Shown here: piece by piece, positions 1 to 55,946 of the stretch | Layout: each line of letters begins with the position of its first letter | Numbering within the stretch: the stretch's first letter is position 1 | Origin: Promethearchaeota archaeon | Lineage (GTDB): Archaea > Asgardarchaeota > Lokiarchaeia > Sigyniarchaeales > SOKP01 | DNA: 55,946 nt | Reading direction: 5' to 3' | Assembly: GCA_016839585.1 (NCBI GenBank) | Contig: JAEOTZ010000045.1 | Location: forward strand, 1 to 55,946 | Position numbers and translations under genes: made by a program | The notes under the pieces: generated by a model | What the model was told of the DNA's origin: nothing | The model's database searches: none | Seen by the model: the letters and a program-made list of their open reading frames with translations, nothing else

Positions 1-102
1 TCGCCAAGTTAAGGGTATTAAATCTTCTGCATTAGCAAAACCTGCTTTTTCTAAAATTTTAGCATATTTTTCGCCAACACCCTCAATTTCTATAATTTTC
101 AT
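1..102 (-). CDS. DUF4332-like helix-hairpin-helix protein, N-terminal part (runs off window)
   Basis: Not in ORF track. Manual translation from ATG at 102: MKIIEIEGVGEKYAKILEKAGFANAEDLIPLTWR; IEGVG is an HhH motif. Confidence 0.7.
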   Translation of the reverse strand, partial: MKIIEIEGVGEKYAKILEKAGFANAEDLIPLTWR

Positions 103-248
103 GTTTTTTGCTCCTTAATTTTTTAAATTTTATTTTTAATTTTTATGTTAAATATTGTATGTTCTTTTTTAATATTTTACTCAATAAAAAATTAAATTAA
201 TTTATTTTATTGAAATATAGCAATTTTAACGATAGATTTATTAATTGA

Positions 249-1091
249 ATGCGATTAAATACAATCATGGAAGAAGTTAATGAGAGCTCTGCTGTTGCTG
301 GGGAGATTATGACTCCTAACGTTATAATGCTTGATACTAACTCTACTTTTAAAGATGTAATAGAAAAATTGCATAAACATAATATATCGGCAGTTTTTAT
401 TGAAGACGTTGTTAAAGGCGAATATTTTATAATTACCAAGACTGATGTTATCAATTTCCTTAATACGGGAGGGGTGTTTGAGCAAAATCTTTCAGACATT
501 TCAGTCAAAGATATAATGCAAGGACCAGTAGATATGCTAGATATTGATATATCCATTGATACTATCATCAGATATATGATTGAACATAATTTCAAGCGAG
601 TTTTAATTTCAAAAGGTGATAAACCAGCAGGTGTTGTTTCTACTCGAGATATAATGACATGGAACAATACTTACTTTAAACCTGCTAAACCTCAAATTCT
701 AATTTTCATGGATAATATTAATAGTGCATTTATAGCAAAACACATCTATAGGGATAATATTGATGATGAAATAGACAAGGATTTAATTGACGTGTATGGA
801 GGGGCTTTAAGTTCTATTTCAGCGATAACAGATGAAGTCATCAAAAAGTCGGGAACTATGCGTCAATTGCTTAAAGATAAACGATCCATCCTTTTTGAAC
901 CACACAAGGGAATTACGGGGATATTAATCAGCGATTATAATTCCATTGAACTACGGCGCAAATTGCAGATTGCTACCAAAAAATTTTATGAAACACATTC
1001 AAACATCATCGATTCTAACTATAAAGAGGAGGAAGGAGTTAATAAAGATCTAAATATTGACCCTGTGGTTCCTATTTTCAAAGAAGATTAA
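249..1091 (+). CDS. Tandem CBS pair fused to a C-terminal longin-like domain
   Basis: CBS hallmarks (AGEIMT, HNISAVFI, IITKTDV, VKDIM, GVVSTRDI); C-terminal beta-beta-alpha-beta-beta-beta-alpha pattern with YGGALSSISAI like Asgard longins. Confidence 0.75.
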   Translation: MRLNTIMEEVNESSAVAGEIMTPNVIMLDTNSTFKDVIEKLHKHNISAVFIEDVVKGEYFIITKTDVINFLNTGGVFEQNLSDISVKDIMQGPVDMLDIDISIDTIIRYMIEHNFKRVLISKGDKPAGVVSTRDIMTWNNTYFKPAKPQILIFMDNINSAFIAKHIYRDNIDDEIDKDLIDVYGGALSSISAITDEVIKKSGTMRQLLKDKRSILFEPHKGITGILISDYNSIELRRKLQIATKKFYETHSNIIDSNYKEEEGVNKDLNIDPVVPIFKED

Positions 1092-1146
1092 AGTATTGCA
1101 AAATAAGATTGATTAGCATTGTATTAATTTTCTTTTAATAAACAAT

Positions 1147-2409
1147 CTAATTCTCAAAGCTTTTTATATTGGGTGAGACCATGCTTTTTCTACTATCGAA
1201 TCCAAACTTAAGAACCTTAAAACTCAATAAGAATGGGATTATGCTTAAAAAACTTAGTGTTAAACCGAACAATGTAGTATTTGAAAGTGAAAGTAAAATC
1301 CCCCCAATAATAGGTCCTAAAATTTGAGACATATTATCTAAAGAAGTACTTATTCCCATTATTTTACCCTGATTTCGAAAATCAACTGAACGACTAACAA
1401 ATCCAATAGTTATTCCTCTTGAAGTTGCTCCACTGAAACTTATATAAAAGAGTATTATAAGAAGTTGCCAAACTTCAAATACGAATCCTAAAAGAAAATA
1501 ACTTAATATATAGCTTCCAAGGCCTATCATCGCTGTTTTGGGATCACCGACATTATTTCTAATTCTATTAAAAAAGAAGGCTCTGAAAACAACTTGGAAG
1601 ATTCCCATGGCTGAAAGAAGTAATCCAATAGTTTGAGCATTTAAGCTTAGTCTAATATCACCAAAAAGACTAAAGGTGGTTTGAAAAACCCCAGCAGCAA
1701 CAGCTAGAAAGCTATATTGCAATAAAAGTGTAATAGTTTGCTTATTTTTCCAAATGGAAGGTGTAATTATCTCATTATTTTTATTAATGATTCTATTATG
1801 ACTTAAATCAGGATTTTTAACAATTTCAGTTAAATTATTTGTTTTAATAGGTAATGATTCTTTTAGATAAACTGCAGTGATAATAATCGTAAAACTTGCT
1901 AAAACACTTGATAAAATTCCAGGTCCCATAATACCAAATGCTGATAAAAATCCACCAGCAGCAGGTCCAACTAAAAATGCTAATGTGAATGCGATGCCAA
2001 TATTAGTCATTTGTTTAGGTCTTTCTTTTGGAGGTATAATATCACCTATAACTGCCCTGGAAATTGGGAATTGACCACCAAATATCCCATCGACTATTCG
2101 TGCAATAAAAAGCATTTGTATATTTCGTGAAAAAGTTAAAATTATAAACCCTGCTAAAGTTCCTACTTGTGATATTAATAATAAAGGCTTTCTACCATAC
2201 TTATCACTTAATTTCCCTAAGATTGGTCCGAAAAAGAATCCAAATATAGCATTAGAACTAAGTAATAGCCCAATAATTAAGGGAGAACTATTATATTCTT
2301 TCATAAAAAAGGGTAAATATGGTAATATAATACTAAAACCTAAAATATCAACAAATACAGCGACCCATAAAGGTGTTAATCTTGGGTATTGCATAAAACT
2401 CTTTTTCAT
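1147..2409 (-). CDS. MFS transporter, TetA/DHA1-like
   Basis: About 12 TM; motif A GKLSDKYGRKP, ARIVDG, motif C GPAAGG. Confidence 0.9.
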   Translation of the reverse strand: MKKSFMQYPRLTPLWVAVFVDILGFSIILPYLPFFMKEYNSSPLIIGLLLSSNAIFGFFFGPILGKLSDKYGRKPLLLISQVGTLAGFIILTFSRNIQMLFIARIVDGIFGGQFPISRAVIGDIIPPKERPKQMTNIGIAFTLAFLVGPAAGGFLSAFGIMGPGILSSVLASFTIIITAVYLKESLPIKTNNLTEIVKNPDLSHNRIINKNNEIITPSIWKNKQTITLLLQYSFLAVAAGVFQTTFSLFGDIRLSLNAQTIGLLLSAMGIFQVVFRAFFFNRIRNNVGDPKTAMIGLGSYILSYFLLGFVFEVWQLLIILFYISFSGATSRGITIGFVSRSVDFRNQGKIMGISTSLDNMSQILGPIIGGILLSLSNTTLFGLTLSFLSIIPFLLSFKVLKFGFDSRKSMVSPNIKSFEN

Positions 2410-2562
2410 ATCTTTTCAAAATAGGTTAGAAATTATAAGGATTTAGTTGATATATTATTCATATTCTTACAATCTCTCAATATTCATACAGTAAAAGATC
2501 AAGATTTTATTTTTAATTATAAACAACAATTAGATAAAAGAAATTTTCTATATTATTATCAA

Positions 2563-3168
2563 ATGACTGAAGTATCAGAATTAGTAGAAAAAGGATATGA
2601 TAAAATCGCAAGAGATTATTATACCCACAGGGATTTGAACAAATTTAATAGTGAATTAGATAAATTTATTTCATTACTTCCTAAAAATGCACATGTGTTA
2701 GATGTGGGTTGTGGAGCAGGTATACCAACAGCTAAATACTTAGTTCAAAGAAATATAGATGTAACTGGTATAGACATTTCAGATGTGATGATAAACATGG
2801 CAAAGAAGAATGTCCCGAACGCAAATTTTTTTAAAATAGATATGAATAATTTAAAATTTGATGAAAATACATTCGATGGTATTATCTCTGTTTATGCTCT
2901 TTTTCATGTACCCAAAAAAAACCATCCCTCCATATTTAAACAATTTTATAATATCTTGAAGCCAGGGGGAATTTTATTAATTAATACTGGCGTATCTGAA
3001 TCAGAGGGGATTAATGATTTTTTTGGAGCTCCAATGTTTTGGAGTAATCATGACCCGCAAATTACATTACACCTAGTAAAGGAAGCAGGATTTTTAATTA
3101 TTTTTGAGGGTGTCTTAGTTAGAGGAGGGGAATTTCAATATTGGGTCTTTGGAAAAAAAAACTTTTAG
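2563..3168 (+). CDS. Class I SAM-dependent methyltransferase
   Basis: VLDVGCGAG, FDGII, LKPGG. Confidence 0.9.
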   Translation: MTEVSELVEKGYDKIARDYYTHRDLNKFNSELDKFISLLPKNAHVLDVGCGAGIPTAKYLVQRNIDVTGIDISDVMINMAKKNVPNANFFKIDMNNLKFDENTFDGIISVYALFHVPKKNHPSIFKQFYNILKPGGILLINTGVSESEGINDFFGAPMFWSNHDPQITLHLVKEAGFLIIFEGVLVRGGEFQYWVFGKKNF

Positions 3169-3192
3169 AATAAATCAAATTTTAATTAATTC

Positions 3193-3675
3193 TTGGTAAT
3201 AGAACTTATGTCATCTTTAAATAGAGAAAAATTGCATACAAACTGTAGAGAATCTTTAGAGAAAGACAAAGATTTCATTCCTCGGAAATATACACTCACT
3301 CATTCAGATTCCACAGGAGAATTATATTTGACAATAGATTGTGATTATGATTACAATCAGATCTCAGGATTTTATACTCGTTTTATGAGGGATGAGATTT
3401 TAGCAGAATGGCAAAGAATTGATGATAAGGAGGAATTGCATGTATATGCACATGTTAGTGGCGGGTTAGTTTTTGGATGGGCCGCATTAAGATATAGAAT
3501 TTTTAAACATCATATGCCAACGGTGCTACAAACTATTAGAGAGGGAGATACTCAATTGTTTGAGATTTTTCCAGTACTTGACAATGCTCCTATATTTGTG
3601 TATTTTTTATCAAAAAATAAAAAATATAATAAAATTGAAAATTATGGAACTTTAAAAGATTATAAGCTAAATTAA
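3193..3675 (+). CDS. Staygreen (SGR) family protein, Mg-dechelatase homologue; start possibly ATG at 3208
   Basis: PRKYTLTHSDSTGELYLTI, MRDEILAEW, LHVYAHVSG, RYRIF are Staygreen family motifs. Confidence 0.85.
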   Translation: MVIELMSSLNREKLHTNCRESLEKDKDFIPRKYTLTHSDSTGELYLTIDCDYDYNQISGFYTRFMRDEILAEWQRIDDKEELHVYAHVSGGLVFGWAALRYRIFKHHMPTVLQTIREGDTQLFEIFPVLDNAPIFVYFLSKNKKYNKIENYGTLKDYKLN

Positions 3676-3880
3676 TTCAAAATCTTAAAAAAAATTATAT
3701 AGCAAAATTTTTTTAAAAATTTTCAAAAATCCAAAAGAATTATTTCAATTCTAATTTTTTTTTGAAAAAGGATAAAGCGATTTAAATTATTAATAACTAT
3801 TTGTTCTTATTAATAATATATAAAAGAGAAACAAATAATAATTAGTCAAATTTTTGAATTCTTAAAAGAAAGGAAACACA

Positions 3881-4627
3881 ATGACAGTCATCACTTATAA
3901 AGTAGTTTTCGATGGTCGGATTGATGATAACTTAAAAAATGAGATTGACAACGGATTTTTAGAGGAAGTAATTGATGATGCACAAACTAAGGTAGTTATA
4001 GGAGTAGATTTTTATTCTAAAGATTTTAATCTATATGGTAAAGGGATAAGAGCTCAAGTTTGGATCTTAAGTCAAGATCAAATGTTTAAGACAATAAAGG
4101 CTATGTATTACAAGGGTGCGAATCTTGTTATATATGTGAAATCTGATAATTCATCTACTGTTGAAAAATTAATAGATTCTTTTAAAAATGCTAAGATTAA
4201 TCCAAATAATATAATTTTAATAGAGTCTACAGAAGATTTTACTGAAGCTTTTTTTGAATATGCAATTGTAATTACTTTGTATCATGATGGATTAATAAGT
4301 TCTAGTACGTTCAGAGAGAAAAAAGTTGTTTATGAGAAAGGGAATAACCCAAAATTTACAGTTTTAAGTGATTATTTAGAATCAGAGGAATATGAAATTA
4401 AAAATTTGAAAGATTTACTATTAAGAAAAGAGGAGGAAATTGAAGAATTAAGAAAGCTAGTTAAATTTAAAGATAAACAAATAAGCAATTTAAAAGATTC
4501 CCTCCAATCGAAAGATAAACTCATAAGATCACAAATTAACGAAATGAAAATTATTGCAAATTCTGTAAAGATTAAAGAAAAAGAACTTGAGGATCTACGA
4601 AAAGAATTAAAGCTTAAAAATAAGTAA
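3881..4627 (+). CDS. Degenerate Rab-like small-GTPase domain fused to a C-terminal coiled coil
   Basis: IGVDF, RAQVW, MFKTIK, YYKGA match RabF motifs; no GxxxxGK[ST], DxxG or NKxD; last ~80 aa are E/K/L heptads. Confidence 0.65.
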   Translation: MTVITYKVVFDGRIDDNLKNEIDNGFLEEVIDDAQTKVVIGVDFYSKDFNLYGKGIRAQVWILSQDQMFKTIKAMYYKGANLVIYVKSDNSSTVEKLIDSFKNAKINPNNIILIESTEDFTEAFFEYAIVITLYHDGLISSSTFREKKVVYEKGNNPKFTVLSDYLESEEYEIKNLKDLLLRKEEEIEELRKLVKFKDKQISNLKDSLQSKDKLIRSQINEMKIIANSVKIKEKELEDLRKELKLKNK

Positions 4628-4852
4628 ATAAATGATTTAAAGAATTCGAAAACATAACTCGGTATTTTTCCTTAATTATTTTAAAATTATTATTTTTATA
4701 TCTAATCAACAAAATAATATAAAATTATAGTACATATTATCTGGGCAATATGATTATTAAAAAATGATGAATGTATTGATTATTACATATTTAAAGACTT
4801 ACATAAAATTGATTCAATTATTAATTAAGTAGCTAAATAGTTATACACACTC

Positions 4853-5260
4853 ATGGAATTAAATGGTTATATAGAGGATCCAAAGGTTAATGATGAGGAT
4901 CTTGGGAAAAATTTAGAAGCGTTATTGCATATGTTTTTAATTAAAAATCCAAATATTAATGCCGCAGCAGTAATCACTACTGAGGGCCTCCCAATTATTT
5001 CTGCTATTTCTCATCGTTTAGATGAAACAAGAATCGCGGCCATGTCAGCTACACTACTTTCTTTGGCAGAAAGGGCTATAAAAGAAATGGAGAGAGGAGA
5101 TTTCAATGAACTTTTTATTAAGGGAACAGAAGGATACTTAATATTAGTACAGGCAGGACCTCATGCTGTTTTAATGCTTTCTACAAACATAGATGTTCAA
5201 CTTGGATTATTATTTTTTGAGTGTGAAAGAATATGCGAAAAGATTGCATTCCTAATATGA
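4853..5260 (+). CDS. Roadblock/LC7 (MglB-like) protein
   Basis: AAAVITTEGLPI, IAAMSATLLSLAERA, QLGLLF. Confidence 0.9.
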   Translation: MELNGYIEDPKVNDEDLGKNLEALLHMFLIKNPNINAAAVITTEGLPIISAISHRLDETRIAAMSATLLSLAERAIKEMERGDFNELFIKGTEGYLILVQAGPHAVLMLSTNIDVQLGLLFFECERICEKIAFLI

Positions 5261-5299
5261 TTTAACAAACTTATTATTATTTCTATATTAATCATTATT

Positions 5300-6169
5300 A
5301 TGATCTTCTCTAAACCAATAACAGAAATCATAAAAGAGCGTACTTCATGGAGAACCTATTCTCCTATACCAATCGAAAAAGATAAGGAAGAACGTTTAAA
5401 AGAAATACTTACCCTTAAAAATTTCTCAAGCCCGTTTAGTAAGATTTCTGGTAAATGTCGATTTGAACTCATTAGTGTACCTGAGTTTGAACCAAATGAA
5501 AAGAAAAAGTTAGGAACGTATGGATTAATCTCAGGAGCTCAAGAATTCATAGTGGGCGCTACTGAAAAATCAAAATATAACCTTGAAAACTATGGTTATT
5601 TAATGGAATCGATTATTTTAGCTGCTACTGATATGGGACTAGGTACGTGTTGGTTAGGGGGAACCTTCAATCGCAGTTTGTTTTCTGCAAAAATTAATTG
5701 TAATTCAAATGAAATAGTTCCAGCAATTTCTCCTATAGGATATACTCCAGAAAATCGCAGCTTTAAAGAAAAAGTAATCCGTAAGTTTGCCAAGGCAAAA
5801 GATCGATATCAATGGGATAAACTCTTTTTCAATGATAATTTTAATACACCTCTCAACCAAGAAGAAGCTGGAAAGTATGTTCCTCTGCTTGAAATGGTTC
5901 GCCTTGGTCCTTCTGCTGGAAATAAACAGCCATGGAGAATTGTTAAAGAATCAGATAATAATATTTACCATTTCTATGTAAAAAGTTCGAAAAGTAAGTT
6001 TGGTATTAAATATAGTATGTTTATACACCTCGATATAGGAATTGCAATTTGCCATTTTGACCTAACTGCTAGGAAACTTGAAATTGGAGGAAATTGGGAA
6101 TTCCTCCAACCAAAAGTTAATGAAATCGAAGGATTAGATTATATTATATCTTGGAATGGCTCTCCCTGA
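5300..6169 (+). CDS. Nitroreductase family protein (two-module type)
   Basis: RTSWRTY, GLGTCWLGG, PSAGNKQPWR, DIGIAICHF. Confidence 0.85.
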   Translation: MIFSKPITEIIKERTSWRTYSPIPIEKDKEERLKEILTLKNFSSPFSKISGKCRFELISVPEFEPNEKKKLGTYGLISGAQEFIVGATEKSKYNLENYGYLMESIILAATDMGLGTCWLGGTFNRSLFSAKINCNSNEIVPAISPIGYTPENRSFKEKVIRKFAKAKDRYQWDKLFFNDNFNTPLNQEEAGKYVPLLEMVRLGPSAGNKQPWRIVKESDNNIYHFYVKSSKSKFGIKYSMFIHLDIGIAICHFDLTARKLEIGGNWEFLQPKVNEIEGLDYIISWNGSP

Positions 6170-6255
6170 GAATTTTTAATACAATATTAAAAATCTAATA
6201 TAAATATATCTTATAAACCATTTTTAACTATATCAGCACAAGAAGTTATTGTTTT

Positions 6256-6807
6256 TTGAATATGAAAAATTTTTCAAATTATTGGAATGCAATATCCTTT
6301 GCATTTATTAAACATGGCAACCTAAAACGAAAGGCTAAGAATGTCCCTTATGTCATTCATCCAATTCGAGTTACTTCAATTTTAAGAGCAACTGGTTTTA
6401 ACGAATTTGAACATGAAGATCTGATGATCGCAGCGTTATTTCATGATTTAGTTGAAGATACTGACACCAGTTTGAAAGAAATTGAAACTCAATTTGGAAA
6501 ATCAGTTTCCCTAATTGTTGCTGAACTTACTAAACCTGATGGGGCTATAGGTAGTAAAAAAGAAAAATGGCTTGAAAATTTTATAGAAAAATCAAAAGAA
6601 GCAAAAATAATTAAAATGGCTGACAGAATAGATAATCTTATGGAAAAGGGAGATATTTGGACTGAAGAAAAACAGAAATTATATGCTGAACAAGCGAAAA
6701 AAATTTTAAAATCTTGTGGTGATGCTAACAAAAAATTAGCTGATAGGTTAGACTATGAAATCAAAAGGGTTTTAGAAACTTATGCTCTTTCAAAGTTCGA
6801 AAAGTAA
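6256..6807 (+). CDS. Stand-alone HD hydrolase, Mesh1/small alarmone hydrolase-like
   Basis: PYVIHP, AALFHDLVEDT, IKMADRIDNL as in the RelA/SpoT hydrolase domain. Confidence 0.8.
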   Translation: MNMKNFSNYWNAISFAFIKHGNLKRKAKNVPYVIHPIRVTSILRATGFNEFEHEDLMIAALFHDLVEDTDTSLKEIETQFGKSVSLIVAELTKPDGAIGSKKEKWLENFIEKSKEAKIIKMADRIDNLMEKGDIWTEEKQKLYAEQAKKILKSCGDANKKLADRLDYEIKRVLETYALSKFEK

Positions 6808-7009
6808 AAATTTAAAAAAAAAAAGTAAAAATTAATATTAGTCTTTTCTTTTCTTTCTAAACCAGGGCAAAACTGTTTTAAGGATTAATTTTTTACATTG
6901 TGCATAATTAGACTTAAAACTTTTAATTCTTAGCAATTTCAGAGCTTATATAATAAAAATTAATTAAAAAAAAATAGGAATTAATTATATCAGATCTCTA
7001 ATTCTTAAA

Positions 7010-8044
7010 TTATACAAACCGCTGGTCAATTACTGTTTGAAATTGTATATTTGAGCGTGGTTGATTTTGATAACCTCCTCTTTTTGAGACTAAGTAAAAC
7101 TGTGCCATGGTTTTATCATGAACTAAGGTAATTCCGCGCCATTTATTATTGTTAGAATTGAATTCGACTACGTTTCCGAGACCAACTCCTTCTCTTATTG
7201 AGAATTCAAATTTTAAACTATTTAAAATCTTAATAAGTTCATCATGATATTCCTTTATTTCTTTTTTCTGTGGTTTGTCTTTAAATCTTAAGGCTTCAAT
7301 TGAAAAGGCTTTAAGAATATCATTACTCATATATTTCCATGCCTCAGAGTTAGCATAAAATTCAATTCCGGTAAATTCCCCGTTTATAAACACAGCAATT
7401 CCACACTGATTTTCTACATTCTTGAAATTATTGACCATCTTTTCTGTTTGTTTTTCAGATTCCTGTGTCATTTCAAGATAACTTTGAGTAGGAGCAACAG
7501 CAATGTCGTAATTCATTTCAACTCTATGGGACTGGATCTCATCCCAAACTGCACCCTGACCTGCTGCTGAAATTGCCTCAAATGCAACATTAGGGTGCAG
7601 TCGTGTATTTGAAGACTTAAACCCTCGTCCCTTCTTATAACTCCATCGTGATTGTTCTACACATTTTGCGGGGATTTTATATTTCTGAGTAGGATTTCCA
7701 GGATTTTGCTTGACGATAGATTGTTTTCCTCCGACGGGTAATAAAATTGGTTCCCAGATTGTTCTATCTTGTTTTCCACCGTGAACGGTCATTCCGAATG
7801 GAATTAATATCTGTTTATCACTTTTATTTATAACTTCTAATTCGCCAACTGCATCAGTTTCAACAATTTCTATTAATTCTAATTCTTCAGCTTCTTTTAT
7901 TGTAATAAATTCAATAAATTTATCATCCTGAACTATAATAGGGATAACAGTCATATTTCTATAAACTTGAGGAGATTCTAACTTAAGAAAACCTAATGGA
8001 TTTTTAAACATAGATTCTACAATTTGAATACTTTCATTTTTCAA
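7010..8044 (-). CDS. ARPP-1 (DUF6569-like) domain protein
   Basis: VGELEVINKS...GGKQDRTI...IPAKCVEQSRW...QGAVWDEI pattern recognised by eye. Confidence 0.7.
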   Translation of the reverse strand: MKNESIQIVESMFKNPLGFLKLESPQVYRNMTVIPIIVQDDKFIEFITIKEAEELELIEIVETDAVGELEVINKSDKQILIPFGMTVHGGKQDRTIWEPILLPVGGKQSIVKQNPGNPTQKYKIPAKCVEQSRWSYKKGRGFKSSNTRLHPNVAFEAISAAGQGAVWDEIQSHRVEMNYDIAVAPTQSYLEMTQESEKQTEKMVNNFKNVENQCGIAVFINGEFTGIEFYANSEAWKYMSNDILKAFSIEALRFKDKPQKKEIKEYHDELIKILNSLKFEFSIREGVGLGNVVEFNSNNNKWRGITLVHDKTMAQFYLVSKRGGYQNQPRSNIQFQTVIDQRFV

Positions 8045-8046
8045 AC

Positions 8047-8460
8047 TTACTCATCCTCCTTTATATTATTTTTATTTTCTTCTTTTTTTTTGGCAACCTC
8101 TTTTTCATAAAGCGGACTTATAAATTGGTTAACAATATCTTCGCCATTTTTAGTAAGTTCTACCCCATAAGAGACTTGGATTTTGCCATTGTCAGTTTTT
8201 CCATTTATTCTTGTTCCTTTTTCTATTTTTAGATCAGGCTCAGGTATTTCTTCTGTATGAGTTTTTATTAGACCACCTCGTTTAAGAGCATTTAGATGAT
8301 AATTTAAACTTTGTTTTTGAATACCGATATTATCAGCCATTTTTTTAGGTCTTTGAGGACTTTCCGAGAGTTCTCGTAAAATATCAGCTCTTACAGGGCT
8401 TCTAAATACAAGTCCGACTTTTTCGAATATTGGTTTTTTCTTTTCTTTCTTTTTTGCCAT
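8047..8460 (-). CDS. ArsR-like winged-helix regulator, co-transcribed with the ARPP-1 gene
   Basis: SPVRADILREL...KQSLNYHLNALKRGGLI, VELTKNG; 2-bp gap to next gene. Confidence 0.8.
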   Translation of the reverse strand: MAKKKEKKKPIFEKVGLVFRSPVRADILRELSESPQRPKKMADNIGIQKQSLNYHLNALKRGGLIKTHTEEIPEPDLKIEKGTRINGKTDNGKIQVSYGVELTKNGEDIVNQFISPLYEKEVAKKKEENKNNIKEDE

Positions 8461-8481
8461 AATTTTTCACATCAGTTTTTG

Positions 8482-8545
8482 GTAAAAGCTTTTTTTACTA
8501 TAAAAGTTTTTACTGTAAAAATAAATAGTCATTTTCATATTTAAA
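8482..8545 (-). promoter_or_regulatory. Candidate promoter with palindromic operators for the ArsR/ARPP-1 operon
   Basis: TTTAAATA on minus strand at 8538-8545; palindromes TTTTTAC-T-GTAAAAA (8507-8521) and GTAAAA-n5-TTTTAC (8482-8498). Confidence 0.45.
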
Positions 8546-8634
8546 TGTTTGTGATTTACAAAATTAAATTTCTTTTATTAAAATCATTTGAATTTGAATA
8601 GGAATAAAATAATAATTTAAGTAAAAATAGATGA

Positions 8635-10926
8635 TTATTCAACTGGTCGAAAAATTCCTTTTTTTATTAAAGAAAGAATTGCTTCATAATCTTTTGGAGT
8701 ACACACATTTTCCGGAAGTAAGTAAATAGCATAAAAGTAATTAAATTTATGTTGTTTCATAAAATCTAAAGCTCTTTTAATCATTTCTTTCTCATTTTGG
8801 TTTAGATCAGCTTTTTTAGGTATTACAATTTTTAATGGATAAAGGAGTGTAATATTCATATGCTTTTCCACTAAATTCTTTATTCCTCGAAATGGTTTAA
8901 GATTTCCATCAAATTGATCAATTAAGTTACCATAATTTTTGTATATATCATAAGCTAAAGACTCAATAGAGTATAAAAAGTTTTTAGAGGGATTTTCTTT
9001 CATTATTATGATTATTCTTAAATTTACAAACTCAACCATTAAAAGGATTGAGCCACGATACTCTAATTTAATTGTGCGTGAGTCTTTAGTTCCTTCTAAC
9101 ACTTCTGTTCCAAAATTATGCAATGCTTGTAGATATCCCGCAATTAATGTTAAATCAAATTCTTTTTCTTCAAATGACTCTGCGTATAAATCAATACCGG
9201 ATTTCTTATCAAGAACAATGATATATTTTAAATTCATAACATCTGTGCATTCTTCTAAGATTAGTTTTAATCTTTTTCTACCTTTTGTTTCGCGCTTTTT
9301 GAGGATTGTATAACCTATGAATCCCATAAAAGCAGCAGCAATTATAATAATGCCGATAATAAGAAATAGTGAAAAATCGGGGCTAGACCCAGTAGAAACT
9401 GGGACAGAAGTGATGGTAAATACTTGTGTTTGAACTCCTGCATCAGTTTGATTATTCCAATATAAATATGCAATATAGTTACCTTCTAAAATACCTGAAG
9501 GCAAATTATAAGAAAATACATTATTATCAGGTGGAATTGTCTTTTTTATTTCAAATTCAACAGAACCGAGAGGATCAATTAATTGAAATGTATAATTTCC
9601 AGGTAAAACAGGAGGACTAATTGAAAATACTAATTCTTCCCCAATTTCAAATTCAGTTGTAATAGTATTAATATTAAAGTTAATGTTTGGAGAATAAGCT
9701 TTTATTTCCCATTCTGCCCCATCTGAAATTATATTATGTGGTATACATAAGAGATTTTCTGTAGGGTTGATTGTTACATTGTTGGTTATATCTAACAAAT
9801 CTTTATAAATTGAAAAGTTCTTCCATTGTGAAGGATAGTAGAATTCTATTGAACAATTGCTTGAATATCGTGTAATGGAAGGTCTTACTATCCATTCATT
9901 AGTAGAATTAGCTTTAATTGTTACTGAAGCAGGGGATAAGAAAATATTATGCGTATTCAATAAATAATCTACATCGAAAATCAGAATTGCTGAATTATTG
10001 TTAAAAATAGGAAGGTTAATTTGTTCACTATTAGGAGAAAAAATTAGTGGAGTAAGGGGTAAATTACCAGATCCAATAGAAGGTCCATTTTGAATTTCAT
10101 AATACTCATTATCAATTTCAATAGTCATATTAATATCTTCTGGATAAACAGGAACTCCTGTTTCTCGAATTAATTTATATAAAAAGGGGGAATTTGATAT
10201 TCCCGTAGTCCAAATACCCTCTATAAATCGAGAGATTAATAAATTTGGATTTTTTGGATCAATATTGTTATAATACCAGTAATATTCATTATCGTTTACT
10301 GAAATAATATTCGAGCCATTTAAGACTAAAAAATAATCTCCTTTTGGTAATAATAATGGTGAGGGTGAAAGAAAGTCTTGCAAATACCATCCTTCTGCAT
10401 TTGACATATTGATATCCATAGTCAAATATATAGTATTATTAGGGATCTCGTTTGCTGTATCATATCCTCTTATTTGAACTTGAATAACTTTAGGAGAGGG
10501 GGTATTTTCTCTCCTTCCATATAGGTATATTCCATGCAGTGTCTCGGATTCATTTAAATGTAATTGTACTGCTAATCCTTGCTCTCTATCATTAACATTT
10601 TGGTAATAAATCGTATGATAAATTCCCGAATAACTTTTATTTTCGATATTTTCTATCTCTGTGCCTAGATTTTTTATATTTGTGAAATTTAGTTCAATAT
10701 TTTCTATGTTCCATGAAGAAGATGGCAATTCAATGTCAATTGAATCCACATTATTATGAAAACCCTGATTAATTGAATTTTCAACCATTTCGAAATTCAA
10801 GTTAATATTAAGAGAATGTTCACTACCATTTGACGAAACAACATCTAAATTCTGAAATAATACGGTAAATAAACTTAATAAGATTACAAAAATAAATCCT
10901 CTTTTTAATAAATTTAATGTCTTCAT
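8635..10926 (-). CDS. Single-pass receptor-like protein with cytoplasmic longin-like domain (dispersed copy D)
   Basis: N-terminal hydrophobic segment; many NxS/T sequons; TM FLIIGIIIIAAAFMGFIGY; YIIVLDKKSGIDLY...LIAGYLQALHNFG; collinear with the three ORFs at 32419-39544. Confidence 0.8.
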   Translation of the reverse strand: MKTLNLLKRGFIFVILLSLFTVLFQNLDVVSSNGSEHSLNINLNFEMVENSINQGFHNNVDSIDIELPSSSWNIENIELNFTNIKNLGTEIENIENKSYSGIYHTIYYQNVNDREQGLAVQLHLNESETLHGIYLYGRRENTPSPKVIQVQIRGYDTANEIPNNTIYLTMDINMSNAEGWYLQDFLSPSPLLLPKGDYFLVLNGSNIISVNDNEYYWYYNNIDPKNPNLLISRFIEGIWTTGISNSPFLYKLIRETGVPVYPEDINMTIEIDNEYYEIQNGPSIGSGNLPLTPLIFSPNSEQINLPIFNNNSAILIFDVDYLLNTHNIFLSPASVTIKANSTNEWIVRPSITRYSSNCSIEFYYPSQWKNFSIYKDLLDITNNVTINPTENLLCIPHNIISDGAEWEIKAYSPNINFNINTITTEFEIGEELVFSISPPVLPGNYTFQLIDPLGSVEFEIKKTIPPDNNVFSYNLPSGILEGNYIAYLYWNNQTDAGVQTQVFTITSVPVSTGSSPDFSLFLIIGIIIIAAAFMGFIGYTILKKRETKGRKRLKLILEECTDVMNLKYIIVLDKKSGIDLYAESFEEKEFDLTLIAGYLQALHNFGTEVLEGTKDSRTIKLEYRGSILLMVEFVNLRIIIIMKENPSKNFLYSIESLAYDIYKNYGNLIDQFDGNLKPFRGIKNLVEKHMNITLLYPLKIVIPKKADLNQNEKEMIKRALDFMKQHKFNYFYAIYLLPENVCTPKDYEAILSLIKKGIFRPVE

Positions 10927-11177
10927 AATTCAAATTAACTAGATTTTAGATTAGATTCTTCTTTCTTATTAAAAAATTTTTTGTTTATATTCTATTATGA
11001 ATTTTTAATGGAAATAATGAAATTTTTATTGAGAGAAGCACTTATCATTGATTTAGGATATTATTATTAAGAGTTTTCTACATAATTGTAAACACTTAAA
11101 TATCTAAAGAAAACAATATTACTTACTTAAATTGCATTTTAATTTCTTAATTAAGTTTAAAAGGGTGAATTTAAAAA

Positions 11178-11483
11178 ATGGTTGTTTTTATGCTTACTGC
11201 ATGGTATCCTTTCAATAAAATTAATGAAGTCACCAGTAAGGCTATGAAATATACTAAAATGCCAGATTACATAGTAAAATGGCGTGCTTTCTCGACTGCT
11301 GACGGAAAAGAAGGTGTAAAAGCCTACAATCTTATATATGTCGCAGACGATAAGGTAGCTGAAGCAGAAATATATATAGTAAAATTGCAGCAGGAATTTG
11401 TGGATATTGAAGGATATGTATATAAAATTGAACCACTTATGAGCATGAGAGATTACCAGAAATTTATGGCTTTAAAGCTATAA
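11178..11483 (+). CDS. Hypothetical small protein
   Basis: Clean ORF with GGGTGA RBS-like site upstream. Confidence 0.65.
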   Translation: MVVFMLTAWYPFNKINEVTSKAMKYTKMPDYIVKWRAFSTADGKEGVKAYNLIYVADDKVAEAEIYIVKLQQEFVDIEGYVYKIEPLMSMRDYQKFMALKL

Positions 11484-11536
11484 TACTTTGATAATTAATC
11501 TAAATTATAAATAATACTTTTTTTTAATTTTATCTT

Positions 11537-11758
11537 TTATTCATACCTTTTTTTTATCCATATTACATATTGTATCCTTGTTAATAATAAAATACCACCA
11601 AGTAATAATGCAATACCAATAGCCATTAATAGTGGAGATGCTTTTTCTGGTGAATTTGTATACAATATAACCCAGATAATTAATAAAACTATCGCTACAA
11701 TTATTATAATTAAAGAATAGTTTCTTATCTTCGTGTCAAATTTATCGAGTTCTTCCAT
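11537..11758 (-). CDS. Small two-TM membrane protein (start likely ATG at 11758, not 11863)
   Basis: MEELDKF... followed by two hydrophobic helices; upstream extension looks intergenic. Confidence 0.6.
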   Translation of the reverse strand: MEELDKFDTKIRNYSLIIIIVAIVLLIIWVILYTNSPEKASPLLMAIGIALLLGGILLLTRIQYVIWIKKRYE

Positions 11759-12051
11759 TTTAACTTTAAATTTACACAGCTTATTTGAATTATCTTTGAG
11801 ATATGAAAGATTAAATGAATTAAAGTTAAAGATATAAAAAAATGTTTCCTTAAAACATCTCAAAAATGAAATTATTCATAATTATAGCAATTAATTCATT
11901 CAATTTCCTAAAAATCTTAAATCGTAAAAGTGAATACTATTATTTACTTTACTTTTTAAATCAATTTTAGAAGATCTCTTGATTTTTTATTATACAAACA
12001 TAAAAAAGCCTACTTTTTCATTTTAAAGTAATTATTAAATATAAAAAATAT

Positions 12052-12417
12052 ATGGTGAAATTATTGGCAGAAATAGCAAAAGTAGAAGAAAAAAGTGATA
12101 TTGAGGAAGTTAAGGAAGAAGCTATAACGAGAACAATCATTCCAGAGATATGTACATATGAGAATGAAGATAGCACAGGTTATATAATAGAAGTTATTTT
12201 ACCTGGTGTAGAGAAAGATACTATTAAGTTAAAGATGAATAAAAACAATTTAATTGTATATGGTGAAACCGATTCATTAAATTACGGTGGTCTCTATCAA
12301 TTATGTTGCCCAATCGATCCTGACAAAGCGAAATCGACCTATAGAAATGGATTACTAAAGATTGAGGTTCCTTATTTAGATATAATGAAAGATACTGTTA
12401 ATATTAAAATAGAATAA
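12052..12417 (+). CDS. Hsp20/alpha-crystallin family small heat shock protein
   Basis: LPGVEKDTIKL and AKSTYRNGLLKIEVP. Confidence 0.85.
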   Translation: MVKLLAEIAKVEEKSDIEEVKEEAITRTIIPEICTYENEDSTGYIIEVILPGVEKDTIKLKMNKNNLIVYGETDSLNYGGLYQLCCPIDPDKAKSTYRNGLLKIEVPYLDIMKDTVNIKIE

Positions 12418-12550
12418 AAATTTCTTTTTTTTCTTTTTTTATTAATATAACTGAAAAGATATCTCTATTTTCTCGTTTAATAGGCACAATCTATAATAGG
12501 ATTTCTTAATTTGATAGCATTATAATATACAAAATAAAAATTCTTCATCA

Positions 12551-13015
12551 TTGAAAGTTTCCCTAAAAATACAAATAAATAATTTAATAACAATTTATGA
12601 GCAAAAGGCAGAGTGTGGGATATTTTTTAAGCTTAATAAAGGAAAATCACCTTTAGAAATAATTGGAGTATTAGATTTCTTAAAATACAAGATTATAAAA
12701 TGGGGGAATACAAATCTCTTTAGCTATCATGGTAATTTATTCAATGATAATAGTATTCTAGTAGTTGGAGCACGGGATCTGGAAGAAGCTATAAGCATAA
12801 TGATTTATATGTTTTTAACTAATGTTGTAGATAATCAGTACGAAATTGACAGTTTAATCGAGAAATTAGGGTCTTCAAAGGATATTGAACTGTATTTAAG
12901 AAACTTGTTTTCTGAAAACACAAAAAAAGGATATCCACGTAATTTAGATTTGGAAATACAATTAAAAAATCATTTAGAAGGTCTTATTAAAGATGAAAAT
13001 ATTTCTAAAACCTAA
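12551..13015 (+). CDS. Hypothetical protein
   Basis: 154-aa ORF filling the gap; no motif recognised. Confidence 0.6.
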   Translation: MKVSLKIQINNLITIYEQKAECGIFFKLNKGKSPLEIIGVLDFLKYKIIKWGNTNLFSYHGNLFNDNSILVVGARDLEEAISIMIYMFLTNVVDNQYEIDSLIEKLGSSKDIELYLRNLFSENTKKGYPRNLDLEIQLKNHLEGLIKDENISKT

Positions 13016-13034
13016 TATTAATTTATTAATTTCC

Positions 13035-14318
13035 CTAAATCTGCTCTTTTTTAATATTTCGTGATAGGTAAGTTAAAATGAAGAAAATTAATAGCCCCCC
13101 AAATATAAGAAAATAGTGTATTGCATATATTTCAATCTCCATAACGTATCCTGCTATTATGGGAGTTAACCCAAATCCCATTCCTACGATAATTTCATTA
13201 ATGGTCGAATATCTTGTTGAATTCTCAGCTGTTCCATATTCAAGCATAATTTTCATTCCAACCCCGTGAATTAATCCTAAGAACAGCCCAACAATAGCTG
13301 TTATTATTGAAATATACCAGATATTTCCCAAAAGAACAATTGTGAATGAAATTAGGATTACTGCTATGAAACTCAACAAGGTGGCTATTTTTCTACTATG
13401 AATTTTCATTGAATTTATCCAGGTTAAACCTAATAGTTGCATAAATTGTAGTCCACATTGTACAAGATAGGTTAGATAAGAGAATTCATCAGATAAAAGG
13501 GCTTTTAGAAGAATTGGATAGCCAAAAATAAATGTTGATTTTGATATTGTTAAAAACATTATACTAAACCATGAAAAAAGTACAGGGTATACAATCATAG
13601 GTGTTTGTGAGTTGACTACTAAATCTTCTTTAATATCTAAGTGAGAAAGGGGGTCTTCTGTTTGATAAATTACACCTTTTTTTAAAATAGCAGATCCCTT
13701 TTCCTTTTTTATGAAGAAACTTAAAGGGATTAATAAAAATGATAATAACCAAGAAATTATCATTGCAGAAAAATCATTTAAAGAAAACGCCCAGAGAAAA
13801 CCGACAAGAAGCCCGATAATAAAACCAGAATTCCAAGAAAGATTAAATAGAGCAAAATTTTTCTTTGATTTTTCAATACTACTTACTTTTTGCCACTTAC
13901 TTAATAGATTTAGACAATTTGGCCAAAATAATCCCAATGTTAATCCCAATAATATTCGGCAGATAATTAAAAACCAAGCCTCAGGGTATAATATTTGAGC
14001 TACTGTTAGAAATGGGGTCAAAATCGAATTTAATATAAGAGCATTTCTAATCCCTAAAAATTTAGTTGTTAGCAATTGCCCTATTATGGGTGCAACAATA
14101 TAAGTAATTGCTCCTGCAGAAGATATGAAACCTAAAGTACTTTCTCTAATATCTATTACGAAATAAAGATAATTAAATAGAGCTCTTTCAAAAATTGAAA
14201 GATAAAACAACCTTACAAAGGCAAGCACAAAAATTGGCCATGTCCGATAATCTCCCCCCGAGTATTTGGTATTAACTTTATTATTTTGATATGTAGGAGA
14301 TTTTCTCGGGTTTTCCAT
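13035..14318 (-). CDS. MFS transporter (divergent)
   Basis: 6+6 TM with central loop; ICRILLG, WNSGFIIG. Confidence 0.8.
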   Translation of the reverse strand: MENPRKSPTYQNNKVNTKYSGGDYRTWPIFVLAFVRLFYLSIFERALFNYLYFVIDIRESTLGFISSAGAITYIVAPIIGQLLTTKFLGIRNALILNSILTPFLTVAQILYPEAWFLIICRILLGLTLGLFWPNCLNLLSKWQKVSSIEKSKKNFALFNLSWNSGFIIGLLVGFLWAFSLNDFSAMIISWLLSFLLIPLSFFIKKEKGSAILKKGVIYQTEDPLSHLDIKEDLVVNSQTPMIVYPVLFSWFSIMFLTISKSTFIFGYPILLKALLSDEFSYLTYLVQCGLQFMQLLGLTWINSMKIHSRKIATLLSFIAVILISFTIVLLGNIWYISIITAIVGLFLGLIHGVGMKIMLEYGTAENSTRYSTINEIIVGMGFGLTPIIAGYVMEIEIYAIHYFLIFGGLLIFFILTYLSRNIKKEQI

Positions 14319-14536
14319 CGTTCAATACCTTTTTAAATTTAATTAAAATTTAAAATAATACTTTCCTCAAATATTTTCTTAAAGGATAATGTTATTCAAA
14401 AAGGTTCGAAATGTATTTGGAAATCATTAAATATAATTAATTTGAACGTGAATTAGAAAATTAGCTTATTAAAGGACCTTTAGGGATTAATGTGTGAAAA
14501 AAATCAGCAAAAATATAAAATTGATTTATTGTGCTT

Positions 14537-15379
14537 CTATTGAAATATATCAAATCCAGCATTTTTGAATGCTTGAATTTGTTTTTCATTGAATTCGACC
14601 ATTGCCTTAGAGGGGTATCTTAATTTAAATAAGAATTGTGCATGATTTCTTATCTCCAACTTTTTCATCCTTTTTTTAACCAGTTTTATCCAACTAGTTT
14701 TATGTTGTTTACTTGCCTCAACAACTTCTATATAAGCTTTTTCAAGATACTTATCTACATTTATATCGAAATCCCCATATTTATTATTATAAGCTTCTAC
14801 TATCTCGTCATCACTTAAAATTTTATATTTTTCATTATGAGCAATTAAGTTGTGTTTTAATTTAGGAATGAATTCTGGAATAGATTCTGGATATCCTATC
14901 GATAAAATCATCATAGGAAGTACATACTTAGGTATTGAGAAATACTCCCTCGCATTATCAATCTTAGATTGAATTGATCCCACGTAAACGGACCCAAGTC
15001 CATAGTTTTCAGCTAAGATGACAACATTTTGGGCAGCACACATAAGATCAGCATAGGCAATTAAAAAATGGGAAAGGGAATTTTCTCCCTGAAAATTAGT
15101 ATCAGACTTGAGAGTCCATTTTTTTATCCTATAGAAATCTATACAAAAAATCATGGATAAAGGTGCATTTTTTACCCAAGGTTGACCTCCAACAAATTCT
15201 GTTAATTTTTTCTTTCCTTCGACCCCTTGTACAATGATGATTGATATTGGTTGAATGTTTCCTCCTGATGGAGCATTATTAGCAACTTGAATAAGTTTTT
15301 CAAGGATATGATCTGGAATTTTTGTATCTTTAAAGTATCTAACAGATCGTCTTTCCATCATTAAATCATAAAGATTCAT
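14537..15379 (-). CDS. Nitroreductase, NfsA/Frp-like
   Basis: RRSVRYF, APSGGNIQP, AAQNVVILAENYGLGSVYVG. Confidence 0.9.
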   Translation of the reverse strand: MNLYDLMMERRSVRYFKDTKIPDHILEKLIQVANNAPSGGNIQPISIIIVQGVEGKKKLTEFVGGQPWVKNAPLSMIFCIDFYRIKKWTLKSDTNFQGENSLSHFLIAYADLMCAAQNVVILAENYGLGSVYVGSIQSKIDNAREYFSIPKYVLPMMILSIGYPESIPEFIPKLKHNLIAHNEKYKILSDDEIVEAYNNKYGDFDINVDKYLEKAYIEVVEASKQHKTSWIKLVKKRMKKLEIRNHAQFLFKLRYPSKAMVEFNEKQIQAFKNAGFDIFQ

Positions 15380-15521
15380 AATATATCTGATTGAATTTAA
15401 TTTATTCAGAAGATTTATGATTAATTAAAAATGAAAATATCATTTTAGGTTATGTATATCTTTCTTAAACAAAAAATTAATATTTTTTAGCATATCTTTA
15501 TACAAAAACAATTAATTTTAG

Positions 15522-16745
15522 ATGATTATGAAGTATCGAAAAATGGGTTCATTGGGTTGGGAAGTATCTGCTTTAGGTTTTGGAGCTATGCGATTACCAG
15601 TAGAACAGAATTTTAAAATAATCGAAGATGAAGCGATTAAAATGATTCGTTATGCAATTGATCATGGAGTAAATTATGTTGATACAGCATATCCTTATCA
15701 TGATGGTAATAGTGAAGTAATAGTTGGAAAAGCATTAAAAGATGGTTATCGTGAAAAAGTTCATCTCACTACAAAATTACCTATTTGGTTAGTTAAAAAA
15801 AGAGAGGATTTTGACAAATATCTTAACGAACAGATTGGGAGATTACAAACAAATCCGGATATTTATTTATTTCATGGATTAAACAAAGGACGATTTGAAA
15901 AAATTAAAAAGCTTAATTTAATCGAAAAAATGGAAGAAGCTAGAGATATTGGTTTATTTCAATACATAGGTTTCTCATTTCATGATAGTTTTGAAGTATT
16001 TCAAGAGATAATTGATTATTATGATTGGGACTGTTGTCAAATCCAACATAATTATCTAGATATCGATTATCAAGCAGGTACTAATGGATTAACATATGCT
16101 GGAAGTAAAAACATTGCAGTTATTATTATGGAACCAATTCGAGGCGGGAAATTGGCTATTCCAGAGAATAAATTAGAGGCAAAGCCAGAGATTAAGGAAG
16201 TATTGGAAAACTCGAAGGTAATAAGGAGTATGGCTGATTGGGCTTTACAATTCCTTTGGAATCAACCTGAAGTTTCAGTTGTATTAAGTGGTATGAGTAA
16301 TATGCAACAAGTTATAGAAAATGTAGAATCTGCTGATAAATCAGGAATTAATATTCTATCTGAAGAAGAATTACATACAATTTTTAATTTACGAAAAGCA
16401 TACAAGAAATATGATATAGTACCTTGCACAAGTTGTGGATATTGTATGCCCTGCCCAAATGGAGTAACTATTCCAAGCGTTCTAATGCTTATAAATGAAA
16501 TTGCATATTGGGGTGAAAGACGTAAACCAAGAATTGCATTTTTTTATAATAGAATGGTTAAAACCCAAGAAGATTTAGAAAAAAAGATATCAGAAGGAGA
16601 AGAAGTTGAAGGAGCAGCCTCTCTATGCATTCAATGCGAGGAATGTCTGGATAAGTGTCCACAACAAATTAATATTCCTGATATAATGGAAAAGGCAAAC
16701 GCTATTTTTAAAGACAACAAAAAAGTTTCAGAAGTTCTGGAATAA
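15522..16745 (+). CDS. Aldo/keto reductase with C-terminal 4Fe-4S dicluster
   Basis: LGFGAMRLP, VDTAYPY, IGFSFH, CTSCGYCMPCP, CIQCEECLDKCP. Confidence 0.9.
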   Translation: MIMKYRKMGSLGWEVSALGFGAMRLPVEQNFKIIEDEAIKMIRYAIDHGVNYVDTAYPYHDGNSEVIVGKALKDGYREKVHLTTKLPIWLVKKREDFDKYLNEQIGRLQTNPDIYLFHGLNKGRFEKIKKLNLIEKMEEARDIGLFQYIGFSFHDSFEVFQEIIDYYDWDCCQIQHNYLDIDYQAGTNGLTYAGSKNIAVIIMEPIRGGKLAIPENKLEAKPEIKEVLENSKVIRSMADWALQFLWNQPEVSVVLSGMSNMQQVIENVESADKSGINILSEEELHTIFNLRKAYKKYDIVPCTSCGYCMPCPNGVTIPSVLMLINEIAYWGERRKPRIAFFYNRMVKTQEDLEKKISEGEEVEGAASLCIQCEECLDKCPQQINIPDIMEKANAIFKDNKKVSEVLE

Positions 16746-16896
16746 AATTTTTACTATTTTTTATTATATTTTTTTCTTTCCTTTTATAACTTTTTCTAAA
16801 AAGATTAGCGGACTGGATGTTGAAAGTTGAAAAACTGAAGATTATATAAATAAGAGATAATTAATTCATAAAAATAAATAATTTTAGAATTTTAAA

Positions 16897-17805
16897 GTGT
16901 TAAAAATGGTTAAAGTTCATAAAATTGTGAACCCTAAAATTGAAGTAGATCTTGATGTTTGTACTAAATGTAAAGCATGCACACGTGCATGCCCTTTAAG
17001 ACTTTACTATTTTAGAGATGATAATCTAGTTATGAGACGGTCTACTGAAATTTTATGTATGGAATGTGGACATTGTTTTGCAGTTTGTCCAGTTAATGCA
17101 ATAAAATTAAGATTTTACCCTGAAGAAGAGAAAAAAGAGAGTTTGGAAGATTTTGAGCTTCCCCCTTACAAAACATTATTAAATCTAATTAAAGCTCGAA
17201 GATCTATAAGAAATTTTAGATCTGAACCAATTCCAGAAGATTTATGGAATAAACTTCTTGAAGCAGGAATATATTCTCCTACAGGTCATAATGATCAATT
17301 GGTAAATTTTACAATTTTGCGTGATCCTGAACTTTTGAAAAAATTTTCAGATGAAATTACTAAGGGATTTATAGCACTTTCTAAAATTTATGCTGAACGT
17401 AGTAAATGGAGAGAATATAGAAAGTCTATTGAAAAAAACTCCCTAAAGATAATTGAGGGTACTCTTCCATATTTTAATGATACACTTAAGGGAATTGAAC
17501 GAGGTGAGGATTTTTGGCGCTGGAATGGAGAATTAATTATTATTCATGCTCCTAAAAAAACAGTTACATTAATTCAAGATTGTTCTGTAGCAGCTACCAA
17601 CATCATGTTAGCAGCAGAATCATCGGGATTAGGAACATGTTCGTTGGGAATTGCAACAGTCGCTATAAATGAGTTTGAGAATGTTGCTAAAGTAATTCAA
17701 TTTCCACAAAATCATTTAGTAGGTTATACTTTAACAGTTGGATTCCCTCGAGTGAAATATTATAGAATACCACCTCGTAGGTCAGCAAAAGTAAAGTGGC
17801 TTTAA
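16897..17805 (+). CDS. Ferredoxin-nitroreductase fusion
   Basis: CTKCKACTRACP, CMECGHCFAVCP, RRSIRNF, SPTGHN, GLGTC. Confidence 0.9.
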   Translation: MLKMVKVHKIVNPKIEVDLDVCTKCKACTRACPLRLYYFRDDNLVMRRSTEILCMECGHCFAVCPVNAIKLRFYPEEEKKESLEDFELPPYKTLLNLIKARRSIRNFRSEPIPEDLWNKLLEAGIYSPTGHNDQLVNFTILRDPELLKKFSDEITKGFIALSKIYAERSKWREYRKSIEKNSLKIIEGTLPYFNDTLKGIERGEDFWRWNGELIIIHAPKKTVTLIQDCSVAATNIMLAAESSGLGTCSLGIATVAINEFENVAKVIQFPQNHLVGYTLTVGFPRVKYYRIPPRRSAKVKWL

Positions 17806-17850
17806 ATATTGCTTATAAAAAAAATTGTAAAAAGAATAAATAAATACTTT

Positions 17851-18189
17851 TTAAATGGTTTTAATCATTATTAACATCATTTTGTACTTTTCGAGTGCCT
17901 TTAATGCGTGGGGTTCATTTGCAGGCATGATAATCATTTGCCCCTTCTCTAAAACAAATTCTTTTTTAGAAATTGTAATTTTAGCTTTTCCATCGATTAT
18001 ATATACAAGAGCATCAAATGGGGTGGTATGTTCACTTAATCCTTCATCTTTATCAAAAGAGAATAAAGTGACTGTACCTTCTTCCTTATTTATTAGAGTT
18101 CTACTAACTACTGAGCCTTCTTGATAATCTAGCATTTCATCTAAGTTATTTATTTTTACTTCTTCCTTAATTAAATCCTTGTCTGTCAA
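17851..18189 (-). CDS. Cupin domain protein
   Basis: LSEHTTPFDALVYIIDG...MPANEPHAL. Confidence 0.9.
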   Translation of the reverse strand: MTDKDLIKEEVKINNLDEMLDYQEGSVVSRTLINKEEGTVTLFSFDKDEGLSEHTTPFDALVYIIDGKAKITISKKEFVLEKGQMIIMPANEPHALKALEKYKMMLIMIKTI

Positions 18190-18332
18190 ATTTCTTTCAC
18201 ATAAAAATTATCGAATTTTTAAATTAAATAAGGAAAATTTACATATAAAATTAAATTCGAACATGTTTTATGTATTCACATTTATAATATATTATGTGTC
18301 TAGTAATCAAATTTGTTTAAGATGACATTAAT

Positions 18333-18641
18333 ATGAATGATACATTTAGCGAGCGAGTAAAACAACTAATTAAACAAATTCCGAGTGGAAAGGTTGCAAC
18401 ATATGGTCAAATTGCCGCTTATGCGGAAAATCCACGTGCTGCACGACAGGTAGCATGGATATTGCATTCTTGTTCGAGGAAAGATAATTTACCATGGCAT
18501 AGAGTTATTAATAGTAAGGGAGGGATTTCATTGCCTTATGATGGAGGTTATGAATTACAGAAAAAGCTATTAGAATTAGAGGGGATTGTTTTTGATGAAG
18601 ATGATTTCATTGATCTTAATATTTATATCTGGCATTTATAG
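18333..18641 (+). CDS. Alkyltransferase-like (ATL/YbaZ-type) protein, MGMT family
   Basis: IPSGKVATYGQIA, ARQV, PWHRV (Trp replaces the catalytic Cys of PCHRV). Confidence 0.9.
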   Translation: MNDTFSERVKQLIKQIPSGKVATYGQIAAYAENPRAARQVAWILHSCSRKDNLPWHRVINSKGGISLPYDGGYELQKKLLELEGIVFDEDDFIDLNIYIWHL

Positions 18642-18673
18642 ATGAAAATTAAAAGTAAAATTTCTAATAAAAT

Positions 18674-19147
18674 TTGAAAAAAAGTGTGAGAAAAGATATA
18701 GAAATGAAATATAAAGAGATATTAGATATTCTTGCTCCATGTGGGCTTAATTGTCGTAAGTGTTTTGCAAACTCTAATGGAGAAATAAGGAAAAATAGCA
18801 TAAAATTACAAGAACTTTTAGGATCTTTTGATAGATATGCCGAAAGATTCTCAATATTTCTTCCGGTATTTAAAAATTATCCTTCTTTTAAAGAACTACT
18901 TATCTATTTAACACAGGATAATTGCAATGGATGTAGAAAAGGATCTTGTTTTTATCCTGATTGTGGAGTAAGAGATTGTTATAAAAGTAAAAATGTTGAC
19001 TTTTGCTTCCAATGTGATGAATTTCCTTGTGAAAAAACTAATTTTGATCCTGATCTTAAGAGAAGGTGGATTCAAATGAATAATGAGATGAAAGAAATAG
19101 GAATAAGTTCATATTACCAAAAAACTAAAAATTTACCAAGGTATTAG
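18674..19147 (+). CDS. DUF3795 Cys-rich protein (start possibly ATG at 18703)
   Basis: APCGLNCRKC, CNGCR, CGVRDC, FCFQCDEFPC. Confidence 0.8.
   Translation: MKKSVRKDIEMKYKEILDILAPCGLNCRKCFANSNGEIRKNSIKLQELLGSFDRYAERFSIFLPVFKNYPSFKELLIYLTQDNCNGCRKGSCFYPDCGVRDCYKSKNVDFCFQCDEFPCEKTNFDPDLKRRWIQMNNEMKEIGISSYYQKTKNLPRY
18937..19147 (+). repeat. ~210-bp direct repeat, copy 1 (3' part of DUF3795 gene)
   Basis: Aligns without gaps to 21518-21728 (offset 2581). Confidence 0.9.
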
Positions 19148-19193
19148 TACAAAAGGAAAAAAAAAAAGAAAAAATATAGTTAAATTTAGGAAT

Positions 19194-21311
19194 TTATAGC
19201 CAAGGTGGAATCTGTATAGGTGCATCCACAATCCATTCTGGATATATATGACCCCCTGATGACACAATTGACTTTGTTCCACCCGTTTGCCATTGTACCC
19301 ATAATGCAACAGAATAAATTTTCTTAGTTATTGGATCATATCCTTCAATTAAATCATGGTTGGAATTAAATGCAATATTACCCCCAGCTCCTTCCATTGG
19401 ATTTGCCTTGTTTATTGTCTCTAACTGGATTACTATATCATCAGAATCATTCGATTGAGCAGCAATAATCGCGTCTAAAAGCATATAAACGGAATCAAAG
19501 GATCCTATTGCCGTATAAAAAGGATCCTTATCCCATAAATCTACATACGCATCCCACATTGGTATGGTTAAAGTAGTTTTATTCGTGCGTGTTGTTGATT
19601 GCATCAATAATTCATACGCACAATCTCCAAGTGTTTGTAACCAAAAAATTTCTAACTGTGACATAACATTAATTCCAGCAATAATGAAGTCTGGTTGCAC
19701 ACTACCATATGCAGTGCTCATATAAAGCCCAGTGGGAGATGAGATGAGAGGACATACTATTTGTGCTCCAGAATCTTGTAATTGGGAAATATATCCATAA
19801 AAATCTAGTGGTGTAGCTGTGATTGGAAACGCTATTTCTTCCACAATAGTAAAATTAAACCAAGGATTATTATTGAACCCATAGTTTCCATAAGATACAT
19901 CATATCCATTTAAAACAGCTGACATTTTATCTGTCCAAATAAGATCTTCCCTTAAAATTCCAACCTTGTTTACAACTGTACCTAATGCCGCCTCCAACGC
20001 AGGCTTAAGAGCTAAAGCATAAAACTTACAAATTTCACTTGCTAAAGAACTACTATTGATTGGCATTGCTCGGAACCAATATTTATACTTTGAATAATTA
20101 AGTCCAACATCTTCACATAATGTATCTGAAGCTGCACCTGTATTTATGAAGATTTTCTGCTCATCCATTATAATTTCTCTATATGCGTTTACTGCTTCTG
20201 TTCTGAATCCGCCAATCACAAAATCAGTGTTATGTTGTGTCATCATTTTATTTGTGGCATTTATTCCTTTATTTATATCGAGAGAGAGTTCGGCTTCATA
20301 GGTATTTTCCGCTATGAGTCCAAAATAATATGTCCCATTAGGAAAGCTGGGATCTGTAGAACTGGAGATAGTAATGCCACCAACAGAATTTATTTGCTCT
20401 ATTGCCAAATATGATCCTTGAAATGTACCTTTGCCCGTTACCCAATTTAGGTCATCTAGAATCCCGACCCTAATTATTCGATCCTCTGGAGTGTCAATTG
20501 GAGCTCCTGGAGCAAATAGAACGCCTGAATATAAAGAAGGGATATATAAATTCACAATTTCGCTATTAACAGTTTCTTCATTACCAACGTTATCTATGGA
20601 ATAGTAATCAATAGTGTGTGTGTTTTTAGCATAGCCCTCTAATGTGAATGGTCCTGTATATGAGGTCCATGTTCCATCATCTATTCTATATTCGATGCTA
20701 TCTAGACCTGAACCCATACCATCATCTGCTAATAAAGTGAAACTTGTACTATTATTAATAATATTTGGTAAAGATTCGGGAATATAAGATATAGAACTAG
20801 ATGGGCCTAGACTGTCGACTATCAATTGTTTAGAACTCACATAGGCGATATTATTTGTTTCATCAAATTCATTCACATCATCTGTACTATCAATAATCCA
20901 ACCAACATAGTATATTCCATCTGGGATTCCACTATTTGGAAATACACCGTCCAACCCCGAAAAACTAAAATTCATAGAAGATATTGATGAGACTGTATCA
21001 ATTCCTATTAAATAATCATCTGCTGAAATAATAGTATCAGTCGAAGCGTAATATGATATATTAAAATCACTTGTTGATGATTCACCAATATTCCCAACAT
21101 GACACCATACTTGAAAAGTAGTAAAACCAGGTTTAACCGCAGTTGGAAAAAAATCAGAATAAAATGCCCCCCTATCTGTTAGATCTGGTGGCCCTCTTTT
21201 TCCTTCTGGAAAATAACTTAACCAAACGAAAATAATAGAACTAATACCAATAAAAGCAGCTAATATTATACCAATAATCACTCTTTTTTGTATTTTCATT
21301 TTATTATTCAC
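19194..21311 (-). CDS. Membrane-anchored LivJ/K-like solute-binding protein with CARDB-like and Ig-like spacer domains
   Basis: N-terminal TM; YYVGWIIDSTDDVNEFDETNN (CARDB-like); SGLDSIEYRIDDG...YYSIDNVGNEE (OmpL47-like); IRVGIL, AIEQINSVGG, VIGGFRTE, YWFRAMP. Confidence 0.8.
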   Translation of the reverse strand: MNNKMKIQKRVIIGIILAAFIGISSIIFVWLSYFPEGKRGPPDLTDRGAFYSDFFPTAVKPGFTTFQVWCHVGNIGESSTSDFNISYYASTDTIISADDYLIGIDTVSSISSMNFSFSGLDGVFPNSGIPDGIYYVGWIIDSTDDVNEFDETNNIAYVSSKQLIVDSLGPSSSISYIPESLPNIINNSTSFTLLADDGMGSGLDSIEYRIDDGTWTSYTGPFTLEGYAKNTHTIDYYSIDNVGNEETVNSEIVNLYIPSLYSGVLFAPGAPIDTPEDRIIRVGILDDLNWVTGKGTFQGSYLAIEQINSVGGITISSSTDPSFPNGTYYFGLIAENTYEAELSLDINKGINATNKMMTQHNTDFVIGGFRTEAVNAYREIIMDEQKIFINTGAASDTLCEDVGLNYSKYKYWFRAMPINSSSLASEICKFYALALKPALEAALGTVVNKVGILREDLIWTDKMSAVLNGYDVSYGNYGFNNNPWFNFTIVEEIAFPITATPLDFYGYISQLQDSGAQIVCPLISSPTGLYMSTAYGSVQPDFIIAGINVMSQLEIFWLQTLGDCAYELLMQSTTRTNKTTLTIPMWDAYVDLWDKDPFYTAIGSFDSVYMLLDAIIAAQSNDSDDIVIQLETINKANPMEGAGGNIAFNSNHDLIEGYDPITKKIYSVALWVQWQTGGTKSIVSSGGHIYPEWIVDAPIQIPPWL

Positions 21312-21517
21312 ACAATTGGATATTCATTATAAATTATATCAATAATAGATTTAAATTTTTCCTTAAATCATAAATTTTTAGGAGAACTTTTAAATAATTC
21401 CTTTCTTGGAGGTATTATAATGTCTATAGCAAGATAAGAACAATATTACCATTTTATTTTAGTAGTATCTTTACTGGTGGATGAAGAAGTTAAAAGAATT
21501 GTAAAATAATTATTATA

Positions 21518-21731
21518 AAAAGGATCTTGTTTATATCCTGATTTTGAAGTAAGAAATTGTTATTAAAGTAAAATTATTGAATTATGCTTCCAACGTGATG
21601 AATTTCCATGTGAAAAAACTAATTTTGATTCTAATCTTAAGGGAAGGTGGATTCAAATGAATAATCAGATGAAAGAAATAGGAATTAAATCATACTATCA
21701 GAAGTCTAAAGATTTACCAAGGTATAGGTAA
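21518..21731 (+). pseudogene. Decayed duplicate of the 3' part of the DUF3795 gene (repeat copy 2)
   Basis: Reads GSCLYPDFEVRNCY*SKIIELCFQRDEFPCEKTNFD...LPRYR*; in-frame TAA, two Cys lost, no 5' part. Confidence 0.9.
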
Positions 21732-21749
21732 GATATTTCAAAGAAATAA

Positions 21750-22217
21750 TTAAGTCAAAGATAAAATAAATTTTCTAATTTTATTACTATATAGTCCTTC
21801 TTTAATTTCTTTTTTATTAATTTCCAGAGTTGATATTGCTTGTTTATCACATAATTTTGCCATGCTTTCAAAGGCTTTATGACCTCCTTTCCCACCCATA
21901 GTACAAAAAAAGGCAACATTCTTAATTTTACTTCTATACTCGGTAATATATGTTCTTATTGGTGTACTCATTCTTCTATTCCATATAGGCGTTCCCATTA
22001 TAATTAAATCATATAATTCAGGACTTTTTTCAACCTCTTTAATGATTGTTAATTTCTTTCTTGTAGCATCTGCACCAGCTTTAAGAAATCCTATAAATCC
22101 TGATCGCTTTTTAGTATCAAATATTTCTTCATATTCGCAACTTAGCTCTCTTGAAATTAATTCACCAATCTTCTTTGTATTACCTGTTCTTGAGTAAAAA
22201 ACTACTAAAAGACCCAT
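21750..22217 (-). CDS. Flavodoxin family protein
   Basis: VFYSRTGNTK, IIMGTPIW, VAFFCTMGG. Confidence 0.9.
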   Translation of the reverse strand: MGLLVVFYSRTGNTKKIGELISRELSCEYEEIFDTKKRSGFIGFLKAGADATRKKLTIIKEVEKSPELYDLIIMGTPIWNRRMSTPIRTYITEYRSKIKNVAFFCTMGGKGGHKAFESMAKLCDKQAISTLEINKKEIKEGLYSNKIRKFILSLT

Positions 22218-22391
22218 AATAAGTTATTTAACTAAAAAAAACTATTAAAACTTTAGATTTCTAATTTTAATAATAGAACTGAATTTTTCAGTAAATTTAA
22301 AAGAGTAATATTGAATAATTTAATATAAATCATTAATTCAAATTCTCATAAGAATATATTTTAAAGTTAAATAAAGTACATTATCCCGATT

Positions 22392-23237
22392 ATGATCATT
22401 TGGATATTAGATTCCGAATCTGGAACAAAATTATTATATAAATCATTTTTGAAAACGAGTGCTGATGAGGATATTGTTTCTGGTTTTTTAACAGCGTTTC
22501 ATCATTTTTCTATGGTTGAATTTAAGCAATCATTAGAATCTATAGAAATGGGTGGATTAAGATGGAGTTATATATTAGAGCCAGAGTATCAATTACTTTT
22601 TGTGGCAGCAGACACCAAAAGTGTAAGAACTGAAATGCTAATGGGGAGATTAAATGTTATAAAAGAAGCATTCGTAAAGGAATTTAAATCCGCATGGGAA
22701 AAAAAAGGTCATACCTGGAATGGAAATATTAATATCTTTTTACCTTTTCTTGATGTAATTGAGGACTATTACAATCAATGGGAAGAGGTTGAAACTTTAA
22801 CACATGTTGCAGATTTTTTTGATATCTTGGGTGTTTTTCAGCACATATTAATTTCAATTAGAAATTTTATAGATCATAAAATGTATAGTAAATCCAAAAC
22901 TGAAATTTTAAAGCTCATCGATAAATCATATAATACTATTAAAAATCAAGCAAAATACAAAAATCATCCAGAATTGAAAAATATCTCCTATTCTAAAGAG
23001 GCTTGGTTTAATATTATTGATATAAACCTTATTAAGGGTGAAAAAAAATTAGTTATTAGGTATTTAAAATCAATTCTTAGACAAATTGTAAATATTTTGA
23101 AGGAAGTAAAAGGAGAGAATTTATGTTTAAGATATTTTAGCGAAGAACATATTTATGCTTATATTTACAATAATATGAAATTATTAAAAGATTTAAAATT
23201 AGATATGTTTTTCTTAGAACTTTTTCTATTATTATAA
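22392..23237 (+). CDS. Soluble protein with N-terminal longin-like domain and helical C-terminus
   Basis: IWILDSESGTKLLY...IVSGFLTAFHHFS...SIEMGG...LLFVAAD...IKEAFVKEF...WNGNINIF. Confidence 0.7.
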   Translation: MIIWILDSESGTKLLYKSFLKTSADEDIVSGFLTAFHHFSMVEFKQSLESIEMGGLRWSYILEPEYQLLFVAADTKSVRTEMLMGRLNVIKEAFVKEFKSAWEKKGHTWNGNINIFLPFLDVIEDYYNQWEEVETLTHVADFFDILGVFQHILISIRNFIDHKMYSKSKTEILKLIDKSYNTIKNQAKYKNHPELKNISYSKEAWFNIIDINLIKGEKKLVIRYLKSILRQIVNILKEVKGENLCLRYFSEEHIYAYIYNNMKLLKDLKLDMFFLELFLLL

Positions 23238-23621
23238 TTAGACTTAACTTTTTTCATAAAGTCTCTTTGATATACTGAATAAATTTACCCACTTTTAAAG
23301 TATTATCAAAGCGAAGCTAATCTTCTTGGAATATTAATTCTTTGAGAAATTTTCCTTTAATCATTATTAATGATAAGAAAGGATTAATTTTAGATTTTTA
23401 GTCATAAAAAACCATCGATTTAGTTTAAATGAGATTCTTATTGCCAATATAATTTAGTTATTTAGGCATGACTAAAAGGTTTATATATGATTATATATTT
23501 TATATAATTAATGGAGGTCAAGAATAAGATTGATAAAAGTCACGTATAATATTATTTTTAAATGAATAACCTCCCAATAATTAAAAATTTTATAGGAATC
23601 TAAAAGCATATAAAATACTTA

Positions 23622-24191
23622 GTGATAGTAGTGGAAATTATACCGAAATTATCAATTGGGTTATTAAATGGATGGATTTATTTCGTATTCTATTTAATTA
23701 TTTTTATTATAGTGATGAGTACATGTTCTAGAGAAGTAAAAAAGCGATTATACGATAGATCTTTATGGGATAAAAAAATAAAAATAATTACAGCTATTGG
23801 TAAATTATTTTCATTTGCTAATATTATAATGATTTTCTTAGCAGCTATACAATTTGGATCAGTAGAATTTATTATCGGAACGGTATTATATTCGGTTGGT
23901 TTAATAGGACTGGGAATTGCTATCATCAATTATCGAAATGCACCTTTAGACAAACCAATAACTAGAAGATTATATAAAATATCTCGTAATCCACAAATGG
24001 TTATGATTTATATCATGTTTGCTGGAATAATAATAGTAATCACTTCTTGGATTAATCTGATTTTTCTATGTATTACAATTTTATGTGCTCATTTTAGCAT
24101 ACTAGGGGAAGAAAAAGCTTTAACAGATCAATATGGAGAATCATACCAGCAATATAAAAAAAAAGTACCAAGATATTTCTTGTTTTTTTAA
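23622..24191 (+). CDS. ICMT/PEMT-family membrane methyltransferase
   Basis: LYKISRNPQM, EEKALTDQYGESYQQYKKKVPRY. Confidence 0.85.
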   Translation: MIVVEIIPKLSIGLLNGWIYFVFYLIIFIIVMSTCSREVKKRLYDRSLWDKKIKIITAIGKLFSFANIIMIFLAAIQFGSVEFIIGTVLYSVGLIGLGIAIINYRNAPLDKPITRRLYKISRNPQMVMIYIMFAGIIIVITSWINLIFLCITILCAHFSILGEEKALTDQYGESYQQYKKKVPRYFLFF

Positions 24192-24212
24192 AAGAATAAG
24201 AGGTAATTTAAA

Positions 24213-24830
24213 ATGATTAAACCAATTATTATTAAAATATTTTTTATCATAGTTATTATGTTCTTTCTTATAGGATTGTTTGTACCTATGGTTATAATAA
24301 AGAAGAAAGGCAAAGATCCTCATGGAACACATGAAGGAGCCTCATTATTGACTAGATTAACGCCTTATACTATTTTTACATGGTTAACATATATTATTTT
24401 ATTTGTCATAGATGGTAAAACAATCTTAAATTTTTTAGTTTTTGAATTTTTAATTTCAGACGTTTTCATATTTATCGGTATAATTATTATATCTTTAGGT
24501 TTACTAATAGATTTATGGGGAACAATCGCGCTAGGAACTAACTTTAGGATTGAACTTCCAAAAGAAGAAATCTCTCTAATCACTACTGGAATTTATAGGT
24601 TAATGAGGAATCCCATTGTTATGGGGGTTTATTTACTTGTGACTGGAAGTTTTCTTATTATTCCGACAATAATTTCACTGATCTTCTTAATAGCTAACAT
24701 TTTGACTTTTGATTCAAAAATAAGAGATGAGGAAAAATTCCTTGCTAAACGATTTGGAGAAGAATATAAAAATTATAGCACACAAGTAGGAAGGTATCTT
24801 CCATTTAGTATAATAAAGAATAAAAGATAA
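24213..24830 (+). CDS. ICMT/PEMT-family membrane methyltransferase
   Basis: LITTGIYRLMRNP, EEKFLAKRFGEEYKNY. Confidence 0.9.
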   Translation: MIKPIIIKIFFIIVIMFFLIGLFVPMVIIKKKGKDPHGTHEGASLLTRLTPYTIFTWLTYIILFVIDGKTILNFLVFEFLISDVFIFIGIIIISLGLLIDLWGTIALGTNFRIELPKEEISLITTGIYRLMRNPIVMGVYLLVTGSFLIIPTIISLIFLIANILTFDSKIRDEEKFLAKRFGEEYKNYSTQVGRYLPFSIIKNKR

Positions 24831-24849
24831 CATTTGTTGGTGATAAAAT

Positions 24850-25614
24850 ATCAGGGAATCAGCAAATTATGGAAATTGGGTACCATTAAATTTATTATAC
24901 GCCTTAATAGGCATAATTTTAATTTTTTTAATTCCTTCCTTATTCCCAATTTCTCTAGTCGTTAGAATAGTATTATGGGTAATTACAGGATTGCTCTTTT
25001 TACCTTTTTCTTATTTAATATATTTATACTATAAATTTTCAGTACATAATAAAAAGTTACAATACATGGTTTGGAATTTAGTCATCAAGAAATTATCTTG
25101 GAATGGACAAGGCAAAGCGCTTGATATTGGCACAGGAGCTGGAGCATTAGCAATAGAGCTCGCCAAGAAGTTTCCTGCATCTAGAATTTGGGGAATTGAT
25201 TATTGGGGAAAACTATGGAATTATTCTAAACTTAAGTGTGAAAAAAATGCCAAAATCGAGGGGGTGGCAAATCAAGTTGTATTTCAAAAAGCGCATGCTT
25301 CAAAATTGCCCTTTAATGATGGTGAATTTGATGCCATTATGAGTAATTTCGTGTATCATGAAGTTAGAGACGCAAAAGATAAAAAAAAACTCATCAGTGA
25401 GTCTTTTCGGGTTTTGAAAAAAGGAGGGACATTTTCTCTTCAAGATATATTTAAAAGTAAAAAGAAATTTGGTGACATTGAAGAATTAATCAGAGATATT
25501 AAGAAATGGGGTATTGAGGAGGTTAATTTTATTGAGACAACTCATGAAATTCCAATACCTAAATTGTTGAAATTTGAACTTAAAACAATGGGTTTATTAT
25601 ATGGCGTCAAGTAG
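24850..25614 (+). CDS. Membrane-anchored class I methyltransferase; frame extends 5' of the called TTG (24991) to an ATC at 24850
   Basis: ALDIGTGAG, WGIDYW, LKKGG; upstream in-frame RESANYGNWVP plus hydrophobic helices; GGTGAT at 24839-24844. Confidence 0.75.
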   Translation: MRESANYGNWVPLNLLYALIGIILIFLIPSLFPISLVVRIVLWVITGLLFLPFSYLIYLYYKFSVHNKKLQYMVWNLVIKKLSWNGQGKALDIGTGAGALAIELAKKFPASRIWGIDYWGKLWNYSKLKCEKNAKIEGVANQVVFQKAHASKLPFNDGEFDAIMSNFVYHEVRDAKDKKKLISESFRVLKKGGTFSLQDIFKSKKKFGDIEELIRDIKKWGIEEVNFIETTHEIPIPKLLKFELKTMGLLYGVK

Positions 25615-26266
25615 ATTTAAAATGGGCTTTAAACAAAAACTAGTTAATCAAGTAAGAAAACCAAGTGGAAAAATAGGACGAATAATAGCCAAGGGTATGA
25701 ATAAAGGGCATGCAAAATTAGCAAAGTGGGGTTTGTCTAAAATCAAAATAGAACCAAATTATAATATTCTAGATATTGGATGTGGAGGAGGGGGAAATAT
25801 AAAACACTTTGCTGAGATTATAGTAGATGGAAAGATTTATGGAATTGATTATTCAGAAACAGCTATATGTGTAAGCAGGGAAGTTAATAAGATATATATT
25901 GAAAATGGAACTGTTGAAATATATAATGCCTCTGTTTCTTCTCTACCTTTCAATGATGATTTCTTTAATATAGTAAGTGGTTTTGAAGTTTATTATTTTT
26001 GGCCAGATTTGCCAAAGGATTTAAAAGAAATTTATAGAGTTCTTAAACCAAAAGGAAAATTAATCTTAGTTAATGAAGGGTATTTATGTAATAATGAGAA
26101 GAAAAGGAAAAAAGCTGAAAAGTGGTCAAAATTGGGGCAATTTCATATCCATACTCCTGAAGAATACAACGATTTATTAACAAAAGCGGGGTTTTCTAAT
26201 ATCCAAATTTTTGAAGAGAATAAAAAGGGTTGGATTACCGTTATAGGTATGAAAGAAATCAGATAA
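25574..26266 (+). CDS. Class I SAM-dependent methyltransferase (start likely ATG at 25622)
   Basis: ILDIGCGGG, YGIDYS, YYFWPDL, VLKPKG. Confidence 0.9.
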   Translation: MNLKQWVYYMASSRFKMGFKQKLVNQVRKPSGKIGRIIAKGMNKGHAKLAKWGLSKIKIEPNYNILDIGCGGGGNIKHFAEIIVDGKIYGIDYSETAICVSREVNKIYIENGTVEIYNASVSSLPFNDDFFNIVSGFEVYYFWPDLPKDLKEIYRVLKPKGKLILVNEGYLCNNEKKRKKAEKWSKLGQFHIHTPEEYNDLLTKAGFSNIQIFEENKKGWITVIGMKEIR

Positions 26267-26342
26267 TTATTGGACTATATAAGAAATAAATAAAAAAGAT
26301 GAAGAACAGTAATATAAAACTCATTAAAATGGTAGATTTAAA

Positions 26343-26840
26343 ATGAAAATAAAAAGACATGATGGTCATGAGAGGGAAATTCCAAATGCACACATATTTC
26401 ATGCCATATTACCAATAATATTTATTATAGTATGGTTTTTAGATTCAAATATTTTTCAAATTTCAACGTTCTTAAACGGTTTTGTAGATTTTCTAATTCG
26501 CTTGATATTGTTTATTTTGGTTTTTACCATTGCTATTACTTCTATAATGCTATCTCACCGCGCTTTATTTAAATCACATCAACCTCCTAATTCTTTAATT
26601 ACTAATGGAATTCTTGGATATGTAAGAAACCCGATGTATTTGGGGATTTTATTGATTTATGTAGCTTTCATCTTTTTGTCGATTTCATTAATTAGTATTG
26701 GCTTCTTCATTATAATAGTTCTAGTTTATAACTGGATGGTAAATTTCGAAGAAAAAATTCTTGAAAATATGTTTGATACTCAGTTTCTAGAATATAAAAA
26801 GAAAGTACCAAAATGGATTCCAAATCCGTTTAAAAAATAA
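26343..26840 (+). CDS. ICMT/PEMT-family membrane methyltransferase
   Basis: LITNGILGYVRNPMYLG, EEKIL...YKKKVPKW. Confidence 0.85.
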   Translation: MKIKRHDGHEREIPNAHIFHAILPIIFIIVWFLDSNIFQISTFLNGFVDFLIRLILFILVFTIAITSIMLSHRALFKSHQPPNSLITNGILGYVRNPMYLGILLIYVAFIFLSISLISIGFFIIIVLVYNWMVNFEEKILENMFDTQFLEYKKKVPKWIPNPFKK

Positions 26841-26859
26841 AAGGATATGGCCCATAATA

Positions 26860-27258
26860 ATGGTTTCTGAGCAAATATGGAAAAAAATATGGTTATTATT
26901 TGGGATTGTTTTTATGTTTATTTCAATTTTTATGATATTTTTTGGACCCTGGCTTGCTTCAATAACAGGAACAAAACCATTCTCAGATCGTGCTAGAGCT
27001 ATGATTAACTTTTTCTGGATTTGGATGTTTATATATAATGGATTAGGGTTCATTCTTCTATATAAGAATATTGAAAAATATAAAATTTTATTACTTTTGG
27101 CGATTCCAGCAGGAATCACATTTACAATCCTTCAGATAATTTATATCATTTTAGGATATTTTGAATTTGTTTTATCAGAAATAGTTTGGGCAATAAGTTC
27201 CTTAGTATGGTCAACAATAGCCATTTTATATTTTTTTGATAAAAAAAAGGATTATTAA
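26860..27258 (+). CDS. Four-TM membrane protein, unknown function
   Basis: Hydropathy; same-strand position 19 bp after the ICMT-like gene. Confidence 0.65.
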   Translation: MVSEQIWKKIWLLFGIVFMFISIFMIFFGPWLASITGTKPFSDRARAMINFFWIWMFIYNGLGFILLYKNIEKYKILLLLAIPAGITFTILQIIYIILGYFEFVLSEIVWAISSLVWSTIAILYFFDKKKDY

Positions 27259-27351
27259 TTAGGCAAAACCTTATTACAAAAGAATACTTATAAACCCTAA
27301 TTGTTGCATTTTTAGCAAATGTACGCAATTGTTTTAGGTTTGGTAATAAAA

Positions 27352-27606
27352 TTGGCAAAAGGAACTGTAAAATGGTTTAATAGTAAGAAAGGCTATGGCT
27401 TTATTACTCCCGATGATGGTTCGAGTGATATATTTGTTCACTATTCCGCTATTCAAGCCGAAAGTAGTGATTTTAAAATAATCTATGAAGGGGATATTGT
27501 TGAATATGAAGTCTCGCAGGGTCAAAAGGGACCGCAAGCCAGCAATGTCGTAGTTACTGAAAAAGGACCTCGACAGAGTTTTCATAGCCGGAAATCTTTT
27601 TATTAA
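27352..27606 (+). CDS. cspA: Cold-shock domain protein, CspA family (start likely TTG at 27352)
   Basis: GTVKWFN, KGYGFI (RNP1), IFVHYS (RNP2), KGPQASNV. Confidence 0.9.
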
Positions 27607-27829
27607 TAAAATAGTTTATTAATTAAGAAAGAGAATAGGTAATAAAAATAAGGAATTTTGGAAGATAATAAATATGGGATAGAGATTTGTTAATTTCTTT
27701 TTAGTATTTCTTTATATCTGACAGGTTCCCTTTTTTTTTCATTTTTTTAAAGCTCTAAATTGAAGTTAAGTAATAAAATTATTAAGAATAGTAGTTATTT
27801 ATAATTAAAAACCATGATTTTGGTATAAA

Positions 27830-28495
27830 ATGAGCCAATCGAATGAGAATAACATATGGACGAGAGAACGTGTTGAAAAATATGTTCAATCAACGGAGAA
27901 ATTAATAAACTTTAGATATAATCCATTTGCCAGGCAAATAATTAATTCAATAGATAAGTTTGGTATAGAAGGGATTCCAAAAATTTTAGATATTGGCTGT
28001 GGGCCAGGACTTCTTTTATTTGAAATTAAAAAAATTTTTCCTGAAGGGAAGTTAATTGGGGTTGATTCCTCAGAACAGATGTTAAAGATTGCTAAAGAGA
28101 AAGCAGAACAAAATAATATTGATGAGCTTGAACTAATGAAAGGTTTGGCTGAAGATATTCCATTACCAAATGATGATATAGAGGTGGTAGTGTGCCTAAA
28201 TTGTCTTCATGATTTTAAGGATGCACAACAGACAATAGAACAAGTATACCGTGTGTTGCGGAGTGGAGGGATTTTTATTTTGAAAGATAAAAATGGTGAT
28301 TATCCTCGATGGAAAATGCGTTTACATTTTATTCCATTAATTCTTAGGATAGGTTTAAAGAGAGCTCGGGCTTATTTAAGAAGCGAGCCATTTTGGCTTG
28401 AACCGCATGAAGTATATAATTGGATGGACCAATTAGGGTTTCAAGAGATTAGTGTTTCAAATAAACCTGATTATGTTATTATAGGAAAAAAATAA
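27830..28495 (+). CDS. Class I SAM-dependent methyltransferase (UbiE-like)
   Basis: ILDIGCGPG, IGVDSS, VLRSGG. Confidence 0.9.
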   Translation: MSQSNENNIWTRERVEKYVQSTEKLINFRYNPFARQIINSIDKFGIEGIPKILDIGCGPGLLLFEIKKIFPEGKLIGVDSSEQMLKIAKEKAEQNNIDELELMKGLAEDIPLPNDDIEVVVCLNCLHDFKDAQQTIEQVYRVLRSGGIFILKDKNGDYPRWKMRLHFIPLILRIGLKRARAYLRSEPFWLEPHEVYNWMDQLGFQEISVSNKPDYVIIGKK

Positions 28496-28497
28496 GT

Positions 28498-28962
28498 TTA
28501 CAGTTTTAACTCAAAAAATTTAGCACCCTCATAAGGATTATAACAATAAGGATCTATTTCTTTAAATCCTAAAGAAAGATATAAGGTTATTGCTTCTTTC
28601 ATAAATGGAAGTGTGTCTAAACGCATATGTGTATATCCCAATTTCCGAGCTGTATTAAGTATTTGTTTTGCTAATGCTTTTCCTATACCTTTTCCTCGAT
28701 ATCCTGATCGAACATATAGTCTTTTCATCTCACACATGCCTTTATCAAACTTTCTTAGAGCTACACATCCTGCTAATTTATTTTTATAAATTGCTAAGAG
28801 AAGACATCCCTCTGGCAATGAGTAATCACCAGGTAAGGTTTCAAGTTCCTCATTAAAATTTTGAAACTCTAAATCAATGTTTAAGTAGTTAGCATATTCT
28901 TTAAAGAGCTCAGATGCTTGTTCTATTCGTTCTTTAGATGTTACCTGTTTAATCTCTAGCAT
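28498..28962 (-). CDS. GNAT acetyltransferase
   Basis: CEMKRLYV...YRGKGIG, MRLDTL, AITLYLSLGF. Confidence 0.9.
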   Translation of the reverse strand: MLEIKQVTSKERIEQASELFKEYANYLNIDLEFQNFNEELETLPGDYSLPEGCLLLAIYKNKLAGCVALRKFDKGMCEMKRLYVRSGYRGKGIGKALAKQILNTARKLGYTHMRLDTLPFMKEAITLYLSLGFKEIDPYCYNPYEGAKFFELKL

Positions 28963-29107
28963 GAACTTCTAAGAAGAACATTTCTGTATAGTTTAAAAAT
29001 AATTTGAAATTTAATTCATTATAATTGGTTTTTAATCAAAGAATTTATATAAGATTTAAAAATATTTTTCTTAAATTAAATATAAACAATAGAAGTAGAA
29101 ATAAAAA

Positions 29108-29560
29108 ATGGTAAAAGTAAAATATGGAACTCAAGAGTTTGCGGATGCCTATCGTGATGCCCTCAATAAAAATGAGAATTATAGGGACGCTGCTGCCGAT
29201 TGGGAAGGGGATTTTGTCTGGGTAGCTACTCCTAGCGGAAATTTAGACCATGAACAGAGAATGTGGATTGGACTTTATCATGGAGAATGTACAGGTTGTA
29301 AGAAATTAAATCCCGACGATAAAGTAAAACTTTTACAACCAGGAGAAAAACCGAGTGGAGAAGGCTATGAAGTTGAATATATATACACTACTGATTATGT
29401 AATATGGAAAAAAATTACTCTTGGTGAAGCAGATTCTATTAGAATGATGTTAAGTGGAAAAGCAAAACTCGAAGGAGATATGGCTAAAGTAATGAAATAT
29501 ACTAGAGCCGCTGCTGAACTAACAGTTGCAGCTCAACAACTTGATATAGAATGGCTTTAA
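29108..29560 (+). CDS. SCP2 sterol/lipid-binding domain protein
   Basis: YRDAAADWEGD; MMLSGKAKLEGDMAKVMKY. Confidence 0.8.
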   Translation: MVKVKYGTQEFADAYRDALNKNENYRDAAADWEGDFVWVATPSGNLDHEQRMWIGLYHGECTGCKKLNPDDKVKLLQPGEKPSGEGYEVEYIYTTDYVIWKKITLGEADSIRMMLSGKAKLEGDMAKVMKYTRAAAELTVAAQQLDIEWL

Positions 29561-29687
29561 ATAATAAAAAGCTATTCTTTATTCTTTTTATCTTAGGTTT
29601 TTATATATTGAAAATAAAAAGATTTTTAAAAGAAAACGTTGAACCAATAATATTGAAATTCAAATATAAAAATTAAAATAAAAATAA

Positions 29688-30212
29688 GTGAGAGATTTGG
29701 TAACTTTAGAAGGTAAACCTACTCTGTATCTCATCATATATGTAATTGTAGGTATTTTACATATATTTATTCCCGTATGGGGTGTTGTTATTGATGAACC
29801 ATTTAATATTGCTACCTTTTATTGGTATTGGGGATTCGTTTTTCAGTCTGTGGATGGTGATATTAATACTGGTACCATTGGTAATGAAGATATACTATTT
29901 GCAGGTAGAACTGCTATGATAATGATGATAATTTGCTTTATAATCCTACTAATAACTTTTATTTTAGCTAGAGCATTAGACATTTTTAAAACTGAGAAAA
30001 ATCTAAGTCTTTTTGGGGTTTTATGGCTTATAATAGGAATTTTATTATTAATTGCTCCATCAATATATGTTGCAGAAGTAAGAGATGTAATATTTGATGA
30101 TTATAGTTGGGGAGTAGGAATATATTTTTCGTATGCTCTAGCAGTTGTACCTTTATTACTAGGAATACTTATTCTCTATATGAAATCGAAAGGACAAAAA
30201 ATTGGAACTTAA
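29688..30212 (+). CDS. Four-TM membrane protein with claudin/PMP22-like topology
   Basis: TM1, Trp-containing loop (PVWG...YWYWG), TM2, TM3, YSWGVGIY, TM4. Confidence 0.55.
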   Translation: MRDLVTLEGKPTLYLIIYVIVGILHIFIPVWGVVIDEPFNIATFYWYWGFVFQSVDGDINTGTIGNEDILFAGRTAMIMMIICFIILLITFILARALDIFKTEKNLSLFGVLWLIIGILLLIAPSIYVAEVRDVIFDDYSWGVGIYFSYALAVVPLLLGILILYMKSKGQKIGT

Positions 30213-30294
30213 ATTCATATAAATAGAAACTTTAAGAAGTTAAGAAATATTTTTTTTATCTCTTTTATTTTTTTTTTATTAAATAGGTATCTAC

Positions 30295-31548
30295 TTAACG
30301 CCATTCAGTACCACATAGACCACATTTATATTTCTTACCGTACATTCGTGGATAGGCAAGGATAATGTGAGTTTTATCAGGCATTTCCCGGATAAGAGCT
30401 TTATTAGCATTTCCACATTTTGGACATCTGCGCCTTCCTTCAGAACTTCCTGCCAAAATTGGTTGTTTTTCTTTTACTAGTTCAGGAGAAAGAATCGATT
30501 TCAACTCATCGACCGTAATATGAGAAGAAACAACTTCTTCTAGCTTAACCTTCAAGATATCGGTATCCGCTGCAATCTTTTCTTCCACCTCCAATGAAGG
30601 TTCTGTTGATTGTTCAGTCTCAACTTTTAAAGGTTTTTGAGTAGGGATCTCAATTGCTTCTTGAGATAGAGGAATTGATATCGCTGCTTTCACCACTTTT
30701 TTATCTTTTTCTTCCAGCCTTTTTTTTTCATTCTCAAGCTCGACTACTTGTTGTTGTAAAATAGCGATTTCTTCTTCTAATTGTGCAATGTCTGGTTTCT
30801 GCATCTTTAAAAAGTCAATATTATTTCTTAATAAATTGGTTTCGTTTACCAATTCATGGATTTTCTCATTTTTTTTAAGAATCACATTTTCTAATCTATT
30901 AACTTCTTTCATCAAGTTTGCTATAGTATTTCGGGTGCTCTCAATAAATTCAATATCAGGTTTTTCTTTTTCTTGGGTTAGTTTATTACTATCCTCTAAT
31001 TCAGCAATCTTTGCTTCCAATCCTATAACTTCTTCCTCCAATTGTGCAATTGTAGCCAATTCAGTTTTTAAATCTCTGATATTATTTTTTAACAATCTAT
31101 TTTCTTCTTCTAATTCAGAAGCTTGATTTTTTAATGGTTCAAGATTTTTCTCTAATCTATGATACTCTTCTGTTAAATTTTCGATTTTTTTAGTATACTC
31201 TTTTAAAATCATGGGATCCACTGTTTCACCTAAATTTTCTTTTTGTTTCGATAATTCGAGATTAAAATCATCAATTTTTTTTTGTAAAATTTCACTTTCA
31301 TAATCTTTCTGAGCTAACTCTTTTCGTTGTGAAGAAACCATATTTTTTAAAATAGTAATTTCCTCTGATTCATTTAAACTATCGATGGTAACTTTATCAC
31401 TTAATAGGGTTCGAGGTTTCTGTTCTTCTAATTGGGCTTTCAACCTATTAATCTCATTATTCAATTTTTCTATAGTCTTTTCTAATACTGCTCTGTTCCT
31501 TTCTTCTTCTTCAGCTTTATCAATTATATCCTTTAAATTTTCGCTCAT
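30295..31548 (-). CDS. Long coiled-coil protein with C-terminal zinc ribbon
   Basis: About 280 aa of heptads; CPKCGN...KYKCGLCGTEW. Confidence 0.8.
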   Translation of the reverse strand: MSENLKDIIDKAEEEERNRAVLEKTIEKLNNEINRLKAQLEEQKPRTLLSDKVTIDSLNESEEITILKNMVSSQRKELAQKDYESEILQKKIDDFNLELSKQKENLGETVDPMILKEYTKKIENLTEEYHRLEKNLEPLKNQASELEEENRLLKNNIRDLKTELATIAQLEEEVIGLEAKIAELEDSNKLTQEKEKPDIEFIESTRNTIANLMKEVNRLENVILKKNEKIHELVNETNLLRNNIDFLKMQKPDIAQLEEEIAILQQQVVELENEKKRLEEKDKKVVKAAISIPLSQEAIEIPTQKPLKVETEQSTEPSLEVEEKIAADTDILKVKLEEVVSSHITVDELKSILSPELVKEKQPILAGSSEGRRRCPKCGNANKALIREMPDKTHIILAYPRMYGKKYKCGLCGTEWR

Positions 31549-31742
31549 CGTATTAAAATTTCCATAATTTTATTTAAACATTTCCAATTTTCTAGAAAGA
31601 TAATAGAGTTCGAATTAAAAAATTTAAGGAGACTAGATTATAATTTAGATATTAAAGCTTTATAAATGTTTAAATATTTACTCTTGTTACTTTAACGTTA
31701 AATCTTTCAATAAAAATAAAAAAGAAATGATAGGTAATTAAA

Positions 31743-32339
31743 ATGGAAGAAGTAAGTGATGAAGTTTTCTGGAAAAATAAAATTAAACAGTATTCGAAAA
31801 TATTCGCCATTTGTATAATCGCAGTTATAGTATGTGCTATTGGAGCAATTCTAGTCCTTGTTTGGTTTATAGAAACCACTCCACTTCCAGGAGTTGGAGA
31901 TGGAATTCCTCCAAATACTTTTGATGATTGGACATTGAATTATGTTGTTGGTTTTGTGATTTTAATAATTCTATGGGAGTTATTATTTATAGGAGTTCCA
32001 GCAGCCCTATTTTTTGGTGTAGGAGGATATCTATGGTGGAAGAGATTACCTGATGAAGAAAAACAAGTATTCAAAGATAGAGAAAAGAAAGGGAAAAAAT
32101 ACAAACACCCAAAAAATGCGGGAGGTAGTGGAGGCTTTTCCCTTTTTATGTATATAGCATACTGTATCGTTATTGCAATTGATGGAAACTACAATACCAG
32201 ATTTGGGCTATTAGATTACAGTTATTTCATTTATGCTTGGTTTTTTACTATTATGTGGCTTTTGATAATTTTTGGCGTTCCTGTGGCTATTATACTGTTG
32301 ATTGTTTATTTTAAAGTATGGAGAAAAAAATCAGAATAA
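31743..32339 (+). CDS. Four-TM membrane protein, unknown function
   Basis: Hydropathy; two similar 2-TM halves around a basic loop. Confidence 0.7.
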   Translation: MEEVSDEVFWKNKIKQYSKIFAICIIAVIVCAIGAILVLVWFIETTPLPGVGDGIPPNTFDDWTLNYVVGFVILIILWELLFIGVPAALFFGVGGYLWWKRLPDEEKQVFKDREKKGKKYKHPKNAGGSGGFSLFMYIAYCIVIAIDGNYNTRFGLLDYSYFIYAWFFTIMWLLIIFGVPVAIILLIVYFKVWRKKSE

Positions 32340-32418
32340 AATTTTTTTATTATTATTTTTTTTTATTATATTCTTTTTTTGTATAGAACCTCTTATAGTC
32401 AAGAACAAAAGATATTAA

Positions 32419-34692
32419 TTATAATTTAGGTTGAAAGACTTTTTTCTTTATCAAATTAAGGATTATTTCGGCCTCTTTTGCATCAAAATCCTTTCTTATT
32501 GATAAGAGACTAGTTACAGTAAAATAATCCTTGTTTTTCTTTCTCATAATCACTTTAGCGCGATTTACCATGGATTTTTCATCAGACTTAAGTTTTATAT
32601 CTAGTTTAATTATTTCTAATGGATATATCAACGCTGTTTGTAAATGTTGTTCAAGTAATTCACCAATATCTTTAAAAGGGATTAAATTTCCATTAAAACT
32701 TTCAATTATATCACCATATCTTTTATCAATATCATAAGATAACGCTTTGATAGATTCTAAGAAGTCCTGGGAAGGTTTTTCTTTCATAATAAGCAAAATT
32801 CTAAAACTCTTAAATTCTGACATTAAGATTTTTGAATCTTGATATTCCAATTTTATTGTCTGAGATTGTTCACCAGCTCCAGTTAATTCAATACCAAAAC
32901 TACGAATTGCTTCAAGAAATCCTGCAACTAATGAAGCATCAATGGATTTGCCAGCTAAAATTTGTTCGTACAAATTTAACCCAGACTTTTTATGTGTAAT
33001 AATAAAATAATCTAAATTTAATACATCCATATATTTATTAAATATGCTCTGTCTGTATGCCTCGTGTTTTCTCTTAGTATTTTTAACAAGTTTATATGTG
33101 GTAAAACTAGCAATTGACAAAAGAGCTATAGAAGACACTATTATAACAATTAGCATGGGATCTAATACAAAAGGGACAGTAATTTCAAATTCTTGGGTAA
33201 TAACTCCTGCATCTGTAGCGTTATTCCAGAAAATATAAGCCTTATAAGTTCCCTCATTGGGATTAGATGGAAGTTGATAAGTAAGTAAGAGATCCTCTGT
33301 TCCGATTGACTCTATAACATAAATTACATCTGATTGAGCTGGATAAGCTAATGAATTAATTAACCTAAAAGTAATATTTCCCGGAGGAATTGGAGAAAGA
33401 ATAGAAAATTGTATTTCTTGACCCGCGCTAAACTTTGTTTTTTGTACATTTAAAGGAAGTTGTATATTTGGAGAATTTGCTGTTATTTTCCAATCTGCAC
33501 CCTCTATTATTGTATTATTTGGAAGTAATATAAAATAATTTATTGGATCTTTTATGATATCTATTGTAATATTCTCCCATCCAAATCCTATATCTCTATA
33601 TATAGTTAAATTATACCAACTGTTTGGATATATAAATTTAATCGAATAATTAGAATAACATCTATCGAAATTTTGAGTCATTGTCCAAGTATTTTTCAAA
33701 TTCTCTTTAATTGATAATTCCCACACTGTATCAAGAATATTTTGAAGTTTGATATGATAACTTAAATTGAATAATAACTCAGGGACACGATTATTTACTA
33801 TTGGTATATTATATATTTCAGATAAAGGGGAAATATCTTTACTAATATTTAATTGACCAGTTCCAGGTTCTGTTCCATTTAAGATGGGATAATTAATACC
33901 ATCAATAATTGCACTCATATTAATTTCCTCCGGATCAAAAGATTCATTTACTCTTTGAATTAATTTATATAATAAAGGTTCTCCAGTAGCTTCTAAGTTC
34001 CATTTTGCGCCATCATGTTTTGATGTATTCAGATTATTAATAGAGCCACTATCATTAAAAAACCAATCATAAGCTGTTTTATCTATGGGAATATTCATTT
34101 CTGTTCCATTCATTACCAGATAATATTGGCCAATTGAAAGTGGTATTGGGTTTTCGAAGGTTTGGATATACCAATCAAAATTATTAGTCATATTTATTGG
34201 TACTGCTCCATAAATATTATCATCTGGTATGCCTTCTGCGCCATTATACCCGTGTATTTGTATGTAGGTCGGAATTGATGGAGCGCCACCGCTACGAACT
34301 CCATATATATATACTCCAAAAATTTCCGTCGGTACAGTAATATTAATTTGAACACCATATCCGGGATCACCTTTATAACCTACTGTTTTGCTATCCTCTC
34401 CCTCTTCTTCAATTGTTATAATTTCTTTTCCTAATTTTATATCAGTAAAATTCATTTCAATATTTGTTATATTCCATGAAGCAGATGGTAATGGAATATC
34501 TATTGAACTTATACTATTACTTGTATTTATGTTATCTGCAAATTCAAGCATCTGGAAATTTGAATTGATTTCAAGGGTTTCATCATTATACTGAGCATTA
34601 GCAAAATTAGCACTATATATTAAACTTAGTAATAAAAGTGTTATGAAAGTGAAGCCTATTATAAAATTTCTTGATTTATATGCCTTTTCCAA
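32419..34692 (-). CDS. Single-pass receptor-like protein with cytoplasmic longin-like domain (array copy A)
   Basis: Signal peptide ...NFANAQ; sequon-rich ectodomain; TM; YFIITHKKSGLNLY...LVAGFLEAIRSFG. Confidence 0.8.
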   Translation of the reverse strand: MEKAYKSRNFIIGFTFITLLLLSLIYSANFANAQYNDETLEINSNFQMLEFADNINTSNSISSIDIPLPSASWNITNIEMNFTDIKLGKEIITIEEEGEDSKTVGYKGDPGYGVQINITVPTEIFGVYIYGVRSGGAPSIPTYIQIHGYNGAEGIPDDNIYGAVPINMTNNFDWYIQTFENPIPLSIGQYYLVMNGTEMNIPIDKTAYDWFFNDSGSINNLNTSKHDGAKWNLEATGEPLLYKLIQRVNESFDPEEINMSAIIDGINYPILNGTEPGTGQLNISKDISPLSEIYNIPIVNNRVPELLFNLSYHIKLQNILDTVWELSIKENLKNTWTMTQNFDRCYSNYSIKFIYPNSWYNLTIYRDIGFGWENITIDIIKDPINYFILLPNNTIIEGADWKITANSPNIQLPLNVQKTKFSAGQEIQFSILSPIPPGNITFRLINSLAYPAQSDVIYVIESIGTEDLLLTYQLPSNPNEGTYKAYIFWNNATDAGVITQEFEITVPFVLDPMLIVIIVSSIALLSIASFTTYKLVKNTKRKHEAYRQSIFNKYMDVLNLDYFIITHKKSGLNLYEQILAGKSIDASLVAGFLEAIRSFGIELTGAGEQSQTIKLEYQDSKILMSEFKSFRILLIMKEKPSQDFLESIKALSYDIDKRYGDIIESFNGNLIPFKDIGELLEQHLQTALIYPLEIIKLDIKLKSDEKSMVNRAKVIMRKKNKDYFTVTSLLSIRKDFDAKEAEIILNLIKKKVFQPKL

Positions 34693-34753
34693 ATATAAAA
34701 CCCTGAAGAATTAAAATTGAAATAAAATGTCTAACAATATAGTCTAAATTTGT

Positions 34754-34779
34754 CTATTTAAATTTTGATTTTATTACTT
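34754..34779 (-). promoter_or_regulatory. Conserved promoter block (TTTAAATA) upstream of copy A
   Basis: 26 bp identical to 37179-37204 inside otherwise diverged spacers. Confidence 0.6.
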
Positions 34780-34840
34780 CTAGGATTCATTAAAATAAGT
34801 TGTTTTTATTCAAAATCGAAGAATTGAGAGATTAATAAGG

Positions 34841-37120
34841 CTAAATTGCTACTTGAAAAATATTTTTCTCTATTAATTTAAGAATGATTTCAATATCTTT
34901 AGGGCTACAAGTTTTTTCGGGTATCAAATCTTTAAGATAAAAGAATTTAGTACCATTTTTATTCATAATTGATATCGCAGTATTTATAACAGACTTTTCA
35001 GAGGGGTAAATTCTAATTTTTTCTAATTTATCTATATTAACAAGTTTTAGAGGATATAAAATTGAAACATTTAGGTGCTTTATAAGTAAATCCTCAATAC
35101 CCTTAAATTGCCGAACATCTCCATTAAATTGATCAATCATATTCCCGTAATTCTTATAAGTATCATAAGCTAGATCTTCAAGGGAATAGAGCAAGTATTT
35201 TGATGGACTTTCTTTCATTATTAAGATTAATCTAATATTTATGAATTCACTCACTAGTACAATTGAATCTTTATATTCTAATTTTATAGTTTGAGATTGA
35301 TTTTCAACTTTCATTAGTTCAATTCCAAATGAAGAAATGGCTTGCAAAAATCCAGAAATCAATGTACCATTTAATTCTTTAATAGCAAATTTTTGTTCAT
35401 AAATGCTTAATCCAGAATTCTTATTTGTCACAATAAGATAATCAAGGTTCATAATGTCCATACATTTACTAAAGATTTTCTGCTCTTCCTCAATTTTTCT
35501 GGTTCGAATCTTTTTAATTGTTCTGTATGATATAATACTAAATGCTGATAATCCTAGTGCAAGTAGGACAATTCCAAAAATAGTTAGTGGATCTAAGGTG
35601 AATGGGACTGATTGAACTATTATTTGGAATTTTTGAGTAATTACACCTGCATCCGTAGCATTATTCCAAAAAACATAAGCCTTATAATTTCCCTCATGGG
35701 GATTAGATGGAAGTGTATAATTTAGTTTAAGATCCTCTGTTTCGATTGAATCTATTACATAAGTTTCATCTGGCTGAGCTGGATACCCAAAAGTATTAAT
35801 TAACCTAAAAGTAATATTTCCTGGAGGAATTGGAGGCAGAACAGAAAATTGTATTTCTTGACCCGGGTTAAACTTTTCTTTTTGTACATCGTAAGGAAGT
35901 TGAATATTTGGAGAATTTGCTGTGATTTCCCAATCTATATCCTCTATTATTGTATTATTTGGAAGAAATATAAAATGATTTATTGGATCTTTTATAATAT
36001 CACTTGTAATATTTTCCCATCCAATTCCACTGTTTCTATATATAGTTATATTATACCAACTGTTTGGATAAATAAATTTAATAGAATAATTACAATAATA
36101 CCGTGAAATTTCAGGATTTAAAGTCCAAAGATTGGCAGGATTCTCTTGAATGAATACAAAACCTTCGGTATTTAAGAAATTTTGTAATTTAATATGAAAA
36201 CTTAGATCAAATAATAATTCAATTGATCGATTATTATAGATTGGTATATTAAAAACATCACTATTGGGAGAGATATTTTTATTCACAATAATACTTCCAT
36301 TTCCACTAATTGAAAATAACGATCTATCAATATCTAATGTCATATTTATTTCTTCAGGATTAAATGATCTATCTACTCTTTGGAATAGTTTATATAGAAG
36401 AGGTTTACCTACATCTTCTTCAGACCATACCCCGCCATCATAAAATGCTGTATGTAAATTGGTGTTTATAGATCCACTACCGTTAAATAACCAATTGTAA
36501 TCTGATTTGTCAGTAGGAAAAGTTAATTCTGATCCGTTAATTACTAAATAATAGTTTCCTGGAGAGAGTGGGACTTCATATTCAAAAATTTGTTGATGCC
36601 ATCCTGGAGTAGAAATATTTATTACGGTATTTCCTAGAATATTTTCATCTGGAGAATTGGTTGAAATATTATATCCTTGTATTTGAACATATACTGGTTG
36701 ACGTGGAGTCCCAGTTATATAGCCATAGATATAAACACCAAATAGTATAGTAGGCTCAATAATATTGATTTCAACACCATATCCTAATTTACCCCTTGAA
36801 TCTATTCTATGAATATTTTGACCGCTTTCTTCAACTGTTTTTATTTCTTTACCTAATTTTACATCTGTAAAATTCATTTCAATATTTGTTATATTCCATG
36901 AAACAGATGGTAATGAAATATCTATTGAACTTATTCCATTACTCGTATTTATGTTATCTGCAAATTCAAGCATCGGGAAATTTGAATGGGTTTCAAGGAT
37001 TTCATCATTATTCTGAGCATTAGCAAAATTAGTACTATATATTAAACTTAGTAATAAAAGTGTCATAAAAGTGATTCCTATTATAAAATTTCCTGATTTA
37101 TATACCTTTTTCAAATACAA
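34841..37120 (-). CDS. Single-pass receptor-like protein with longin-like domain (array copy B, chimeric; start likely TTG at 37114)
   Basis: N-terminus and membrane-proximal ectodomain match A; TM and cytoplasmic tail match C. Confidence 0.85.
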   Translation of the reverse strand: MYLKKVYKSGNFIIGITFMTLLLLSLIYSTNFANAQNNDEILETHSNFPMLEFADNINTSNGISSIDISLPSVSWNITNIEMNFTDVKLGKEIKTVEESGQNIHRIDSRGKLGYGVEINIIEPTILFGVYIYGYITGTPRQPVYVQIQGYNISTNSPDENILGNTVINISTPGWHQQIFEYEVPLSPGNYYLVINGSELTFPTDKSDYNWLFNGSGSINTNLHTAFYDGGVWSEEDVGKPLLYKLFQRVDRSFNPEEINMTLDIDRSLFSISGNGSIIVNKNISPNSDVFNIPIYNNRSIELLFDLSFHIKLQNFLNTEGFVFIQENPANLWTLNPEISRYYCNYSIKFIYPNSWYNITIYRNSGIGWENITSDIIKDPINHFIFLPNNTIIEDIDWEITANSPNIQLPYDVQKEKFNPGQEIQFSVLPPIPPGNITFRLINTFGYPAQPDETYVIDSIETEDLKLNYTLPSNPHEGNYKAYVFWNNATDAGVITQKFQIIVQSVPFTLDPLTIFGIVLLALGLSAFSIISYRTIKKIRTRKIEEEQKIFSKCMDIMNLDYLIVTNKNSGLSIYEQKFAIKELNGTLISGFLQAISSFGIELMKVENQSQTIKLEYKDSIVLVSEFINIRLILIMKESPSKYLLYSLEDLAYDTYKNYGNMIDQFNGDVRQFKGIEDLLIKHLNVSILYPLKLVNIDKLEKIRIYPSEKSVINTAISIMNKNGTKFFYLKDLIPEKTCSPKDIEIILKLIEKNIFQVAI

Positions 37121-37178
37121 ATCCCTGAAGATTTAAAATTATACAAAAATGTTACCAAAAAATATAATCTCAATTAAA

Positions 37179-37204
37179 CTATTTAAATTTTGATTTTATT
37201 ACTT
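37179..37204 (-). promoter_or_regulatory. Conserved promoter block upstream of copy B
   Basis: Identical to 34754-34779. Confidence 0.6.
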
Positions 37205-37264
37205 ATACAATTCATAAATAATAATTAATAAGTATTCAAAATTAAAGAATTGGAGATTTTAAAA

Positions 37265-39544
37265 TTAAACAGCAGCTTGAAAAATATTTTTCTCTATTAA
37301 TTTAAGAATAAGTTCAATATCTTTAGGGCTGCAAGTTTTTTCAATTATTAAATCTTTAATATAAAAAAAATCAGTAGTATCTTTATTCATAATTGATATT
37401 GCATCATTAATAAAAGACTTCTCAGTAGGGCTAACTCTAATATTCTCTAATTTATCTATATCAACAAGTCTTAGAGGATATACAATTGCAATATTTAGGT
37501 GCTTTATTAGTAAATTCTCTATACCTTTAAATTTTCTAACATCTCCATCAAACTGATCAATTAAATTCCCATAATTCTTATAGATATCATAAGCTAAATC
37601 TTCAAGTGAATAGAGTAAGTATTTTGATGGACTTTCTTTCATTATTAAAATTAATCTAACATTTACAAATTCACTCATTAATACAATTGAATCCTTATAT
37701 TCTAATTTTATAGTTTGAGATTGATTTTCAACTTTCATTAGTTCAATTCCAAAAGAAGAAAGGGCTTGCAAAAATCCAGAAATCAATGTACCATTTAATT
37801 GTTTACTTGTAAATTTTTGTTCATAAACACTTAATCCAGATATCTTATTTGTTACAATAAGATAATCAAGGTTCATAATATCCATACATTTACTGAAGAT
37901 TTTCTGCTTTTCCTCAATTTTTCTGGTTCGAACCTTTTTAATTGTTCTGTATGATATAATACTAAATGCTGCAAATACTACTACAAGTAGGACAATTCCA
38001 AAAATAGTTAATGGATCTAAGGTGAATGGGACTGATGGAACTATTATTTGGAATTCTTGAGATTGAACTCCTGCATCTGTTTCATCATTCCAATAAATCT
38101 CTATAGTGTATTCTCCTTCACGGAAACTTGATGGTATTACAAATGAAAATAAAATTTCGTCTGAAGTCACTTCTCTATTTAATTCAATAATCTCGATAAA
38201 ATTTCCTGGTTTTATTAAAATAAATGTAAGATTGCCTTGTATTATTGGAACTTCAACTGAAAATTGTAGGTCTTGTTCTGGTTTATATTCAGAAAATAAT
38301 CCTTTTATCTCGAAATCAATATTCGGTGAATTTGCTGTGATTTTCCAGTCTGCACCCTCTATAATTATGTCGTTTGGAAGAAGTATAAAATGATTTAATG
38401 AGTCTATTATAATATATGATGTAATATTTTCCCAATCAGTTCCAATATCTCTATATATAGTTAAATTTTGCCAACTTCCAGAGTATTCATATTTAACTGA
38501 ATAATTAGATGAGAACCTAGAAAATTCCGGATAAATATTCCATTCATTATTAGAATCTGTAATTAATACAGATCCTTCTGAAAGAAAGGAGTTTCTTAAA
38601 TTAATGCTATAATTAACGTTAAAGGCTAAATCAGATATTAAATTATTTTTAATTGGAATAGAGATAACGTCAGTATTCAGAGAATAATTAAGATTTAAAT
38701 TTAGGTATCCTATTCCAGAACTACTGCCATTTAAAATAGGATAATAACTCTCATCTAGTTCAGCAGACATATTAATTTCTTCTGGAAAAACTTCTTTTGT
38801 AATTCTTTGATCTAGTTTATAGAGAAGCGTTTCATTAGTTATACCATTTACCCAATCCGCTTCATATCCCCATGAAAATAGATTTGGGTTATTTGGATTT
38901 TCATCATTCATTTCCCAATAATACCTTGCACTATCAGAGGGACCCATTTCTGAACCATTCATAATTAAGTAGTAATATCCTTTCGTAAGATGTACAGTAG
39001 AATTAAAAGTTTGGGAGTACCATTTTGTTTCACTTGACATATTTAATGCAACAGATCTATAAACAGTTTCATTTGGTTTGTTTGTAGGATTATCATAACC
39101 ATTTATTTGAACAGTTATAATAGTTGTTGTGGCTGGTCTAGATTCATATCCATAAATTTGGACTCCAAAAACATCAGTAGGTTCTGTAATATTAATTTGT
39201 ACGGCATATGCTTTATCTCCTTTATCTAATTCTCTCGAATGACCAATTATATTACTTTCTACTTCTTTTATCTCCCGCTTAAATTCAATATTCGTAAAAT
39301 TTAATTCAATATCTGTTAAATCCCATTTAGATGAGTTTAACGGAATCTCTATTAAACTAACATTATTAATATTTTCTTCAAGATTTGCATATTCAGTCAT
39401 TTCAAAATTAAGATTAATCGGAGGAGATTCGCCATTAATTTGAGCAGTGGTAAAATTTATAAAATTATTTAAAATAAAGAGAAAACAAAATAAAACTAAT
39501 AAGATCCAGATAAAATTCTTCGCTTTTGAAGTAACCTTTGTCAT
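37265..39544 (-). CDS. Single-pass receptor-like protein with longin-like domain (array copy C)
   Basis: Same architecture; YLIVTNKISGLSVY...LISGFLQALSSFG. Confidence 0.8.
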   Translation of the reverse strand: MTKVTSKAKNFIWILLVLFCFLFILNNFINFTTAQINGESPPINLNFEMTEYANLEENINNVSLIEIPLNSSKWDLTDIELNFTNIEFKREIKEVESNIIGHSRELDKGDKAYAVQINITEPTDVFGVQIYGYESRPATTTIITVQINGYDNPTNKPNETVYRSVALNMSSETKWYSQTFNSTVHLTKGYYYLIMNGSEMGPSDSARYYWEMNDENPNNPNLFSWGYEADWVNGITNETLLYKLDQRITKEVFPEEINMSAELDESYYPILNGSSSGIGYLNLNLNYSLNTDVISIPIKNNLISDLAFNVNYSINLRNSFLSEGSVLITDSNNEWNIYPEFSRFSSNYSVKYEYSGSWQNLTIYRDIGTDWENITSYIIIDSLNHFILLPNDIIIEGADWKITANSPNIDFEIKGLFSEYKPEQDLQFSVEVPIIQGNLTFILIKPGNFIEIIELNREVTSDEILFSFVIPSSFREGEYTIEIYWNDETDAGVQSQEFQIIVPSVPFTLDPLTIFGIVLLVVVFAAFSIISYRTIKKVRTRKIEEKQKIFSKCMDIMNLDYLIVTNKISGLSVYEQKFTSKQLNGTLISGFLQALSSFGIELMKVENQSQTIKLEYKDSIVLMSEFVNVRLILIMKESPSKYLLYSLEDLAYDIYKNYGNLIDQFDGDVRKFKGIENLLIKHLNIAIVYPLRLVDIDKLENIRVSPTEKSFINDAISIMNKDTTDFFYIKDLIIEKTCSPKDIELILKLIEKNIFQAAV

Positions 39545-39720
39545 AAATAAAATTGATCAATAAATATATATTCTAATAGTGAAGATCCTTGATTAAGTCT
39601 TAATAGAGAATCCCTATATATAAAAAAAGTCATAATATTTTATAAATTTAAGTTAGATTAATTCACTTTTTTCAGATGACTTTTTAGAATATCAAAATTA
39701 TAAATTCTCAATCTTCCTTT

Positions 39721-41244
39721 TTATGTAGCTGCTATTCTTTTTGGAATTTTTGTTTGAGCTTTAATAGCTTCATGAAGTAATTTATTCACTAACTTAAATC
39801 TCTCATTTTTAAAGTCTTGTTTAAACCATAAATTATCTAATTCATTAGGATCATTTTTACGATCATACATGTCCCCATAATCACTCATTCCTTCATAAAT
39901 TGTTAATTTATAATTTTCGGCTATTAAATGTCTTAAACGCGCTTCAAGCGGTCCAATTTCTTCGTCATTTTCTATAAATATACAGTCTCTGACTTTTGTA
40001 TTTGGATTTCCTAAGATTGAAGTTATGTCAAAACCCTGCATATCTGGAGGATGGTGTCGTTCAGGAATATTTAAGGTATTTAAAATAGTCTTAGGATAAT
40101 CAATTGAACTTACTAATGAATTAGATACAGCTGGCTTTGTTAACCCTGGTACTTTCCATATCAATGGAAGTTGCAGTACTCCATTGAATGGACAAGGTCC
40201 CTTAAATAATAAACCATGATCCCCCATTAAATCTCCATGATCGCTCATGAAAACAACAATTGTGTTATCTGAGTAACCTAGTTTGTCCAGTGCGGCTAAT
40301 ATTTGTCCTATACTATAATCAACATATGAAACTGCTGCATATGTTAATGCCGTAATTTTACGAACTTCTTTCTCTGATGATTCACGGAGAAAAGCTTTTT
40401 TAAATGGGGGATTCTTTAAGTGTGGTCCTAAGAACTTATGATTATATAAATTTCTAATATCAGCAAAACTTGGAGGAAGTTTAACTTTATCAGGTTTGTA
40501 CATATCTTGATATTGTCTAGGGGGATATAAAGGGTAATGTGGGTCTGGAAAAGAGCAATGTAAATAAAAGGGTTTATTTCCATAGTCTCCATTAGCATAT
40601 CTTTCTATAAATGCAATAGTTCGTTCTTTCACATATGTAGTATTGTATAATTCTTCAGGAATATCATCACAAAATAAACTAAATAGGTTATCGTAGTTTT
40701 GAACTCTCTGTTTCATTCTATTCGCTTGTTCAGGTGATTTTTCTTCTAACCACTGAAGATAATGGCCTGAACAGACCGAACCATTTCCAGAAACTACTTC
40801 CGCTTCTTGATATCCATAATAAGGAAGGGGAAAATTTTCTCTAACAGGATAACTTTTATCTCTCTTAATAGTCCAATCAGTTATGCTTTCTGCTGATCTA
40901 CTCTTATGACGAAATGGTCCAAGCCAATATTGATGGTGTATTTTACCAATAGCTGCTGTATACCACCCCCTTTTGTTTAATGTTTGAATAATTGTTGGAA
41001 TGTTTTGTCGTAAGTTTATACCATTACTTCTTACACCATGTACATTAGGATAAACGCCTGTGGCTAATGTAGCTCTATTAGGCATACATATTGGATTAGT
41101 ACAGAAATGGTTTGTAAACCTTATTCCCTCCTTTGCCAATCTATCAAGATTCGGTGTCTTTATAATCGGATTTCCAGCACAGCCTAAATGGTCTGCTCTT
41201 TGAGCATCAGTAATTAGAAATAATACATTTAATTTTTCATTCAT
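39721..41244 (-). CDS. Formylglycine-dependent (Cys-type) sulfatase
   Basis: NVLFLITDAQR, CMPNRATLATG (CxPxR), GKIH, DPHYP, SDHGD. Confidence 0.92.
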   Translation of the reverse strand: MNEKLNVLFLITDAQRADHLGCAGNPIIKTPNLDRLAKEGIRFTNHFCTNPICMPNRATLATGVYPNVHGVRSNGINLRQNIPTIIQTLNKRGWYTAAIGKIHHQYWLGPFRHKSRSAESITDWTIKRDKSYPVRENFPLPYYGYQEAEVVSGNGSVCSGHYLQWLEEKSPEQANRMKQRVQNYDNLFSLFCDDIPEELYNTTYVKERTIAFIERYANGDYGNKPFYLHCSFPDPHYPLYPPRQYQDMYKPDKVKLPPSFADIRNLYNHKFLGPHLKNPPFKKAFLRESSEKEVRKITALTYAAVSYVDYSIGQILAALDKLGYSDNTIVVFMSDHGDLMGDHGLLFKGPCPFNGVLQLPLIWKVPGLTKPAVSNSLVSSIDYPKTILNTLNIPERHHPPDMQGFDITSILGNPNTKVRDCIFIENDEEIGPLEARLRHLIAENYKLTIYEGMSDYGDMYDRKNDPNELDNLWFKQDFKNERFKLVNKLLHEAIKAQTKIPKRIAAT

Positions 41245-41249
41245 TATCT

Positions 41250-41828
41250 TTACTCTGATTTAATTTTTTTAAGCACAAAAGCAATATTTCTACCTAATCT
41301 CTCAAATGTTCGTATACCCTCCTCGTCATTCAATACTTCTCCCGGTTCCCTCCCAATTCCAAGGTTCCAATAACTCGAACCTACAACTATCATCTGTTTT
41401 ATTAGAAAAAAATAATTGATACTAGAGAATACATGAACGGCTCCAGCCCTTCTAACAGCTACAACCGCAGCGCCTACTTTATGTTTTAAATGTTTTCCCG
41501 TTGCATATCCAGCTCTTTCTATTAATGCTTTTGTACTTGCAGTTAAATTTGAGAAATAAGTTGGTGATCCGATGATAATACCATCAGCTTCCAGCATCTT
41601 TTTAATATATTCATTCATTTTATCGCCTGGTAAAACACACTTTTGATCATCATTATCTATACATTGTAAACAAGCTGTACATCCTTGTAGTTTTTCCATT
41701 CCAATCCACACCAAATCGCACTTTATTCCTTCAGATTTTAATTCTTTCATAACAGTATTCAAACAATGGTAAGTATTTCCCTCTTTACGAGGACTTCCAT
41801 TAAAAAGGACAACTTTCACTTTTAGCAC
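41250..41828 (-). CDS. Iron-sulfur flavoprotein / NADPH-dependent FMN reductase family
   Basis: GSPRKEGNT, CTACLQC...C, GSPTYF. Confidence 0.88.
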   Translation of the reverse strand: MLKVKVVLFNGSPRKEGNTYHCLNTVMKELKSEGIKCDLVWIGMEKLQGCTACLQCIDNDDQKCVLPGDKMNEYIKKMLEADGIIIGSPTYFSNLTASTKALIERAGYATGKHLKHKVGAAVVAVRRAGAVHVFSSINYFFLIKQMIVVGSSYWNLGIGREPGEVLNDEEGIRTFERLGRNIAFVLKKIKSE

Positions 41829-41948
41829 CCTTTAAAAAAAATATAATTTGTAAATTATTTTTCAATAATTATTATAATGCTATTAATTTTTTTGAAAAAT
41901 CAATTATCACATTCAAAAAAAGGAAAAAAAGGATTTATTTATCAAAAC

Positions 41949-42692
41949 CTAATTTTCTCTTAGAAGTAATCGTTCCATCCATTTTGGCAGCATGAAACCT
42001 CCATAAAATTCGATTGAACTCGAAATTAAGATCAATCTAGCTACAATTAGGATGATAATCGAAAAACCGCTTAAAATTTCTAGTACAGAGCCTAAAACGA
42101 AAGAAATAAAAGCAGCAATAAGCAATTTTCCTTTTAATCTGATTTCGGGACTTTTAGATTTTAAAGATTCTCGTGCAAATAAGAGACCAGTTATCAATAC
42201 CATAACAACAAGGAAAAGCTGGTAAGCAGTAACAAAGAATTCATACTCAGCATCAACAGGACTAGTAACTTCTCCTATTTTCGTATGATCAATAAAAAGT
42301 ATTGAGAAAAATGCTATTTCGAATACAATTCCAATAATTCCAAAAATAAGTAAAATTGTTTTCTGATTTTTTTTATAGAGAAAGTCTGTGAAGGCAATCA
42401 TCCAAATAAAAGCTGTTATTGGTAATGGTACAACTCCTATTATGAAATAATATGGGGGTGCTGACATATAACCATCACCATCAGTTATTAATGCGACTAA
42501 AAATGAAGAGGAACTCGCATACCAACTAGAGACGATTCCAAGCCAGACAATCCCGACGAGTAATATCGTTCTATTTTTGGATTTAGGATATTTTGAGATA
42601 ATGGTAATCCCAATTACTACTGATATCAAAGCAAATATTAAGCTAAATATTCCATTTACAAACTCATCTGGAGTTAAAGTCATAAAATTCAC
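41949..42692 (-). CDS. Stand-alone seven-TM membrane protein
   Basis: Seven hydrophobic segments, no soluble output domain. Confidence 0.7.
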   Translation of the reverse strand: MNFMTLTPDEFVNGIFSLIFALISVVIGITIISKYPKSKNRTILLVGIVWLGIVSSWYASSSSFLVALITDGDGYMSAPPYYFIIGVVPLPITAFIWMIAFTDFLYKKNQKTILLIFGIIGIVFEIAFFSILFIDHTKIGEVTSPVDAEYEFFVTAYQLFLVVMVLITGLLFARESLKSKSPEIRLKGKLLIAAFISFVLGSVLEILSGFSIIILIVARLILISSSIEFYGGFMLPKWMERLLLREN

Positions 42693-42766
42693 TTTTTTCT
42701 AATTGCTTAAAGATATTATGTTATATCACATATTTAATAATTTATTATTAATCTATTAGAATCTAT

Positions 42767-43026
42767 TTATTCTAGTCTTTCTACTTTAAAAATAACAGGT
42801 CTAAACCAATCAGTACACCCCGTAATTACAGTACCATTTTAGCCCAATCACAAAATACTTCCGATACTTTTGCTAAATTTGGATCTATGATGAATTCTTG
42901 ACCATCTTCAAAACGTTCACATAAATTTATATCATGATATAGGTCTACGATGTATTCTTCAATTAAATCTCTATTAATTGTACGTTTAAGTACTGTTATT
43001 TTACATTTTGGCATCTTAGAAACCAT
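42767..43026 (-). pseudogene. TIGR04076-family gene with internal deletion and frameshift
   Basis: CKITVLKR...FEDGQEF...FCDWA, then a different frame reads NGTVITGCTDWFRPVIFKVERLE* (stop 42767-42769). Confidence 0.8.
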
Positions 43027-43131
43027 TTTGATATCCTCTTTTCTAATTAAAATAAATTTTGCTTTTTAACATAAATTATTTTAGAGCTGTTTTTCATATA
43101 TTTTCATATAATAAAGAATTTATTCAAATCC

Positions 43132-44379
43132 ATGAATTCTATCATGGTTAAACGTCCTGAATTACTTGCTCCTTGTCAAGACTGGAATTCATTAAAAATT
43201 GTTGGTGGGATAGCGGATGCTATATATTTTGGAGTAAAGAAGTATAGCATGCGCGCAAAGGCAAAAAATTTTAGGAGAGCCGATTTAAGAAAAATTACAG
43301 AGTTTTGTCATAACCAAAATCCACCTATGAAAGCTTATTTAACTACAAATATTTTAATTTATGATTTCGAACTTCAGGATTTGGAAAACTTGATCTTAGA
43401 AGCTAAAGAAGCAGACATTGATGCAATAATTGCTCATGATCTTGCTGTACTCAGAATTGCTAAACAACATAAGATGGATTTTCATATATCAACTCAGGCA
43501 AATGTGTCTAACATTGAAGCAGCAAGATTTTATGAAGAATTGGGCGCTGAAAGAATTATTTTAGCAAGAGAACTCTCTTTAAAGCAAATAAAGCTTATAA
43601 AACATCACTTATCAAAAACTAAGATTGAATGTTTTGTTCACGGTTCGATGTGTACTTCAATTTCAGGAAGATGTTATTTTTCTGCTACTATTTGTGATTC
43701 TGAAGAATTTTCTGCAAATCGAGGAAATTGCGTCCAACCATGTCGAAGAGAATGGCGAGTTATTGACGATGAGAACAATGAATTCATTTACGATGGTCAA
43801 ATGTTTTTAAACACAAAAGATTTATGTATGATTGAATACATTCCTCAACTTATTGATGCGAATATTGACGCTTTTAAAATAGAAGGTAGATTGAAGGATC
43901 CACTTTATGTAAAAGTAGTATCAGAATGTTATAAAGAAGCTCTTAATAGTTTTTTTAATAGAACTTTTACAAAAGAAAGAATTAAAAATTGGCTTCAAAG
44001 ATTATCCAAAGTATATAACCGAGGTTTTCATACTGGATTTTATTTTAGAAAACCTACTATTGAAGATATTCAATTAGAGCAAAGAGGTAATATCTCACCT
44101 TATAAAAAACATTATCTTGGAAAAATTATATCTTTTGATAAGACTAGTAAAACAGCCAACGTTCTGCTTGAGAGTTTAGAAGTACCATTAAAATTAGGAG
44201 ATGAAATTATAATTATTGGAAATAACACTTATTCAATAGAAACCATAAAAAAATTAATTTATAAAGGTGAGAAAATCAAGAGTATTGTAAGGAAAAGATA
44301 TAGTGATCCAGTAAAAATTAACTTACGTATTGATAATTGCGAAATAAACGATAAAATTTATATCATTTCAAAAACATAA
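43132..44379 (+). CDS. U32 family protein (Fe-S dependent RNA hydroxylation type, TrhP/RlhA-like)
   Basis: PELLAP, HISTQAN, LARELS, FVHGSMCTSISGRC, NRGNCVQPCR, KIEGR. Confidence 0.9.
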   Translation: MNSIMVKRPELLAPCQDWNSLKIVGGIADAIYFGVKKYSMRAKAKNFRRADLRKITEFCHNQNPPMKAYLTTNILIYDFELQDLENLILEAKEADIDAIIAHDLAVLRIAKQHKMDFHISTQANVSNIEAARFYEELGAERIILARELSLKQIKLIKHHLSKTKIECFVHGSMCTSISGRCYFSATICDSEEFSANRGNCVQPCRREWRVIDDENNEFIYDGQMFLNTKDLCMIEYIPQLIDANIDAFKIEGRLKDPLYVKVVSECYKEALNSFFNRTFTKERIKNWLQRLSKVYNRGFHTGFYFRKPTIEDIQLEQRGNISPYKKHYLGKIISFDKTSKTANVLLESLEVPLKLGDEIIIIGNNTYSIETIKKLIYKGEKIKSIVRKRYSDPVKINLRIDNCEINDKIYIISKT

Positions 44380-44435
44380 TCAAATGATTTTTTCAGACTC
44401 CAATCTAATTATAGAAAATAATTTCAGATATAACT

Positions 44436-45107
44436 ATGACCTTTGAGGAGAAAAGAAGAAGATTGGTTGAAAGTCTTACAAGTCGAAAAATCTTAACAGA
44501 TCCAAAAGTAGTTAGGGCAATGTTAATGGTACCTAGACACAAATTTGTACCTGAAGAAGCTGTTTCTTCTGCTTATATAGATTCTCCTCTATCAATTGGC
44601 CAAGGTCAAACAATAAGCGCACCTCATATGAATGCCATGATGTGTGAATACCTTGAACTTAAAGAAGGTGAAAAGGTCTTAGAAGTTGGAACTGGCTCGG
44701 GATATCACGCTGCTTTATGTGCAGAATTAGTTGCCCCAAAAAGTTCAGAATCAAAAGGGCATGTATATACAATTGAACGCCTTAAACAATTAGCTGAAGG
44801 AGCTAAACGTAGTCTAAAAGATACAGGATATGAGAATATTGTAACGGTAATTCATGGAGATGGTACATTAGGATATCCAGAAGCTGCACCATATGATAAG
44901 ATTTTAGTAACTGCTGCTTCACCTAGTAAAATTCCTCACCCGCTAAAAAAACAGTTAAAAAATGGTGGAGTATTGTGCATTCCAGCAGGTTCTAAAAATT
45001 TTGCCCAAAACTTATATATTATTAAAAAAAGAGGAGAGAAATTCGAAACCAAACGTGTTTCTGGAGTAAGATTCGTTCCTTTAATCGGCAAATTTGGTTT
45101 TGATTAA
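44436..45107 (+). CDS. pcm: Protein-L-isoaspartate O-methyltransferase
   Basis: VPRHKF, GQTISAPHM, VLEVGTGSGY, APYDKILVTAA, VRFVPL. Confidence 0.95.
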   Translation: MTFEEKRRRLVESLTSRKILTDPKVVRAMLMVPRHKFVPEEAVSSAYIDSPLSIGQGQTISAPHMNAMMCEYLELKEGEKVLEVGTGSGYHAALCAELVAPKSSESKGHVYTIERLKQLAEGAKRSLKDTGYENIVTVIHGDGTLGYPEAAPYDKILVTAASPSKIPHPLKKQLKNGGVLCIPAGSKNFAQNLYIIKKRGEKFETKRVSGVRFVPLIGKFGFD

Positions 45108-45410
45108 ATTATAGAAAATATTAAATTATAGAAGGAGTTTATTCAGAAAAATTATTTTTTAGCTTTTTTTCCATTAATTTTTTACGAATGCTTTTTACAT
45201 ATTCGTTATTTTGTATCCTATCTTTTATAGATTTGTTATTATAGGCCCAGCCATTACGCTTTTCAAAGTTATTTCCTTTAATTGTAACTCATTCTCTTTT
45301 TTTAATGTTTCCTTATTTTTATTACTACATTAATATTTAAAAAGATAATCAAAACCGACAGAATTCCTACTATTACTCACAAAATTGTTAAATATAAAAA
45401 AGTATAAATA

Positions 45411-47600
45411 TTAAAAAACCTTTAGTTGGAGGGTAATTTCAAAACTTTTACTTATTTTCATGAGAGGAGTAACATTTATTCCTTGATAGATCTTTTCATA
45501 TCCTTCTTCGGTGTATGCATATGCAATTATTGGAAATTTGTTAATTTTAATTGAACCGGCTTTACTCAAAATAGTAAATTCGATATTTAGATCGTAAGAG
45601 TCATCATAAGCTTTAAAATGGGATCCCTCATATTGGAATGGCTCTAGTAAATCCTTTTCTTTATCATCCTTGAGTTCTACTTGGGCACTCTCCCATCGGA
45701 ATTTATTTGTATCCCCATTAAAGAAAAAGGGAAGATCAATTGCTAGCTGTAGATTATCAACAATCCTCTCTAGTTCTTCTTCTTGACCAGGGATCTCCTC
45801 AAAATTGACTCTAAATATTGCTTCAATTTGGTTTTCTTCAACATAAATATCTTTTGTAATTAAACAAGGATTTCTAAAATCTGTTTCGGTATCTTTCACT
45901 GTTCCATGTTTTTCCATTTCTAAAATAGCAAGTTTTACATCTTTTTCACTACTCGTAACCTTAAAATTACCGTCAATGAAATCACCAAACTCATGATATT
46001 GATCTGAATATAATTGTTCCAGATTTTCATCTTTGTGTAAAAATCTTATCCGCAACATGCACCGCCTAAATCTATCTATTAAAACCTCTTTATCTTTAAG
46101 TTTTTTACTTTCATGATATGCTTCTCGCCATCTTGTTAAAGTATTAAGTAAATTATAAGATTTAGGTTTATAGTCTAATTCAAATATCGTCCCACCGTTA
46201 GAGGGATTAATATAAAGACTAAGTAAATTTGATTCAATCAAATAATCTGTTTTACTATCTTTGTTAAAATCTAAAGGAGTTATATAAATATATGATTCTA
46301 AAGCTGGATTTATTAGGGTGTTTATCTCATCAATTAGTTTTTCAGCATTAATTAAGTGAGTATATATTGAAAATCTTAAAAACTGTAAATAAACTCCTCC
46401 AAAAAGTCCATGCCAATAGCAATCATTACATTGCGACTTATAAATCTCATCCCATGCTTCATTTATTTTATCTAAGATTTTTGGGATTAAAATATCATCA
46501 TCAACTTCGATTAATCGTTCTTCTGCCTTGATAAGTTTTTCTCTTACATAAAGCATTTTTTTATGCATATTATTGGATTCAGGATATTTCACGAGAAAAT
46601 ATCGCCAAAATCCACCTTTTAGAAACAAATACTCATCTTGTTTTTCAGGGTCGTCTTTAAATGCTTTCCTAATTTTTTTAAAACGCTTTCGAATAGGTGT
46701 TAATAATACCCATTCTTCCATTTTATCATAACTTGCTGTGGGAAGATACACTAATCCTTTTGCTGGAAATTGCTCTATATATTCAGATAAAGTTAAAGAT
46801 TTAATCCATTTATTATTTATAATCTGCTCAAAAAAGGCAGGAATAAACGGCTTCCCCTTATCACCATCTTTATGTCCTTGACCTTCAACATAGCAAAATT
46901 CGTGGGTTGTACCCCAAACACCCATTTTTTCTGCATCTGAGATTAGTAATGCTACTTTATCACCTTGATTATCTGCCTTTTCCTTTAAATAATCAATTGA
47001 ATAATAGCTTGGCTTCCATGGAGTCAAATATCTCAGTTCTTCATTGATTGGAAAGACTCTTAATGTTTTTCCGTCATCTTCAGTAATATATGTGTAAAAA
47101 GTGTCTTCTTCAGTTATCCCTGTTGATCGAAAATGGTTATCATCGACTATTACATATTTTAAACCAACATCATTTAAAAAGGAAGGATAGTTGGGTTCCC
47201 AAACTCTTTCAGATAACCATGCACCTTTCACATCTAATCCAAATTCTGCTTGAATTAATTGTGATAACTTTTTTATTTGAGCAATCTTATCGCGATACGG
47301 GATAATAGAAAAAATAGGTTCATAATACCCACCACCAATTATTTCAACCTGGTTTCTTTTTGCCATTTCCTTTAACTTCTGAATGAATTTAGGTTTGTTT
47401 TCAATAAGCCATTCTAGTAAATTACCTGAAAAATGTAATGTAAATTTAATTTCTGGAACTAAATATAAATTTTCTACTAAAGGTTCATAAGATTTCTTAT
47501 ATACATCCTCAATAACCCAAAGGAAATTATCTACTGGCTGGTGAAAGTGAAATACAATAGGAAGGTTAATAGTTTTTTCACTCATAATTCTAGATCGCAT
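45411..47600 (-). CDS. GH57 alpha-amylase / 4-alpha-glucanotransferase
   Basis: HFHQP, GGYYEPI, WLSERVWEP, DAEKMG, QCNDCYWHGLFGG. Confidence 0.92.
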   Translation of the reverse strand: MRSRIMSEKTINLPIVFHFHQPVDNFLWVIEDVYKKSYEPLVENLYLVPEIKFTLHFSGNLLEWLIENKPKFIQKLKEMAKRNQVEIIGGGYYEPIFSIIPYRDKIAQIKKLSQLIQAEFGLDVKGAWLSERVWEPNYPSFLNDVGLKYVIVDDNHFRSTGITEEDTFYTYITEDDGKTLRVFPINEELRYLTPWKPSYYSIDYLKEKADNQGDKVALLISDAEKMGVWGTTHEFCYVEGQGHKDGDKGKPFIPAFFEQIINNKWIKSLTLSEYIEQFPAKGLVYLPTASYDKMEEWVLLTPIRKRFKKIRKAFKDDPEKQDEYLFLKGGFWRYFLVKYPESNNMHKKMLYVREKLIKAEERLIEVDDDILIPKILDKINEAWDEIYKSQCNDCYWHGLFGGVYLQFLRFSIYTHLINAEKLIDEINTLINPALESYIYITPLDFNKDSKTDYLIESNLLSLYINPSNGGTIFELDYKPKSYNLLNTLTRWREAYHESKKLKDKEVLIDRFRRCMLRIRFLHKDENLEQLYSDQYHEFGDFIDGNFKVTSSEKDVKLAILEMEKHGTVKDTETDFRNPCLITKDIYVEENQIEAIFRVNFEEIPGQEEELERIVDNLQLAIDLPFFFNGDTNKFRWESAQVELKDDKEKDLLEPFQYEGSHFKAYDDSYDLNIEFTILSKAGSIKINKFPIIAYAYTEEGYEKIYQGINVTPLMKISKSFEITLQLKVF

Positions 47601-47823
47601 TTTTCCATTAGTTTAATATAAGTAAAAGAGGATTCCTTATAAAAAATAACATTATTAATATTATTGTATTTTTTGTCTATACTAGGGGAAACTGATACTA
47701 CAATCAAAATTCAATAAAAATACAAATTTTATTAGGGGATCTTAATTTAATTGATCATTGCATTTTCTGGATTTGGTATTTTTCAAAACCACAAATCTAT
47801 ATTTTGTAATATTTAACTTTTAG

Positions 47824-49143
47824 ATGGATGATTTGCTTATGTTCACAAAATTTAAACGTATATATAACGAATTTCCCGATACATTTAGAGTGCTGACTCT
47901 CGCCACTTTTATTGACCGCTTAGGATCCTTTATATTATTTCCATTTTTTATCTTGTATATAACCGCACATTTTGGGGTGGGGATGACCGAAGTTGGAATT
48001 CTATTTGCGATCTTCGCGGGAGGAAGTATACTCGGTAGTGCGATTGGAGGAGCATTATCCGATAAATATGGTCGTCGTTTATTGGTCATATTTGGTTTGG
48101 TTGTAAGCGGGACAGGAAGTATTTTAATGGGAATAGTCAATGATCTGTATATTTTTTACATACTCGCTGGATTGTTCGGATTTTTTGGCGATTTTGGGGG
48201 TCCTGCACGACAAGCAATGGTAGTGGATTTACTTCCAGCAGAGAAACAAGCAGAGGGATTTGGGATTCTACGGGTGGCAGTTAATCTTTCAGCAGTGATC
48301 GGCCCTATTCTTGGCGGATTTATAGCAACCCAATCCTATATGATGTTATTTATTGGAGATGCTGTGAGCAGTGTAATTACCGCATTTATTGTTTATGGCG
48401 TTATTCCTGAGACAAAACCTCAAAAACTTGATGACAAACCAGAAGAAACAGTAGCGAAAACTTTCATAGGATATAAAGAAGTGTTAAAAGATTGGGTATT
48501 TGTGTTATTTCTCAGTGTTTCTGCCATAACAGTATTAGTATATATGCAAATGAATAGCACACTATCAGTATTCTTACGGGACGTTCATGGGTTCCCAGAG
48601 CTGGGTTTTGGTTTGTTGTTAAGTATGAATGCGGCTATGGTGGTGCTATTTCAATTCTGGATAACAAGGAAGATTTCAAAGTATGCTCCCATGAAGATGA
48701 TAACCCTTGGAACGTTGTTATATATGATTGGCTTTGGTATGTATGGTTTTGTCTCTACAGTATACATGTTTTTCATTGCTATGGCAATTCTCACGGTGGG
48801 AGAGATGATTGCAATGCCTATTGGTCAAAGAGCAGCTGCATCATTTGCATCTGAAGACAAACGAGGACGGTATATGGCAGTGTACGGCTTCCATTGGGCG
48901 ATTCCAACTCTTTTTGGGGTTTATGCCGCTGGATTAATTATGGATAATATTAGCCCATACTTGGTGTGGTATTTGGCGGGGATTTTGTGTCTGTTTTCAG
49001 CAGTAGGATTTTGGCTACTCCATGGTCCCACCAAAAAGCGCTTTTCAGAAGTAAGGGAAGCTTCAGAAGTAATAGAAGCTCCAAAAATAATGGAAGCTCC
49101 AAGAGTAATAGAACCCATAAAAGAAGATTTACATGAACCATGA
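47824..49143 (+). CDS. MFS transporter (MdtH-like)
   Basis: GGALSDKYGRR, GPILGG, RGRYMAVY; about 12 TM. Confidence 0.9.
   Translation: MDDLLMFTKFKRIYNEFPDTFRVLTLATFIDRLGSFILFPFFILYITAHFGVGMTEVGILFAIFAGGSILGSAIGGALSDKYGRRLLVIFGLVVSGTGSILMGIVNDLYIFYILAGLFGFFGDFGGPARQAMVVDLLPAEKQAEGFGILRVAVNLSAVIGPILGGFIATQSYMMLFIGDAVSSVITAFIVYGVIPETKPQKLDDKPEETVAKTFIGYKEVLKDWVFVLFLSVSAITVLVYMQMNSTLSVFLRDVHGFPELGFGLLLSMNAAMVVLFQFWITRKISKYAPMKMITLGTLLYMIGFGMYGFVSTVYMFFIAMAILTVGEMIAMPIGQRAAASFASEDKRGRYMAVYGFHWAIPTLFGVYAAGLIMDNISPYLVWYLAGILCLFSAVGFWLLHGPTKKRFSEVREASEVIEAPKIMEAPRVIEPIKEDLHEP
49057..49116 (+). repeat. 18-bp in-frame tandem repeat (~3.3 copies) in the MFS C-terminal tail
   Basis: gaagcttcagaagtaata / gaagctccaaaaataatg / gaagctccaagagtaata / gaaccc. 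Confidence 0.75.
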
Positions 49144-49293
49144 TATTATTAGTGACTACAGATTTCTTTGCTAGTTTAAGTTTTATTGCAAATATTCCAA
49201 AATATATAAAGTTTAAATTTAAATTATGGAGATATTAGTAAAAGATTTTTACTTATAAAAGATAACTAGTTATAATACTGAAGATTGGATTAA

Positions 49294-51027
49294 ATGGGTA
49301 TTATGTTAAGCTTTATTGATAACAATTTGGTACAGGATATCTTTAATTCTAATGAATTTAAAGGATGGCTTCTTTCAAAAAGATGGTTTGGTGATAAATC
49401 TGCATTATCTAATCTAGAGTTCAAGATCAACCTAAATTATTTTGAAATTCTTTCTGAAAGGATACTACTAACTGTAATAGATATTCATAAACCGGAATAT
49501 AAAAAATCATATTTCTTGCCTTTAATTTATTATGAAAAGATTCAAGAAATTCTTGAACCAAATGAAAAAAGTAATAAAAAAAAAATACTGACTCTTACAG
49601 TTAATACATTTAGTAAGAAACTAGTATTAAATATTGAAGGAGAACAAAAAATATTCACAGTAAATTTAGTAGAAGGTGAATATTGTCTTTTCTTCTGGAA
49701 AAAAATATTATTTGATAAAGATGTCTCTGAAAGCTTTCCATCTCGTTCTTTGGATCTTACACTTTATACTGAACAATTTCAAGATGAGTCTAACATGAAA
49801 AAGGTTCAAAATTTAATTGAAACTAGTTTATATCCTGATCGATATTCACTCTCACTAACACAATTAGGAGGGGGAAATACCACAAATACTTTATTCTTAT
49901 TATCAATTTTGAATAACAGAATGCCTGATCAAAAACCAATTACTTATGTGTTAAAATCATATAAGGAATATTTGGAAAGTTTAGAACCAGCTACTTTATT
50001 TGTTTTAGTTCAAAATGAATTTCCAAATGCTCCTAAAATATATGGTACAATTAAATTGAGGGATAAAGAAACAATAGGTATCCTTGAAAACGTCCCAAAT
50101 ATAGGAAATTTAGGAGATATCTATTGGAATGAGCTTAATAACATGATTAATAGGGAGTTTAAAAATTTCAATCAAGATTTCTCTCAATTAGCCGAAAAAT
50201 CTAACATTTCTCAAATAATGAAGGAATATTGTTATGAAACATTAAAAGTCTCTGATGAAATTGGAAACTATATTAAAAGATTACATGAATCGTTAATTTA
50301 CCAAGAAAGAAAAGAATATAGCTTAGAATCTGTAGAAAGTAATAAGTATCTAGCATTTTATACTGAAAAACTTAACTCAATGATTTCAGAATTACAAAAT
50401 ATAATGAACCTTCAAACTGAAAGTTCCTTTTTTAACTTACCTAAAATTAGCTCGATATTAATTGATATTAAAGATATTATAGAGACTCTTAAAACTGATT
50501 TTAAAGAAACTAAAATTCAAATTCAACCTGTGCATCAAGATTTACATATGGAACAAATTTTATACAATAAAATTGATGATCATTACCAGTTTTACTTTAT
50601 AGACTTTGAAGGCGATCCACAATTAACTTTCACAGAAAAAAAAGGTAAATTCCCGATTGAAAAAGATTTAGCATCCTTTTTAAGGGCTTTGAGTTATATA
50701 AAATTTAATACTTTTCTCAAAATCATTGAGAAAAAAGTGATTAAGAAGGATAAATATGAAGTTCCTGAAGAGATACTTTATAACATAATTTTTAGAAGAG
50801 CTGCTAGACCTATCAATAAAACACTTGATGTAATTCTCAACGTTTTAAACATCTGGGAGATAAAATTAATAGGAAAAATTTTAAAAAATCTAAATGCCCA
50901 TTATACTCTTATTACCTACTTTTACATCGAAAGAGCATTATATGAATTAAACTATGAAATGTTATTTAGACCAAGTAAAATAATTGTGCCAATTTTAGGA
51001 CTAAAAGAAATAATTGATAAAAGTTAA
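49294..51027 (+). CDS. Maltokinase (Mak/Pep2)-like kinase
   Basis: N-cap WLLSKRWFGDK, YFLPL, TTNT, HQDLHMEQIL, IDFEGDP, KDLASFLRAL, RALYELNYE. Confidence 0.8.
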   Translation: MGIMLSFIDNNLVQDIFNSNEFKGWLLSKRWFGDKSALSNLEFKINLNYFEILSERILLTVIDIHKPEYKKSYFLPLIYYEKIQEILEPNEKSNKKKILTLTVNTFSKKLVLNIEGEQKIFTVNLVEGEYCLFFWKKILFDKDVSESFPSRSLDLTLYTEQFQDESNMKKVQNLIETSLYPDRYSLSLTQLGGGNTTNTLFLLSILNNRMPDQKPITYVLKSYKEYLESLEPATLFVLVQNEFPNAPKIYGTIKLRDKETIGILENVPNIGNLGDIYWNELNNMINREFKNFNQDFSQLAEKSNISQIMKEYCYETLKVSDEIGNYIKRLHESLIYQERKEYSLESVESNKYLAFYTEKLNSMISELQNIMNLQTESSFFNLPKISSILIDIKDIIETLKTDFKETKIQIQPVHQDLHMEQILYNKIDDHYQFYFIDFEGDPQLTFTEKKGKFPIEKDLASFLRALSYIKFNTFLKIIEKKVIKKDKYEVPEEILYNIIFRRAARPINKTLDVILNVLNIWEIKLIGKILKNLNAHYTLITYFYIERALYELNYEMLFRPSKIIVPILGLKEIIDKS

Positions 51028-51030
51028 AAT

Positions 51031-51636
51031 TTATTCTTCTTCCATTTCTGGTATTTTAGCAAATTCATAAGAATAATGAGAGGATGATCGATCAACAGGA
51101 CCAATCTCTTTTTTGTATTGTGCCCTTAAACTTTTACTAGATTTCATTTCTTCTTCTGTAAAATCATAAGTATATTTAGGGTCATAGTTGATTAATTTAA
51201 AGATAAATATTTCAACAAATTTCTTTGGTCCAAGTTTCTTTGAAATTAAAATATAATTCTCCTTATCAACGAATTTAGGAAAAAGTCCTAAGTGTTCACA
51301 TAAATCTAATTTATATTCAATATTATCTATTTGACCTTCTAATCTTGCTATATCATTAATAAATCGAGCTAATTTATTCCCTAATTCCATCTGCTTTGCT
51401 TCATTTAATGGTTCAACGAGTTTCCTAAAAGTACTCCTTTTTAGAATAATAAAATCTCGATTATTCAGCGATTTAATAGCATTATTTTGTATAACTAAAT
51501 ATTTTGACATGTTAAGATATTTTCGAATAAAATCCGCTTTTGACATACCTAGCTTAGAACGCATTTTCTCAATATTTTGGTCTAACTCTTCATCAACTCT
51601 GACGGTTATAACATTGGTTGAATTTTTATCTGACAT
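51031..51636 (-). CDS. Ribbon-helix-helix (CopG-like) protein with uncharacterised C-terminal domain
   Basis: VITVRVDEEL...GMSKADFIR. Confidence 0.75.
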   Translation of the reverse strand: MSDKNSTNVITVRVDEELDQNIEKMRSKLGMSKADFIRKYLNMSKYLVIQNNAIKSLNNRDFIILKRSTFRKLVEPLNEAKQMELGNKLARFINDIARLEGQIDNIEYKLDLCEHLGLFPKFVDKENYILISKKLGPKKFVEIFIFKLINYDPKYTYDFTEEEMKSSKSLRAQYKKEIGPVDRSSSHYSYEFAKIPEMEEE

Positions 51637-52295
51637 TGTAGAATTTTCCTAATTAGTAAATATTGTATTTATTTTATGTCATTTGAAATTAAAGTAATAA
51701 TAGTATATAAACGATTGTTTTTTACAAAAATTACTAAAAATAATCTAAGATTGTATAGTCAAATAAAAGCTAATTGATAATTTCTTTAATTAAATCATTT
51801 AAAATGAAGATTTCTATAACTTTTATTAGGAAAAGGCTTACTTTTACCTACTTTTCATTATAATATCTGAGTAAAGTAATTATCATATCATATAATTATT
51901 AATAAATTAGAGTTTAACTATATCCAGCTAGTATTTCTCCTTTATAGAAGATTAACTTAATCTTTTTAATATTTATCTATACCGATATTAAAATAAAAAA
52001 TTTATAAAAATCCATTTTGGATCTCAAAAGTATTGAAAATTCGCTATAGTGGGATATTAATAGTGTTTTTTAATAAATTTTTATGGTTTTTTTATTATTT
52101 TTTAAATTTTCCAATAATGGAAATCGGGGTAATTATTATAACCAATTCTTCCAAAATTTGGAAAATTAATGCAAATATAACCAAAAAGATTCATATTTGT
52201 AAATAAGCAAGTTTCTGAATATTTTTATTTTGTCAAACGTCTATTTATTTAATCCAAAAAACATAAAACAAAAAAGAGAATTTATCATTTTTTAA

Positions 52296-52345
52296 TATCA
52301 TTTGTAATCATTGTAGTAATATTTAATCTTAGATTACAAATGATA
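52296..52345. promoter_or_regulatory. Perfect 14-bp inverted repeat with 22-bp spacer upstream of an ArsR gene
   Basis: TATCATTTGTAATC (52296-52309) / GATTACAAATGATA (52332-52345). Confidence 0.6.
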
Positions 52346-52430
52346 CACGAGGTAAATATAAATACCCTCTACAATATTGGTTTCATGTAAATTAACCATA
52401 AAAATTTTATTAAGGGTTGATTAAAAAGTA

Positions 52431-52754
52431 ATGGAAATTACCGAAACAGGTATTTTGGAAGTAAATCTAAAAAATAAAACAGATTCTATAACAATCGAAT
52501 CTGATGAATTAATCGAAAAAATAGTAAAAGCCTTATCTTCTCGTACAAGACGCCAAATTTTAAATCATATTCAAATTGAACCAATGGATGTTTCGAATAT
52601 AGCTTCTAATTTAGACATGACAGAAGCAAATATTTCAGCCCAGATAAAGAAACTTGAGGAGGCTGGGCTTATTAAATGTGATTATGCGTCTGGCGAGCAT
52701 GGGGTTAGAAAGATTAGTAGTTTAAAATATGATAGGGTTTTAATAAAATTTTAA
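52431..52754 (+). CDS. ArsR family transcriptional regulator
   Basis: KALSSRTRRQIL...NISAQIKKLEEAGLI. Confidence 0.88.
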   Translation: MEITETGILEVNLKNKTDSITIESDELIEKIVKALSSRTRRQILNHIQIEPMDVSNIASNLDMTEANISAQIKKLEEAGLIKCDYASGEHGVRKISSLKYDRVLIKF

Positions 52755-52908
52755 TTCATCAGAATTATTATTTGTCTCTTTTTCTAGAGAAGGGTTTAAT
52801 TTCAATTGAAATCGATAAGTTTCATAATCAAATTATGTTTTAATTACTTAATTTAAATTATTTTATTAATTATATTTATTTACTTCTTATACTAAAGCAA
52901 AAATTCAA

Positions 52909-53853
52909 ATGAAAGAAAGAATTTCTCTAAAAATTCCCGGTCGAATATGTATCCTTGGCGATAAAGTTGATTTGTTAGGTAAACCAGTCATAGCCATGGC
53001 AATTAATTTAATGATGAAGATAAATTTTGTAGCAAAGAAAAATAATAGAGTAACCTTTTATAGCCATAATACCAAAGAAAAGATAGATTTTAATTTAGGT
53101 GAATCTCCTCCTAAAAATATTGATTTAGGTTATTGGAGTGTTTTATATGAGCGTTTAAAAGTGAAGATCGATCGAGGTTTTTATATAGAAGTGGATTCTG
53201 ATATTCCAATCGGATGTGGATTATCGACTTCCGCAGCATTATCTGTTGGATTTCTGAGAACGTTAAATGAAGCATATGACTTAACTTTATCAAATTCAGA
53301 TATCGCAGAAATTGCATATTTAGGTGAGAATTATGATTTAGGCATCCAATGTGGAAGAATGGATCAATATAGTATAGCTTATGGAGGGGTAACCTTTATT
53401 CATACCGATGAAAATCCGAGGGTTGAAATATTAGATATTAATGAATTACCAGTAGTTGTAGGTGATTCAATGGAAGAAAGAAAAGCAGTGTCTGTATTAA
53501 ACAGAGTTAAAAGACAAATTAGAGAAAAAGAAGAAAAGACTTTAGATGCATTTAAAGTCATTGAAGAAGGCGTTTATCAGGGGAGAGAGGCTTTAATTAA
53601 AAGAGATTTTAAAAGGTTGGGAGGACTAATGAATAAACAACAGGAACAAGAGATTATTTTAAAAGCTGAGACTGAAAAAATTCATACCTTATGCGAAGTA
53701 TCTAAAAATGCTGGGGCTTTAGGAGCTAAACAAATGGGTGCTGGAGGGGGCGGATGTATGTTAGCAATATGCCCTGGGAAACAACAGGAAGTCGCTAAGG
53801 CTATTGAGGATGCTGGTGGAAGATCATGGATTTTTGATATTTTCAATTATTAA
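52909..53853 (+). CDS. GHMP kinase, galactokinase-like sugar kinase
   Basis: PGRICILGD, PIGCGLSTSAA, CGRMDQ, GAGGGG. Confidence 0.85.
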   Translation: MKERISLKIPGRICILGDKVDLLGKPVIAMAINLMMKINFVAKKNNRVTFYSHNTKEKIDFNLGESPPKNIDLGYWSVLYERLKVKIDRGFYIEVDSDIPIGCGLSTSAALSVGFLRTLNEAYDLTLSNSDIAEIAYLGENYDLGIQCGRMDQYSIAYGGVTFIHTDENPRVEILDINELPVVVGDSMEERKAVSVLNRVKRQIREKEEKTLDAFKVIEEGVYQGREALIKRDFKRLGGLMNKQQEQEIILKAETEKIHTLCEVSKNAGALGAKQMGAGGGGCMLAICPGKQQEVAKAIEDAGGRSWIFDIFNY

Positions 53854-53899
53854 GTATTAGCATATCTAAAGTAATAAGATAAAATGGAGTAAAATCTAA

Positions 53900-54637
53900 T
53901 TGAAGGCTATTATATTATGTGCGGGATATGGAATTCGTATGAAACCCTATACTGAAACATACCAGAAAACTATGATTCCTATTCATGGCAAACCTTTATT
54001 AGAATATATAATAAAGGGCATTAAGTTAACCGGTTTTAAAGATTTCATATTAGTAGTAGGATATAATAAAGAACAGATTATCGATTACTTTCAAGAAGGG
54101 AAAAAATGGGATATTAATATTGAATATATAGAACAACATGATATAAATGGAACAGGAGGAGCACTATTATTATGTGAAAATTCAATCACAGATCAGCATT
54201 TCTTTCTAACTTGGGGAGATACTTTAGTGGGTTATGATGTTTATAGAGAAGTTTATAAGGTGTTTACAGTGGAACATCCTGATTTTATTTTAGTTACCAA
54301 TTATGTGGATGATCCTTATAAAGGAGCTGCGGTTTATTGTGAAGGAAATTATTGTTCAAATATTGTTGAGAAACCAACAAAAGGAAAATCAACTACAAAT
54401 TTAAATAACGCAGGCATATTTATTTTATCCAGAGATATATTTGAAATATTAAAGATGCAAACTCCATCAAAACGAGGTGAAATAGAAGTACCTGATGCTA
54501 TACATTATGGGATAATAGAAAAGAATTGGAAATTTCGTGTTGTTAAAATAGAAAAAGATCAGTTCTATGGAGATTTTGGGGATGTTAAAAAATACGAGAA
54601 ACTTGTGAAGAATACTGACTGGCTTAATCTATTATGA
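53900..54637 (+). CDS. Sugar-phosphate nucleotidyltransferase
   Basis: AIILCAGYGIRMKP, GTGGAL, WGD, VEKP, RGEIE. Confidence 0.9.
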   Translation: MKAIILCAGYGIRMKPYTETYQKTMIPIHGKPLLEYIIKGIKLTGFKDFILVVGYNKEQIIDYFQEGKKWDINIEYIEQHDINGTGGALLLCENSITDQHFFLTWGDTLVGYDVYREVYKVFTVEHPDFILVTNYVDDPYKGAAVYCEGNYCSNIVEKPTKGKSTTNLNNAGIFILSRDIFEILKMQTPSKRGEIEVPDAIHYGIIEKNWKFRVVKIEKDQFYGDFGDVKKYEKLVKNTDWLNLL

Positions 54638-54641
54638 TAAT

Positions 54642-55946
54642 TTAATTTATTGTCAGAACTAAAACCCAATTTATTGCTCCACCAATTAATAATGCAAAAC
54701 CTATTTCAAGAGCAGATATCTGAAAAGCATATTTCCAATTAGTTTCTCTGGCTATTAATACTATTGTCGCAAAACAAGGGATATAAAGCATAGTAACTAA
54801 ACTAAATACAACCATTTGAGTTGGTGTTAATAATTCTAAGAGACTTAATCCCATAGAATTTGCTAAAACTGCTAGGAGTACTAGGGTTAATTCTTTCCTT
54901 AAAATCCCATAAATCAAAAAAATTCCTGTAATAAATGGTAAACCTAACCAAAATACTGTTATTGGTGATAAAATAAAATTTATAGGATCTAATAAGCGAA
55001 ACATAAATAGTATTTCTAAAATAATGCCAGCTATAATTATAATAGGCAATGCTTTATAGACAAATTCTTTAGTTCTTATCCATGTTTGTTTTAAAATTAC
55101 AGGGTAATTTGGAACTCTATATTCATGCATTTCCATAATTAATTCTGTACATTGACCTGGCATTACCTTATTTAATATTTTTCCAACGATAATTAAAACA
55201 GAAAAATTTATTGAAAATAATATTAAAACCCAAATTAGACCTAGATATCGTCCAACCAAGCCTAAAACTACTGTCATAACCGCTGCACACGGAATTAAGG
55301 AAGTTAAAGCTATTGAGATTTTTTTTTCTCTTTCAGTTTCCATAATTCTACAACCAGCACAAGCAGGGACATTACATCCGAATCCTAAAATCATAGGAAT
55401 GATTGTTTTACCATGAACTCCTAAAAAATGCATAAATCTATCCATAAGAAATGCTGCTCTAGGTAAATAACCGGAATCCTGTAGAATCTCAATTATTAAA
55501 AAGAATGGAATAACATATACCAAAACACCACCAATAGCTCCAAAAAATCCACCAATACCACCATCCCAAAATATTAAAACCCATAAATTTTGATCCCCAT
55601 AAATTTGATGAATTCTGTTGCTCCATACAGTATAACCTTGGTCAATTAATCCCCCAAAAAAATTACCTATAAGAAATGTAAAAAAGAATGTCCCAATAAG
55701 TACTAATAAAAGAATTATATAGCCCCAAAAGGAATGGGTTGTCAAATAATCGAGTTTCTCAGATAAAGGAACTTTTTTTTCAATCCTAGATTTAACTATT
55801 ACCACTTTTTCAATAATAATATGAATGTTATTATAAATTTCAGAAGAAACTATTGTATTGATGTCTTCTCCATGGTAATCCTCTAATTCTTTACGATATT
55901 CATCAGCTAATTCTAATATTTGAGATGTTTTTTCATTAGCTATGAA
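54642..55946 (-). CDS. feoB: Ferrous iron transporter B, C-terminal/membrane part (5' end outside window)
   Basis: DSGYLPRAAFLMDR, LGFGCNVPA, LYIPCFAT; frame is open to the window end. Confidence 0.92.
   Translation of the reverse strand, partial: FIANEKTSQILELADEYRKELEDYHGEDINTIVSSEIYNNIHIIIEKVVIVKSRIEKKVPLSEKLDYLTTHSFWGYIILLLVLIGTFFFTFLIGNFFGGLIDQGYTVWSNRIHQIYGDQNLWVLIFWDGGIGGFFGAIGGVLVYVIPFFLIIEILQDSGYLPRAAFLMDRFMHFLGVHGKTIIPMILGFGCNVPACAGCRIMETEREKKISIALTSLIPCAAVMTVVLGLVGRYLGLIWVLILFSINFSVLIIVGKILNKVMPGQCTELIMEMHEYRVPNYPVILKQTWIRTKEFVYKALPIIIIAGIILEILFMFRLLDPINFILSPITVFWLGLPFITGIFLIYGILRKELTLVLLAVLANSMGLSLLELLTPTQMVVFSLVTMLYIPCFATIVLIARETNWKYAFQISALEIGFALLIGGAINWVLVLTIN

Follow-up and report, generated by a model that had tools for sequence, protein, structure and literature searches.

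A CBS pair joined to a longin-like domain in Loki-type Asgard archaea: a candidate ligand-gated signaling adaptor

Longin and roadblock platforms, together with small GTPases, are eukaryotic signature systems of Asgard archaea. To our knowledge, almost nothing is known about the inputs that these platforms and GTPases receive, and the locus described here raises the question of whether one protein combines a small-molecule sensor with a longin platform. The locus lies on a contig from a Promethearchaeota archaeon (GenBank assembly GCA_016839585.1, contig JAEOTZ010000045.1), analyzed over its 55,946 nucleotides, a stretch referred to below as the window. A preliminary description had proposed a fusion of a CBS pair (Bateman module) with a longin-like domain, and a possible adenylate sensor wired to GTPase regulation. 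Rapid in vitro ligand screening is possible for only a handful of sensor modules, CBS pairs among them, which makes the fusion a practical experimental starting point for the study of Asgard longin signaling.

The gene is an intact open reading frame (ORF) of 280 amino acids plus stop in a window with a G+C content of 29% (Table 1). Because most homologs in the alignment begin at the position of M7, the alternative ATG at that codon may be the real start. The gene is divergent from a minus-strand gene with a start codon at about 101 to 103 and convergent with a gene for a major facilitator superfamily (MFS) transporter (1147-2409, minus strand). Two minus-strand ORFs, at 197-667 and 255-485, overlap it in antisense and are taken to be by-products of A+T-rich sequence. 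No sign was found that the fusion is an artifact of annotation or assembly, or a decaying gene: the antisense ORFs notwithstanding, the conserved plus-strand gene explains the whole 843-base region. The 77 homologs of the same length lie on independent contigs, including two complete chromosomes of Lokiarchaeum ossiferum, and conservation extends through both domains and the connector between them. Because of these conservation data, an artifactual or decaying gene can be considered already refuted, and we give it next to no chance.

Table 1. Positions of the CBS-longin gene, its parts, and other genes that encode the same longin-like domain. Plain positions are those of the window; prefixed positions are those of the locus named.
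Feature	Position	Strand	Basis or remark
CBS-longin ORF	249..1091	+	Alternative start ATG at 267 (M7)
CBS motif 1 (aa ~17-72)	297..464	+	Pfam CBS; AF2 secondary structure; M21-T22-P23 invariant; S/T63-x-x-D66 motif
CBS motif 2 with closing helix (aa ~84-142)	498..674	+	Pfam best stretch 86-137; AF2; G92-P93, K116-R117, G128, and S131 invariant
Inter-domain connector WNNTYFKPAKPQ (aa 138-149)	660..695	+	Most conserved stretch (0.87); residues 139-145 in predicted dimer interface
Longin-fold domain (aa ~148-277)	690..1079	+	AF2 topology; Foldseek; VIA-align; ESM Atlas; final short helix with invariant F277
Longin helix α1 and strand β3 (aa 177-212; YGGALSSISAITDEV...G202)	777..884	+	Highly conserved; low monomer pLDDT; predicted longin-longin interface
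Single-pass receptors of ~760 aa with longin-like cytoplasmic tail	8635-10926, 32419-34692, 34841-37120, 37265-39544	-	All four among the 30 domain matches in the window's genome
Domain after MFS transporter (585 aa)	L012:1627-3381	-	Other Asgard genome
Domain after Fer4 and FrhB/FdhB redox protein (540 aa)	L014:739-2358	+	Other Asgard genome
Domain after TPR (~680-700 aa)	L015:1263-3353; L019:1784-3820	-	Other Asgard genomes
Longin and GTPase fusion (299 aa)	L023:448-1344 (G000:C90, window's genome)	-	Longin-like domain 3-119 (hhalign 96%, E 4e-9); Arf/Roc/Ras-type GTPase 131-263

The full-length homologs form 77 clusters of the same length, with E values from 1e-41 to 1e-165, which places the fusion far beyond chance. 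By their source names, all come from Loki-type Asgard archaea, including NEF87_003456 of L. ossiferum, an ortholog in a cultured organism that makes pull-downs feasible. The longin domain (mean column identity 0.66) is as conserved as the CBS pair (0.63), and the connector is more so (0.87); selection acts on the whole protein. When the C-terminal domain alone was compared with 1.84 billion cluster representatives, 35 clusters matched. Pfam CBS was detected in 9 of 10 divergent clusters scanned (8 of them above the cut-off), with no match in the remaining one. At that level of similarity the C-terminal domain is, as far as these sequence matches indicate, found only after a CBS pair, that is, as a dedicated fusion. 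A survey of 301 Asgard genomes, in which strong orthologs were defined by an E value below 1e-20, detected them in 17 of the 76 genomes of the window's order and in 4 of the 22 genomes of its own genus (counted from the match table), and none in about 225 Asgard genomes outside that order. The gene is lineage-restricted and patchy, and given this patchiness the protein looks dispensable.

The N-terminal half is readily identified. Pfam CBS (PF00571) matches two stretches with an E value of 1.1e-14 and 54.9 bits (cut-off, 24). The AF2 monomer model of the whole protein (pLDDT 79, pTM 0.55) places the two domains at residues ~17-142 and ~148-277, within a few residues of the boundaries proposed initially (15-140 and 148-280); at this pTM, the modeled orientation of the domains relative to each other is uncertain. 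Searched with Foldseek, the whole model retrieves solved CBS pairs, for example, ST2348 (2ef7_B; TM score by target 0.86, rmsd 2.4 Å) and MJ0100 (3kpc; TM score 0.84), and a family profile search matches solved CBS proteins that include MJ1225, CBS-CP12, and AMPK gamma. By sequence, the best matches of the CBS half are PDB 9znf, 9zng, and 9zni (chains 4-7), which belong to one recent large assembly; these chains are several "CBS domain-containing proteins" of ~270-340 amino acids, without a match to the longin half.

One of the two clefts of the CBS pair is strictly conserved among 33 diverse family members: T22 and S131 are present in all 33 and D134 in 32, and the cleft is flanked by the basic residues K116 and R117 (33/33 each) and R/K133 (31/33). 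The second cleft is looser, with S/T63 in 33/33 and D66 in 30/33, and with position 91, the counterpart of T22, variable. A Thr/Thr/Asp ribose-binding triad and a ligand-driven flattening of the CBS module have been described for CNNM/CorC (PMC6429129). Because the canonical ribose-binding residues T22, S131, and D134 are kept, an adenosyl, probably phosphorylated, ligand is plausible, as had been suggested, and the sequence does not discriminate which one. The latter point is compatible with a CBS pair that is not an adenylate energy-charge sensor: its ligand could be SAM/MTA, NAD, a cyclic dinucleotide, or Mg2+, or the pair could function mainly as a dimerization scaffold. The same ribose motif occurs in SAM/MTA-binding CBS pairs such as MJ0100, which is among the structural matches; NCBIfam detects a weak, far sub-threshold similarity of the protein to the c-di-AMP-binding CbpB; and strict conservation is confined to one of the two clefts. 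The invariant K116 and R117 and the R/K133 beside the conserved cleft would, however, fit a phosphate-bearing ligand, and a role other than adenylate sensing appears improbable to us.

The comparison with AMPK gamma that was drawn at the outset is loose. Adenine-nucleotide-type CBS motifs are common to both proteins (profile E value of about 2e-6), and both suggest an energy sensor that feeds a signaling complex. However, AMPK gamma has four CBS repeats, which form two Bateman modules, and belongs to an alpha/beta/gamma kinase complex, whereas the Asgard protein has two CBS motifs in a single Bateman module and no evident kinase partner.

The identity of the C-terminal half had to be established from predicted structure. 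Neither Pfam nor NCBIfam assigns a family to it, and this protein matches no Pfam longin model. A sequence search of the PDB with the C-terminal domain yielded nothing significant; the best match, a segment of the RGD1 F-BAR (E 0.011), was taken as spurious. In both AF2 models, DSSP assigns the order β(148-155)-β(161-166)-α(177-199)-β(205-207)-β(212-219)-β(222-228)-α(233-249)-α(251-259). According to a published topology rule, longins have the order β-β-α-β-β-β-α-α, without an N-terminal helix and with extra C-terminal helices (PMC10933270); because the predicted topology matches this rule, the C-terminal half has the longin and not the roadblock order. Folded alone, the domain reaches a pLDDT of 76 and a pTM of 0.74, and its Foldseek matches are nearly all longins, with modest E values: the best is Sec22b (1ifq; TM scores 0.64/0.70, E 1.5e-3), and others are Ykt6, VAMP7, Mon1-Ccz1, AP sigma, zeta-COP, TRAPP, and the Lokiarchaeal longin 8yqg. 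An exhaustive VIA-align search ranks Sec22b first (Z 12.3 over 117 residues at 2.4 Å), with VAMP7 at 12.2, synbindin at 11.9, sedlin at 10.8, and Ykt6 at 10.0, and each of its top twelve rows, at Z 9.3-12.3, is a protein or subunit with a longin fold. Likewise, a shape search of the ESM Atlas retrieves eukaryotic Longin and Sybindin clusters (TM scores 0.68-0.73), and the feature search in the same resource retrieves only unnamed archaeal clusters with scores below 0.9.

Two other small α/β folds were considered and rejected. The first roadblock in the VIA-align search is MglC at Z 9.0, followed by MglB at 8.9, and roadblocks align only up to residue ~111-117 of the 141-residue domain, short of the C-terminal helices that longins cover. 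Together with the different topology, which in roadblocks is α-β-β-α-β-β-β, and the absence of any match to Robl_LC7 (PF03259) at E values up to 10, this speaks against a roadblock; the same model matches the nearby gene 4853-5260 at 5e-15. An ACT domain of the AcuB type, with the order β-α-β-β-α-β, also differs in topology, and none is present among the 50 entries listed in each of the Foldseek and VIA-align searches of the domain alone. Thus, the C-terminal half is, on the predicted structure, a longin fold, as the preliminary description had proposed, and the outcome that would have spoken against that proposal, a fold other than longin or roadblock, did not arise.

The closest counterparts in shape are eukaryotic. 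Sec22b, VAMP7, Ykt6, synbindin/TRAPPC4, and sedlin/TRAPPC2 have the same topology and superpose over the whole domain, with Z scores of 10-12.3, 113-127 aligned residues, and an rmsd of 2.4-4.1 Å. The sequence identity to these proteins is, however, only 6-10%, and the Asgard protein has no SNARE motif, transmembrane segment, or TRAPP context; conversely, the CBS-pair fusion that it represents was found in no eukaryotic longin protein. Within Asgard archaea, longin domains occur in dozens of copies that are shuffled onto GTPases and prokaryotic signaling (two-component) domains (Tran et al. 2024, PMC10933270; Liu et al. 2020 preprint, doi 10.1101/2020.10.19.343400). The proteins in these surveys share taxon, fold, and the theme of expansion and shuffling with the one described here, and the Lokiarchaeal Roadblock-Longin protein (PDB 8yqg) has the same fold as its C-terminal half (Z 8.2). 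In the main texts of both surveys, "CBS" has 0 occurrences and is not mentioned as a fused sensor, and a CBS-plus-longin architecture was likewise not found for Asgard archaea in the literature searched. The expansion and shuffling of Asgard longins, including fusions to GTPases and two-component domains, are already known, and the combination with a CBS pair may be listed in the supplementary tables of these surveys.

Prediction of two copies of the protein yielded a median ipSAE of 0.52 over three runs, compared with a highest value of 0.00 among three controls. Of the solved structures used for calibration, 20 of 30 homodimers and 1 of 23 monomers attained the ipSAE mark. At least 76% of the contacts are shared among the runs, and the pLDDT of the partner is at least 70. 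The predicted interface consists of head-to-head CBS contacts (64:64 and 132:132), the connector (139-145), and longin α1/β3 (190-214, with 207:207). Roadblock and longin platforms dimerize by pairing of an edge strand and the central helix. Residues 188-209 form a highly conserved segment that is modeled with low confidence in the monomer and corresponds to the longin part of the predicted interface, a combination that fits ordering of this segment on dimerization. The success of the homodimer prediction may partly reflect memory of the many solved CBS dimers. On the models, the protein is probably homodimeric, with a predicted interface that combines a head-to-head CBS disc and a canonical longin α1/β3 contact.

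These elements can be combined into a mechanism. The protein would be a soluble, probably homodimeric signaling adaptor that consists of a Bateman module, a conserved connector, and a longin domain, is gated by a ligand, and likely acts on a GTPase, longin, or roadblock partner; we see an even chance that this reading is correct. A small molecule, with an adenosyl compound as the likeliest candidate, would bind in the T22/S131/D134 cleft with its basic flank and reshape the head-to-head CBS disc, as ligands do in other CBS proteins (CNNM, MgtE). The conserved connector would relay the change in the disc to the longin dimer and so alter its α1/β3 platform, the surface with which dimers of longins and roadblocks hold a partner. 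Analogy with these dimers, together with the GTPase fusion of a paralogous domain in the same genome, suggests small GTPases and other longin or roadblock proteins as the most likely partner class.

The whole-model structure search draws attention to a different class of proteins. Its top Foldseek matches, with E values of about 1e-9, are AcuB (a CBS pair plus an ACT domain; PDB 9s4v and 9s52, among others, with AMP/ADP/ATP) and CBS-CP12 (5nmu), although at an rmsd of 12-14 Å only the CBS part superposes. Both are soluble, are of similar size, carry a Bateman module followed by a small effector module, and provide precedents for nucleotide-loaded CBS pairs that control a partner-binding tail; they differ from the Asgard protein in their ACT or CP12 module in place of a longin fold, in taxon, and in gene context. 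By this precedent, the longin-like domain could be a second regulatory or oligomerization module, one that docks onto a metabolic enzyme or a transporter or that has a small-molecule ligand of its own, which would make the protein a nucleotide-dependent enzyme regulator similar to AcuB or CBS-CP12. Longin, GAF, PAS, and profilin folds are built on a common core, and small-ligand binding is known for some of them, which is compatible with such a role, as are the absence of a conserved GTPase neighbor and the presence of the same domain at the ends of MFS, FrhB/Fer4, and TPR proteins, which would suit a general regulatory or adaptor module. However, longins clearly outscore other folds when the domain is searched by itself (Z of 12, compared with about 9 for roadblocks), the platform dimer predicted for it is the canonical one, one of its paralogs is part of a small-GTPase fusion, and no enzyme that could serve as a partner recurs in the vicinity; the MFS genes next to three homologs are not orthologous. 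An enzyme regulator of this kind is possible but, in our judgment, rather unlikely.

The reach of the domain beyond the CBS fusion bears on the ligand-gated adaptor as well. In the survey of 301 genomes, weaker matches (E 1e-7 to 1e-14) fall at the C termini of longer proteins. Twelve of these sequences were fetched and align across the whole domain with the pattern L.SGAL.AIS....E ... IL.E ... G.LI....S..LR..L..F...F..Y ... F. Several architectures are represented (Table 1), along with several unannotated proteins of 356-424 amino acids and a 741-amino-acid ORF of the window's genome with several hydrophobic stretches. A broader, cross-architecture profile yields 30 matches in the window's own genome. 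Among these are the soluble protein encoded at 22392-23237 (hhalign 85%) and the four receptors of the window; for the 759-amino-acid receptor, hhalign aligns the domain profile with the tail at a probability of 95.4% (E 1.7e-8). The early suggestion that the CBS-longin protein is an internal counterpart to the membrane receptors is borne out to the extent that the same domain forms the tails of all four.

A word-index search extends the domain to hypothetical proteins of 290-450 amino acids in Heimdall- and Hod-archaea that lack a Pfam annotation. No Pfam model covers this longin subfamily. Sub-threshold matches to longin models occur in 5 of 17 family members (Sybindin at 2.1e-4, Fuz_longin_1 at 3.7e-3, and Intu_longin_1, the last in 3/17), and no other Pfam family is matched by more than one of the 17. 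The longin-like domain behaves, as judged from these alignments, as a promiscuous C-terminal module of a large Asgard paralogous family. This wider result may outweigh the single gene: an unannotated longin subfamily ends receptors, MFS transporters, FrhB-type redox enzymes, TPR proteins, and a CBS sensor and is also present in a GTPase.

The GTPase just mentioned is a 299-amino-acid protein of the window's genome in which the longin-like domain precedes an Arf/Roc-like GTPase (Table 1). A longin-GTPase architecture has been described for Asgard archaea (PMC10933270). Another member of the domain family is encoded 150 bp downstream of a Ras-family gene. The proposed link to GTPases accordingly has a footing at the level of the family, through one paralogous fusion, and is not supported by the gene context of this particular copy. 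No neighboring gene is common to the eight homolog neighborhoods, and none of the eight contains a GTPase or roadblock gene. Genome-wide, 9 of the 30 domain matches lie within 5 kb of one of the 76 Ras/Arf/Rag-type matches, compared with 5.4 expected, a proximity that is not significant (P = 0.08). Elsewhere in the genome (G000:C89), a Ras-family GTPase gene (L024:550-1119, plus strand) is located ~100 bp upstream of a gene for an 871-amino-acid protein (L024:1221-3836, plus strand) with spermine-synthase-like, weak Arf-like, and CN-hydrolase matches and a longin-like domain.

A stronger version of the adaptor reading can be formulated, in which the protein is a one-polypeptide archaeal analog of a eukaryotic nutrient switch. 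The adenylate-loaded CBS disc would gate the longin-dimer platform, which in turn would serve one of the archaeon's ~76 small GTPases as GEF, GAP, or scaffold, and the same module on receptors, transporters, and redox enzymes would be a common "plug" into GTPase signaling. We regard this version as a distinctly long shot.

Several other genes lie in the immediate surroundings of the CBS-longin gene. At 3881-4627 (plus strand), the window encodes a domain that resembles Ras/Roc at weak profile scores (E 2e-5) and is fused to a coiled coil on its C-terminal side, and a canonical Roadblock/LC7 gene follows at 4853-5260 (plus strand). Linkage of these two genes to the CBS-longin gene was rejected: they lie 2.8-3.8 kb downstream, separated from it by two unrelated genes and by the MFS gene on the other strand, and the eight homolog contexts examined contain no Ras-family or Roadblock gene that would correspond to them. 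An MFS gene adjoins the CBS-longin gene in the window and at the homologous loci L005/L006 and is near it in L. ossiferum. Because the neighboring MFS proteins are ~20% identical or unalignable, and not orthologous, the transporter was rejected as a partner and the adjacency is treated as coincidence. Finally, a homolog of Staygreen (Mg-dechelatase family) is encoded near the CBS-longin gene in the window (3193-3675, plus strand), at L005:4397-4861, and at L006:1694-2158, on the contig of a 78%-identical relative; this proximity, which carries no sign of a functional link, is taken as residual synteny.

What the first reader, a model, noticed from the sequence alone, without database searches (positions are those of the whole stretch)
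33190..38060. Middle array gene is a chimera with its crossover at the ectodomain/membrane boundary
Seen: copy B shares its promoter block, signal peptide and membrane-proximal ectodomain with copy A (PIPPGNITFRLIN...FWNNATDAGVITQ). From FQIIV.SVPFTLDPLTIFGIVLL to the stop it is nearly identical to copy C. In the DNA the switch lies at about 35628-35640, next to an aatt.ttg stretch shared by all three genes, and the two intergenic spacers are also homologous. Inference: unequal crossing-over between ancestral C and A produced a gene with an A-type input and a C-type output, i.e. modular receptor rewiring by recombination.
Basis: partly seen in the sequence, partly recalled or inferred. Interest (0 to 1): 0.82.

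Follow-up and report, generated by a model that had tools for sequence, protein, structure and literature searches.

The report
Hybrid receptor gene from unequal crossover
The middle gene of a three-gene array in an Asgard archaeon is a real recombinant: the outside part comes from the downstream-type gene and the membrane anchor and inner longin domain come from the upstream gene. The process is familiar, but here it shows that the outer and inner halves of these surface proteins can be swapped.

Summary
Genes C, B and A (minus strand, transcribed C to B to A) encode about 758-aa type-I glycoproteins. Each has an all-beta ectodomain, one transmembrane (TM) helix and a cytosolic longin-fold tail.

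- **Breakpoint:** B switches from A/downstream-type to C-type between window 35638 and 35627 (max chi-square 313; permutation maximum 20).
- **Trees:** ectodomain and tail trees conflict (AU p = 4e-7 and 1e-31).
- **Spacers:** both spacers are copies of the single spacer found in relatives. About 20 genus relatives carry only an up/down pair at the syntenic locus and 6 carry a single gene.
- **Not an artefact:** the same junction is in a sister species (G043), in two further NCBI contigs, and in an independent study's contig.

The interpretation needs one correction. B's lectin-like ligand domain (aa 90-249) is not A-like (49% identity, dS about 1.3). It belongs to a second ("beta") allele class that relatives carry on A-type tails. 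So the parent was a beta-type downstream gene, not today's A.

The best model is one unequal crossover that duplicated a 2.42-kb unit, followed by 5' gene conversion between A and B. "Receptor rewiring" remains an inference. The mechanism is a well-known kind (anti-Lepore type).

The parts
37265..39544 (-). Gene C, the 'up' gene: 759 aa, own ectodomain class, up-type stalk, TM and longin tail. It donated B's 3' part.
   Evidence: ORF. In the tail tree C pairs with B at 100* inside the up-type class.
38051..38062 (-). Position in C equivalent to B's crossover interval
   Evidence: Codon alignment
37121..37264 (-). C-B spacer, one copy of the ancestral up-dn spacer. It has a conserved AT-rich box (TTTAAATAG) about 60 nt before B's start. 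The promoter role is inferred.
   Evidence: 70% identical to the B-A spacer and 80% to the single spacer of G057
34841..37120 (-). Gene B, the hybrid: 759 aa counted from a TTG start. The public annotation uses an internal ATG, giving 741 aa.
35639..37120 (-). B 5' part of downstream-gene (dn) lineage: signal peptide plus ectodomain
   Evidence: Ectodomain tree: B is sister to A inside the dn clade, which is 100*. Triplet with G056_dn as parent: 472 to 89 informative sites.
36374..36853 (-). Lectin-like jelly-roll domain of B (aa 90-249), 'beta' allele class. It is not A-like.
   Evidence: Fold match to the phi812 baseplate protein (Z 17.5, rmsd 2.3 over 151 aa) and to the Cwp84 lectin-like domain (Z 14.0). 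49% identity to A against 82-85% to G056_dn, P0002 and P0003. Mid-region tree.
35621..35914 (-). Membrane-proximal Ig/macroglobulin-like domain (aa 403-500). The crossover lies in its last strand.
   Evidence: Complement C5 MG domain: Z about 11, rmsd 2.2 over 92 aa. Predicted strands.
35627..35638 (-). Crossover interval. The sequence is identical in the G043 copy of B.
34841..35626 (-). B 3' part of C (up-type) lineage: stalk, TM helix (35525-35587), longin domain (35057-35461) and a C-terminal helical subdomain of about 70 aa
   Evidence: 84% aa identity and dS 0.26 to C against 46% and dS 1.42 to A. Longin fold: Sec22b Z 12.1, rmsd 2.6 over 121 aa.
34693..34840 (-). B-A spacer, the second copy of the ancestral up-dn spacer
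32419..34692 (-). Gene A, the 'dn' gene: 757 aa, 'alpha' lectin-like class, dn-type tail
33187..33198 (-). Position in A equivalent to B's crossover interval

Best explanation
B is a hybrid gene made by one non-allelic (unequal) homologous recombination in an ancestral two-gene array, up gene (C) followed by dn gene.

- **The event:** the exchange paired the dn gene of one DNA molecule with the up gene of another. It occurred at a conserved motif in the last strand of the membrane-proximal domain. It duplicated a 2.42-kb unit made of the up-gene 3' part, the spacer and the dn-gene 5' part. The product is C, then a hybrid with a dn 5' part and an up 3' part (B), then the dn gene (A), with the spacer present twice. 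This is the duplication ('anti-Lepore') product.
- **The parent:** the dn parent carried a 'beta' class lectin-like domain, whereas gene A today carries the 'alpha' class. Either the exchange was between two haplotypes (one alpha, one beta), or A's middle part was replaced later by homologous recombination. These two sub-scenarios were not separated.
- **Timing:** the event happened at about the time G000 and G043 split, and was inherited or exchanged among at least four assemblies.
- **Afterwards:** the 5' ends of A and B were homogenised by gene conversion in G000. B stayed intact under purifying selection.
- **Function (inferred):** the proteins are type-I surface glycoproteins whose lectin-like domain binds an external ligand and whose cytosolic longin domain engages cytosolic partners. 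B presents a dn-lineage ectodomain on an up-type stalk, TM and longin module.
For: - **Breakpoint:** single and sharp, chi-square 312.6 against a permutation maximum of 20.3. With the beta-type parent G056_dn the pattern is clean: left 472:89, right 4:128.
- **Trees:** the tails form two deep classes. B pairs with C at 100* in the up class, and A sits in the dn class, which is 100* with a stem of 0.8. B's ectodomain lies in the dn clade. AU tests reject A+B for the tail (p 1e-31) and B+C for the ectodomain (p 4e-7).
- **Spacers:** both are full-length homologues of the single spacer of G057 and G056. The unit lengths are 2424 and 2440 bp.
- **Ancestral state:** syntenic up/dn pairs occur in about 20 genus relatives and single genes in 6. 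Among 54 genomes of the genus, only G000 and G043 have three adjacent genes.
- **Same junction elsewhere:** it is identical in G043_B. The cluster of proteins at least 90% identical to B has members on 4 contigs. An independent study's contig (X5, 35552-35811, 3 differences) and X1's 1314-bp contig (0 differences) bridge the junction.
- **Timing:** dS of the B/C tail is 0.26, against 0.10-0.66 for flanking genes between G000 and G043.
- **Beta class:** B's middle region is sister to G056_dn, P0002, P0003 and P0004 (97*), while A sits in a separate alpha clade (99*).
- **5' conversion:** dS of the A/B N-terminal part is 0.13 in G000 and 0.42 in G043.
- **Selection:** omega is 0.2-0.6 in most segments.
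- **Folds:**. **Topology and sequons:**
Against: - A full duplication of the dn gene followed by conversion of its 3' part and spacer from C would give the same final sequence. Only parsimony favours one event.
- Divergence is not uniform over the duplicated unit: dS is 0.13, 1.3, 0.33 and 0.26 in successive parts. Later exchanges, or an inter-haplotype event, must therefore be added.
- B's ectodomain is almost identical between G000 and G043 (dS 0.02-0.04) while its tail has dS 0.19. Inter-species recombination blurs the dating.
- No reciprocal single fusion gene (up 5' part with dn 3' part) was seen. The single genes of relatives have up-type tails.
- Function rests on predicted structures. 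There is no Pfam hit.
Confidence: 0.62

Rival explanations
1. Two steps. An older tandem duplicate of the whole dn gene sat between C and A. A later non-reciprocal gene conversion tract from C overwrote its stalk, TM, tail and downstream spacer.
For: Gene conversion is active in this array. The 5' ends of A and B have dS 0.13 in G000 against 0.42 in G043. Identity between G000 and G043 is a mosaic of 77-99%. The alpha and beta ectodomain classes are old (dS about 1.3), which would fit an old duplicate.
Against: It needs two events, and the tract must end exactly so that the whole B-A spacer matches the C-B spacer. None of the 54 genus genomes searched shows the intermediate of three genes with two dn-type tails. 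Beta-type ectodomains occur in relatives as the only dn gene, that is as alleles and not as a second paralogue.
Confidence: 0.25
2. The hybrid came in by transfer. B arose in another lineage and reached G000, or G043, by homologous recombination of the whole locus, so the crossover did not occur in this genome's direct ancestors.
For: A 97-99% identity block between G000 and G043 covers 35200-36850, while flanks are 77-93%. dS of the B ectodomain is 0.02-0.04, against 0.10-0.66 for neighbouring genes.
Against: This changes only where the event happened, not what B is. B's tail is as diverged between the two species (dS 0.19) as A's tail is.
Confidence: 0.1
3. Assembly artefact: the metagenome assembler joined strains or paralogues at the shared motif.
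For: The genome is a metagenome assembly of 91 contigs, and the junction lies in a motif shared by paralogues.
Against: The identical junction is found in a different species' assembly (G043, contig of 156911 bp) and on two more NCBI contigs. Contigs from two studies bridge it. B differs from both neighbours throughout (169 B-only sites).
Confidence: 0.01

Closest known systems
Hybrid genes from unequal crossing-over in tandem arrays (haemoglobin anti-Lepore/Lepore, red-green opsin hybrids, glycophorin A/B hybrids). Named from general knowledge.
   Same: The hybrid has the 5' part of the downstream gene and the 3' part of the upstream gene. It sits between intact parents, with a duplicated spacer and a breakpoint at homologous positions of paralogues.
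   Different: This is an archaeal (Asgard) locus. The parents were only about 45% identical in protein, so the exchange used a very short shared stretch (8 nt, preceded by 15 nt) and not long homology. The parent ectodomain was a different allele class from the copy now next to it.
Longin-domain membrane proteins of eukaryotes (Sec22b, Ykt6, VAMP7 longin SNAREs) and the Lokiarchaeota Roadblock-Longin protein (PDB 8yqg)
   Same: The predicted tail has the beta-beta-alpha-beta-beta-beta-alpha longin fold. Matches: Sec22b Z 12.1 (rmsd 2.6 over 121 aa), Ykt6 Z 10.4, 8yqg Z 10.3. The domain is cytosolic and held at a membrane.
   Different: No SNARE motif was noted: the tail shows only a longin fold plus a ~70-aa helical end. 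The longin domain follows a TM helix and a glycosylated ectodomain of about 470 aa, instead of preceding a C-terminal anchor. No sequence-profile match to Pfam families.
Mosaic surface-protein genes that exchange cassettes by recombination (for example bacterial adhesin and pilin variation systems). Named from general knowledge.
   Same: Divergent allele classes of an exposed binding domain lie between conserved flanks. They are shared across species and shuffled by recombination.
   Different: No silent cassette store or dedicated recombinase was seen. All copies are full-length expressed-type genes.

Membership tests
Hybrid gene from unequal crossover (duplication product) | 5' part from the downstream parent and 3' part from the upstream parent, with one breakpoint at homologous positions | tested here: met
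   Trees and AU tests.
Hybrid gene from unequal crossover (duplication product) | The spacers on both sides of the hybrid are copies of the single ancestral spacer | tested here: met
   70% identity to each other, 80% and 79% to the G057 spacer
Hybrid gene from unequal crossover (duplication product) | Relatives keep the two-gene ancestral state at the syntenic locus | tested here: met
   Pairs in about 20 genomes; three genes only in G000 and G043 among the 54 genus genomes searched.
Hybrid gene from unequal crossover (duplication product) | Uniform divergence over the whole duplicated unit, as expected for one event with no later exchange | tested here: not met
   dS is 0.13, 1.3, 0.33 and 0.26 by segment. 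This needs an inter-haplotype event or later replacement or conversion.
Longin domain (Roadblock/longin superfamily) | beta-beta-alpha-beta-beta-beta-alpha order and close structural match to solved longin domains | tested here: met
   Predicted model has pLDDT 81.6. Its elements are E24-31, E37-42, H50-62, E78-81, E84-91, E94-100 and H106-128. Z 12.1 to Sec22b and many matches at Z 9-10. This is a prediction, not a solved structure.
Longin domain (Roadblock/longin superfamily) | Sequence-profile match to curated longin or Roadblock families | tested here: not met
   No Pfam family at E up to 1 relates to longin or Roadblock. No PDB sequence hit with the tail profile.
Longin domain (Roadblock/longin superfamily) | Binds a small GTPase, a SNARE or adaptor partner, or a second longin domain | not testable with these tools
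   There is only a weak complex prediction for the A tail with the B tail.
Type-I single-pass surface glycoprotein | N-terminal signal-like hydrophobic segment, one TM helix, basic residues after the TM, and N-glycosylation sequons confined to the ectodomain | tested here: met
   Hydrophobic segments at aa 9-30 and 504-535. There are 18-19 sequons before the TM and 0-4 after it. An R/K-rich stretch follows the TM. No dedicated predictor was run.

The most novel reading that the evidence does not exclude
The conserved up/dn gene pair encodes the two halves of a heterodimeric surface receptor whose two deep longin-tail classes pair in the cytosol. Recombination at domain boundaries is this family's normal way of making new receptor combinations. 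It was seen twice independently: in B here, and in the reverse hybrid in G013 and G015. On this reading B is a natural domain swap that lets a dn-lineage lectin domain occupy the up-type position, giving Asgard archaea a combinatorial receptor repertoire wired to longin and small-GTPase machinery.
Probability: 0.15. Interest if true: 0.8.

Novelty: new member of a known kind. Interest (0 to 1): 0.5.

Why it matters
The process, a hybrid gene made by unequal crossover, is textbook. The value lies in the context.

The family consists of Asgard-archaeal surface glycoproteins with a cytosolic longin domain. That fold serves small-GTPase and trafficking machinery in eukaryotes.

B has been kept intact in at least two species, and there is a second, reverse hybrid in another lineage. 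Together these are natural domain-swap experiments. They show that the ectodomain and the stalk-TM-longin module fold and persist independently.

They also define the two tail classes and the allele classes of the lectin-like domain. These are the obvious variables for any binding or signalling experiment on these proteins.

Tried and rejected
The 15819-bp contig holding P0001 and P0008 could not be fetched, so their adjacency is inferred from equal contig length only.
- **Pfam** gave no meaningful family for A, B or C. A **PDB sequence search** with the tail profile gave nothing.
- **Expression:** no RNA holder was listed for the stretch, so expression is unknown.
- **Logan contigs** are short in this repeat region. 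No single piece spans the whole 3.3 kb. One X5 contig appears to 'go back 2422'. I read it as a relative's C 3' end, spacer and B 5' start mapping onto B's tail, not as a rearrangement.
- **Complex prediction** of the A-type tail with the B (up-type) tail gave weak support only.
  - The score was 0.41, against 0.00 for the best of 3 controls.
  - The tool's mark was reached by 58 of 80 solved complexes and by 2 of 110 mismatched pairs.
  - At a score of 0.60 or under, only 7 of those 80 solved complexes reached it, as did both of the mismatches that passed.
  - The runs agree in at least 94% of contacts, and the partner's pLDDT is at least 79.
  - Longin dimers are solved, so the pass may be from memory, and no homodimer comparison was possible. 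I do not use it as evidence.
- **Post-duplication positive selection** as the cause of the divergent middle of the ectodomain: rejected. dS is also about 1.3 there, and the same class occurs in other genomes.
- **Donor within this genome:** D or E as donor of B's middle part is rejected (31-37% identity).
- **Literature:** three searches found no description of membrane-anchored longin receptors in Asgard archaea. This is a limited library, so it is not proof of absence.
Full report
**What is there**

The window comes from a 3.45-Mb, 29% GC metagenome-assembled genome. Source labels on homologues read Promethearchaeota or Lokiarchaeota, that is Asgard archaea.

Three minus-strand genes lie head to tail: C 37265-39544, B 34841-37120 and A 32419-34692, giving 759, 759 and 757 aa. 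Two more full-length paralogues exist, at window 8647-10899 and on contig C41.

Each protein has the following features.
- An N-terminal hydrophobic signal-like segment.
- An ectodomain of about 470 aa with 18-19 N-x-S/T sequons.
- One TM helix followed by a basic stretch.
- A tail of about 225 aa.

**Predicted folds**

The ectodomain model (pLDDT 89) is all-beta. Two of its domains gave clear fold matches.
- aa 90-249 form a lectin-like jelly roll. It matches the phi812 baseplate protein (Z 17.5, rmsd 2.3 over 151 aa) and the Cwp84 lectin-like domain (Z 14.0).
- aa 403-500 form an Ig/macroglobulin-like domain next to the membrane (Z about 11).

The tail model (pLDDT 82) is a longin fold. It matches Sec22b (Z 12.1, rmsd 2.6 over 121 aa) and a Lokiarchaeota Roadblock-Longin protein (Z 10.3). 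About 70 helical residues follow it. No Pfam family or PDB sequence matches.

Protein and DNA sliding windows show the following.
- B is like A in the upstream spacer, the signal peptide and the first 95 aa (82% aa, up to 94% nt).
- B is like A again in aa 331-496 (75% aa, 85-89% nt).
- B is like C from about aa 498 to the stop (84% aa, 80-96% nt) and into the 3' spacer.

Maximum chi-square on 779 informative sites puts the switch between 35638 and 35636. The value is 312.6, none of 2000 permutations reached it, and the permutation maximum was 20.3. At codon level the interval is 35627-35638. It lies in an 8-nt stretch shared by A and C, just after a 15-nt identical stretch encoding the family-wide T-D-A-G-V motif. 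In the model this is the last strand of the membrane-proximal domain.

**Trees**

I used 29 family members from syntenic loci of the genus.
- The tails split into two deep classes. All downstream ('dn') genes, including A, form one clade (100*, stem 0.8). All upstream or single genes form the other, and B pairs with C at 100*.
- In the ectodomain tree B is sister to A inside a dn clade (100*), and C lies elsewhere.
- Forcing A+B together in the tail costs 228 log-likelihood units (AU p 1e-31). Forcing B+C together in the ectodomain costs 112 (p 4e-7).

**Ancestral state and spread**

The locus is syntenic across the genus. A 198-aa membrane protein lies on one side, and a sulfatase and a flavodoxin-like gene lie on the other.
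- About 20 genomes carry an up/dn pair there, and 6 carry a single up-type gene.
- Among 54 genus genomes, only G000 and G043 have three adjacent genes.
- G043's middle gene is 93% identical to B and has the identical junction codons.
- The cluster of proteins at least 90% identical to B has members on four contigs.
- Logan contigs from the probable source study bridge the junction: 1314 bp with 0 differences. So does a contig from a second study: 260 bp with 3 differences.

Assembly artefact is excluded.

**Spacers and unit**

The C-B and B-A spacers align over their full length at 70% identity. They are 80% and 79% identical to the single up-dn spacer of G057. The junction-equivalent positions are 38051-38062 in C and 33187-33198 in A, so the repeat unit is 2424 or 2440 bp. 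This is what a single unequal crossover between an up gene and a dn gene produces.

B's aa 96-330, which includes the lectin-like domain, is only 49-56% identical to A, with dS about 1.3. That is as deep as the A/C comparison.

The same segments are 76-85% identical to dn genes of relatives that carry A-type tails: G056_dn (same gene as P0006), P0002 and P0003.

In a tree of this region the B genes (98*) are sister to those 'beta' dn genes (97*). A groups with G043_A, G057_dn and metagenome relatives in a long-stemmed 'alpha' clade (99*, stem 0.42). P0004 shows a third type in the lectin-like part.

With G056_dn as parent the recombination signal becomes clean: 472:89 on the left and 4:128 on the right, with the same breakpoint.

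So the dn locus holds old allele classes shared across species, and B descends from a beta allele. Two routes are possible:
- the crossover joined two haplotypes;
- A's middle part was later replaced.

I could not separate these.

**Timing and later exchanges**

- dS of the B/C tail is 0.26. Neighbouring genes between G000 and G043 have dS 0.10-0.66. The event is therefore about as old as that split.
- The 5' ends of A and B have dS 0.13 in G000 but 0.42 in G043. A's 5' end is nearer to B than to G043_A (dS 0.35). This indicates recent gene conversion within G000.
- G000 and G043 are a 77-99% identity mosaic across the locus, with a 97-99% block over 35200-36850. This suggests recent exchange between the lineages.
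- omega is mostly 0.2-0.6. It is near 0.8-1.0 only in the lectin-like segment of close pairs, where substitutions are few.

**A second hybrid**

In G013 and G015 the dn gene has an up-type ectodomain up to about aa 390-410 (B numbering) and is dn-type from there on. The chi-square is 128 against a permutation maximum of 15.6. That breakpoint is at the start of the membrane-proximal domain. Exchange between the two paralogues at domain boundaries has therefore happened at least twice.

**Function**

*Shown (by prediction):* type-I topology, a lectin-like outer domain and a cytosolic longin fold.

*Established knowledge:* longin and Roadblock domains are dimerising platforms in GTPase regulators, SNAREs and adaptor complexes. 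Asgard genomes hold many such families, with extensive domain shuffling (bioRxiv 10.1101/2020.10.19.343400; PMC10933270).

*Inferred:* ligand binding outside is coupled to longin-mediated partner binding inside. B puts a beta dn-lineage ectodomain on an up-type stalk, TM and longin module.

A heterodimer of the two tail classes got only weak support and I do not rely on it. The score was 0.41 against 0.00 for the best control. The mark was reached by 58 of 80 solved complexes and 2 of 110 mismatches, but at 0.60 or under by only 7 of those 80 and by both mismatches. The runs agree in at least 94% of contacts and the partner's pLDDT is at least 79.

**Verdict**

This is a real, inherited hybrid gene of a well-known mechanistic kind. 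The parent, however, was not today's gene A, and the 'rewiring' is still a hypothesis.

Earlier notes of this scan had already named the family and its variable module. My fold, tree and allele-class results agree with them.

Noticed in passing
L047:5480-7738 (G013) and L048:7700-9958 (G015): The downstream gene here is a reverse hybrid. Its ectodomain is up-type to about aa 390-410 (B numbering), and the last Ig-like domain, TM and tail are dn-type. Chi-square is 128 against a permutation maximum of 15.6. This is an independent exchange at another domain boundary.
   Followed up: partly
window 36374-36853 (B) and 33940-34425 (A, approximate): The lectin-like domain of the downstream gene exists in at least two old allele classes, alpha and beta, with a third in P0004. 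They have dS about 1.3 and are shared across species: G057 has alpha, G056 and G063 have beta, and G000 and G043 keep both.
   Followed up: yes
window 35200-36850 vs L063: G000 and G043 are 97-99% identical over B's junction and ectodomain, while neighbouring segments are 77-93% identical. dS is 0.02-0.04 here against 0.10-0.66 in flanking genes. This looks like recent recombination between the two species.
   Followed up: partly
window 36836-37264 and 34408-34840: The promoter region and first 95 codons of A and B are more alike within G000 (dS 0.13) than A is to its G043 orthologue (0.35). In G043 the A/B value is 0.42. This indicates recent gene conversion at the 5' ends in G000.
   Followed up: partly
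window 37066-37120: B's public annotation (741 aa, cluster member P0122) starts at an internal ATG. The longer TTG-start form keeps the K/R-rich n-region that is conserved in homologues, so the longer form is the likelier product.
   Followed up: no
L065:8909-11221 (G057), L064:1987-4293 (G056): Upstream genes of close relatives have ectodomains only 34-53% identical to C, although their tails are 76-79% identical and the flanking genes 80-95%. The upstream gene's ectodomain is therefore also highly polymorphic.
   Followed up: no
G000:C60:12419-13099, G000:C89:86700-87545 and similar loci in relatives: The same tail module (23-33% identity) ends much longer open frames, about 240-2240 aa and mostly over 1000 aa (for example 1573 and 1186 aa in G000), in this and related genomes. 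It is a widely reused output module.
   Followed up: no
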